Of a stretch of 32,000 nucleotides of DNA, positions 1 through 32,000 are shown piece by piece. This stretch comes from an uncultured bacterium. Lineage in GTDB: Bacteria; Patescibacteriota; Gracilibacteria; UBA1369; PNNO01. The stretch lies in NCBI GenBank assembly GCA_963704705.1, contig OY969931.1:960001-992000 (forward strand), read 5' to 3'. Numbering within the stretch: the stretch's first letter is position 1; the number at the start of each line of letters is the position of its first letter. The notes below the pieces were generated by a model. The model worked only from the letters and a program-made list of their open reading frames with translations, searched no databases and was not told where the DNA came from. The position numbers were made by a program, and so were the translations under genes.

Positions 1-759
1 CAAGATGAAACAATTAGCCTTAAGGAACATAAAGAAACTTTAAGAACAATTGAAAATATAACCGGAGGAATTGGTCACGATTTGAAAAATGTTCTTGGGA
101 TATTACTTGGTAATCTTTCATTGCTTGAATGTGATAGTATTGGAGAAACCAGAGAGATGTACCAATCAATGATTGGGTCAACAATGCGAGGTATTAAATT
201 ATTAAACAGATTTATTAGATATACTTCCTCAAATAAATTAAAGTTAACAAGAATCGATTTATTTCCATTAGTTAAGGATATATCAGCTGAATATAGTTAT
301 TGGAAGGCTGCTCAAAACATTAAATTAAAGCTCGTTATGGAAGCATCAGAATTTGAATGCGATGTTGACAAAGTTGCTATAAGTCAGGTTATTCAAAATT
401 TACTTCAAAATGCCAAAGATGCCATGCCTTCAGGTGGAACAATTACAATCAGGCTTGGTGGTATTCAAAGTGCAAGTTTTGATATAGATGGGAACACAAT
501 TAGTACTCCTGAACAATATATGTGTATAAGTATTGAAGACGAAGGTGTGGGTATAGAAGAAGCAAACCGGTCTAAAATATTTCAACCAGAATTTACAACC
601 AAATATCATACCGAAGCTAATTTTGGTTTGGGTTTAGCGGTTGTTAAAAAAATTGTTGAAAATCATAATGGACACATAATTTTAGAAAGTAAAACCGGTC
701 CGGATTCATTTACAAAATTTCAAATTTTGCTTCCAAAACCGACAGATTCCCGACAATAG
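1..759 (+). CDS. Sensor histidine kinase, C-terminal part (5' end lies upstream of the window)
   Basis: Frame 1 is open from base 1. Upstream of the track's TTG at 82 it reads ...ITGGIGHDLKNVLG (H-box). This is followed by the N-box QNLLQNAKDAM, DEGVGI (G1) and GLGLAV (G2) of an HATPase_c domain. Stop TAG at 757-759. Confidence 0.85.
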   Translation, partial: QDETISLKEHKETLRTIENITGGIGHDLKNVLGILLGNLSLLECDSIGETREMYQSMIGSTMRGIKLLNRFIRYTSSNKLKLTRIDLFPLVKDISAEYSYWKAAQNIKLKLVMEASEFECDVDKVAISQVIQNLLQNAKDAMPSGGTITIRLGGIQSASFDIDGNTISTPEQYMCISIEDEGVGIEEANRSKIFQPEFTTKYHTEANFGLGLAVVKKIVENHNGHIILESKTGPDSFTKFQILLPKPTDSRQ

Positions 760-798
760 ATGCTTTACTTTAGTTATATAAATTAAAGTATCTACGTT

Positions 799-2058
799 AT
801 GGTTGAATTATCTAGTGAATCGGATTTACAGGTATCCAATGATCTCGATGTTTCCTTCAGGGAAATATTTGATTTAGAACATACGTCAAGGGAACTCCGG
901 CAGGCAGTAATGGATGTTTTAACTGAATATCCTGAATACGGTTTTTATTTTTTTAATCAGGGAGCATTCAAGCAAAAAATCAGCTTTCTAAAAGAGCAAT
1001 TTCTTCCAGACACTGAAGCTGCCAAAGTTGCTTATGCTGTAAAAGCCAATCCCAGAACACGTATATTACAATTATTACAGGAATACGGTATTGATACTTT
1101 TGATTGTGCATCCCCTGGTGAAATAGAAAGTGTTTTAAGAGTAAATCCTAACGCAAAAATTCTTTATAATAATCCCAGAAAATTAAAAAGAGAAATAAAA
1201 GCAGCATCCAGAATGGGGGTAAGACATTACACTGCACATAATCAAAGGGGCGTTGATAAAATTTTAGAAAACGTAATTCCATACGATAGCGAATCCCCTA
1301 TTGAAATAGCTGTTAGAATGCAAACACTTAATGAGAATGCCGAAATTAATCTTTCTACTAAATTTGGTACAACACCTGATGAAGTAAGAAGAATAGTTCA
1401 ATATCTCGTATTTGAAGCTCAGGTTATTCCGGGAATTGCTGTAAATGCCGGTTCACAAAATAAAAATCCGGAAATATACAGAAAAATTATTTTACAAATT
1501 GCAGAAATAATTAAAGATATTCGGGAATTGTTAATCATTAATTTAGGTGGAGGATTTCCTGTAAATTATCATGAAAAAGATCAATTCGATTTGAGAAATT
1601 ATTTCAAAGTTATAAATCAGGTTACTCATGAAGTACTCCATAGTGTTATTAGTGATGAAAATGCTCAAATTATTATTGAACCAGGGAGATCTGTTATTGC
1701 TGATTCTGTTGATTTATTTGTTCCTGTAATAGAACGTGAAACTCGAGAAGGAAGGCCTTGTATTACTATAGCTGATGGAATATTTACTTCATTTAGTGAT
1801 TATGCAATACACGGATGGAAATATCCTTTCAGGCCGTTCTCAATAGAAGAAAAAACATTTACAGATAATAAAACCAATTTTACTGTATTTGGACAAACCT
1901 GCGATTCCGGAGACAAAATAAATTCTGTTGAATTACCAAATAATATAGATGAAGGTGATTATTTATGGGTACCAGGTGCTGGTGCATATTTAGATTCGCA
2001 AGCAAGTCAATTTAACGGCTTTTTACCTCACAGATATGTTTTTTATAATTCTAACTAA
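799..2058 (+). CDS. PLP-dependent decarboxylase of the Orn/Lys/Arg/DAP (fold-type III, ODC-like) family
   Basis: ATG start. Family motifs are all present: AYAVKANP (PLP lysine), GGGFPV (phosphate-binding Gly loop), EPGRSV, CDSGD (active-site Cys) and GAGAY...FNGF near the C-terminus, as in eukaryote-type ornithine/lysine decarboxylases. Substrate cannot be told from sequence alone. Confidence 0.85.
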   Translation: MVELSSESDLQVSNDLDVSFREIFDLEHTSRELRQAVMDVLTEYPEYGFYFFNQGAFKQKISFLKEQFLPDTEAAKVAYAVKANPRTRILQLLQEYGIDTFDCASPGEIESVLRVNPNAKILYNNPRKLKREIKAASRMGVRHYTAHNQRGVDKILENVIPYDSESPIEIAVRMQTLNENAEINLSTKFGTTPDEVRRIVQYLVFEAQVIPGIAVNAGSQNKNPEIYRKIILQIAEIIKDIRELLIINLGGGFPVNYHEKDQFDLRNYFKVINQVTHEVLHSVISDENAQIIIEPGRSVIADSVDLFVPVIERETREGRPCITIADGIFTSFSDYAIHGWKYPFRPFSIEEKTFTDNKTNFTVFGQTCDSGDKINSVELPNNIDEGDYLWVPGAGAYLDSQASQFNGFLPHRYVFYNSN

Positions 2059-2064
2059 ACAAAT

Positions 2065-3984
2065 ATGAATCCCGAAACTAGTAATATGCAAATCGTTGCA
2101 TATCCTGATATGTCAGAAATGCCAGAAGAAACATTGCAAAAACTTGCTGCAAAAGAGAGGGAATGGTTTGGATACGGCATGGAAGGAGCAGGGTTTGGAG
2201 AATATGCAATTTGTTCAAATCCTGAATGCAGAAGGATACTTTCTGTTGAAGATGCTTATCCTCAGGTTAATGAAGCAACTGGTAAATATATTCCATTAGC
2301 TGAGCTTGAGAAGGATGGAATTAATCTTCCATGCTGTCCGGATTGCAGTGGACCTATGGAACCGCTGCTTGATCCTGCTTTTTTCCCGGAATATTTAAGA
2401 TTATATTTCTCTCAAAAAGTGTATGGGGCGTTGCTAATGGATGGTGAAGAAGTTTTAGGATCAGTATCGGCATTTACTGCACCATTTGAAATGGCTTTTG
2501 AAGATAATATAAATTATAGAGAAGGTTATGATATAGATAATGTTATAGAAAGAATTTCTAAACTTACCAATAGAACTCCTGATGAAATTAGAAATCAGGT
2601 AGTTGTTTGTTGTAATAGAATCGCTATAGATCATAGTGCTCGTGGAAACAAATTAATTCCTGAACTAATTAACAAAACACTTAGTATTAATCCTGAAAAT
2701 GATGACTTGCCATTTATAGCTGACGTTAAACGCCCAGGCAATTTATATGGAATGTTCAATGCATATAGCGCTCATCCAATACAAGAAGATGAATTCAGAG
2801 GAAGTTTTATTTATGCAGAAGAAACTTCACAAATTAGAGAAGGAACTGGATTATCAAATGAAGAATTTGAAAAAAGATTAAAACAAATTGCTGAAAAAAT
2901 TAAAAGAAATCAACAAGAGAGACTTCAAGAAGAAGGTTTAAAACCTTTTCATGCAATTGGTGTGCCTTTATTAAGAGAGGTTTTTGGAAATCAAGGTGAA
3001 ATGCGCGGCAATACTTTATTTAATGTTTTCGAGAATCATGAAGGTAAAAAGTTTCAAGTTGAAGTATTTGACTCAGATACAGTTAATGAAGAAAAATTAA
3101 AACAATTTACTAATACTTTTAGACTTATTTTCAACAATAAATTTAGTGGTCAGTTTCTTGTTCATCCAAGTACAGTTAAACCAATTTCAGTAAAAGATGT
3201 ATTGAGCTTAAAAGCTGAACAATTACTAGAAATTTTTGATTTAAATCCAAAGGAGTTAGAAGAATTGTTAGAAGCATTAAAGGCAAATCCAAAACAATTA
3301 GTTGATTTAAATATTCTCGATAGATGTAATCCTGATAAATATCCAAAAAATCCTGGAACCCATGAATCAGCAGTGTTCTGGCATAATCCAGAAAAAGTGC
3401 TAGAAATATTTAAAGAAAAAGCAAAAAAAAATGCACACTTTGCTGTAATAAAGAGATTAGACATTGAAAAAGAAGTTGGGTCACCTGATACAGAATATGC
3501 AGGAATTATGTTTGGAAGAAAATGTACGATTCGTGAACTTTTTGAATCAGAAGAATGGGAAAATCCTATTTTATATTCTGGTATTAGAGTTCCTGAAAAT
3601 TTAAGAGATTTTGATGATTTTCTTAATAAATTAAATGAAAAATTAATTGCTAATGCTTATGAACCAGTTAATGAAGATAGTGAAGTATATGGATGGAACT
3701 GTATTGCGACACATCCTGATGTACGAGGATTAGAACATTTAATGAGATTAACTACAGCATTTTTTAATTCAATTCCTAAGAAAATGATAAATGAATTGAT
3801 GGTTATTGGTGAAACCCAGGTCTCATCAAGAGCACATCTACTTTTTCAAACAGCAGGTGGTCTTGATATAACAGGAGTGCTTACAGAATCTGATGAAGTT
3901 CAAAACGGAGATCCAGTTATTATTGTGGGACCATTAAAAAGAGCTTATAAAAACTTTGCAATTCCATTAGAAATGTTTGTATAA
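2065..3984 (+). CDS. Uncharacterised 639-aa protein: N-terminal Cys cluster (zinc-ribbon-like) plus two GNAT-like acyltransferase-type halves joined by a charged helical linker
   Basis: Long ORF starting 6 nt after the decarboxylase stop. Cys cluster C50-x4-C55 ... C90-C91-x2-C94. Two segments resemble GNAT motif A (beta4-alpha3): IAIDHSARGNKLIPELINKTL (about nt 2620) and CIATHPDVRGLEHLMRLTTAFF (about nt 3710-3775). The domain call is from motif resemblance only. Confidence 0.7.
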   Translation: MNPETSNMQIVAYPDMSEMPEETLQKLAAKEREWFGYGMEGAGFGEYAICSNPECRRILSVEDAYPQVNEATGKYIPLAELEKDGINLPCCPDCSGPMEPLLDPAFFPEYLRLYFSQKVYGALLMDGEEVLGSVSAFTAPFEMAFEDNINYREGYDIDNVIERISKLTNRTPDEIRNQVVVCCNRIAIDHSARGNKLIPELINKTLSINPENDDLPFIADVKRPGNLYGMFNAYSAHPIQEDEFRGSFIYAEETSQIREGTGLSNEEFEKRLKQIAEKIKRNQQERLQEEGLKPFHAIGVPLLREVFGNQGEMRGNTLFNVFENHEGKKFQVEVFDSDTVNEEKLKQFTNTFRLIFNNKFSGQFLVHPSTVKPISVKDVLSLKAEQLLEIFDLNPKELEELLEALKANPKQLVDLNILDRCNPDKYPKNPGTHESAVFWHNPEKVLEIFKEKAKKNAHFAVIKRLDIEKEVGSPDTEYAGIMFGRKCTIRELFESEEWENPILYSGIRVPENLRDFDDFLNKLNEKLIANAYEPVNEDSEVYGWNCIATHPDVRGLEHLMRLTTAFFNSIPKKMINELMVIGETQVSSRAHLLFQTAGGLDITGVLTESDEVQNGDPVIIVGPLKRAYKNFAIPLEMFV

Positions 3985-4014
3985 AATTCTAAAAACTGCT
4001 AAAAAGATCTTGAT

Positions 4015-6135
4015 ATGGATGCTTATCTTTCAATAATTTATATTTTCTGTGCGTTCTTGAGCATAACTCTCGGTGTTGCTGCATTTCTGTTTAATAAAAA
4101 GATGAAAAGTAACCAAGCATTTTTTCTATTCTCGGTTAGTACTGGTTTATGGATACTTTCACTTTTCTTTTTATACTATTCAGTTAATCCATATATTGAA
4201 TTATTATCTTTAATTTCAGTAAAACTTGCATATGGATTTTCTTTGTTAATGACGTTTTCATTTACTATATTTATGTATTATTTCCCGAAAAAAACTATTA
4301 AGTTTTCTAGATACATAATCAATTCTTATATAGCGATTAATTTATTATTAATTGCTATAACAGTGTTCACTCCTTTAATTCACAGAGAACAAATTATTAT
4401 TAATGGACTGTATAGTGCCGACAAATTAGGTCCACTTTATTTTCTTTATATATTATTTATAGTAATAAATTTTTCAGTTTCAATGTTGATAGCAATTCAC
4501 AAAGCTATAAGCTTATCAGGTATTGCAAAAAAGAAATTAAATATAGTTTTGTTCGCATTTGGAACCTTCGGAGTGATTGCAATTTTAATAAATGTAATTC
4601 TTCCAGCTTTTAAAATCTATTTCTTTCTAAATAAAACTGCAGTTTTAACATTATTTTTTCTTATCCCAGCTTTTTATTCAATACATAAGCATAGATTCTT
4701 TAATATTTCTTATATAGCTCTAGAATCATTAAGATTATTCATACTTTTAAGCGTATATATTGTTACAATTATATCTATATATTATTTTTTCATATATTTA
4801 ATTCCAGATTTTAATGATTTAATGGCGCTAATACTTAGTATTTTAGCTGGTTTATATTTATGGAATAAAATGCAAATATATATTCCACAACTAATAATTG
4901 GAGATTTTACAAAATCTAAAAAAATACTTTCAAAACTTCAGGCATCAATAAATACATGTTCAACATACAGTGAATTAGAATCTCTTTTAGAAAAATATTT
5001 CGTTTTAGATCAAAATATCACATCAATCAGTCTATACTTTGTTAGAAGCAATAAGTTAAATATAAATATTCCTATTTATGTTCAAAATAATTTTACAAAA
5101 CTAATTAGTTCTTTACCTAATAAAATATATGTTAAAGAAGAAATCAGATATTTGAAGCTTTCGAAGAAAGAAAGCAAACTAATAATACAAAAATTTGAAG
5201 CTTTCGATGCATCAATTATAATGCCACTTTTTGCAGAACATAAATTAATTGGATTTTTAATACTTGGCAGCAAAGAAAAGAACAAACTTTATACTCATGA
5301 AGAAATTAATCAAATACTCAAAATCAAACCGCAATTAGAAATAGCATTAACAAATTTTCTTCTTAAATTAAATCTTCAGGAAGAAAATAATATGATGAAA
5401 GAATTGATTGAGAAAAAAACTCATAAATTACAGGAACAATTTAAGGAAATTAAAAAACTGCTTGAACAACAATCTGATTTTATAGCTGTAACAGCACATG
5501 AATTCAGAACGCCTTTAAGTATTGCCATGTTTCAACTGGAAGACACACTAACTACGCATGAACATACTCCCCAGGTAATTAAAGATATGGAAGTAATGGC
5601 TGATTCTTTAAACAATCTTAAAAACCTTACTCAAAAACTTTTTGATGTACAGCAATATGATCTTAATAAAATTAAATTAAATAAAAAACAAATCAATTTA
5701 TACGATTATTTATTACTTATTTTTAATGAATTTAAATTAATTATGAAAGAAAATAAAACGGAATTTATTTTTAATTATAATTTGAATAAAAATTTAGAAA
5801 TTGAAATTGATGAACACCAAATAAGACAAATTTTTGCCAATTTACTTAATAATGCAGCTAAGTTTGCAGATAAATCAAATCCGGAAATTAAAATAGAAGC
5901 TAATGGTGAAAATAATAAAATTCAAATATCTATAATTGATAATGGTCAGGGAATTTCAGATAAAGATAAAGTAAGAGTATTTGAAAAATTCCAGACAACC
6001 AAAGTTACAATGGGTACTGGCATTGGTTTAGGTTTATATATATGCAAAAAAATTATTGAACTTCATAATGGAAAAATATGGATTGAAGACAATAAACCAA
6101 AAGGAGCTAAATTCATTTTTGAATTAAGAAAATAA
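4015..6135 (+). CDS. Membrane sensor histidine kinase (polytopic N-terminal sensor, GAF-like domain, HisKA, HATPase_c)
   Basis: About 9-10 hydrophobic segments in the first 290 aa. GAF-like end IIMPLFAEHKLIGFLILGSKE. Coiled linker. H-box VTAHEFRTPLS. N-box ANLLNNAAKF. DNGQGI (G1). GTGIGLGL (G2). Confidence 0.9.
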   Translation: MDAYLSIIYIFCAFLSITLGVAAFLFNKKMKSNQAFFLFSVSTGLWILSLFFLYYSVNPYIELLSLISVKLAYGFSLLMTFSFTIFMYYFPKKTIKFSRYIINSYIAINLLLIAITVFTPLIHREQIIINGLYSADKLGPLYFLYILFIVINFSVSMLIAIHKAISLSGIAKKKLNIVLFAFGTFGVIAILINVILPAFKIYFFLNKTAVLTLFFLIPAFYSIHKHRFFNISYIALESLRLFILLSVYIVTIISIYYFFIYLIPDFNDLMALILSILAGLYLWNKMQIYIPQLIIGDFTKSKKILSKLQASINTCSTYSELESLLEKYFVLDQNITSISLYFVRSNKLNINIPIYVQNNFTKLISSLPNKIYVKEEIRYLKLSKKESKLIIQKFEAFDASIIMPLFAEHKLIGFLILGSKEKNKLYTHEEINQILKIKPQLEIALTNFLLKLNLQEENNMMKELIEKKTHKLQEQFKEIKKLLEQQSDFIAVTAHEFRTPLSIAMFQLEDTLTTHEHTPQVIKDMEVMADSLNNLKNLTQKLFDVQQYDLNKIKLNKKQINLYDYLLLIFNEFKLIMKENKTEFIFNYNLNKNLEIEIDEHQIRQIFANLLNNAAKFADKSNPEIKIEANGENNKIQISIIDNGQGISDKDKVRVFEKFQTTKVTMGTGIGLGLYICKKIIELHNGKIWIEDNKPKGAKFIFELRK

Positions 6136-6492
6136 CTTTTTAACGTATTCAACCAATACTTTAGGTGGAGTATTAAGTTTTATAAGGTAATCATCAACAC
6201 CTGCTTGTTTTGCATCTTCCTGAATTTGTTGATTGCTGTAATTTGAAAGCATGACAATTTTAACTCCGGGCAGCACCTTTTTTATTCTTGGGATAAAATC
6301 TAGGCCCGCTTCTTCTTCGCCTCTTATTCCATGATCTAAAAGTGCAAGATCAGGTTTAAATTTACTTAAAAGTTTAGAAGCCTCATCAACACTTACTGCA
6401 CATTTAACATTAAAGCCTGCTGCTTCAAGATTTTTCTTGTATATATTTGCCAAAATCGGTTCGTCTTCTAAAATTAAAATGTTTTTTTCCAT
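6124..6492 (-). CDS. Single-domain response regulator (receiver only, CheY/Spo0F-like)
   Basis: 122 aa. ILILEDEP acidic pocket, phospho-acceptor context LALLDHGI, MLSN and conserved K (DYLIKL). No output domain. The 3' end overlaps the kinase 3' end by 12 nt (convergent). Confidence 0.9.
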   Translation of the reverse strand: MEKNILILEDEPILANIYKKNLEAAGFNVKCAVSVDEASKLLSKFKPDLALLDHGIRGEEEAGLDFIPRIKKVLPGVKIVMLSNYSNQQIQEDAKQAGVDDYLIKLNTPPKVLVEYVKKLFS

Positions 6493-6538
6493 AACTAATA
6501 TATTACCTTTTTAGCAAAGCTAATTATATATCTATTCT

Positions 6539-7222
6539 TTATTTTTGCAAAATATAGCCTTCTCCTCTTTTTGTTTTTAACCAATTAGCACAATAAGGTT
6601 CCAATTCGTCTCTAAGACTTTGAATATTTGATCTTAAATTACGATTTTTTCTTATTCCTGGATAATCACCCCAAAATTTTTCCTTTACATAAGCCGCTGG
6701 AAGCAATTCCTCGGGGTTAACCAAAAATAATCTTAATAAAAATTTATTCTTTTTTGTTAAATTTATAGGTTTATTATTAAAGTAAAATTGGTTTGTGTGA
6801 AAATCATATGACAATTCTTTATATTTCAAAATTCTTTTTAATGAAAAATCTTCAGATAACTGCATCCATCTTTCGATTCGCAATTCCAGCTCTTTAGAAT
6901 TAAATGGCTTTCTTATATAATCATTTGCACCTAATTTGAATGCTTTTTCCAAATATGAAATCGAAGTAACACTTGTTAAAATTATTATTGGTATTTTTTT
7001 ATTTTTTTCTCTTATCTTAGCGCATAAATCAAGCCCTGTAAGGCTGTCTTTACCAAGAAAAATATCTAAAAGCAACAAATCAAATACATCAGAATAAATC
7101 TTATCAAAAGCCTGATTAAAATCATGAGCAACATCAACAATATTAATCAGTTTATTTGCTGATAGAATTTTTTTTATAGATTGAGCTACCTGTATGTTAT
7201 CTTCTACTACTAAAACATTCAT
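6539..7222 (-). CDS. OmpR/PhoB-family response regulator (receiver plus winged-helix DNA-binding domain)
   Basis: MNVLVVEDN..., DLLLLDIFL (acceptor Asp), ILTS, DYIRKPF. C-terminal trans_reg_C-like LTKKNKFLLRLFLVNPEELL ... RGEGYIL. Confidence 0.9.
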   Translation of the reverse strand: MNVLVVEDNIQVAQSIKKILSANKLINIVDVAHDFNQAFDKIYSDVFDLLLLDIFLGKDSLTGLDLCAKIREKNKKIPIIILTSVTSISYLEKAFKLGANDYIRKPFNSKELELRIERWMQLSEDFSLKRILKYKELSYDFHTNQFYFNNKPINLTKKNKFLLRLFLVNPEELLPAAYVKEKFWGDYPGIRKNRNLRSNIQSLRDELEPYCANWLKTKRGEGYILQK

Positions 7223-7314
7223 TTTTTACTTTGTAAATGACATTTTCATAATATTTCAAAACTTTTTTTAAAAAAAGCTATATTATACAGTAGTCGTTGA
7301 CATAAACTCACAAT

Positions 7315-7899
7315 ATGAATCAATTAAATGAAAAAGATATAATCAGGCATTACTTATTAAACTTATTAACCATACTTAATATTGAATTATCAAATTTCAA
7401 TATTAAGCGAGCAGATAAAAGAAAAATTGATGATTTAATTGGTGTCGCAAGTATACTAATTGCAAATGAGAATATATTTTTAAATGAAAAATCATCATTA
7501 TTTATTCAGGATGTTCATTTAAAGGACCTTATTGAGCTAAATTGCGAAATTTTAAAATCAGAAATACAAAAGAAAAAAATTTCCATCAATTTGCCACAAG
7601 ATGATTTGATAATTAAAGTTGATAAATTCTATTTTAGCGAAGCATTAAAATATTTATTAAAAGAATTAATTAAAGATAATACTAAAATTTCTTTTGGAAT
7701 TAATAAAACAGATAACAAACTCGAGATTATTCATGAAAGAAAAACCGAATTACCTCAACCAGCAGATAAAATCATCGATTTATTAAAAACAAAAAACTTC
7801 CAAAAAGATGATATTACTTTTCAATTAGCATGCACTATTATCAAAATACATAATATAAAATTAAGCCTGAAAAATAATTGTATTATTATGTCTTTTTAA
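7315..7899 (+). CDS. Degenerate histidine-kinase-like protein (DHp-like helix with His, CA-like domain lacking G-boxes); possible Spo0B-type phosphotransferase
   Basis: 194 aa, no TM segment. N-terminal IIRHYLLNLLTIL resembles an H-box helix. ALKYLLKELIKDN resembles an N-box. No DxGxG or GxGxG ATP-lid motifs are present. Divergently placed next to the two regulators. Confidence 0.55.
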   Translation: MNQLNEKDIIRHYLLNLLTILNIELSNFNIKRADKRKIDDLIGVASILIANENIFLNEKSSLFIQDVHLKDLIELNCEILKSEIQKKKISINLPQDDLIIKVDKFYFSEALKYLLKELIKDNTKISFGINKTDNKLEIIHERKTELPQPADKIIDLLKTKNFQKDDITFQLACTIIKIHNIKLSLKNNCIIMSF

Positions 7900-7912
7900 T
7901 AATTATATAAAA

Positions 7913-8524
7913 TCACATGTCGTCAGTGTCTGAATCCCATGAGCTCCAATCGAATTCATCATTTCCAACTTCTTCACTTAAAACATTACCAGAAGCGTCA
8001 ACATGGATTTCATAAAGGGATTTATTATAGATTAATTCAGCCACATAAAAATCATTTTTTGGCTTAACATTAACAATTTCAGAATTAGGGTATTTTTTGC
8101 TCAAAATTGATTTAATTTTATTAAGTTGATCCGATATTGAAGCAATAGAACTTGAATCTCCGCTTACCAAAAGGCCAATATAATAATCATTTAAAAGATC
8201 CCATGCAAAATTCGAATGAATCGATGCAAAAATACCGGTAACAACCTCCCCGCAGCGACTAACAATTGTTTGACTGCCTCCTGGATGTTTACCAATATAA
8301 GTTGATACATCGTATACCTTATTATTAATTACCAAATAACAATCACCCTGCTTATTATGCTTTGCAACCTCCTCCAATGTTAAAGGAGCAGCTGAATCCG
8401 TCACTGAAGTCGTTCCTGAAGGTGTTTTTGTCACGTCAACTGTTGGGTACATAATGCTTAAAATCAATACTCCAACTAAAACAAATGCAAATATTATCAG
8501 GGTAGCTAAAGTAAATTTTTTCAT
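7913..8524 (-). CDS. Membrane-anchored cytochrome b5-like heme-binding domain protein with C-terminal PepSY-like domain
   Basis: N-terminal TM anchor (LATLIIFAFVLVGVLILSIM). Cyt b5 core LTLEEVAKHNKQGDCYLVINNKVYDVSTYIGKHPGG with the second His in FASIHSN. C-terminal KKYPNSEIVNV...YEIHVDASGNVLSEE resembles PepSY. Starts 4 nt after the upstream gene's stop. Confidence 0.8.
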   Translation of the reverse strand: MKKFTLATLIIFAFVLVGVLILSIMYPTVDVTKTPSGTTSVTDSAAPLTLEEVAKHNKQGDCYLVINNKVYDVSTYIGKHPGGSQTIVSRCGEVVTGIFASIHSNFAWDLLNDYYIGLLVSGDSSSIASISDQLNKIKSILSKKYPNSEIVNVKPKNDFYVAELIYNKSLYEIHVDASGNVLSEEVGNDEFDWSSWDSDTDDM

Positions 8525-8528
8525 GATT

Positions 8529-9830
8529 TTAAAAATTAAATTCTTCTGAATGGATCATATCCGATGGTACACCTTTTTCTATGAATTGATTTTTCATCAC
8601 ATTAATCATAATTGGAGGTGCACAAATAAAAATGTCTTTATTTTTTAAATCACCTAATTCTGATTCAATATAATCGGCATCAATACGGCCTTTATGTTCT
8701 GAACAAAACAATTGTAATCTTAAATTCATACTTGGATTTTGAGCTATATTATTAAGTGAATTTAAATATACAGCTTCTTTTGGATTCTTAACGCAATAAA
8801 ACAAATCTATATTATAAGATTCATTTTGCTTCAATGATTCAGCCATTGATATAAAAGGGGTAATACCAATACCGCCACCAATCCAAATTTGATTTTTATT
8901 TATAGAATTTAAATATGAAAATTCTCCATAAGGACCTTCAATTAAAGCTGTGTCTCCTATTTTAAGCTTATCTAGTTTAGCTGTATAATCACCCATATTT
9001 TTAATTGCCAATTTTAGTTCAGGATCTTTGATTCCCGAAACAATACTAAAAGGATGGCTCTCGGCTCCTAAAGCACTGTGCGGAAATTGTAAAAAAATAA
9101 ATTGACCAGGTTTAAAAGAAAAATTCGATTTATTCGCTTTTAAAGAAATTTCAATTATTAAATCATTAAGTTTTGTGATTTTAATGATTTTAAATTTAAA
9201 ACGTTTAACCAAAAATTTGCCGAGTAAAGTTCTATAAATAAAAGCTAATAAAGCCAATCCTACTAACGAAAGCATGTATATTCGCAATGGTAAAAATCGC
9301 GAAGTGTCACTTGGAATCATCCATATATGAAGACCCCCCAAAAACAATGCCAAACCTAAAAATTTATGAGTCCATTTCCAAATATTATAACGAGGTCTTA
9401 AAAATAAAGTCAGAATTATTAAAATAATCAATAATCCCAATGAAAAGATCCCCCAATTAAAATTCCAGTTTGAACCAGGAAGTAAAAATGCCGCAGCACT
9501 ACTAAATGATGGCGCATACTGCGGTAACAGAAGAAGTGGATGGAAAAGTAATAAAATTAATGCTAATTGGCCCAATTGATTGTGACGATCGTAAACTTTA
9601 TTTATTCCATTAAAAAATTTTTCAAATATCTTTAACCTGGCACTTAAAAAAAGTGTTAAAGCAAACATAGCTGTCCCGGTTAGAGCCGCTATCTGAGCAA
9701 AATTTAAAAAAAACTGCGAAAAATTACTAAAACGTGGAATTAAAGCTGGAGAAAAAAACCATAAAACTATTGGAAATAAAGATAAAATCCAAATTATAAA
9801 CCACCCTGTTTTATTTTTATTTAAAGTCAT
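8529..9830 (-). CDS. Ferric-reductase/NOX-like flavocytochrome (6-TM bis-heme FRD domain, FAD-binding and NAD(P)H-binding domains)
   Basis: His pairs in TM helices (RHNQLGQLALILLLFH and THKFLGLALFLGGLH). FAD motif HPFSI. NAD(P) motif GGGIGITPF. C-terminal FICAPPIM (CGP-type motif). Confidence 0.85.
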   Translation of the reverse strand: MTLNKNKTGWFIIWILSLFPIVLWFFSPALIPRFSNFSQFFLNFAQIAALTGTAMFALTLFLSARLKIFEKFFNGINKVYDRHNQLGQLALILLLFHPLLLLPQYAPSFSSAAAFLLPGSNWNFNWGIFSLGLLIILIILTLFLRPRYNIWKWTHKFLGLALFLGGLHIWMIPSDTSRFLPLRIYMLSLVGLALLAFIYRTLLGKFLVKRFKFKIIKITKLNDLIIEISLKANKSNFSFKPGQFIFLQFPHSALGAESHPFSIVSGIKDPELKLAIKNMGDYTAKLDKLKIGDTALIEGPYGEFSYLNSINKNQIWIGGGIGITPFISMAESLKQNESYNIDLFYCVKNPKEAVYLNSLNNIAQNPSMNLRLQLFCSEHKGRIDADYIESELGDLKNKDIFICAPPIMINVMKNQFIEKGVPSDMIHSEEFNF

Positions 9831-9846
9831 TGAATTTTATACTTAT

Positions 9847-10215
9847 TTAAAACATATCTTCGAGATCCATCACTACCCATTGATCTGATGTATCCGGTTT
9901 ACGTTTAAGTTTTATTTCTATAATAGGCCTTGAAAGCTGTTCAAAACTTTTACTATGCCCGCCTCCAACAACACGAACTGTTTTAACAATGCGTGTAATT
10001 TCAAAATCCATTCTGTTTAAATTAAATTCCACAACACGTTGTTCCCCTATTTCAACCTCTTCTCTTCCAAGGTCAATAAATAAAGGACTAGTTTCATCTT
10101 TAACGATATCAGCACCTGCTGCTTTTACTCTTTTAATTATTTCTTCAAAACGATCTTCCGCTGCAGAGCCTGCGGTATCATCAATTTCTCTCATTGGTTT
10201 GTCATCTGAATGCAC
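9847..10215 (-). CDS. Hypothetical small acidic cytoplasmic protein, first gene of the NOX-like operon
   Basis: 122-aa ORF with GTG start at 10215 (alternative ATG at about 10194). Ends 16 nt before the FRD gene. Visibly higher GC than its neighbours. I recognise no motif. Confidence 0.6.
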   Translation of the reverse strand: MHSDDKPMREIDDTAGSAAEDRFEEIIKRVKAAGADIVKDETSPLFIDLGREEVEIGEQRVVEFNLNRMDFEITRIVKTVRVVGGGHSKSFEQLSRPIIEIKLKRKPDTSDQWVVMDLEDMF

Positions 10216-10233
10216 GATATAAGGGGTTAAAAT

Positions 10234-10307
10234 TGGCTGGGGATGAGGGATTCGAACCCCCGATCACGGGACCAGAACCCGTTGCCTTACCACTTGGCCA
10301 ATCCCCA
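10234..10307 (-). tRNA. tRNA-Gln (anticodon CUG), CCA encoded
   Basis: Reverse complement reads TGGGGATTGGCCAAGTGGTAAGGCAACGGGTTCTGGTCCCGTGATCGGGGGTTCGAATCCCTCATCCCCAGCCA. Acceptor TGGGGAT/ATCCCCA, anticodon stem ACGGG/CCCGT with loop TTCTGGT, T-arm GGGGGTTCGAATCCCTC. The 5' half closely resembles E. coli tRNA-Gln. Confidence 0.9.
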
Positions 10308-10310
10308 CTG

Positions 10311-10916
10311 TTAATTACTAATTGTTACAATTTCATCCAAAATCACTTTTTCAACATCATGTACGCATTTTGATATTTGATTGTTCAAACTTGGAATCTG
10401 ATAATCGCTGATTTCCCCTCCTATTTCAAACTCCCGTTCAGCGCTTTCCATTCTTCTTTTTATCTCTTCTTCGGGTAGTTTACCACGTTTTTGGATTCGA
10501 TCAATTAAATCCTTTTTATTAGGTACAGTTAGAAATATTGAAACCAAATTATTTTTCGGGATTACTTTTTGAATAGATTCCAATCCCTGCATATCTACTT
10601 CTCTTATGATAATTCTTCCCTGCTTAAGAGCTTCAATAATCGGAGCCTTTATTGTTCCATAATATTCTTCCTGGTGCACAATGGCATATTCCAATAAATC
10701 CTTTTCTTCTATCATTTTTTCAAATTCTTTTCTTGAAATGAAATGATATGTTTCACCATCTTTCTCTCCTGGACGCGGATCTCGTGTTGTTGCTGAAATC
10801 GGATATATCCATTCAGGATGAAGTTTCTTTAAATGGCTTATAACAGTACCTTTTCCAACACCCGAAGGTCCTGCGATAATAAATAATTTTCCGGTTAAGT
10901 CAGTATCTTCAATCAT
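10311..10916 (-). CDS. gmk: Guanylate kinase
   Basis: P-loop GPSGVGKGT, TTRDPRPGEKDGETYHF, EYAIVHQEEYYGT. The stop lies 3 nt from the tRNA-Gln 5' end. Confidence 0.95.
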   Translation of the reverse strand: MIEDTDLTGKLFIIAGPSGVGKGTVISHLKKLHPEWIYPISATTRDPRPGEKDGETYHFISRKEFEKMIEEKDLLEYAIVHQEEYYGTIKAPIIEALKQGRIIIREVDMQGLESIQKVIPKNNLVSIFLTVPNKKDLIDRIQKRGKLPEEEIKRRMESAEREFEIGGEISDYQIPSLNNQISKCVHDVEKVILDEIVTISN

Positions 10917-10974
10917 ATAATTAAATTATTAGCTTTTTTATTATAAATACTTTAAAAAAAATTGCCAGTGTGTA

Positions 10975-11003
10975 TTGAATTTTCCCCTTTTTAATGCTAT
11001 AAT
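10975..11003 (+). promoter_or_regulatory. Sigma-70-type promoter (TTGAAT - 17 nt - TATAAT) pointing into the non-coding region
   Basis: Sequence gtgtaTTGAATtttcccctttttaatgcTATAATgtaaag. It has a perfect -10 and optimal 17-nt spacing. No protein gene lies downstream on the + strand. Confidence 0.4.
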
Positions 11004-11009
11004 GTAAAG

Positions 11010-11548
11010 ATTTTATGATATTTGAAATACAGAAACAAATACGCACATTAAAACAAAAGCCGGGAGAGAGCGGATTATGAAGCCATTTCATAATCTTTCC
11101 CCTCCTTACTTTTCGATGGCAGCCGGCTACTGCCACTTGAGAAGTATTCTCCTTTATTAGGCCTTTACGGCCTAATATAAGGTAGCTTCTTTGATTCACA
11201 AAAATCAAAAACAAAAGAAACAAAAAAAATTGCTCCATATTTATATGGGCAACCAAAACAAAAACACAAAAAAAGACGATGGTGGATCCGTCAAAAAATA
11301 ATCCATCCAAAGAACGGTAAGGAGATGGTCTTAATTTAAGTTTTCTTAAAAGACCACCCGTAACAAGACATTTTAGTCGAACTTGTTACACCGCTCTCTG
11401 ATCCCATAGCGTCCCAGTTACTTTAAGTAATTGATGTGGCACTATGAGAGATTAAAGAGCTATATGTTGAGGCGTACCTCACACTTCTGCATCTCCACCG
11501 CTTAACGCGGCCTTGCATGTGTAAAAGGGGTGCGCCTCAAAATTTTTA
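11010..11548. ncRNA. Candidate large structured non-coding RNA of unknown class (strand unresolved)
   Basis: GC-enriched island in an AT-rich genome carrying at least 10 clean stem-loops. Examples: 11073-79/11089-95, 11118-22/11130-34, 11139-43/11147-51, 11156-63/11169-76, 11326-32/11350-56, 11361-67/11382-88, 11394-11409/11442-50, and a long multi-helix hairpin closed by 11467-74/11533-40. The stem-loops are separated by A-rich (+ strand) linkers. Details are in the findings. Confidence 0.4.
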
Positions 11549-12112
11549 TGCTTTGCCTAAAGTTTTATCCCCTTCTTTCCAACCCACAGGACATAAATCA
11601 CCTGTCTGAAAGGCTTTTATTAATCTGATTAATTCATCAATGTTTCTGCCGATATTTAAATCATTTACCGTATAAGATTTTAGAATTCCTTCCGGATCGA
11701 TAATAAATGCGCCTCTTAAACTTATGCCTTTTTCAGGTTCCAAAACATTATACGAGTGACTTACAAATTTTGTAATATCACTTAACAATGGATAATTTAA
11801 TTCTCCAATGTCAGTTTTTGACCAGGCTTCATGTGAATAAACACTATCCACACTAACCCCAAGAATCTGGCAATTAACTTCTTTAAACTCTTTGTGTTTT
11901 TTACTTAATTCAACAAGTTCAGTTGGACAAACAAAAGTAAAATCAAGCGGGTAAAAGAAAAGTAAAACCCACTGACCTTTGTAATCATCCAAATGATAAT
12001 TTTTCATACTCCCCTTAAAAAAACCTTCCATTTTAAATTTTGGAGCAAGTTTTCCTATTTGGAGACAACAATCAGATTCACAACATGAATCTTCATCATT
12101 ACAACATCCCAT
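11546..12112 (-). CDS. Typical 2-Cys peroxiredoxin (AhpC/Tsa family) with an unusual Cys-rich N-terminal extension
   Basis: IGKLAPKF, peroxidatic FTFVCPTE, resolving-Cys region GDLCPVGW. The N-terminus is MGCCNDEDSCCESDCC. Confidence 0.9.
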   Translation of the reverse strand: MGCCNDEDSCCESDCCLQIGKLAPKFKMEGFFKGSMKNYHLDDYKGQWVLLFFYPLDFTFVCPTELVELSKKHKEFKEVNCQILGVSVDSVYSHEAWSKTDIGELNYPLLSDITKFVSHSYNVLEPEKGISLRGAFIIDPEGILKSYTVNDLNIGRNIDELIRLIKAFQTGDLCPVGWKEGDKTLGKA

Positions 12113-12142
12113 AATAGCTTTGGTTAAATAATAATAGAAATA

Positions 12143-12159
12143 TTAAGAATTGTTCTTAA
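12143..12159. promoter_or_regulatory. Perfect inverted repeat TTAAGAA-ttg-TTCTTAA, candidate operator in the divergent prx/flavodoxin control region
   Basis: 7-bp arms with a 3-nt spacer, about 30 bp upstream of the peroxiredoxin ATG and about 40 bp upstream of the flavodoxin -35. Confidence 0.3.
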
Positions 12160-12199
12160 CTAAGATTTTAATATATCAAGTCAAAAATATCAATAAAAC

Positions 12200-12228
12200 T
12201 TGACCTCATTATATATAAAACATACTAT
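12200..12228 (+). promoter_or_regulatory. Putative promoter of the flavodoxin-OFOR operon (TTGACC - 17 nt - TACTAT)
   Basis: Hexamers and spacing read directly from the sequence. The ATG follows at 12250. Confidence 0.4.
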
Positions 12229-12249
12229 TATAAAAGATAAACAAATTTT

Positions 12250-12693
12250 ATGGCCTCAGTATTAATTATATTTGGAAGTACAGGTGGCAACACCGAACTT
12301 GTAACAGATAAAGTTACTGAGATTTTAACATCAAAAAAACATAAAGTTACTGTTCAACGAGCGGAATTAACAAACGAATCAGACCTGACAAAGTTCAAAT
12401 ATATAATTTTGTGTTCTTCAACATATGGACAAGGACTCTTACAGGAATACATGCGTAAATTTATGTATGAACTAAAATCGTTAAAGGGGAAAAAATGTGC
12501 TGTAATAGGGCTTGGTGACCCAAAATATAATATTGAATATGTAGTTGAAGCTGCGAAAATACTTGAAAATGATGTTAAAGAAAAAGGCGGAGAACTTTTA
12601 CAAACAGCTCTTCGAATTATAAAATCCCCTGTGCCCCATTTAGATACAATGGTTAAAGACTGGGCTGAAAAATTATCTAAGTTACTTAAATAA
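12250..12693 (+). CDS. Short-chain flavodoxin
   Basis: 147 aa. FMN phosphate loop IIFGSTGGNTE. STYGQG and GLGD motifs. The stop abuts the next ATG (12694). Confidence 0.85.
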   Translation: MASVLIIFGSTGGNTELVTDKVTEILTSKKHKVTVQRAELTNESDLTKFKYIILCSSTYGQGLLQEYMRKFMYELKSLKGKKCAVIGLGDPKYNIEYVVEAAKILENDVKEKGGELLQTALRIIKSPVPHLDTMVKDWAEKLSKLLK

Positions 12694-14442
12694 ATGAAAA
12701 GAACCGTTATAAAAATTGCAGGTGAAAGTGGTATGGGTCTACTAAGTGTGGGCCAGATAATCTCAAAAGCCCTAAAAGATTTAGGTTATTATGTTGTTTC
12801 AGATCGCGAATTCCCATCATTAATTAAAGGTGGTTATTCAAATGTGCAAATTGACTTTAGTACTGAAGAAATTCGAAGTCTTTCAGAAAAAGTAGATATT
12901 GTTGTTGCTTTGGATCGTCATGGCCTCGTAGAATACATTGATGATATAAAAAAAGGCGGAATACTAATTCACGGATATGAAAGACATCAACTGGTTCCGG
13001 AATTAAAAGAGAAATGTAAAAAAAGAGGAGTTAAAATTTATTATTTACCTGCGCGTGAAATTGCATACGGCCTCGGGGGCAGCAGTTTAATGGTTAATAT
13101 GGTATTAATGGGGCTTTTATGGAGAATGCTTGGATTTGATTTAAAAGAGGTTGAAGATGATGTTATAAGAAAATTTAAATCTAAACCAAAATTATTAGAA
13201 ATTGATCTTAAATGTATCAAGTATGGTTACAATCCAAAAAATCACATGAAAACTGTACCGCAATTGAAGATTAAAAAACCTAATAAAAAACTTAAAAAAA
13301 TATTAATTGATGGAACAACAGCGATTTCGCTTGGGGCAATACAAGGTGGAATGAGAGCGTATTATGCTTATCCGATGAGTCCTTCTAGTGGTATTTTAAC
13401 ATATATTGCTGCAACTTCTCATGAAACAGGTGTAATTGTTAAACAGGCTGAAGATGAAATTACTGCTGCACAACTTGCAATGGGATCAATGCATGTTGGC
13501 TGCCGTGCAATGGTGGCAACTTCAGGTGGCGGATTTGATTTAATGACTGAGTCTGTTTCTTGTTCCGGTATAACCGAAACACCTTTAGTAATAATAATTG
13601 GACAAAGACCCGGGCCCGGCACAGGTTTACCTACCTGGACTTGTCAGGCAGATTTGGATTTGGCAATAAATGCTGGGCATGGAGAACATCCAAGAATCGT
13701 GTTAGCTTGTGGTGACCCTATAAGTTCATATGAATTAATACAACATGCATTCAATTTTGCAGAAGAATATCAGACTCCTACAATTGTACTAAGTGAAAAG
13801 CATGTATATGACTGCCACATGACAGTTGATCATTTTAAACATAAATTGATTCCAATTAAACGTGGCTTGATTACAAAACAATCAGAATTAGCTAAATTAC
13901 AACCTTCTGACAGATATAAATTAACTGAATCAGGCGTATCACCACGCTGGGTGCCTGGAACAAGCAAGGCTCATTACCATGCAAACAGTGATGAACACGA
14001 AACTGACGGGACTATAACAGAAGAATCCGGACCAGTTATAGAAATGATTCAAAAAAGACATATAAGAAAATTTGAAACAATTAAAAAGAATTTACCTGAA
14101 CCGCGAATTTTTGGAGTAAAGAAAGGTGCAGATATTTCTTTTATTGGCTGGGGAAGTTCAATGAATGCGATGAGAGATGCAATTAATGCACAAAAGAAAA
14201 GAGGCAAAAATGTTAATTATATGCACTTTGATTTCGTGTGGCCAATTAAGGATAAAGCCGCGCTTAAATTCTTTAAAGAAAATAAAAACGTACATTTAAT
14301 TGAAGGGAACCTTCACGGACAACTTGGAAGATTGATTGAATCTCAAACAGGACAAAAATTTAAATCTAAATTCTTAAAATATGACGGCAGACCATTTTAT
14401 TTTGAAGACGTCATGAATTACATTGATAAACGCATAAAATAA
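12694..14442 (+). CDS. 2-oxoacid:ferredoxin/flavodoxin oxidoreductase, fused gamma-alpha subunit
   Basis: N-terminal gamma-like IKIAGESGMGLLSVGQI. Then alpha domain I GTTAISLGAIQGGMRAYYAYPMSPSS, ATSGGGFDLM, GPGTGLPT. 2-oxoacid specificity (pyruvate, oxoglutarate or other) cannot be determined. Confidence 0.9.
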   Translation: MKRTVIKIAGESGMGLLSVGQIISKALKDLGYYVVSDREFPSLIKGGYSNVQIDFSTEEIRSLSEKVDIVVALDRHGLVEYIDDIKKGGILIHGYERHQLVPELKEKCKKRGVKIYYLPAREIAYGLGGSSLMVNMVLMGLLWRMLGFDLKEVEDDVIRKFKSKPKLLEIDLKCIKYGYNPKNHMKTVPQLKIKKPNKKLKKILIDGTTAISLGAIQGGMRAYYAYPMSPSSGILTYIAATSHETGVIVKQAEDEITAAQLAMGSMHVGCRAMVATSGGGFDLMTESVSCSGITETPLVIIIGQRPGPGTGLPTWTCQADLDLAINAGHGEHPRIVLACGDPISSYELIQHAFNFAEEYQTPTIVLSEKHVYDCHMTVDHFKHKLIPIKRGLITKQSELAKLQPSDRYKLTESGVSPRWVPGTSKAHYHANSDEHETDGTITEESGPVIEMIQKRHIRKFETIKKNLPEPRIFGVKKGADISFIGWGSSMNAMRDAINAQKKRGKNVNYMHFDFVWPIKDKAALKFFKENKNVHLIEGNLHGQLGRLIESQTGQKFKSKFLKYDGRPFYFEDVMNYIDKRIK

Positions 14443-14443
14443 T

Positions 14444-15358
14444 ATGCCAACAAACGATATAAAATCAGTATTAAACGGACTTTCTCAAAAAAAAGACTCA
14501 TATGTGAGATTTGTTAACGATGAAGTAATAACGTGGTGCAGCGGTTGCGGAAATTATCAAATTCAAAACGCATTAAAACGAGCTTTAACATTAGAAAGTT
14601 ATACTCCTGATAAAGTAATGATGAGTTTTGATATCGGATGTAATGGAAACGGAGCTGATAAAATCGCAGTGAATACTTTCCACGGACTTCATGGTCGTGC
14701 TTTACCTCTTGGTGCCGGAGCTTCTATGGGAAACACTAAATTAAAAGTTATCGCATCTGCTGGTGATGGCGGGACAATGAGTGAAGGTATCAATCATTTG
14801 ATTCATTGTATGCGCAGTGAGTACCCAATGATGTTTATTTTGCATAATAACCACAATTACGGCCTCACAACTGGTCAGGCATCTGCATGTACTCCAAAAG
14901 GTTATCCAATGAACGGATCACCAGATGGGCAACTTTTAGAGCCGATGAATCCCAGCGAATTTGTTTTAAATTTAAATCCTTCTTTTGTTGCAAGATCTTT
15001 TAGCGGAGATATTAAACATATGACAAGAATGTTTAGGAAAGCATTAAATCATAAGGGTTTTGCATTTGTTGAAGTTTTACAAACATGTCCAACTTACAAT
15101 AAAGCAACACCTCAGGAATGGTATTGGGAAAGAATTAAATATTTGGAAGATGTTAAGGGCTGGAATGCAAATAATTTGGAAAAAGCAAAACAATATATTA
15201 AAGATTACGAAAAAAATATTTACTTAGGTTTATTTTATGAAAATAAAAACGCAGTAGACTATGTTCATAAATTACCTTATTTAAGCGATTATCAAGGTAA
15301 CCCTGCTGATGAAGTAAAACATTTTGATATAAGTAAGCTTCTTAAAAAGTTTGAGTAA
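14444..15358 (+). CDS. 2-oxoacid:ferredoxin/flavodoxin oxidoreductase, beta (TPP-binding) subunit
   Basis: WCSGCGNY, DIGCNGN, the TPP motif SAGDGG...NNHNYGLTTGQ. Confidence 0.9.
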   Translation: MPTNDIKSVLNGLSQKKDSYVRFVNDEVITWCSGCGNYQIQNALKRALTLESYTPDKVMMSFDIGCNGNGADKIAVNTFHGLHGRALPLGAGASMGNTKLKVIASAGDGGTMSEGINHLIHCMRSEYPMMFILHNNHNYGLTTGQASACTPKGYPMNGSPDGQLLEPMNPSEFVLNLNPSFVARSFSGDIKHMTRMFRKALNHKGFAFVEVLQTCPTYNKATPQEWYWERIKYLEDVKGWNANNLEKAKQYIKDYEKNIYLGLFYENKNAVDYVHKLPYLSDYQGNPADEVKHFDISKLLKKFE

Positions 15359-15884
15359 TCATTTCTAAAAAATATTTGTGAATTTTTATGTCATCAGTTA
15401 ATTCAGGGTGAAATGTTGATGCCAAATAGTGATTTTGTCTGACAAGAACAATTTCATTTTTTGAATTTCGGGCCAAAATTTCAACATTTTTACCAACTTT
15501 TTTTATTTTAGGAGCTCTGATAAAAATTCCGTGAAATTCGATCCCTTTAAATTTAAAATTATCTTCAAAACTATCAAGTTGGCTGCCATAAGCGTTTCTT
15601 TCAACATCCATATCGATAAGCCCCTGTTGTGCTAACAGTATAGCTCCTGCGCATGTGCCAAAAATAGGTAGCTTTTTCATTGCTGTTTTGATTTCACCTA
15701 TAAGTAAATTCATAGTTGTACTCTCCCCTCCCGGAATTATTAAACCATCTAAATTTTTTAAATCATTTTTAGTTCTAACTTCATATATTTTTACTCTGAG
15801 TTTCTTTAAAATTTGAATATGTTCAAAAAAAGCACCCTGTAAAGCAAGTACTCCAATTTTTAATTTACCATCCTCTTTCTGCAT
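15342..15884 (-). CDS. pdxT: Pyridoxal 5'-phosphate synthase, glutaminase subunit PdxT
   Basis: [23 protein letters not shown] (catalytic Cys), FHPE. I prefer the ATG at 15884 ([13 protein letters not shown]) over the track start at 15902. Either start overlaps the pdxS 3' end. The 3' end overlaps the OFOR beta 3' end by 17 nt. Confidence 0.9.
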
Positions 15885-16740
15885 ATTTATGGTCAAGTTC
15901 ATCGATTAATTTACTTTCCATTGCTTCTCCTAAATTCTCTGAAACTCTAGCTAAAATTACAGGATCGTTAAAATGAGTTGTTGCTTCAACAATTGCTTTT
16001 GCACGTTTTTTGGGATCACTGGATTTAAAAATTCCGGATCCGACAAACACACCATCAACCCCCAATTGCATCATTAATGCGGCATCTGCAGGCGTTGCAA
16101 TTCCACCTGCAGCAAAATTAACAACAGGTAAACGTCCTAATTTACATACTTCATTTACCAGACTTAATGGTACTCTTTCTTTTTTTGCCCAATCTGCGCG
16201 TTTTTTTTCGTTTGATTTTTTAAGCATTTGAATTTCATCATTTACTGTCCTTGCGTGACGTACAGCTTCAACTACATTTCCTGTGCCGGCTTCACCTTTA
16301 GTACGCATCATTGCAGCGCCTTCATCAATTCTGCGAAGTGCTTCACCCAGATATGTACATCCGCATACAAAAGGCACTTGAAATTCATTTTTATTAATAT
16401 GAAATCTTTCATCAGCTGGTGTTAAAACTTCACTTTCATCAATATAATCAACTTCTAAAGCCTGTAATATCTGCGCTTCAACAAAATGTCCAATTCTTAC
16501 TTTAGCCATTACCGGTATTGAAACCGCTTTTTTTATCTCTTTTATTAATTTTGGATCACTCATTCTGGCAACCCCGCCTTGTTTCCTGATATCAGATGGA
16601 ACTCTTTCAAGAGCCATTACAGCGCATGCTCCGGCTTCCTCAGCTATTTTTGCCTGTTCAGCCGTAACAACATCCATAATTACTCCTCCCTTAAACATCT
16701 GAGCTAATCCTTTTTTTAATTTTAGAGTGTTTTTCTTCAT
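15865..16740 (-). CDS. pdxS: Pyridoxal 5'-phosphate synthase, synthase subunit PdxS
   Basis: [58 protein letters not shown], ending in ERGW. Highly conserved family. Confidence 0.95.
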
Positions 16741-16830
16741 AAAAATTCTTTAAATGCGTAAGTATTATATATAAAGTTGCTTTTTGATCAATTAAAAAAT
16801 ATTATAAATAATGTTATTAACCTAAAAAAA

Positions 16831-17367
16831 ATGAATCCTATAGATTTATTAATGCAAGAACATGGATTAATTTCAAAAATGATTCAACTTTTTGACAAAG
16901 AAATTGCACGACTTAAAGCAGGAAATGGTGATCATTGTTTTCTGCATTCAGCAATAGATTTTTTTATGTCATATGGTGACAAAACGCATCATGGAAAAGA
17001 AGAAGATATACTTTTCAGGGAAATTGGTCAAAAACCTATCTCAGAAGAAGACAGAAACACAATGGGGATACTTTTGGAGGAACATGTTATGGCACGTGAA
17101 AAAATAAAACATTTAAATGAATTAAATGATAAGCTCATCCAGGGAGATAAAAGTGTACAACCTGAAATTATAACTGCATTAGAAGATTTAGGTTCATTTT
17201 ATTTGCAACATATCGAGAAAGAAAATATTCACTTTTTTATAAGTGCAAAACAATATTTTAATGATGAAGAATGGGAATTGATGATGAAAGAATTTGCTGA
17301 ATTTGATAGAAGCATGATTCATGAAAAGTATAGATCCCTTATTGCAGAGCTTGAAGCAAAAAACTAA
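16831..17367 (+). CDS. Hemerythrin-like (HHE cation-binding) domain protein
   Basis: MNPIDLLMQEHGLI, THHGKEEDILF, LLEEHVMAREK, LQHIEKEN: His/Glu ligand pattern of hemerythrin-like di-iron domains. The ATG at 16831 is preferred over the track's TTG at 16777. Confidence 0.8.
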   Translation: MNPIDLLMQEHGLISKMIQLFDKEIARLKAGNGDHCFLHSAIDFFMSYGDKTHHGKEEDILFREIGQKPISEEDRNTMGILLEEHVMAREKIKHLNELNDKLIQGDKSVQPEIITALEDLGSFYLQHIEKENIHFFISAKQYFNDEEWELMMKEFAEFDRSMIHEKYRSLIAELEAKN

Positions 17368-17370
17368 GAG

Positions 17371-17399
17371 TTGACTAAATTGACATTTACTTTTATAAT
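17371..17399 (+). promoter_or_regulatory. Strong sigma-70-type promoter (TTGACT - 17 nt - TATAAT) for the ABC exporter gene
   Basis: Sequence gagTTGACTaaattgacatttactttTATAATc, read directly. Confidence 0.5.
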
Positions 17400-17406
17400 C
17401 TATCCG

Positions 17407-17430
17407 CTTTGAAACAATTTTGGTTCAAAG
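17407..17430 (+). promoter_or_regulatory. 5'-terminal leader stem-loop CTTTGAA-n10-TTCAAAG
   Basis: Perfect 7-bp inverted repeat beginning at about the predicted transcription start, 22 nt before the ATG at 17452. Confidence 0.3.
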
Positions 17431-17451
17431 TAGTTTATTATATTTGGAAAT

Positions 17452-19215
17452 ATGAAATTAAATACACGAAGAACAATTAGGTTTTACTGGAAACACGCCA
17501 AAAAATTTAAAATTCATTTGGTTGTTATGCTTATGACTGCAATTATAGCTGCCAGTGCAGATTTAGTTGCACCATACTATTATAAACTAATGTTCGATTT
17601 AATATCAGAAGGAGGATTAAAAAGTGAAATTGCCCAACAAGCAATTATTTACCTGTTATTTGCATTTGTATTCTTATTTATAAACTGGTTAATGTGGAGA
17701 ATTTCTGACTATTTTAATAGAAGATTCCAATCTGAAGCTATGGGTAATATGGCAAATGAATGTTTTGAAGTGATGCATCATCATTCTTACAACTTTTTTA
17801 CCAGTAATTTTAGCGGTTCTTTAGTAAAAAAAATAAATAGATTAGTTAGATCATTCGAAAATATCGCTGATAAGCTTTATTTCGATTTACTAACCCTGAT
17901 AGTGAAAGCTACAATAATTTTTTCTGTCTTATTTTATCTTCAGCCATTACTTGGAATCGCTATGGCAGTTTGGACTGCGTTGTTTGTTATATTTAATTTT
18001 ACTTATGCAAAATATAAATGGAAATATGACATAATTAGGGCAAAAGCTGATACAAAATCAACTGCTAGGCTTGCTGATACCATAACAAACTCAATCACAA
18101 TTAAACTTTTTGCAGGTTTAAAATATGAAATCAAAAAGTTTAAAGAAATAATAAACGATTTAGTTAAAAAGACACAAAAAGCATGGTTTATGAGTGAAAT
18201 TGCAAATGCAACCCAACATTTTGCAATGGTATTATTAAATTTAGTTATCTTTTTTATCGCAATCAATCTTTGGGAAAAAGGAGTTTTGACTATTGGAGAT
18301 TTTGTTTTGATTCAGGTTTATTTATTCTCTTTATTTGAAAAAATCTGGGGATTTGGTCGTGTTATAAGAGATTTATACAGAAACATGGCTGATGCTGAAG
18401 AAATGATTGAAATCCTGCATACAAAATCTGAAATTGAAGATGTAAAAAATGCCAAAAAGCTCAGGGTAGTCAGAGGTAAAATTGAATTTCAAAAAATCAG
18501 ATTTTCTTATGATAAAACAGTGAAAGTTATAAAAAAACTGGATCTTAATATTAAGCCAGGTGAAAAAATAGCTTTAGTTGGTCCGTCTGGCGGAGGCAAA
18601 TCAACAGTTACTAAATTGATATTGAGATTCTTTGATATTCAGAGAGGTAAAATTTTAATTGACGGTCAAAATATTAAAAGCGTTACTCAGGACAGTTTGA
18701 GATCACAAATAAGTCTTGTTCCACAGGACCCAATACTGTTTCATAGAACGCTCAATGAAAATATTAAATATGGAAGAAGGGATGCTGCTGATGAAGAAGT
18801 TATAGCTGCGGCAAAACTTGCAAATTGCCATGAATTTATTCAGAAATTACCTAAAAAATATGAGACATATGTTGGTGAAAGAGGTATTAAACTCTCAGGA
18901 GGTGAACGTCAGAGAGTAGCTATAGCACGCGCAATTTTAGCAAATAATCCGATACTTATATTAGATGAAGCAACTTCAAGTCTTGATTCTTATTCTGAAA
19001 GTCAGATTCAAAATGCTTTGATAAATTTAATGAAAAATAAAACTACTTTAATAATCGCGCACAGGTTATCAACGATTATGAGCGCAGATAGAATTATTGT
19101 ATTCCAGGACGGTGATATCGTTGAATCAGGTACACACGCTGATTTAATATCAGATAAAACAGGACTATACAAAAAACTTTGGGACTTACAAAGCGGAGGT
19201 TATGTTAAATCTTAA
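17452..19215 (+). CDS. ABC exporter, fused permease/ATPase (MsbA/type I exporter-like half transporter)
   Basis: Six-TM N-terminal domain. Walker A GPSGGGKST, Q-loop, signature LSGGERQR, Walker B ILILDEATS, H-loop IAHRLST. Confidence 0.9.
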   Translation: MKLNTRRTIRFYWKHAKKFKIHLVVMLMTAIIAASADLVAPYYYKLMFDLISEGGLKSEIAQQAIIYLLFAFVFLFINWLMWRISDYFNRRFQSEAMGNMANECFEVMHHHSYNFFTSNFSGSLVKKINRLVRSFENIADKLYFDLLTLIVKATIIFSVLFYLQPLLGIAMAVWTALFVIFNFTYAKYKWKYDIIRAKADTKSTARLADTITNSITIKLFAGLKYEIKKFKEIINDLVKKTQKAWFMSEIANATQHFAMVLLNLVIFFIAINLWEKGVLTIGDFVLIQVYLFSLFEKIWGFGRVIRDLYRNMADAEEMIEILHTKSEIEDVKNAKKLRVVRGKIEFQKIRFSYDKTVKVIKKLDLNIKPGEKIALVGPSGGGKSTVTKLILRFFDIQRGKILIDGQNIKSVTQDSLRSQISLVPQDPILFHRTLNENIKYGRRDAADEEVIAAAKLANCHEFIQKLPKKYETYVGERGIKLSGGERQRVAIARAILANNPILILDEATSSLDSYSESQIQNALINLMKNKTTLIIAHRLSTIMSADRIIVFQDGDIVESGTHADLISDKTGLYKKLWDLQSGGYVKS

Positions 19216-19727
19216 ACTTCCTTTTCCATATAATCCATATCTTCCTCCCTCTTTTGAATTTCATTGAAAGCTTTTGTTTTATTTTTTATTTTAAATCCGC
19301 TTTTTTTATAAACTTTATGCGCTCCAATATTATTAATATGACATGTTAAATTTATTTTTTTTGCGCCTTTAACTTCTTTTAAATATTTTGTTGCAACCTT
19401 AAAAACATCAGTACCATAGCCTTTTCCCCATTCATCTTTCTCGCCTATTACAATACCAATTCTTAAATTTTTATCGGAATTGTCAAGTTCATGGAAACCA
19501 ACGTTACCTATTAATTTATCATTTTCTTTAATAAAAATACTCCACACCTCTTCATTGGGATTATTTTGAATCTTATTTATCCATTCGACTTCTTCCTCAA
19601 CTTTTTTTGGAGGTTTAATTCCAACCATATACCTATTTACTTCAGGATCGTTCACCCATTTCATAAAAATTTCTGCATTTTCAACTGATATTGGTTTTAA
19701 ATAAATCCTTTCACCTTCAAGTTTCAT
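19212..19727 (-). CDS. GNAT-family N-acetyltransferase (RimJ/RimL-like)
   Basis: 171 aa. LKPISVENAE...W, IGIVIGEKDEWGKGYGTD (motif A), NIGAHKVYKKSGF. Confidence 0.85.
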   Translation of the reverse strand: MKLEGERIYLKPISVENAEIFMKWVNDPEVNRYMVGIKPPKKVEEEVEWINKIQNNPNEEVWSIFIKENDKLIGNVGFHELDNSDKNLRIGIVIGEKDEWGKGYGTDVFKVATKYLKEVKGAKKINLTCHINNIGAHKVYKKSGFKIKNKTKAFNEIQKREEDMDYMEKEV

Positions 19728-19728
19728 A

Positions 19729-20241
19729 TTAATTTAAAATATAAATTAAATAAGTTAAATAAGTTGCAAAACCAACCCATAATAAATAAGGGAGTAAAAG
19801 TAATGATGCAACTTTAGAATGGCGCCAAATTAAAATCATTAATATTAATGTTGTTGCTTCAAGAATGAGCATTTCAATTAAAGCCGGAAAAATTAAATGA
19901 AATGTAAAAAATAATAAACTCCATAATGCATTCAAAATTGCATTTGCAATAAAAAATCCAATAATTAAATTAAAATCATATGTTTTTCTTTTAAAAATTA
20001 CTAAATATCGTTCTTCAAATTGCGGCTTATTCCAAACCATTAATGCAGTAATTGTTGCGAGAATAAATATAGTTGTCCATGCAATAGGGAATAAATAATT
20101 TGGTGGAGCTAAATCCGGTCTTATAAGCTCGGATTGATACCATGGCATACCAAAAGAATTAAACCAACTGCCCAATAATGCAACAACAATTGTAATTAAT
20201 GGAATAATTACGAAATTTTTTTTGAAAGTAAATGAACTCAT
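19729..20241 (-). CDS. tspO: TspO/MBR family tryptophan-rich tetrapyrrole-binding membrane protein
   Basis: Five TM helices. WYQSELIRPDLAPPNYLFPIAWTTIF, NALWSLLFF, LLLPYLLWVGFATYL: the Trp-rich TspO pattern. Confidence 0.8.
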   Translation of the reverse strand: MSSFTFKKNFVIIPLITIVVALLGSWFNSFGMPWYQSELIRPDLAPPNYLFPIAWTTIFILATITALMVWNKPQFEERYLVIFKRKTYDFNLIIGFFIANAILNALWSLLFFTFHLIFPALIEMLILEATTLILMILIWRHSKVASLLLLPYLLWVGFATYLTYLIYILN

Positions 20242-20280
20242 AAATTTTTTATTAATTAATTACATTATATTCATAATGAT

Positions 20281-20317
20281 TTTAAAAAAATACCCCTTTA
20301 TATAAAAAAGGGGTATT
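20281..20317 (-). terminator. Rho-independent terminator of the H1-like gene
   Basis: On the minus strand: AAATACCCCTTT-loop-AAAGGGGTATT followed by TTTTTTT. Confidence 0.6.
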
Positions 20318-20336
20318 TCATTATTAAAAAAAACTA

Positions 20337-20519
20337 CTATTTTCTTTTTGTAGTTTTTTTCTTAGCAGCAGTTTTCTTTTTTGGAGCAGCTTTCTTTTTT
20401 GGAGCTGCTTTCTTAACAGCTTTCTTTACCATCTTTTTAGGAGCTGCCTTTTTTTTAGGAGCTGCTTTTTTTACCATTTTTTTAGCTGGCTTTTTAGCCG
20501 CTTTTTTCTTAACTGGCAT
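20337..20519 (-). CDS. Histone-H1-like Lys/Ala/Pro-rich basic protein (putative nucleoid-associated protein)
   Basis: 60 aa made of AAPKKKAAPKK / KKAVKKAAPKKK-type repeats. Has its own terminator and a plausible promoter (TTGATT-16-CATAAT on the minus strand, roughly 20550-20580). Confidence 0.7.
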   Translation of the reverse strand: MPVKKKAAKKPAKKMVKKAAPKKKAAPKKMVKKAVKKAAPKKKAAPKKKTAAKKKTTKRK

Positions 20520-20650
20520 AGTTGATATTTTTTAAATAATACATATCGAAACAATTATGTTCTTTTTAAAAAATAAATCAATATAAAAATGCATAAATAG
20601 CAAATTTATGTTTGTATAAATTTTGAATTATATTAAAAGAATTTTATTAA

Positions 20651-20678
20651 ATACCCCTTGTAAACAGTCACGGGGTAT
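20651..20678 (-). terminator. Hairpin ATACCCC-n14-GGGGTAT, probable terminator of the small Cys-rich ORF
   Basis: Same stem sequence as the terminator at 20281-20317. Lies 13 nt after the small-ORF stop. The U-tract is weak (TTTAATAAAAT on the minus strand). Confidence 0.35.
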
Positions 20679-20690
20679 TTAATTTGTATT

Positions 20691-20789
20691 CTAATTAGTC
20701 CAAATAAATATTTTCTTCATCTCTAATTTTGGTGAATCACATTTAGGGCATAATGGACATTCTTCACCGCATGAACATTGATGTGTCAT
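20691..20789 (-). CDS. Unannotated 32-aa Cys-rich small protein (MTHQCSCGEECPLCPKCDSPKLEMKKIFIWTN)
   Basis: ATG at 20789, TAG at 20691-93. Below the size cut-off of the ORF track. Five Cys in a CxCx3Cx2Cx2C pattern. A promoter-like TTGATG-17-TTTAAT lies upstream on the minus strand and a hairpin lies downstream. Confidence 0.35.
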   Translation of the reverse strand: MTHQCSCGEECPLCPKCDSPKLEMKKIFIWTN

Positions 20790-20857
20790 ATGTTGGTAGT
20801 TACTACTTATTAAAATTAAGATAGTTATTTGCATCAATTTATCTAAAATATATGCTA

Positions 20858-20886
20858 TTGACTATTTAACACATTCATTGTAAGAT
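20858..20886 (+). promoter_or_regulatory. Putative promoter of the DEAD-box helicase gene (TTGACT - 17 nt - TAAGAT)
   Basis: Read directly. The ATG is at 20922. Confidence 0.4.
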
Positions 20887-20921
20887 TATCTCTCGAACAA
20901 ATTAATAATTTTTTTCAAGCC

Positions 20922-22106
20922 ATGAAACGCAAATCATTTGGCGGTGGAAGAAGACCGTCACATTTTCAGAATAAGAAAAAATTCTCAAAAAAAGAGAGCA
21001 ATATTGATATAAGAAAATTTGTTAACAATGCAATTGAAACTGAAAAATCCGCTGAATATATTCCTAAATATAATTTTGAAGATTTTGAATTGGATAACAG
21101 ACTTAAAAGAAACATTATTTCTAAAGGTTATAAAAAACCTACTCCGATCCAGGATCAATCAATCCCTCATTTACTTAAAGGAATTGATATTGTTGGAATT
21201 GCAAATACCGGAACCGGTAAAACAGCAGCTTTTTTACTCCCATTACTTAATAAAGTAATTAAAGATCGTAAACAAAAAGTATTAATTTTAGCTCCTACAC
21301 GCGAACTTGCACTACAGATTGAAGAAGAATTCATAGCATTTGCTAAAACATTGGGAATTCATTCAGTACTTTGTATCGGAGGAACTAATATGGGTTTTCA
21401 AATAAGAAAATTGAAAAGAAATTATAATTTCTTAATAGGTACTCCAGGAAGAATTAAAGATTTATTAAACCGAAGACTGATAAACTTTAAATCTTTTAAT
21501 AATGTGATTATTGATGAAGCCGATAGAATGCTTGATATGGGATTTATTAATGATATCAAATTTCTATTATCCAATCTTCCTGAACAAAGACATTCACTTT
21601 TCTTTTCAGCAACAATTTCAAAGCAAATTGAAGAGTTGATATGCACTTTTCTTAATGAACCCTTGACTATCTCCGTTAAAGTGCGTGAAACAGCAGCAAA
21701 TGTTCAGCAGGATGTAATACATATTCTGCCTAATCAAACAAAAGTAGAAGTACTTCAAACCATTTTGCGTAAAGATGAATTCCGTAAAGTTTTAGTATTT
21801 GGCAGAACTAAACGCGGTGTGGATAGACTTTCTCAGGCACTTTTTAAAAAAGGATTTAAAGTGGATTGTATTCACGGAGACAAATCACAATCAAGCCGTC
21901 AGAGAGCTCTTCAAAACTTTAAAAAATATAAAGTACAAATACTTGTTGCTACTGATGTAGCTGCACGTGGTCTTGATATTGACGATGTAAGCCATGTAAT
22001 TAATTTTGATATTCCTAGTACCCACGAAGACTATATTCATAGAATTGGACGTACTGGGCGTGGCGATAAAAAGGGTATTGCGCTTACATTTATTGATAAA
22101 AAATAA
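20922..22106 (+). CDS. DEAD-box ATP-dependent RNA helicase
   Basis: Q-motif GYKKPTPIQ, motif I ANTGTGKTAAF, PTRELA, motif II DEAD, SAT, motif VI HRIGRTGRG. Basic N-terminal tail. Confidence 0.95.
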   Translation: MKRKSFGGGRRPSHFQNKKKFSKKESNIDIRKFVNNAIETEKSAEYIPKYNFEDFELDNRLKRNIISKGYKKPTPIQDQSIPHLLKGIDIVGIANTGTGKTAAFLLPLLNKVIKDRKQKVLILAPTRELALQIEEEFIAFAKTLGIHSVLCIGGTNMGFQIRKLKRNYNFLIGTPGRIKDLLNRRLINFKSFNNVIIDEADRMLDMGFINDIKFLLSNLPEQRHSLFFSATISKQIEELICTFLNEPLTISVKVRETAANVQQDVIHILPNQTKVEVLQTILRKDEFRKVLVFGRTKRGVDRLSQALFKKGFKVDCIHGDKSQSSRQRALQNFKKYKVQILVATDVAARGLDIDDVSHVINFDIPSTHEDYIHRIGRTGRGDKKGIALTFIDKK

Positions 22107-22175
22107 ATACTTTCAAAATACATCCAATTTTAAATGTTCAAATGAATGTTTATGCTTTTAAGATACCCAAAAAAA

Positions 22176-22184
22176 TGGTATAAT
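22176..22184 (+). promoter_or_regulatory. Extended -10 element TGgTATAAT upstream of the glycan operon
   Basis: Sequence aaaaaTGGTATAATaaaaag, 24 nt before the ATG at 22208. Confidence 0.4.
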
Positions 22185-22207
22185 AAAAAGAATAAAAATA
22201 AAAACAA

Positions 22208-23425
22208 ATGAAAGTATTAATGTTTGGGTGGGAATATCCGCCCAATAATAGTGGAGGTCTCGGAATTGCTTGTAAAGGAATTGTTGATGGATTGTTAGAA
22301 TCAGGGGTAAAGGTTAATTTGGTTTTACCTGATGATAATTCAGATATAATGCCTTCATTTTGTGTAAACTTAAAAAAAACAATTAATACCGAAAAGCTGA
22401 AAATTGTACCGATGAATCTATTAAACAGCTCGGTATATATTTCAAATGAAGAATATAGCAAAAAAATAAAATTATCAGGTTTGTTTAAACAATTCAGCAA
22501 ATCAAATAATCTGGTAGAAGATTCAGTGATTTATGGCAGCGTTGTTGGTAAAGTAGCTCTAAAAATTCCTCATGATGTAATTCATGCACATGACTGGCTA
22601 ACAATACCAGCAGGAATTGAAGCAAAAAAGCTTTCAAAAAAACCATTGATTATACATGTACACTCGACTGAATTTGATCGTTCTGGAGGAAATCCAAATC
22701 CTGCTGTATATAACATTGAAAAACATGGATTTGATAATGCTGATTTAATTGTGGCTGTAAGCAATTATACAAAACAAAAAATAATTGAATATTATGGTAT
22801 TCCGGAAGAAAAAATACGGGTTGTGCATAATGCAATAAATCAGGAAATTAAAGAACAATATCAACCGCACCCAATAAGTAAAAATAATAAAATTGTTTTA
22901 TTCCTAGGGCGAATTACTATTCAAAAAGGCCCGGATTATTTTGTTGAAATGGCCAGAAAAGTTCTTAATGAAATGAAAAATGTTAAATTTGTAATTGCGG
23001 GTAATGGGGACATGATGAATGAAATTATTTCAAAAGCAATTAAACTTGGTATTGAAAAAAATATTATTTTCACTGGTTTTTTAAAAGGAGGAGATGTTGA
23101 TAAAGCATTTCAGCAGGCTGATGTTTATGTAATGCCTTCAATTTCCGAACCGTTTGGACTTACCGCGCTTGAATCAATTCAAAACGGAACACCAGTTATT
23201 ATTTCAAAACAATCCGGTGTTAGTGAAGTTCTGTCTAATGTATTAAAAATTGATTTTTGGGATGTAAATGAAATGGCGAATAAAGTCATATCTATTCTTA
23301 AATATCCTGCTTTAGAAAAAAGTTTGAAAAATCAATCCAATGAAGAAATTAAAAAATTCTCATGGAAAAACGCAGCAAATAAACTTAAAAATTTATATAT
23401 TAACCTGACCAATAATCATGCATAA
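22208..23425 (+). CDS. GT-B glycosyltransferase, archaeal-type glycogen/alpha-glucan synthase-like (GT4/GT5)
   Basis: MKVLMFGWEYPPNNSGGLGIACKG N-terminus. HAHDW. C-terminal FLGRITIQKGPD, MPSISEPFGLTALES (E-x7-E region). Confidence 0.85.
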   Translation: MKVLMFGWEYPPNNSGGLGIACKGIVDGLLESGVKVNLVLPDDNSDIMPSFCVNLKKTINTEKLKIVPMNLLNSSVYISNEEYSKKIKLSGLFKQFSKSNNLVEDSVIYGSVVGKVALKIPHDVIHAHDWLTIPAGIEAKKLSKKPLIIHVHSTEFDRSGGNPNPAVYNIEKHGFDNADLIVAVSNYTKQKIIEYYGIPEEKIRVVHNAINQEIKEQYQPHPISKNNKIVLFLGRITIQKGPDYFVEMARKVLNEMKNVKFVIAGNGDMMNEIISKAIKLGIEKNIIFTGFLKGGDVDKAFQQADVYVMPSISEPFGLTALESIQNGTPVIISKQSGVSEVLSNVLKIDFWDVNEMANKVISILKYPALEKSLKNQSNEEIKKFSWKNAANKLKNLYINLTNNHA

Positions 23426-24692
23426 GGATAAAAACACAAAAAGTGTCTGCATGTATTTTCAGGTTCATCAACCGTACAGATTAAGCAATTTCTCTCATTT
23501 TGATATTGGAGGAACAGATAAGAATTATTTTAATGGACCTTTAAATTTCGCTAATAAAGACATCTTTGAAAAAGTAGCTTTAAAATGCTATTTACCAACA
23601 AACAAAATACTTCTTGAACTTCTGAATAAATATCCTGAAATGAAGATCAGTTTTTCATTATCCGGGATATTTTTGGAACAATGTCTGGAATTTGGAGAAA
23701 TAGGAAAAAAAGTATTGGAAAGTTTTAAAGATTTGGCTAAAACTAAAAAAGTTGAATTTTTATCTGAAACATATCACCATTCACTTGCTTATTTTTATTC
23801 AAAAAAAGAATTTGCCGAACAAATATTGGAACATCGGGATTTAATTTATAAATTATTTAAAAAGAAAACAAATATTTTTAGAAATACTGAACTAATTTAT
23901 AATAATGAAATAGCAAATTTTATCCGCGAATTGGGTTTTAATGGGATATTAGCTGAAGGCTGGGATCCTGTTTTAAATGGAAAAAGTCCAAATCATGTTT
24001 ATGAACCCTTAAATTCTCAAATCCATAAAGCAGATAAAAAAATAGCAAACAAATATGCCATTCGAAAAAGAAAACCCAAAGATTTCAAACTACTTTTAAA
24101 AAATTATAAACTTTCGGATGATATTGCATTTAGATTTTCGCAAAAATCATGGGAAGGATATCCTTTAACAGCGGACAAATATGCTGCATGGGTTGACGCA
24201 ACCGAAGGAGACACAGTAAATCTGTTTATGGACTATGAAACTTTTGGAGAACATCAATGGGAAGATACAGGAATTCTTGAATTCTTAAAATTTTTACCCG
24301 GAGAACTACTTAAAAGAAATATCGGATTCAAAACACCCACTGAAACAATGAAAAATTATAAAAGTCATGGAGAAATAGATATTCACCATCCCCTTTCATG
24401 GGCTGATACAGAAAGAGATTTATCAGCATGGTTCGGAAATGATTTGCAGGAATCTGCAATTGCTTCTGTTTTTGAAATTGAACCTTTAATTAATAAAAAA
24501 AAATCAAAAGAATTAAAAAATGATTGGAGAAAACTTCAGACATCGGATCATTTTTATTATATGTGTACAAAATATTTCAATGATGGAGATGTACATAAAT
24601 ATTTCTCTCCTTATGAATCTCCTTATGATGCCTATATAAATTATATGAATATTCTTACAGATTTTAAAAATAACCTTGGATATAATGCCTAG
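23418..24692 (+). CDS. Glycoside hydrolase family 57 protein (alpha-amylase/alpha-glucan-processing)
   Basis: YFQVHQPYRL N-terminal GH57 signature, ETYHHS, MDYETFGEHQW (catalytic Glu region), SWADTERD. Overlaps the upstream gene by 8 nt. Confidence 0.85.
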   Translation: MHKDKNTKSVCMYFQVHQPYRLSNFSHFDIGGTDKNYFNGPLNFANKDIFEKVALKCYLPTNKILLELLNKYPEMKISFSLSGIFLEQCLEFGEIGKKVLESFKDLAKTKKVEFLSETYHHSLAYFYSKKEFAEQILEHRDLIYKLFKKKTNIFRNTELIYNNEIANFIRELGFNGILAEGWDPVLNGKSPNHVYEPLNSQIHKADKKIANKYAIRKRKPKDFKLLLKNYKLSDDIAFRFSQKSWEGYPLTADKYAAWVDATEGDTVNLFMDYETFGEHQWEDTGILEFLKFLPGELLKRNIGFKTPTETMKNYKSHGEIDIHHPLSWADTERDLSAWFGNDLQESAIASVFEIEPLINKKKSKELKNDWRKLQTSDHFYYMCTKYFNDGDVHKYFSPYESPYDAYINYMNILTDFKNNLGYNA

Positions 24693-26670
24693 AAGCGCAG
24701 TAGTCGGAAACGGAAGTATGTTAGTTACATTTGATGATAATCTTCTTATCAGGGATTTATACTTCCCTCATGTGGGTCTTGAAGATCACACTTCATATCA
24801 GCATTTCCACAGATTCGGAATTTATGAAAACAATGAACTAAGCTGGCTTTATAACGGAGAATGGAAAAGTGAAGTCGGCTATATAAAAAACGCACTGACA
24901 ACACGAAGTAAAACAACAAATGAAAAATTGGGTTTGAGTTTAATTTTTAATGATTTTGTATATCCAACCAAAAACATTTTTATAAGAAAAATTGAATTAC
25001 ATAATCACAAAGATATTGATAGATACATCAAAGTCTTTGTTAATCAGGATTTTGATATGTATGGAAATAAACTTAAAGATACTGCATTAATGGATGCAGA
25101 TACACATGGAGTATTACATTATCGTCAGGAAAGATATTTTTTGGTTAACGGACAATCCAATTTCGGTGGAATTTCATCATATACAACAGGTAAAGCCGAA
25201 TATCTTGATTTTGAAGGAACATGGCGTGATGCTGAAGATGGAAAACTTGAAGAAAATCCAATTGATCAAGGCTCTGTTGATTCAACTATCGAATTTGAAA
25301 TGCATATTAAAGCCGGTGGATCCGAAGTTTTATATCTTTGGTATTGTGCAGGAAAAAACTATAAAAGAGTTAAATTTTTAAATGATTATGTTTTAAAAAA
25401 TACACCCGAACGTTTACTGGAAAATGCGATTCATTACTGGCGAAGTTGGGTAAATAAAAGTCATCAGCTTGAATCAATCGACCTTTCCGACAACACGAAA
25501 GCTTTATTTAAAAGAAGTCTGCTTACGATTAGAACCCAAATTGATAACGAAGGAGGAATTATTGCTGCAAACGATTCAGACATTATGAAATTTAATAAAG
25601 ATACCTATACATATGTTTGGCCTCGCGACGGCGCATATGTTTGTTATGCATTGGATGATGCAGGATATGGTGAAATAAGTGAACGTTTCTATAGATTTTG
25701 TGCAAAAGTAATTACAGAAGATGGATATTTATTACATAAATATAATCCTGACGGTTCATGGGGTTCTTCATGGCATCCATGGATAGATAAAAATGGGGAA
25801 AAGATTTTACCAATACAGGAAGATGAAACAGCGCTTGTGCTTAGATCTATCTGGCACAATTATCAAAAATATCAGGATATTGAATTTTTACAGGAGATAT
25901 ATAATTCATTTGTTTTTAAAGCAGCCGGCTTTTTAATTAAATTTATTGATAGAAAAACAGGTCTACCTAAGCCAAGTTATGATTTATGGGAAGAAAAAAG
26001 AAGTACCTTTGCATATACGGTTGCATCCACATATAGCGGATTAATTGCTGCAATTAATATTGCTGAAACATTGGGAAGACATGCAAAAGTACCTCAATAT
26101 AAAAGAGCTGCAAAAAAAATTAAAAGTGTTTTTGATACTTATTTTTATGATGAACAACTGAATAGATATATTAAAAGTGTTGATATTGAAGATGGTAAAA
26201 TTATTAATCGGGATATAACAATTGACGCAAGTATACTTTCTTTATCATTTCTTGAATTAATCGATCATGATGATCCAAAAATGGCTAACACCGTTAAAGC
26301 ATTACATGACGCTTTATGGGTAAATACTGATATTGGCGGCATTGCCAGATATCAAAATGATAATTATCAAAGGCCACCGGATACACAGGGTGTACCGGGA
26401 AATCCATGGATTATAACAACTTTATGGTACGCTGATTATTTAATTGTTACTGCTAAAGATTCCACTGACCTTCATAAAGCAAAAGAATTAATTGAATGGG
26501 CAGCAAGTCATGCTAATAAAGCCGGAATGTTGCCTGAACAAATTCATCCATATACAGGAGAACACCTTTCAGTGTCACCCTTAACATGGAGTCACGCAAG
26601 TTTTATTCAAACTCTAATTAATTATGATAAAAAGTGGCATGAATTTAACATACCACTTAATAAATTTTAA
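24685..26670 (+). CDS. Glycoside hydrolase family 15 (glucoamylase/glucodextranase-like, prokaryotic type with N-terminal beta-sandwich)
   Basis: YVWPRDGAY, DLWEE (catalytic acid region), LPEQI, PLTWSHA. The ATG at 24685 is preferred over the track's TTG at 24676 and overlaps the GH57 stop (ATGCCTAG). Confidence 0.9.
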   Translation: MPRSAVVGNGSMLVTFDDNLLIRDLYFPHVGLEDHTSYQHFHRFGIYENNELSWLYNGEWKSEVGYIKNALTTRSKTTNEKLGLSLIFNDFVYPTKNIFIRKIELHNHKDIDRYIKVFVNQDFDMYGNKLKDTALMDADTHGVLHYRQERYFLVNGQSNFGGISSYTTGKAEYLDFEGTWRDAEDGKLEENPIDQGSVDSTIEFEMHIKAGGSEVLYLWYCAGKNYKRVKFLNDYVLKNTPERLLENAIHYWRSWVNKSHQLESIDLSDNTKALFKRSLLTIRTQIDNEGGIIAANDSDIMKFNKDTYTYVWPRDGAYVCYALDDAGYGEISERFYRFCAKVITEDGYLLHKYNPDGSWGSSWHPWIDKNGEKILPIQEDETALVLRSIWHNYQKYQDIEFLQEIYNSFVFKAAGFLIKFIDRKTGLPKPSYDLWEEKRSTFAYTVASTYSGLIAAINIAETLGRHAKVPQYKRAAKKIKSVFDTYFYDEQLNRYIKSVDIEDGKIINRDITIDASILSLSFLELIDHDDPKMANTVKALHDALWVNTDIGGIARYQNDNYQRPPDTQGVPGNPWIITTLWYADYLIVTAKDSTDLHKAKELIEWAASHANKAGMLPEQIHPYTGEHLSVSPLTWSHASFIQTLINYDKKWHEFNIPLNKF

Positions 26671-27593
26671 TAATCAGGCGGGTAATTCATTGATCCCGGT
26701 GTAATCGAATCAGTATCAATTGAAATACTACTTAATTCATTATCATTTACATCAACTATCTTTAAAGTGTTAGTAAGAATTATAGCTTGGGCCTGTATTA
26801 AATTATAATATCCAAAATTGCCATAATCACGAGTGTCATTTACTATTGCAAAATAAGCATCGGAATTACCTTTTATTTCCAATCCACTTTTATTTGTTAA
26901 TTCCTGCTCTGTGTAATTTGCTTCGCCTGCAACCATATTTGAATCCTGACCAACTGTTGTCCAATTAATAAAATTCCCGTTGCTATCATAATTAAGTCTT
27001 ACAAGTCTTCCGCCGTTAGATGCTAAATGATTACAGTAGCCATATGTTCCATGACAGCCATAATCATTAAAATTATCAGTAGTATTAAACGATTTCAAAT
27101 ATGCAGACATTGTGCCGGCATTTCTTAATCTAAAAATCAAAACAACCTCATCTGCATCATAATTAACATCTCCATAAATACTCGGATGATGAGAATCCAA
27201 ACGTTCAAGATAAGCAAATGAAATTTTAGGAGGTGTTAGTACAGTCATTTCTTGTTTTAAAGGTGCAATCTCCAAAGGTTTCGGTTCTTCTTCTGATTTG
27301 GTTTCAGCATCCATTAAAATTGGCTCTTCTTTAATATCAACAATAGATGATTCTTTTATTGATGTGTCAGCGATGCTTTCTGTTGTTGAGGTTGTTGTTG
27401 AAACATCTTTTGTAGTACTAGTAGTACTGATAGTCGGACTTAGAAACCCTTTGAATAAAGGTGGTTCAACTAGAGTTGTTGAAACAATAAGACCAATTAC
27501 AACAACACCTATAATTGAAGAAATAATGATTATCTTTTTTTTTGGATTTTTATTTTTATTAAACGGATCCGGGGTTTTAAGAGAATTTTTCAT
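26667..27593 (-). CDS. Membrane-anchored extracytoplasmic protein with a Ser/Thr-rich linker and a C-terminal domain of unknown function
   Basis: Basic N-terminus plus TM (IIIISSIIGVVVIGLIV). TSTTKDVSTTTSTTES linker. Asn/Tyr/Gly-rich C-terminal domain of about 180 aa. I recognise no family motif. Confidence 0.65.
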   Translation of the reverse strand: MKNSLKTPDPFNKNKNPKKKIIIISSIIGVVVIGLIVSTTLVEPPLFKGFLSPTISTTSTTKDVSTTTSTTESIADTSIKESSIVDIKEEPILMDAETKSEEEPKPLEIAPLKQEMTVLTPPKISFAYLERLDSHHPSIYGDVNYDADEVVLIFRLRNAGTMSAYLKSFNTTDNFNDYGCHGTYGYCNHLASNGGRLVRLNYDSNGNFINWTTVGQDSNMVAGEANYTEQELTNKSGLEIKGNSDAYFAIVNDTRDYGNFGYYNLIQAQAIILTNTLKIVDVNDNELSSISIDTDSITPGSMNYPPDY

Positions 27594-27664
27594 ATAGATA
27601 ATATTAATAAAATTTAATTATAATTAATTATTTTAAATTTAAAAAAAATTGATTTTCATTCTTA

Positions 27665-27850
27665 CTACTTTTCTTTACACCAAAGTGGGTGAAGTAGCAT
27701 TTTGATACCCATTAAAATCAAAAATAGAGGCCACCATGTTAAAAATGTAAACTCAATTACTCCCAGTGTCCCAAGCAAAAAAAGTATACCCAAAACAAGG
27801 AGCACTAGTCCTTTGAACCAAAAGGATTGGTGGTTATGATGCATTTTCAT
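27665..27850 (-). CDS. Small two-TM membrane protein
   Basis: 61 aa. His-rich N-terminus MKMHHNH. Two hydrophobic helices (GLVLLVLGILFLLGTLGV and WWPLFLILMGIKMLL). Confidence 0.55.
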   Translation of the reverse strand: MKMHHNHQSFWFKGLVLLVLGILFLLGTLGVIEFTFLTWWPLFLILMGIKMLLHPLWCKEK

Positions 27851-27961
27851 AGTTTAAATGTTAAATTATCAACTTTTATTGTAGCACTTTTCTATTTTGT
27901 AAACAAAAATTATTAATTAAAAAAACGACTTATAAAAATCGTGGTTTTATTTGGCTCTGAT

Positions 27962-28813
27962 TTATTGCTCTAAAGTATTTTTAAGTACATCATTAATGAT
28001 TCGTCTTAATGCTCTTGCTAAGCCCTGAATATACTTTGGATTTGGTGTACCTTTTTTATCAACAAAAAATTGCCTTTGCAGTTCAAACTGAAGTGATCGT
28101 GGAATTCCGTATTTCCAATTGCCCGTATCTCTTGCTTTTTGTATATTTGGGCCTCCTCGCATAAATTCTCCACAAGTAACAACCAAAGAATCTTTATCTC
28201 TTTGTAAATAATCTTCAAAATAATTACCCATATGTTTTCGAACTGATTCAATTACTCCGGAAATCTCTTCTGCAGGAAAAGTCACACCCTCTGGATCAAC
28301 TGCAATATGCGGAGTTTTAAATTCACATCGATTTGCTATATCAAAATCAGTAATTTCATCCATTCTTTTTCTTTCTCCGGGATAATAAGCATTCAAATAT
28401 GCAATCCTTTCATTTGTATTATGTAAATCAAGATGAAATCTTAAAGGTTCTTTAGTTAAACCTGATAAAAATCTTTGATGCCAAGGTCTATGATATTTTT
28501 CAATATATAAATTCTTTTCTTCAGGAGTTAATTCTTGCCCCTTTTTATATATTTTTCTTTTTCTGAAATCCCTCTCACGGCAAACCCCAATAGGTCGTGT
28601 ATCATTTTCATCTCTATTTAAATCGACAACAAGCCTGCTGACTTCTGCACCAATTATCTGAACATCTGTATCTTTAAAAGCATGTGCTGCAATTTCATAA
28701 GTTCCAACGTCATATGCATCTCGTACCTTTTCATGTGTAAGCTGAAACCTTGTACAAAGTTCTTTAGGTACAAAATCTGACGAATGCGGGGTTGTGATTA
28801 ATACATTTGGCAT
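27962..28813 (-). CDS. N-formylglutamate amidohydrolase (FGase/HutG-like) family hydrolase
   Basis: ITTPHSSDFVP, VVDLNRD, HLDLHNT: the metal-ligand pattern of the FGase family. The ATG at 28813 (MPNVLITTPH) is preferred over the track's non-ATG start at 28882. Confidence 0.7.
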   Translation of the reverse strand: MPNVLITTPHSSDFVPKELCTRFQLTHEKVRDAYDVGTYEIAAHAFKDTDVQIIGAEVSRLVVDLNRDENDTRPIGVCRERDFRKRKIYKKGQELTPEEKNLYIEKYHRPWHQRFLSGLTKEPLRFHLDLHNTNERIAYLNAYYPGERKRMDEITDFDIANRCEFKTPHIAVDPEGVTFPAEEISGVIESVRKHMGNYFEDYLQRDKDSLVVTCGEFMRGGPNIQKARDTGNWKYGIPRSLQFELQRQFFVDKKGTPNPKYIQGLARALRRIINDVLKNTLEQ

Positions 28814-28969
28814 ATTACAAATATTCAAGTATACAAAAATAACACATTTGATAGAATGTGTCAATGTTAGACTTCTCAACACGTCACTATGAGTACTTGC
28901 TAGTCGGGTTCAGTACGTTCACGGCGCCATCAAGTAAAAACGTTCGAACTAAGAATATTATGCGCATGA

Positions 28970-29623
28970 TTATTCAAGTTCTGCCCAGACCTCTAATCTA
29001 TTCATAAAAGGCGGAGTCCATGGTGGGTTATATCCTGCTGATGAAATTTTTCCGTAAACTAAGCCATCTCTTTCCAAGTATTTTTTTAATTCAGCCTTTT
29101 TTTGTTCAAACTTTTCATCTGAATAAAATCCGCTAAATTTTAACACAGCAATTTTCTTACCTTTCACTTCTTTAATTTTAACTCTTGAATCTGTTGGTTC
29201 TGGTAAAGTTTCTAAAGTATATTTAGAGGGAAGTACAAAATATAGAGTTTGGATTTCATCATTTTCTTCAGTAACAACAGGCGCAGTCATAGCTATCTTT
29301 TCTTTTTCTTCAGTAACAACCGGTGTAGTCATTGCAATTTTCTCTTTTGGTTTATTCTCACCAAAAATATAACCAGCCACAATTGAAAATCCATTATTAG
29401 TTGCTGTTTCAAAACCTCCTTTTACCTGAGTTTCAGCTACTAAATGAGTTTCAAGCTGCCTAATTTCATATTCTTTACTTGAATCTAGAACTGTATATTT
29501 AAGTTGCTCTACACGACTACCAAAATAACCATATGCAATCCAAATTAAGAACAAAACCACTAAAATGATTGGAATTATAATTAAATAATTATGCATTTTT
29601 TTCTTCTTTTTATAAATTTTCAT
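28970..29623 (-). CDS. SOUL/HEBP-family heme-binding protein with N-terminal membrane anchor
   Basis: TM LIIIPIILVVLFLIWIAYGYF. YEIRQL, GFSIVAGYIFGEN, (K)IAMTAPV motif, YNPPWTPPFMNRLEVW C-terminus typical of SOUL proteins. Confidence 0.8.
   Translation of the reverse strand: MKIYKKKKKMHNYLIIIPIILVVLFLIWIAYGYFGSRVEQLKYTVLDSSKEYEIRQLETHLVAETQVKGGFETATNNGFSIVAGYIFGENKPKEKIAMTTPVVTEEKEKIAMTAPVVTEENDEIQTLYFVLPSKYTLETLPEPTDSRVKIKEVKGKKIAVLKFSGFYSDEKFEQKKAELKKYLERDGLVYGKISSAGYNPPWTPPFMNRLEVWAELE
29264..29347 (-). repeat. In-frame 42-bp tandem duplication inside the SOUL gene
   Basis: Encodes KEKIAMTTPVVTEE / KEKIAMTAPVVTEE. The two copies are near-identical at the nucleotide level. Confidence 0.8.
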
Positions 29624-29674
29624 AATATATATTAAAAAAACAGCTTATTAAATGCCAAGATGTTCTAATTCAAT

Positions 29675-29749
29675 TGGCTCTCGGGGCCGGGCTCGAACCG
29701 GCAACCCTTCGGTTAACAGCCGAATGCTCTACCATTGAGCTACCCGAGA
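29675..29749 (-). tRNA. tRNA-Asn (anticodon GUU), CCA encoded
   Basis: Reverse complement reads TCTCGGGTAGCTCAATGGTAGAGCATTCGGCTGTTAACCGAAGGGTTGCCGGTTCGAGCCCGGCCCCGAGAGCCA. Acceptor TCTCGGG/CCCGAGA, anticodon stem TTCGG/CCGAA with loop CTGTTAA, T-arm GCCGGTTCGAGCCCGGC. Confidence 0.9.
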
Positions 29750-29806
29750 ACGTTATTTAAAAGAACCGTCTTTAATAAGACAAGAACAACTATAAGTTAA
29801 GATTTA

Positions 29807-30994
29807 CTATTTTTCAACTAATTTTAGCTTAAAAATCTCTCTTCCCACTATTTGTCCTTTACGTGAATATAAAAGAGAACCTCTTTCTGTTGAAAGACCT
29901 TCAAAGCTCTCAATTTCATAATCATTTTCTGATAACATTTTTTTAAAATTTCTCAAAAAATAATTTTTACTTTGTTGTCCGCTATAATAGGGCAAAGCCA
30001 GAACAATATTGCCTCCCTGCCGTATGTTTCCGTTTAATGCTTTTAAAAATCCTGAAATAATTTTTTCAACTTCAGCAAAATTATTATAGATTTCTTTATC
30101 CGAGGGGAATTTAGATTGAGGCGGGCCCAAATAGACTTCCGACACAACAGCACCAGGTAAAATAGCCAGATCAATTGCCTCAATTTTCGTTGCGTCTTTA
30201 ATAAAAAGATCATAATCATAAGTAATTTCAAAATTCTTTTTTAACCATTCAAGATTCGCTTCACTATCCTTGATTGCTTTTTCACTTATATCAGACCCTA
30301 TTGCCTTATAACCCATTAATAACGCCTCCATTAATACTGTGCCGCTTCCGCAAAACGGATCATAAATAGTACAGCCAACTTCCCCTTCACAAGCAAGATT
30401 AATCATCATTTGTGCAAGTTTTGGAGGCAGCATTCCGCTTTTTGAATCACGAGCAGGACGTTCATAATCTCTAATCGAATATTTTTTAAAATTCTGAACA
30501 GCTATTGTATGACCAAGTAGATATCTATTTCCGGAAATCTTAACTATATTCAGATCAGCTTGATTTTTGTCGAGTTTTTCTTCAAAAATCACTACACTTT
30601 TAAGGTTCTCATTTGGCTTATTTAAGAAGCGTGCGCCTCTTCCCTCTTGCTTAAGTCCTTGTTTTAAAAATTTTAGAATATTTTTATGATTTTTTAAGAA
30701 TTCATTGCTAAAATTATACAAATTTAATGCAAAAACCACTTTTTGATTATCATGACTAGTCAAATGCTGTAAAAACTTATTCTCAAGCTTCTGAATACTA
30801 TCCGATTCATCAAAAAATTTAATAATTTTAATTGTTCCGCCTATTATTTCTAAAATTTTCGGCTCCAATTCATTCTCAAATTCCGCAATCCAAATCTCAT
30901 TCCCAATAATTTCACCATCCAAATTAAAAAACGATCTTAACTCGGCAACTGATAATCGCCACTGACGTCCTAATAAAAATCCATACTTATGCAT
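29807..30994 (-). CDS. Class I SAM-dependent RNA methyltransferase (UPF0020/Trm11-RlmL-like, putative N2-guanine type) with an N-terminal RNA-binding-type domain
   Basis: Motif I YDPFCGSGTVLMEA, acidic DIS, motif IV-like YLGPPQ. The ATG (MHKYGFLLGRQ) is preferred over the track's TTG at 31024. Substrate not determinable. Confidence 0.7.
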   Translation of the reverse strand: MHKYGFLLGRQWRLSVAELRSFFNLDGEIIGNEIWIAEFENELEPKILEIIGGTIKIIKFFDESDSIQKLENKFLQHLTSHDNQKVVFALNLYNFSNEFLKNHKNILKFLKQGLKQEGRGARFLNKPNENLKSVVIFEEKLDKNQADLNIVKISGNRYLLGHTIAVQNFKKYSIRDYERPARDSKSGMLPPKLAQMMINLACEGEVGCTIYDPFCGSGTVLMEALLMGYKAIGSDISEKAIKDSEANLEWLKKNFEITYDYDLFIKDATKIEAIDLAILPGAVVSEVYLGPPQSKFPSDKEIYNNFAEVEKIISGFLKALNGNIRQGGNIVLALPYYSGQQSKNYFLRNFKKMLSENDYEIESFEGLSTERGSLLYSRKGQIVGREIFKLKLVEK

Positions 30995-31248
30995 ATAAAA
31001 CCGATTACAATTACTAAAAAACAATTAACAACAATTACTATAACAGGTCTTTCAATAATTGCATCCTTAATTTTTGGATATTTTTTCGGATACTTACACC
31101 ATTTATATATATATCGCGATAATATTGAGATGGTTGGAGAAATAAATCATTGCATCAAGGCAAATTAATATAGTAAACTTGTGCACACCAGAGCCGAGCA
31201 ATGCGAGGGTCTAGCGAGCGTAAGCGAACTCATCACCAAATGAATTGC

Positions 31249-31740
31249 ATGAAAAAGCACAAACATATTCTTGTATTACTTGTTGAGAACGAACCAGGCG
31301 TTTTAAATCGTATTAGTTCTCTTATAAGAAGGCGCAGGTTTAATATTGAAAGCATCTCAGCCGGACATACCGAAAAAAAAGGCCTTACGCGCATTACTCT
31401 TGTTGTTAATGCTGAAAATACAAATGTTGAACAGGTAAGGGAGCAGCTTTATAAAATAATTCCTGTTATTAAAATCCGTGATATAACTGAGGAAAATATA
31501 TTTGCAGCTGAAGTTGTACTCGTAAAAGTAAAGGCAGATTCACAAAAACGTGCTGATGTGCAACAAATAGCTGATTTATTTAAAGCAAAAATTATACATG
31601 TTGAAAAAGATATGATAATGATGATGGTAGCGGGCGAAGAAGACAAAGTAAGTTCATTTTTGGATATGATTAAACCCTTTGGTATAGTTGAAATGGTACG
31701 AACAGGTGTAACAGCAATGAATAAGGATAAAACTTTATAA
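31249..31740 (+). CDS. ilvH: Acetolactate synthase small (regulatory) subunit-like ACT-domain protein
   Basis: HILVLLVENEPGVLNRISSLIRRRRFNIESIS..LTRITLVV aligns closely with the E. coli IlvH N-terminus ([31 protein letters not shown]). C-terminal ALS_ss_C-like VEMVRTG. Start at 31249 or 31240. The track's 31201 start is probably too long. Confidence 0.85.
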   Translation: MKKHKHILVLLVENEPGVLNRISSLIRRRRFNIESISAGHTEKKGLTRITLVVNAENTNVEQVREQLYKIIPVIKIRDITEENIFAAEVVLVKVKADSQKRADVQQIADLFKAKIIHVEKDMIMMMVAGEEDKVSSFLDMIKPFGIVEMVRTGVTAMNKDKTL

Positions 31741-31760
31741 ATAATTAACTTAAAAATACT

Positions 31761-32000
31761 ATGGCAATGTCATTGAATAAGGTTCAGTTAATCGGGAACC
31801 TCACACGCGATCCAGAGATGCGTCAAATTCCTGGAGGACAGGTTGTAGCTTCTTTCGGGCTTGCAACAAACTTATCTTGGACTGACCAATCAGGTCAAAG
31901 ACAAGACAAACCTGAATTTCACAATATTGTAGCATGGAGAAAACTTGCTGAAATTTGCGGACAATATCTAAAAAAAGGCAGTAAATGTTATATCGAAGGA
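31761..32000 (+). CDS. ssb: Single-stranded DNA-binding protein, N-terminal OB-fold (3' end beyond the window)
   Basis: Not in the ORF track because it runs off the window. Translation: [80 protein letters not shown], a classic bacterial SSB. Confidence 0.9.

Follow-up and report, generated by a model that had tools for sequence, protein, structure and literature searches.

A cassette of three genes, which encode a decarboxylase (DEC), an acyltransferase-like protein of 639 aa (X), and a sensor histidine kinase (HK7TM), is conserved in CPR bacteria. Whether it constitutes a signal synthase together with its receptor kinase, with an N-acylated diamine as the product, is a question on which the evidence is presently balanced; substrate, acyl donor, product, and sensing are all inferred. 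The cassette lies near the start of the window (the whole 32,000-nt stretch of DNA analyzed here), and the positions of its ORFs correspond exactly to those in the initial annotation, made from sequence alone, of which coordinates, gene order, strand, and gaps thus held (Table 1). Along the plus strand, the genes are separated by 39, 6, and 30 nt. No terminator-like sites were seen between the plus-strand genes of the locus, and a promoter scan of the locus gave fewer hits than shuffled sequence and thus no information. The initial annotation had further proposed a link to two-component signaling through the histidine kinases on either side of the DEC-X pair. For the downstream HK7TM, this link held and is stronger than proposed; for the upstream kinase, it failed, as that gene is not conserved. 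The upstream kinase (complete gene at L042, 9527–10759) was found at locus L005 and is missing from L008 and most distant loci, which makes it a variable neighbor outside the conserved cassette. The genome contains three histidine kinases, two of them at this locus.

Table 1. Coordinates of the features at the locus (positions within the window).
Feature	Position	Strand	Basis or remark
Histidine kinase, C-terminal part	1–759	+	Pfam: HisKA weak, HATPase_c; full protein 410 aa
DEC, fold-type III PLP decarboxylase, ornithine/lysine type, 419 aa	799–2058	+	Pfam, PDB alignment
X, 639-aa protein	2065–3984	+	
X N-module, aa 1–267, predicted GNAT fold with Cys4 zinc ribbon (putative) inserted between alpha1 and alpha2	2065–2865	+	AF2 secondary structure, HMM, module alignment
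Cys4 cluster C50, C55, C91, C94 (CSNPEC...CCPDC), putative structural zinc ribbon	2212–2346	+	Conservation
X N-module, beta4/motif-A region NRIAIDHSARGNKLIP	2614–2661	+	Orthologs: RGxG
X charged helical linker (helix 273–290), then low-confidence stretch 301–319	2881–3021	+	AF2 model
X C-module, aa 320–639, predicted GNAT fold, helical insert instead of zinc ribbon	3022–3981	+	AF2 model, Foldseek
X C-module, beta4/motif-A region NCIATHPDVRGLEHLM	3697–3744	+	Family consensus WNC....P..RG.G
HK7TM, 706-aa sensor kinase, conserved downstream partner of X	4015–6135	+	Pfam HisKA, HATPase_c; synteny
Stand-alone receiver of 122 aa, convergent with HK7TM, whose 3′ end it overlaps; frequent cassette member	6124–6492	−	
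OmpR-type response regulator, 227 aa; frequent cassette member	6539–7222	−	
p194, conserved 194-aa protein, no Pfam family	7315–7899	+	With the cassette in at least 12 loci

DEC is by sequence an ornithine/lysine-type decarboxylase with its catalytic residues kept, its substrate and activity being inferred. Both Pfam domains detected, Orn_Arg_deC_N (PF02784; 2.5e-34, 119.2 bits, cut-off 23.4) and Orn_DAP_Arg_deC (PF00278; 6.6e-10, 39.6 bits, cut-off 23), exceeded the gathering thresholds, which were used as cut-offs. The nearest solved structures are the lysine/ornithine decarboxylases of Selenomonas ruminantium (PDB 5gjm; E = 4e-31) and Vibrio vulnificus (2plj; 2e-25), from which DEC differs by an identity of just ∼25–30%, by Asn216 in place of the PLP-stacking His (FHVGSQ in ODC/LDC), and by belonging to a subfamily confined to the cassette. 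In the alignment with solved Lys/Orn decarboxylases, the motifs AVK82AN, GGGFPV, EPGR, D326GIFTSF, C368-D369-SGD, and GAY are present, with the key residues K82 (binding PLP), GGG250–252, E294, R297, D326, C368, and D369. K82, GGG250–252, E294/R297, and C368, aligned with 5gjm and 2plj, were unchanged in all 16 cassette orthologs examined. The Asp pair for the distal amine was kept in most of them (D326 of DGIFTSF in 13 of the 16, D369 of CDSGD in 14); D326 and D369 are the equivalents of D332 and D361 of ODC, which bind the distal amine. Position 216 is Asn in six of these orthologs and His in ten, and it is His in the paralog within the same genome. Thus, the claim of the initial annotation that every catalytic motif of ornithine/lysine decarboxylases is present held only in part: the aligned motifs are kept and the PLP-stacking His is not.

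A grouping of DEC with LysA, the diaminopimelate (DAP) decarboxylase of lysine biosynthesis, would have refuted that annotation. This alternative is supported by the fact that the lysA model TIGR01048 was the top NCBIfam model for DEC (139.5 bits). However, that score is far from the equivalog cut-off of 297.9; DAP decarboxylases in the PDB reached no more than 59 bits, compared with 111 bits for Lys/Orn decarboxylases; and DEC carries the ODC-type DGIFTSF and CDSGD instead of the DAP decarboxylase-type signatures. Neither DapF nor DHDPS was found in the genome, which is 99% complete. With score, structural-database similarity (favoring Lys/Orn/Arg decarboxylases), motifs, and the lack of a DAP pathway all against it, a role as LysA is practically ruled out. 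When 201 genomes of the class were searched, all 17 strong matches to DEC were located at cassette positions; among these genomes, the subfamily is seen only in this cassette.

X is likely a member of an undescribed family of tandem GNAT-fold proteins with a zinc-ribbon insertion; its fold is predicted by a model, and acyl transfer is inferred. No match to Pfam or NCBIfam (both at E ≤ 0.1) or to PDB sequences was obtained, so that the statement of the initial annotation that X belongs to no assignable family held. A word-index homolog search with the X module profile retrieved only four proteins, too few for a deep alignment for folding, and a search of the genome contigs for related loci with the A1 alignment gave no match. 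For the full-length AlphaFold model, the tandem-GNAT transacylase SidF was the best fold match, and many single GNATs ranked below it. For the C-module model (m1a55d965f792; pLDDT 84, pTM 0.81), the top 50 Foldseek matches were all GNAT acyltransferases, with E values from 2e-5 and probabilities near 1.0. The order of AF2 elements in both modules fits the GNAT succession beta1-alpha1-alpha2-beta2-4-alpha3-beta5-alpha4-beta6, and the two strand-helix motifs pointed out in the initial annotation are beta4/alpha3 of the predicted modules (E179–188/H197–206 and E540–549/H556–568). An HMM of the C-module matches N-modules with E values of 1e-14 to 1e-21; the two halves of X are homologous modules, and the C-module type also occurs alone, in proteins of ∼300 aa. 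Thus, two GNAT-like halves, as claimed initially, were confirmed at the level of fold prediction and homology, the absence of any acyltransferase fold, which would have refuted the claim, did not apply, and the charged coiled linker corresponds to the helix and low-confidence stretch between the modules. Motif A has the family consensus P..RG.G, and most orthologs read RGxG. The loops of the X in the window are noncanonical, RGNK and RGLE, the canonical form of this pyrophosphate loop after beta4 being Q/R-x-x-G-x-G/A.

The four cysteines of the N-module were invariant in eight close homologs of X and, across 34 modules, were present nearly all-or-none (four Cys in 17, three in 4, none in 13). 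Two knuckles of four Cys in total, conserved together, make a zinc ribbon the likely identity of this cluster. The N-terminal Cys cluster of the initial annotation is thereby upheld as a conserved Cys4; a bound zinc remains putative and inferred. The same annotation had also considered X as a FemX-type or aminoacyl-tRNA-dependent transferase. This option failed for lack of support: the 50 best fold matches included no such structure, and the RGxG loop of the family is of the CoA type. Membership in the LuxI/FeeM group was likewise rejected, as neither PF00765 nor PF21926 matched X, and LasI, EsaI, and FeeM were absent from the top 50 fold matches.

The similarity to SidF (N5-hydroxyornithine transacylase, PDB 7qf6) had an E value of 1.3e-5 over 571 aligned columns. 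Both proteins have two GNAT domains per chain, and both would act on an ornithine-derived amine, which for X is inferred. X shares no detectable sequence similarity with SidF and differs from it by large inserts and the Cys4 ribbon, and neither monooxygenase nor siderophore-synthetase genes were found near the cassette. Arylalkylamine, dopamine, polyamine, and agmatine N-acetyltransferases (4fd4, 6k80, 5k9n, and 7ciu), which are acetyl-CoA-dependent N-acetylases of small amines, were among the best matches of the C-module (TM-score to target 0.43–0.59, probability 1.0), but identity was only 10–14%, and X has an insert of ∼100 aa between alpha1 and alpha2. The substrate of X is not fixed by fold similarity.

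Irrespective of the substrate, DEC and X are repeatedly coupled. The same genome contains a second DEC-X pair, again with a 6-nt gap, with identities of 47% and 37% and no kinase alongside. Of 30 related loci, 16 have an ODC-fold decarboxylase as the gene immediately before X, and nine have no decarboxylase in the fetched flanks. DEC and X are fused in P0023 (662 aa) and L053 (773 aa). At three loci, a gene of the AdoMet_dc family takes the place of DEC (fused in L032; L044 and L045), i.e., one decarboxylase fold is replaced by another, unrelated one. Homologs of X never being linked to decarboxylases, a finding that would have spoken against the initial proposal, is therefore not what was observed. 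A single decarboxylase-GNAT polypeptide, as in the fused relatives, is also reminiscent of MccE of the microcin C pathway, in which a PLP decarboxylase domain and a GNAT domain form one protein. A microcin module of the MccE type was rejected: when 72,556 plasmids were searched with a fused relative (tblastn), only the decarboxylase half was matched and no two-domain protein, and the window contains no MccA-, MccB-, or MccC-like genes.

Two alternatives bear on this coupling. In the first, X is a protein acetyltransferase or an accessory protein, with the kinase or its regulators as the target of modification or binding, and DEC is only loosely associated. The fusion of X modules to domains of the SET family, which is known to methylate protein lysines (L023, L024, L028, P0021, and P0057; other relatives carry methyltransferase or decarboxylase domains), speaks for it, as does the fact that X is more tightly adjacent to the kinase than to DEC. 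Against it, both the fusions of DEC with X and the replacement of DEC by unrelated decarboxylase folds argue that the amine-forming step belongs to the unit; the cassette-type DEC was found nowhere else in the searched genomes, and small-amine N-acetyltransferases are among the best fold matches. We consider this alternative unlikely. The second is ordinary polyamine supply and detoxification, in which an ODC/LDC produces putrescine or cadaverine and a SpeG/SSAT-like acetyltransferase neutralizes the excess. DEC is indeed ODC/LDC-like, and the fold matches include N-acetyltransferases of polyamines, agmatine, and spermine. However, the distribution is patchy (22 of 201 genomes of the class; within its own order of ∼40 genomes, none except the present one, G000), the pair is restricted to the kinase cassette, X matches no SpeG/GNAT Pfam model, and neither spermidine synthase nor AdoMetDC was found in the genome, which thus lacks an onward polyamine pathway. 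We likewise consider polyamine housekeeping unlikely.

The most constant partner of X is HK7TM. In 29 of the 33 HK7TM genes examined, X was located directly upstream or one gene away, and this adjacency extends across at least 13 families with differing genes outside the cassette. Conserved synteny is partly inherited, as the loci within the class all stem from related genomes, and clusters in the kinase tree match taxonomic families and do not separate co-evolution from taxonomy. HK7TM contains eight to nine hydrophobic segments within aa 1–277, followed by a cytoplasmic region that could be assigned to no family and by HisKA and HATPase_c; its sensor part is almost wholly membrane-embedded, with short loops. 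The family is present in 94 of 401 genomes of the phylum. Elsewhere in the phylum, HK7TM is preceded by a GNAT-like protein together with a decarboxylase of the HDC or ODC type, by LuxI/FeeM-like synthases, by aminotransferase-fold PLP enzymes together with an acyl-activating enzyme, or by amine or class-I methyltransferases. The LuxI/FeeM-type enzymes (PF00765 and PF21926), which stand before HK7TM at loci of other classes (L075, L082, L083, L084, and L089), comprise AHL synthases and N-acyl amino acid synthases; they are GNAT-related and occupy the same slot as X, which, unlike them, looks like a classical CoA-type GNAT. In some genomes (e.g., G036 and G037), at least two cassettes are present that differ in their enzymes.

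CqsA-CqsS and LuxM-LuxN have a comparable arrangement: the gene of a small-molecule synthase adjoins that of a multi-pass histidine kinase in the membrane, and the kinase feeds into a phosphorelay. CqsA is a PLP enzyme with the aminotransferase class I/II fold, and this Pfam family precedes HK7TM in other classes (L072, L073, and L076). In contrast to those systems, the synthase would here consist of a decarboxylase and a tandem GNAT, with product and sensing inferred, and no sequence relationship of CqsA or LuxM to DEC or X was found.

The signal reading rests on established observations, namely folds, catalytic motifs, duplication of the pair, fusions, replacement of the decarboxylase, and the near-constant adjacency of X and HK7TM. 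In the proposed mechanism, DEC would form a diamine by decarboxylation of a basic amino acid (ornithine or lysine being the most likely substrates), and X would N-acylate this amine, most likely with acetyl- or acyl-CoA, with the Cys4 ribbon placed in the acceptor-side insertion. HK7TM, encoded 30 nt downstream, would sense the modified amine and signal via the receiver encoded next to it, p194, and the OmpR-type regulator. The N-acylated diamine, already suggested in the initial annotation, thus remains an inference, and its aminoacylated variant is without support. The RGNK and RGLE loops, Asn216, and the second pair without a kinase are caveats to the signal reading, for which there are no chemical or expression data.

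A membrane kinase encoded next to two enzymes could just as well regulate them. In the corresponding alternative, the product of DEC and X is not a signal but a metabolite or a membrane component (e.g., an N-acyl amine or aminolipid-like constituent of the envelope, or a compatible solute), and HK7TM monitors the membrane or envelope and regulates homeostatically. This is conceivable considering the almost entirely membrane-embedded sensor with its short loops; the partners outside the class include Acetyltransf_5/FeeM-type enzymes, known relatives of which make N-acyl amino-acid lipids; and co-regulation explains the gene order as well as signaling does. On the other hand, the diverse chemistry upstream of the kinase (three decarboxylase folds, methyltransferases, ThiF, and aminotransferase-fold enzymes) is more easily reconciled with diversifying signals, and the presence of several cassettes with different enzymes in single genomes also speaks against the envelope alternative.

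The signal-synthase reading can be taken further, to a diffusible N-acylated diamine that is detected by HK7TM and represents one dialect of a phylum-wide, modular system for cell-cell or symbiont-host signaling in CPR/Patescibacteria. Its design would be one family of receptor kinases with interchangeable synthases (decarboxylases of three folds, GNAT/LuxI/FeeM, methyltransferases, and aminotransferase-fold enzymes). The evidence falls slightly short of favoring this bolder reading. No published account of such a cassette was found in the literature searched. Very few regulatory genes are present in CPR/Patescibacteria, which are ultra-small episymbionts and for the most part uncultured; if confirmed, the cassette, in which the main membrane sensor kinase is coupled to enzymes dedicated to forming and acylating an amine, would be the first native small-molecule signaling system defined in them and would also point to a chemical handle on communication between symbiont and host or among kin, for its study or cultivation.

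The four plus-strand ORFs of this locus lie exactly where the initial annotation had placed them, separated by gaps of 39, 6, and 30 nt, with no terminator-like site found between them. The genome (G000) is a single contig of 1.37 Mb (~30% G+C, 99% complete), of which the window covers G000:C1:960001-992000. A tblastn search of the whole genome with the window's kinases identified three histidine kinases only, two of them at this locus; the multi-pass membrane sensor kinase HK7TM and the 194-aa protein p194 are each encoded once.

Features of the locus and of the related loci discussed in the text
Feature	Sequence	Position	Strand	Length (aa)
Kinase C-terminus	Window	1-759	+	
Decarboxylase DEC	Window	799-2058	+	419
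X	Window	2065-3984	+	639
Kinase HK7TM	Window	4015-6135	+	706
Receiver, p194, OmpR-type regulator	Window	6124-7899		
Second DEC-X pair (~21.5-24.5 kb)	G000:C1	21519-24591 (L004 7520-10591)	−	
DEC and X with four ORFs between	L025 (G036:C14)	3654-8852		
Split HK7TM ortholog	L051 (G128:C5)	6043-8128		350 + 348
Permease (PF01594)	L005	3436-4449		
Possible exporter	G000 (L042)	7527-8630	−	367

Both domains of fold-type III PLP decarboxylases were detected in DEC (Pfam). Its nearest solved structures are lysine/ornithine decarboxylases (5gjm, 4e-31; 2plj, 2e-25), followed by eukaryotic and viral Orn/Arg decarboxylases, with DAP decarboxylases at 3e-15 or weaker. The initial claim that every catalytic motif is present held only partly: AVK82AN (containing the PLP lysine), GGGFPV, EPGR, D326GIFTSF, C368-D369-SGD, and GAY could be aligned, but the PLP-stacking histidine (FHVGSQ in 5gjm) is replaced by Asn216. 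Among 16 DEC orthologs from the cassette (DEC, X, and HK7TM with their usual signaling neighbors), this position is occupied by His in 10 and by Asn in 6. K82, D102, R173, GGG250-252, E294, R297, C368, and D372 are kept in all 16; D326 (13/16) and D369 (14/16) are less strict. The latter two are the equivalents of the ODC Asp pair binding the distal amine and fit a basic amino-acid substrate, an inference without activity data. That DEC is instead an ordinary LysA, the alternative flagged initially, was checked and is all but excluded in favor of the Lys/Orn type, because DEC scores below the cut-off of the lysA equivalog model (139.5 versus 297.9 bits) and because neither DapF nor DHDPS, both detected in control genomes, was found in G000.

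X had no sequence match in Pfam, NCBIfam, or the PDB. Only 8 close homologs were present among 5.8 billion clustered proteins, and exhaustive phmmer searching retrieved 177 relatives among 1.84 billion representatives. The AlphaFold model of the full-length protein, which rests on an 8-sequence alignment (pLDDT 79), predicts two α/β modules, connected by a helix (273-290) and then a stretch modeled with low confidence (301-319). Among PDB structures, SidF, a tandem-GNAT transacylase, matches this model best (571 aligned columns), with many single GNATs next. When the C-module was folded alone (pLDDT 84, pTM 0.81), the top 50 structure matches were exclusively GNAT acyltransferases, among them the TmcA/NAT10 GNAT domain and arylalkylamine, dopamine, polyamine, and agmatine N-acetyltransferases (TM-score to target 0.43-0.59). 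Because a profile of C-type modules also picks up N-modules (E 1e-14 to 1e-21), X is an internal duplication with a predicted GNAT fold in both halves; acyl transfer has not been demonstrated. The tandem-GNAT reading proposed initially from sequence alone was thereby upheld at the fold level for both modules, and the two strand-helix motifs it quoted are located on β4/α3 of each. The family consensus at this site is the canonical P..RG.G loop; the loops of the window's X (RGNK and RGLE) are non-canonical. Four cysteines (C50, C55, C91, and C94) lie within the α1-α2 insertion, which in GNATs is the acceptor side. Over 34 modules their pattern is near all-or-none (four Cys in 17, three in 4, none in 13), which fits a putative structural zinc site, although metal data are lacking.

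The decarboxylase linkage of X homologs, a check proposed in the initial annotation, was confirmed. At 16/30 loci from other families of the class, the gene immediately preceding X encodes an ODC-fold DEC ortholog (32-42% identity), and this applies to two-module, single-module, and SET-fused forms of X alike; DEC and X form one polypeptide in P0023 and in genome G009 (L053). Three loci that lack an ODC-fold gene have a pyruvoyl decarboxylase of the AdoMet_dc family instead, as part of the X polypeptide in L032 and as a neighboring gene in L044 and L045; this is likely a non-orthologous replacement of the amine-forming step, as inferred from sequence. G000 itself carries a second DEC-X pair with the same order and 6-nt gap (47% identity for DEC, 37% for X); its DEC retains the PLP-stacking histidine, and no kinase lies alongside. 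The neighbors of this pair are a divergent 2010-aa protein, whose C-terminus is weakly C1q-like, and two small ORFs without a family. Searching 201 class genomes with DEC gave 17 strong matches, every one of them at a cassette position; the best ODC-fold proteins after these score 1e-29 or weaker. MetK was found in G000; spermidine synthase and AdoMetDC were not. Jointly, the coupling of DEC with X and the missing polyamine genes argue against housekeeping polyamine supply, and plain polyamine synthesis plus acetylation is considered the least likely explanation short of LysA. At L025, the ORF directly upstream of X has a BRO-N domain, which is phage-associated; a mobile insertion possibly split this cassette.

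The strongest association within the cassette is that of X with HK7TM. Among 33 HK7TM genes drawn from class genomes and near-relative metagenome contigs, and covering at least 13 families with varying genes beyond the cassette, 29 follow X immediately or, in L044, with one gene in between; three are preceded by something else (L046, L047, and L049), and one is at a contig edge. A stand-alone receiver, p194 (no Pfam family match), and an OmpR-type regulator usually travel with HK7TM, including at many distant loci, a gene company that would fit a phosphorelay, without biochemical support. The initially suggested signaling link thus held for the downstream kinase but failed for the upstream one, which is not a conserved cassette member. 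Residues 1-277 of HK7TM contain 8-9 hydrophobic segments with short intervening loops; DEC and X have no such segments. L051 carries its HK7TM ortholog as two overlapping ORFs, possibly because of a frameshift, pseudogenization, or an assembly error. The regulator-kinase-DEC-X genes of L005, a close relative, are preceded by a permease of the AI-2E transporter family; a G000 ORF of the same size and matching position may be an exporter, its family being unconfirmed.

No member of the X family was found outside this class; the module profile matched nothing in ~380 genomes sampled elsewhere in the phylum. Within the class it is patchy (22/201 genomes): apart from G000 itself, none of ~40 genomes of the same order has it. 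Cassette genes of G043, G125, G059, and G109 contain 9-28 in-frame TGA codons; the cassette therefore also occurs in TGA-reassigning lineages of the class. The HK7TM family is broader (94/401 sampled genomes across the phylum), and outside the class other enzymes precede it.

Genes directly upstream of HK7TM at loci outside the class
Locus	Encoded proteins
L070	HDC-type pyruvoyl decarboxylase; Zn-ribbon protein (similarity to X weak, architecture-consistent)
L071	ODC-fold decarboxylase; GNAT
L078	AdoMet_dc; unknown protein
L075, L082, L083, L084, L089	LuxI/FeeM/Acetyltransf_5-type synthases; ThiF in 4/5
L072, L073, L076	Aminotransferase class I/II-fold enzymes (Pfam-confirmed); AMP-binding enzyme upstream in L076
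L079	Aminotransferase class I/II-fold enzyme (inferred from matching gene sizes only)
L073 (second kinase), L074, L083, L085	Methyltransferases (NNMT/PNMT family in L085)

L079 also has, at the corresponding position, an ORF of the size of the L076 AMP-binding enzyme, its family unconfirmed. As gene order, one receptor-kinase family thus sits behind interchangeable small-molecule enzymes; sensing is not shown. CqsA-CqsS and LuxM-LuxN, two known pairs of a synthase with its receptor, have this layout, and CqsA, which makes CAI-1, falls in the same Pfam family as the aminotransferase-fold enzymes (L079 by size).

The reading we favor, tentatively and short of an even chance, is that DEC would make a diamine, X would N-acylate it, and HK7TM would sense the product. 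Folds, motifs, gene fusions, and gene replacement are the basis for proposing the first two steps, conserved adjacency and analogy for the third; product, chemistry, and sensing are all inferred, without expression data. Against it stand the kinase-less second pair, the non-canonical motif-A loops and Asn216, and the relatedness of the compared genomes, for which a kinase tree did not separate co-evolution from taxonomy. That DEC and X make a regulated metabolite or envelope component is unlikely, though the best of the rivals; that X is a protein-modifying accessory of the kinase, as the SET fusions suggest, is less likely still, and ranks slightly above plain polyamine metabolism.

A synthase gene beside a receptor kinase is an already known kind of system. 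No description of the X family or the cassette was found in the literature searched, and to our knowledge no native signaling system has been defined in this phylum. If the favored reading, diamine acylation sensed by HK7TM, is true, the synthase/receptor-kinase systems would gain a variant in which both the GNAT family and the chemistry are new.

Follow-up and report, generated by a model that had tools for sequence, protein, structure and literature searches.

The locus studied here lies in a 32,000-nt stretch of DNA (hereafter, the window) from an uncultured bacterium of the Patescibacteriota, in the gap between two genes encoded on the minus strand. The following genes and predicted signals define the locus:

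10234-10307, tRNA-Gln, the tRNA that had originally been placed about 700 bp from the gap
10311-10916, minus strand, gmk, the guanylate kinase gene, bounding the gap on one side
10940-10968, minus strand, predicted gmk promoter CTGGCA-17-TATAAT, found by a promoter scan and lying back-to-back with the next signal
10975-11003, plus strand, predicted RNA promoter: -35 box TTGAAT (10975-80), a 17-nt spacer and the extended -10 box TGC-TATAAT (10995-11003)
11467-11548, plus strand, predicted intrinsic terminator: a composite 74-nt hairpin (11467-11540) with a U tract (11543-47)
11546-12112, minus strand, gene for an AhpC/TSA peroxiredoxin (Prx), bounding the gap on the other side
12250-12693, plus strand, flavodoxin gene, beyond Prx in the window

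The original prediction, made by inspection of the window without database searches, described the 10917-11548 region as a large structured RNA of unknown class, and this description is supported by the present analysis. The accompanying claim that the region is by far the longest non-coding stretch held only in part: it is the longest ORF-free stretch, not by far the longest gap, and a second gap, at 20242-20921, is about as long but has a 60-aa ORF rich in Lys and Ala. The claimed G+C enrichment of the region held (0.38 vs 0.31 for the window); the G+C content is 0.384 in 11010-11548 and 0.422 in 11300-11548, compared with 0.311 in the whole window. Relative to shuffled sequences, the folding z-scores are -8.9 for the plus strand (544 nt), and -8.6 (632 nt) and -6.2 (279 nt) for the minus strand. 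The region is present in one copy in the window and in one copy per homolog locus.

Homologous regions were identified in 11 GTDB Peregrinibacteria/Patescibacteria genomes and approximately 35 metagenome contigs, nearly always divergent from gmk. By blastn, the region is 70-85% identical to those of close relatives (L002-L009, with gmk protein identities of 70-83%) and matches the distant loci L010 and L012 only partially. By nhmmer, E-values ranged from 1e-161 to 1e-19 in 47 loci, where the gmk proteins are 46-87% identical to that of the window. The far flank switches among Prx, flavodoxin and ssb while the RNA region stays in place: of 42 loci, 32 have a convergent gene (ssb or Prx) next downstream, and in six (L003, L007, L008, L009, L017 and L026) the next gene is a same-strand flavodoxin gene. 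Because the members were gathered with one exact 21-base pattern, the taxonomic range of the RNA is not delimited by this sample. Approximately 25 of the 72 metagenome pattern hits were chance matches, about the number expected for 21 specified bases, and these loci were recognised neither by nhmmer nor by the covariance model described below. The same pattern gave a single match in viral contigs (L089), also a chance one, and no real homolog. The nhmmer and blastn searches suggested with the original prediction were run, and they demonstrate that the region is conserved as non-coding DNA in about 47 relatives among Peregrinibacteria/Peribacteria-like CPR bacteria.

No conserved ORF was found in 10917-11548, where the sole ORF is a spurious one of 129 aa on the minus strand. 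Minus-strand ORFs are long in many members (median of 62 aa across the RNA family) because this strand is A-poor and stop codons are therefore rare. They were rejected as genes, as their similarity between members follows from nucleotide conservation on the A-poor strand. A reading frame conserved across members was likewise absent: the distances between invariant anchors are spread evenly over all three residues modulo 3, and inside the most conserved core, where the anchor distance is 31-34 nt, indels of 1-2 nt occur. A small minus-strand ORF with a perfect Shine-Dalgarno (SD) sequence and an ATG at 11091 was also rejected: L004, L005, L009 and L010 do not have this ATG, and the encoded peptide shows no conservation.

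The strand and the ends of the RNA were inferred from the sequence alone, in the absence of expression data. The promoter pattern TTGnnn-17-TGnTAnnnT recurs at the corresponding alignment position in 38 of the 40 members having upstream sequence, and the transcript is predicted to start near 11010. For the opposite promoter, which lies 25-50 nt upstream of the gmk start codon, the TATAAT and the following AAGC are kept in close relatives; as gmk has its own back-to-back promoter, the region is not required as a gmk leader. At the other end, the predicted terminator abuts the peroxiredoxin stop codon, this gene being convergent with the RNA. On the plus strand, 35 of 41 members have a hairpin followed by a T-rich tail (vs 13 of 41 on the minus strand); many relatives have a simple GC hairpin instead of the 74-nt one, followed by a U-rich tail of 3-7 U, and the mean folding z-score of the terminal hairpin across members is -4.6. 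When helices are read on the plus strand, G-U pairs far outnumber A-C mismatches (44:5 in the long-range helix and 67:16 in helix P_f, both described below), and variable hairpin V1 of L004 contains G-U pairs valid on the plus strand only. Taken together, the promoter, the terminator and the G-U evidence make it very likely that the RNA is encoded on the plus strand. In the original prediction the strand was unresolved, with mixed G-U vs C-A evidence; that evidence did not stand once relatives were compared, and the strand is now assigned as plus. Both predicted end signals, the promoter TTGAAT-17-TATAAT and the terminal hairpin followed by a U tract, held and are conserved in relatives; the plus-strand transcript of about 540 nt is supported by these sequence signals only, whereas the alternative minus-strand transcript of about 270 nt was rejected.

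Within the predicted transcript, the comparison of relatives delineates the following elements:

11017-11030 (plus), 5' leader box, conserved in the alignment; the window reads GAUAUUUGAAAUAC where the family consensus is G-N-U-C-Y-UUGAAAAC-C
11053-11059 (plus), P1 5' strand, AAAAG in the window and CGAAAAG in most members, pairing with 11109-11115
11062-11101 (plus), variable hairpin V1, including GATTATG/CATAATC; length and sequence vary, stable in most members (mean z = -2.2)
11102-11117 (plus), hub segment CUCCUUACUUUUCGAU, contributing a 5' strand (11102-10) to the long-range pseudoknot helix and a 3' strand (11109-15) to P1
11118-11134 (plus), hairpin b GGCAG/CUGCC, its 7-nt loop carrying the kissing-loop 5' partner CGGCUA (11124-11129)
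11149-11185 (plus), variable hairpin V2, including ATTAGGCC/GGCCTAAT and preceded by a conserved AAAGUAGCCUCC-type segment (mean z = -2.7)
11197-11229 (plus), linker 1, A-rich and single-stranded (…AAAAAUCAAAAACAAAAGAAACAAAAAAAA), with several invariant A columns
11230-11252 (plus), variable hairpin V3 with a CCATA/TATGG core, stable in all members despite sequence differences (mean z = -4.1)
11253-11274 (plus), linker 2, A-rich and single-stranded (CCAAAACAAAAACACAAAAAAA), from the alignment
11275-11308 (plus), hairpin c GACG/CGUC (11275-78/11289-92); the loop sequence GGUG (11281-84) could form an H-type pseudoknot with CA(U)CC (11304-08)
11309-11324 (plus), invariant junction AAAGAAC (11309-15), then the long-range helix 3' strand GGUAAGGAG (11316-24)
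11326-11356 (plus), variable hairpin V4 TGGTCTT/AAGACCA (mean z = -4.0); five of five basal pairs with changes on both sides
11360-11389 (plus), hairpin e, stem 11360-67/11382-89, its loop carrying the kissing-loop 3' partner UAGUCG (11374-11379)
11393-11460 (plus), 3' domain, in which the 11-bp helix P_f (11393-403/11450-60) encloses the long hairpin V5 (11404-49)

Two long-distance contacts, both missed by the original prediction, are supported by covariation: the long-range pseudoknot helix and the kissing loop between hairpins b and e. In the 9-bp long-range helix (11102-10/11316-24), 97% of cells are paired (368 Watson-Crick, 44 GU and 5 AC/CA), with CG<->UA exchanges at two positions and an AU<->GC exchange at a third position in one member. 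The 6-bp kissing loop (11124-29/11374-79) is paired in 93.8% of cells and occurs in at least seven distinct matched variants: CGGCUA/UAGCCG, CGACUA/UAGUCG, GCGACAA/UUGUUCGC, CGACGA/UCGUCG, CGAUCA/UGAUCG, CGGCAA/UUGCCG and CGACC/GGUCG. These contacts take the place of the 9-bp long-range pairing originally proposed (11065-73/11391-99), which failed because it is not conserved. The hairpins that present the kissing loops are themselves compensated, with both-side changes in all three tested stem pairs of hairpin b and in eight of nine pairs of the hairpin e stem.

Other parts of the core are less certain. The A-U core of P1 is paired in 36-40 of 41 members; an extension of P1 over CUAC was rejected, as it holds in the distant subgroup only and the full long-range helix is the universal pairing. 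None of the eight pairs in the hairpin c region varies among the 41 members, which agrees with the proposed pairing, and the window adds three more (GGUGGAU/AUCCAUC). Where sequence variation is lacking, as in the hairpin c pseudoknot and in parts of P1, covariation speaks neither for nor against the pairing. The CUACUUUUCGAU of the hub segment is nearly invariant, and UUUUCGA of the same segment is complementary to the 5' leader box in 28 of 46 members. As the hub segment has alternative partners, the exact topology of the core is not settled.

Among the peripheral elements, variable hairpin V4 is missing from the most divergent members, and V5 contains a conserved GAU(A/G) bulge. Helix P_f is 86% paired, compared with 40-47% for slid partners, and in the model-fitted alignment all but one of the 11 P_f pairs, and every one of the 13 V5 pairs, have both-side changes. 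Of ten helices originally drawn, eight are kept in relatives (11073-95, 11118-34, 11156-76, 11235-48, 11275-92, 11326-56, 11361-88 and 11467-11540). The helix GAGAA/TTCTC (11139-51) is not conserved and failed; for the remaining one, the inner parts held and the outer CTCTC/GAGAG register is replaced by the conserved P_f.

The test for compensatory changes in relatives, also suggested originally, was performed by pair counting, and the helices do show such changes. On the plain MAFFT alignment, 93.7% of cells were paired (27-49% with slid partners) and 17 pairs had both-side changes (2-8 when slid); none of 500 shuffles reached the observed values. On the model-fitted alignment of the 3' domain, the corresponding values were 92.6% vs 39-48%, with both-side changes in 36 of 38 pairs; this alignment was fitted to the same structure that was later counted on it. 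RNAalifold recovered few pairs on plain MAFFT alignments because the variable hairpins misalign, and a covariance model was therefore used instead. Built from the more distant subgroup only, this model recovered all 22 full-length left-out members, two contig-truncated ones and none of the approximately 25 chance loci, and it scored the window at 47 bits (E = 3e-10).

The region was compared with known RNA families. Using cmscan with Rfam 15 at the gathering score, the region gave no match, either in the window itself or in 45 loci that carry homologs (the gathering-score searches covered two sets of 18 such loci in addition to the window). At E <= 10, no recurrent sub-threshold match was seen in 901 nt around the region and a further 14 homolog loci; the only Rfam matches obtained were tRNAs, two unrelated group I introns (L079 and L036) and noise. 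For OLE, ROOL, GOLLD, raiA, HEARO, T-large and IMES, cmscan gave no match on the region in the window, in the region at E <= 10 or in the 45 loci. The models for RNase P, tmRNA, 6S and SRP had no match at E <= 10 in the window region or 14 homologs, including RF00010 and RF00011 over the 901 nt and the 14 loci. ARAGORN detected no tmRNA in the window or 40 homolog loci, and neither a tRNA-like domain nor a tag reading frame was found. The original failure to find motifs of RNase P, tmRNA, SRP or riboswitches was thus upheld by the Rfam search, and the literature searched contained no described large RNA of Peregrinibacteria or CPR.

Individual identities were also considered by hand. The P4 helix of RNase P is formed by the CR-I strand GGAAAGUCC and the CR-V strand (ACAGAA..GGCUUA), nested in P1/P2, and the RNA ends are paired. 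Mapping AAAGAAC onto ACAGAA and GAAAAGUAG onto GGAAAGUCC was rejected because strand polarity and topology differ: there is no GGAAAGUCC-type purine-rich CR-I strand, the 5' strand of the long-range helix being pyrimidine-rich (CUCCYUAC); this helix is pseudoknotted with P1, not nested; and the 3' end is a terminator hairpin. A tmRNA combines a tRNA-like domain (acceptor stem, T-arm and CCA end) with a tag-peptide reading frame; the tmRNA-like strings GGGAUCAAAGAGCGG, UUCGACU and UCCACCA lie on the minus strand, opposite to the RNA, and no tRNA-like domain could be drawn. 6S RNA is rod-shaped and ~180-200 nt long, its closing stem leading through a large central bubble to a terminal loop, whereas the present RNA has ~540 nt with at least 10 separate hairpins, a pseudoknot and a kissing loop. 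In SRP RNA, the helix of domain IV carries a GNRA loop as well as conserved internal loops, both symmetric and asymmetric; SRP RNA was rejected for want of a match to the Rfam SRP models. A riboswitch or cis-acting leader should, in most members, occupy the 5' UTR of the gene under its control, on the same strand; this identity was not accepted, the downstream gene being mostly convergent, and gmk divergent with its own promoter. Mimicry of the 16S 3' end (anti-SD) by CCUCCUUA was rejected as well, since this segment is base-paired in the long-range helix and reads CCUCCCUA in most members; no SD was seen upstream of the start of gmk, Prx or flavodoxin, the three neighbours inspected by eye. 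The region does have the generic marks of a stand-alone structured ncRNA: its own promoter and terminator, non-coding conservation and compensatory helices.

The reading we favor, with a probability of about 0.82, is that approximately 11010-11548 of the plus strand is a gene for an ncRNA of about 540 nt that founds an undescribed family in Peregrinibacteria/Peribacteria-like CPR bacteria. The RNA would be transcribed from its own strong extended -10 promoter and would end at its own intrinsic terminator. Comparison of relatives shows its hairpins strung on two A-rich linkers and locked into a compact core by the long-range pseudoknot helix abutting P1 and by the b-e kissing interaction. CUACUUUUCGAU, CACCAAAGAAC and GGUG, the invariant nucleotides, cluster at the junctions made by those contacts, and the A-rich (AAN)n-like linkers may serve as tertiary A-minor donors or as exposed protein-binding tracts. 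The RNA is inferred, not shown, to act in trans, either as a protein-binding or ribonucleoprotein scaffold or as a catalytic or ligand-binding core, rather than as a small RNA that works by base pairing or as a leader that regulates in cis. The latter role is at odds with the presence of a dedicated terminator and with a downstream gene that is mostly convergent. Because the gene is single-copy, syntenic and kept in genomes of ~1 Mb, its function is probably housekeeping for the lineage. A bolder reading, taken as a whole, also appears likely: a new CPR-specific class of large ornate RNA, in which either the invariant junction, fixed by the pseudoknot and the kissing loop, would be an active or binding site, making the RNA a new ribozyme or ribonucleoprotein core, or the b-e kissing loop would bridge molecules in a self-assembly similar to that of ROOL and GOLLD. 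Covariation of a kissing loop cannot separate intramolecular from intermolecular pairing (PMC12286853).

Four rival explanations were weighed. That the region is a housekeeping RNA (RNase P, tmRNA, 6S or SRP) so extremely diverged that current models miss it is very unlikely. In its favor, the region is single-copy, strongly promoted and lineage-wide in small genomes; AAAGAAC with the long-range strand loosely recalls ACAGAA with the P4 3' strand; and RNase P RNA, tmRNA and 6S RNA have not been shown elsewhere in the same genomes. Divergence of CPR RNase P RNAs is known: 10 of 35 circular genomes needed lowered thresholds, yet these RNAs were still detected by RF00010 (bioRxiv 10.1101/2020.03.05.979740), and the threshold of Lui et al. 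for CPR RNase P was as low as 5 bits. Against it, no model matched at E <= 10 although RF00010 did find the diverged CPR RNase P RNAs; the order of P1 5' strand, hairpin, long-range 5' strand and P1 3' strand makes a pseudoknot, not a nested P2/P3/P4; the 5' and 3' ends are unpaired, with no tRNA-like domain or tag frame; and the size and multi-hairpin layout are unlike 6S or SRP. As no whole Peregrinibacteria genome was scanned, this rival is excluded solely by the missing model matches and the different topology. Similarly improbable is a cis leader, now or ancestrally, controlling an operon of flavodoxin and 2-oxoacid:ferredoxin oxidoreductase via the terminal terminator. The same-strand flavodoxin in six loci, the window Prx gene that appears inserted between the RNA and flavodoxin, and the alternative pairings of the hub segment, which could serve as a switch, speak for it. 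However, the next gene (ssb or Prx) is convergent in 32 of 42 loci, the deepest-branching members all lack a flavodoxin neighbour, and 500 nt with a kissing loop and pseudoknots far exceed known riboswitches.

The other two rivals are all but excluded. One holds that the minus strand is functional, either as a terminator-bearing leader or riboswitch 5' of gmk, or as a 270-nt RNA after the peroxiredoxin gene; it can point to two minus-strand hairpins followed by U runs (11317-11303 and 11292-11275), to a perfect TAAGGAGG 9 nt ahead of the ATG at 11091 and to the good folding of this strand (z = -6.2 and -8.6). Against this stand the excess of G-U over A-C on the plus strand, the conserved promoter of gmk itself, the lack of conservation of the ATG at 11091 and its peptide, the SD-like GGAGG that is merely the complement of a helix strand, and the conservation of the plus-strand promoter and terminator. 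The other proposes a protein gene in decay, a gene for a small protein, or an element of mobile or repeat type (a MITE/REP-like hairpin cluster), to which the long minus-strand ORFs of many members and the density of hairpins would point. But no reading frame persists across members, the most conserved core contains indels of 1-2 nt, the ORFs follow from the A-poor strand and the helix substitutions are compensatory; moreover, the region is syntenic and single-copy, neither the window nor any locus containing a second one, and viral contigs gave no real homolog.

Preferring, then, the reading as an RNA gene, we report an RNA class that matches no described family, in Peregrinibacteria-like CPR bacteria. 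CPR genomes measure ~1 Mb and have lost many pathways; the retention of a 0.5-kb RNA gene with a near-consensus promoter despite gmk divergence to 46% identity argues for an important function, which may be tied to the unusual, probably host-dependent, biology of these bacteria. Bacterial RNAs longer than ~400 nt with conserved tertiary contacts are few, and nearly all have proved to be ribozymes or the cores of ribonucleoproteins or, in recent cases, RNA cages that assemble themselves. With a covariation-backed structure that includes a pseudoknot and a kissing loop, the family is suited to experiments and to inclusion in Rfam.

Several known RNAs invite comparison. CrcZ/CrcY (~400-500 nt) resemble the new RNA in having repeated A-rich (AAN)n tracts between hairpins, a resemblance only: CrcZ lacks the conserved pseudoknot and kissing-loop core, and no Hfq or Crc partner is known to us in the genomes carrying the new RNA. 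RNase P RNA likewise has a long-range helix after an A-rich invariant strand (ACAGAA, vs AAAGAAC here) and a pseudoknotted multi-helix core, but its models do not match at E <= 10, and the new RNA has no CR-I, a different strand order and topology, and unpaired ends. The raiA motif is also an abundant-type stand-alone structured RNA of unknown function with a pseudoknotted core; it differs in its size (~200 nt) and its hosts (Firmicutes and Actinobacteria), and its model does not match. OLE (RF01071) is comparable in length (~600 vs ~540 nt), in its many conserved hairpins and A-rich single-stranded segments, and in being a stand-alone gene of one lineage; both are presumably ribonucleoproteins. 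It differs in that neither its sequence nor its structure model matches, its hosts are anaerobic Firmicutes rather than CPR bacteria, and no oapA-like partner gene lies beside the new RNA; to our knowledge, OLE has no equivalent of the b-e kissing loop combined with a P1/long-range pseudoknot. ROOL and GOLLD do not match by model either, and unlike them the new RNA is chromosomal, single-copy, syntenic with gmk and not linked to phages or prophages; all three, however, are large multi-hairpin RNAs near tRNA genes whose loop-loop pairings were first seen as covariation. The ROOL and GOLLD kissing loops were shown by cryo-EM to be intermolecular bridges in homo-oligomeric cages (PMC12286853). 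By analogy, and in the absence of oligomerisation data, it is possible that the kissing loop of the new RNA bridges molecules in the same manner.

The feature at 10917-11548, between the gmk and peroxiredoxin (Prx) genes, is real and lies on the + strand, and it is likely (probability about 0.8) to be a gene for a structured non-coding RNA of an undescribed class, whose function is unknown. It would add a new family to the "large ornate RNA" kind. The RNA gene forms an autonomous transcription unit, running from a near-consensus extended -10 promoter to a terminator of its own; its ends are taken from sequence signals without expression data. The RNA has a conserved fold, of which a pseudoknot and a kissing loop are parts.

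Features of the RNA locus and of other parts of the window (b, c and e, conserved hairpins; V1-V5, variable hairpins; P1 and P_f, helices)
10234-10307, - strand: tRNA-Gln(CUG), following gmk
10311-10916, - strand: gmk (Pfam Guanylate_kin)
10968-10940, - strand: conserved gmk promoter, back-to-back with the RNA promoter
10975-11003, + strand: RNA promoter, TTGAAT-17-TGC-TATAAT
near 11010, + strand: inferred RNA start
11017-30, + strand: conserved leader box
11053-59, + strand: P1 5' strand
11062-11101, + strand: V1
11102-17, + strand: hub segment CUCCUUACUUUUCGAU
11118-34, + strand: hairpin b
11149-85, + strand: AAAGUAGCCUCC-type segment, then V2
between V2 and V3, + strand: A-rich linker 1
11230-52, + strand: V3
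between V3 and hairpin c, + strand: A-rich linker 2
11275-92, + strand: invariant hairpin c, its loop GGUG able to pair with CA(U)CC at 11304-08
between 11304-08 and 11316-24, + strand: invariant AAAGAAC
11316-24, + strand: long-range helix 3' strand
11326-56, + strand: V4
11360-89, + strand: hairpin e
11393-403 with 11450-60, + strand: P_f, enclosing V5
11467-11540, + strand: terminator hairpin, then U tract
11546-12112, - strand: peroxiredoxin (AhpC-TSA/Redoxin)
20337-20519, - strand: 60-aa Lys/Ala-rich ORF with AKKPAKK-type repeats, like histone H1 or HU tails
20691-20837, - strand: 48-aa Cys-rich ORF
~20293-20318 and ~20653-20678: two GC hairpins
29675-29749, - strand: second tRNA

The G+C content is 0.384 over 11010-11548, 0.422 in the 3' half of that segment and 0.311 in the whole window. 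Compared with dinucleotide shuffles, both strands of the region fold far more stably, with z = -8.9 on the + strand (544 nt) and z = -8.6 (632 nt) and -6.2 (279 nt) on the - strand. The original prediction had called this gap by far the longest non-coding stretch in the window, which failed as regards gap length, one other gap (20242-20921) being of similar size; since the latter holds the 60-aa ORF, the region is the longest ORF-free stretch. The 48-aa ORF and the two GC hairpins lie in that second gap too. Elsewhere in the window, three ORFs of 639, 194 and 122 aa (2065-3984, +; 7315-7899, +; 9847-10215, -) match nothing in Pfam at E <= 0.001.

Relatives were gathered using gmk as a handle, which yielded 11 GTDB genomes (Peregrinibacteria, Peribacteria or Patescibacteria labels) with sequence upstream of gmk and with gmk proteins 59-83% identical to that of the window. 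The region was matched by blastn in all of these loci except the most distant one; close relatives (L002-L009) were 70-85% identical, and L010 and L012 gave partial matches only. The far-side gene varies (Prx, flavodoxin or ssb), and the RNA region is retained regardless. An exact pattern derived from invariant columns, GTTCTTTGG-N(10-18)-GACG-N(3-9)-CACCNNCGTC, matched 12/12 copies (L001, which duplicates the window, and the 11 GTDB loci) and 72 contigs in a metagenome collection, ~35 of which proved to be full homologs when scored with a profile HMM built on the first alignment (E-values 1e-149 to 1e-19). The remaining ~25 matches are close to the number expected by chance for 21 specified bases; the sole match on a viral contig was likewise rejected as a chance match. 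Each locus, like the window, holds a single copy of the element. Among 42 loci, the upstream gene is a divergent gmk in 38, and the downstream gene is a convergent ssb in 23, a convergent Prx in 9 and a same-strand flavodoxin in 6. Host gmk proteins across the family are 46-87% identical to that of the window, and thus the RNA-bearing clade is deep.

Several further features of these loci were recorded. In nearly all loci of the family (L002-L088), the gene immediately downstream of gmk is tRNA-Gln(CUG), and tRNA-Asn(GUU) lies ~3 kb past ssb in many of the more distant ones, which defines a conserved block of tRNA-Gln, gmk, RNA, ssb and tRNA-Asn. Two relatives, L079 (3969-4196, -; 104 bits) and L036 (3573-3807, +; 57 bits), have a group I intron (Rfam RF00028) at a distance of a few kb from the RNA. 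At its N terminus the peroxiredoxin has a Cys-rich extension (MGCCNDEDSCCESDCCLQIG), unusual for the AhpC/TSA family and kept with varying CC/CCC motifs in L002, L004, L005 and L006; it could be a metal-binding or lipidation tail.

The region is not protein-coding, as judged from anchor spacing, a start codon missing in some relatives and the nature of its ORFs. Anchor-to-anchor distances are evenly spread over the three residues modulo 3 (19, 15 and 14 members), and those between invariant anchors in the most conserved core range over 31-34 nt. The only sizeable ORF in the region (129 aa, TTG-initiated, - strand) encodes a low-complexity product; long - strand ORFs are present in many family members because this strand, being the complement of the A-rich linkers, is A-poor. 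A - strand SD-ATG signal (ATG at 11091) was rejected as a gene start, the codon being missing in L004, L005, L009 and L010.

The strand, left unresolved by the original prediction, is the + strand, on which three independent lines concur. A TTGnnn, exactly 17 nt, TGn-TAnnnT promoter occupies the same aligned position in 38/40 members with upstream sequence. On the + strand, the element ends in a GC-rich hairpin with a T-rich tail behind it in 35/41 members, vs 13/41 on the - strand. Finally, the long-range helix read on + contains 368 Watson-Crick, 44 G-U and only 5 A-C/C-A cells, and P_f has 67 G-U vs 16 A-C. Hairpin and U-run signals on the - strand are complements of the A-rich linkers that precede hairpins. 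The -35 elements of the gmk and RNA promoters are only ~7 bp apart (10940-11003), a layout conserved in close relatives that might couple initiation or set it in competition. The terminator is a 74-nt composite hairpin in close relatives and, in many distant ones, a simple hairpin with a U-rich tail. The composite form holds a conserved internal sequence, CACCUCUGC … GCAUGUGAAA, and recurs in some distant members (L040, L073, L088, L074), others having the plain hairpin; conceivably it is an optional functional domain and not a terminator alone.

Covariation was counted in a plain MAFFT alignment of 41 members, over the conserved helices and both pseudoknots. In this alignment, 93.7% of cells were paired vs 27-49% with partners slid by 1-3 columns, both sides had changed in 17 pairs vs 2-8 when slid, and 0/500 shuffles attained the observed pairing or covariation score. 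A 3'-domain covariance model built only from 19 more distant (group 2) members recovered 22/22 left-out full-length members on the expected strand, scored two contig-truncated members too, gave 47 bits (E = 3e-10) at 11304-11462 (+) of the window and recovered no chance locus in 545 kb. Its alignment has 92.6% of cells paired vs 39-48% slid, with changes on both sides in 36/38 pairs, the caveat being that this alignment had been fitted to the very structure whose pairs were counted.

The 9-bp long-range helix (11102-10 with 11316-24) is paired in 97% of cells, with CG<->UA exchanges at two positions and AU<->GC, in one member, at a third. Its 5' strand lies inside the P1-closed loop and abuts the P1 3' strand, so the two helices form an H-type pseudoknot, in which they may be stacked. 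Loop b (11124-29, CGGCUA) kisses loop e (11374-79, UAGUCG), with at least seven matched variants in the family: CGGCUA/UAGCCG, CGACUA/UAGUCG, GCGACAA/UUGUUCGC, CGACGA/UCGUCG, CGAUCA/UGAUCG, CGGCAA/UUGCCG and CGACC/GGUCG. Neither hairpin c nor its pseudoknot varies in any of the 41 members, consistent with pairing that covariation neither supports nor contradicts. The sequences of V1-V5 and the terminator turn over, yet nearly all members keep them stably folded (mean z -2.2 to -4.6).

Several partners are possible for the hub: it pairs with the long-range strand in 95-100% of members, a P1 extension over CUAC is found in the distant subgroup only (~60%), and the leader box is complementary to its UUUUCGA in 28/46 members. 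In L046, where CUGC replaces CUAC, both of the candidate partners carry a matching GCAG. Sequential or alternative folding could account for these partners. Since L005 (~2770-2830) and L006 (~3795-3835) carry an extra long hairpin (GCATGCGTATGAGT…ACTCATACGCATGC) in the leader, the leader tolerates insertions. Of ten helices originally predicted, eight proved conserved; the window alone has GAGAA/TTCTC (11139-51), and the outer register of the ninth is replaced by P_f. A predicted 9-bp pairing of 11065-73 with 11391-99 is not conserved (L004, for example, has GGGAGUGUCCCG there).

Invariant nucleotides concentrate where the pseudoknot and kissing loop make junctions. We infer that the folded RNA would act in trans, as a protein-binding or ribonucleoprotein scaffold or as a catalytic or ligand-binding core, and that its two (AAN)n-like A-rich linkers may be A-minor donors or exposed protein-binding tracts. 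By inference, cis-regulation is unlikely, since most lineages have a convergent gene downstream, and so is an antisense role, since no predicted transcript overlaps gmk. With a conserved promoter of its own, gmk has no need of the region as a leader.

An extremely diverged housekeeping RNA would be the main alternative to an undescribed class, and RNase P RNA needed the most care because its CPR forms have diverged (Lui et al., bioRxiv 10.1101/2020.03.05.979740). RF00010 still recognises such forms, the purine-rich CR-I strand is absent from the RNA, the strand order differs and is pseudoknotted, and the RNA ends do not pair with each other. Rfam 15 at gathering scores found only two tRNAs in the window and, over 45 homolog-bearing loci, no match on the RNA; at E <= 10, 10800-11700 gave only noise (microRNA and eukaryotic families, 11-20 bits), and 14 homolog loci showed no recurring sub-threshold family. 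ARAGORN found no tmRNA in the window or in 40 loci. We regard this alternative as very unlikely, with the reservation that housekeeping RNAs were not placed elsewhere and no whole-genome scan of the lineage was made.

No description of such an RNA was found in the literature searched. The closest analogues in kind to this undescribed RNA are OLE, ROOL, GOLLD and raiA, which are large, ornate and lineage-restricted. In ROOL and GOLLD, kissing loops detected by covariation later proved by cryo-EM to be intermolecular bridges in RNA-only cages (PMC12286853); by analogy, the contact between hairpins b and e may be a bridge between molecules.
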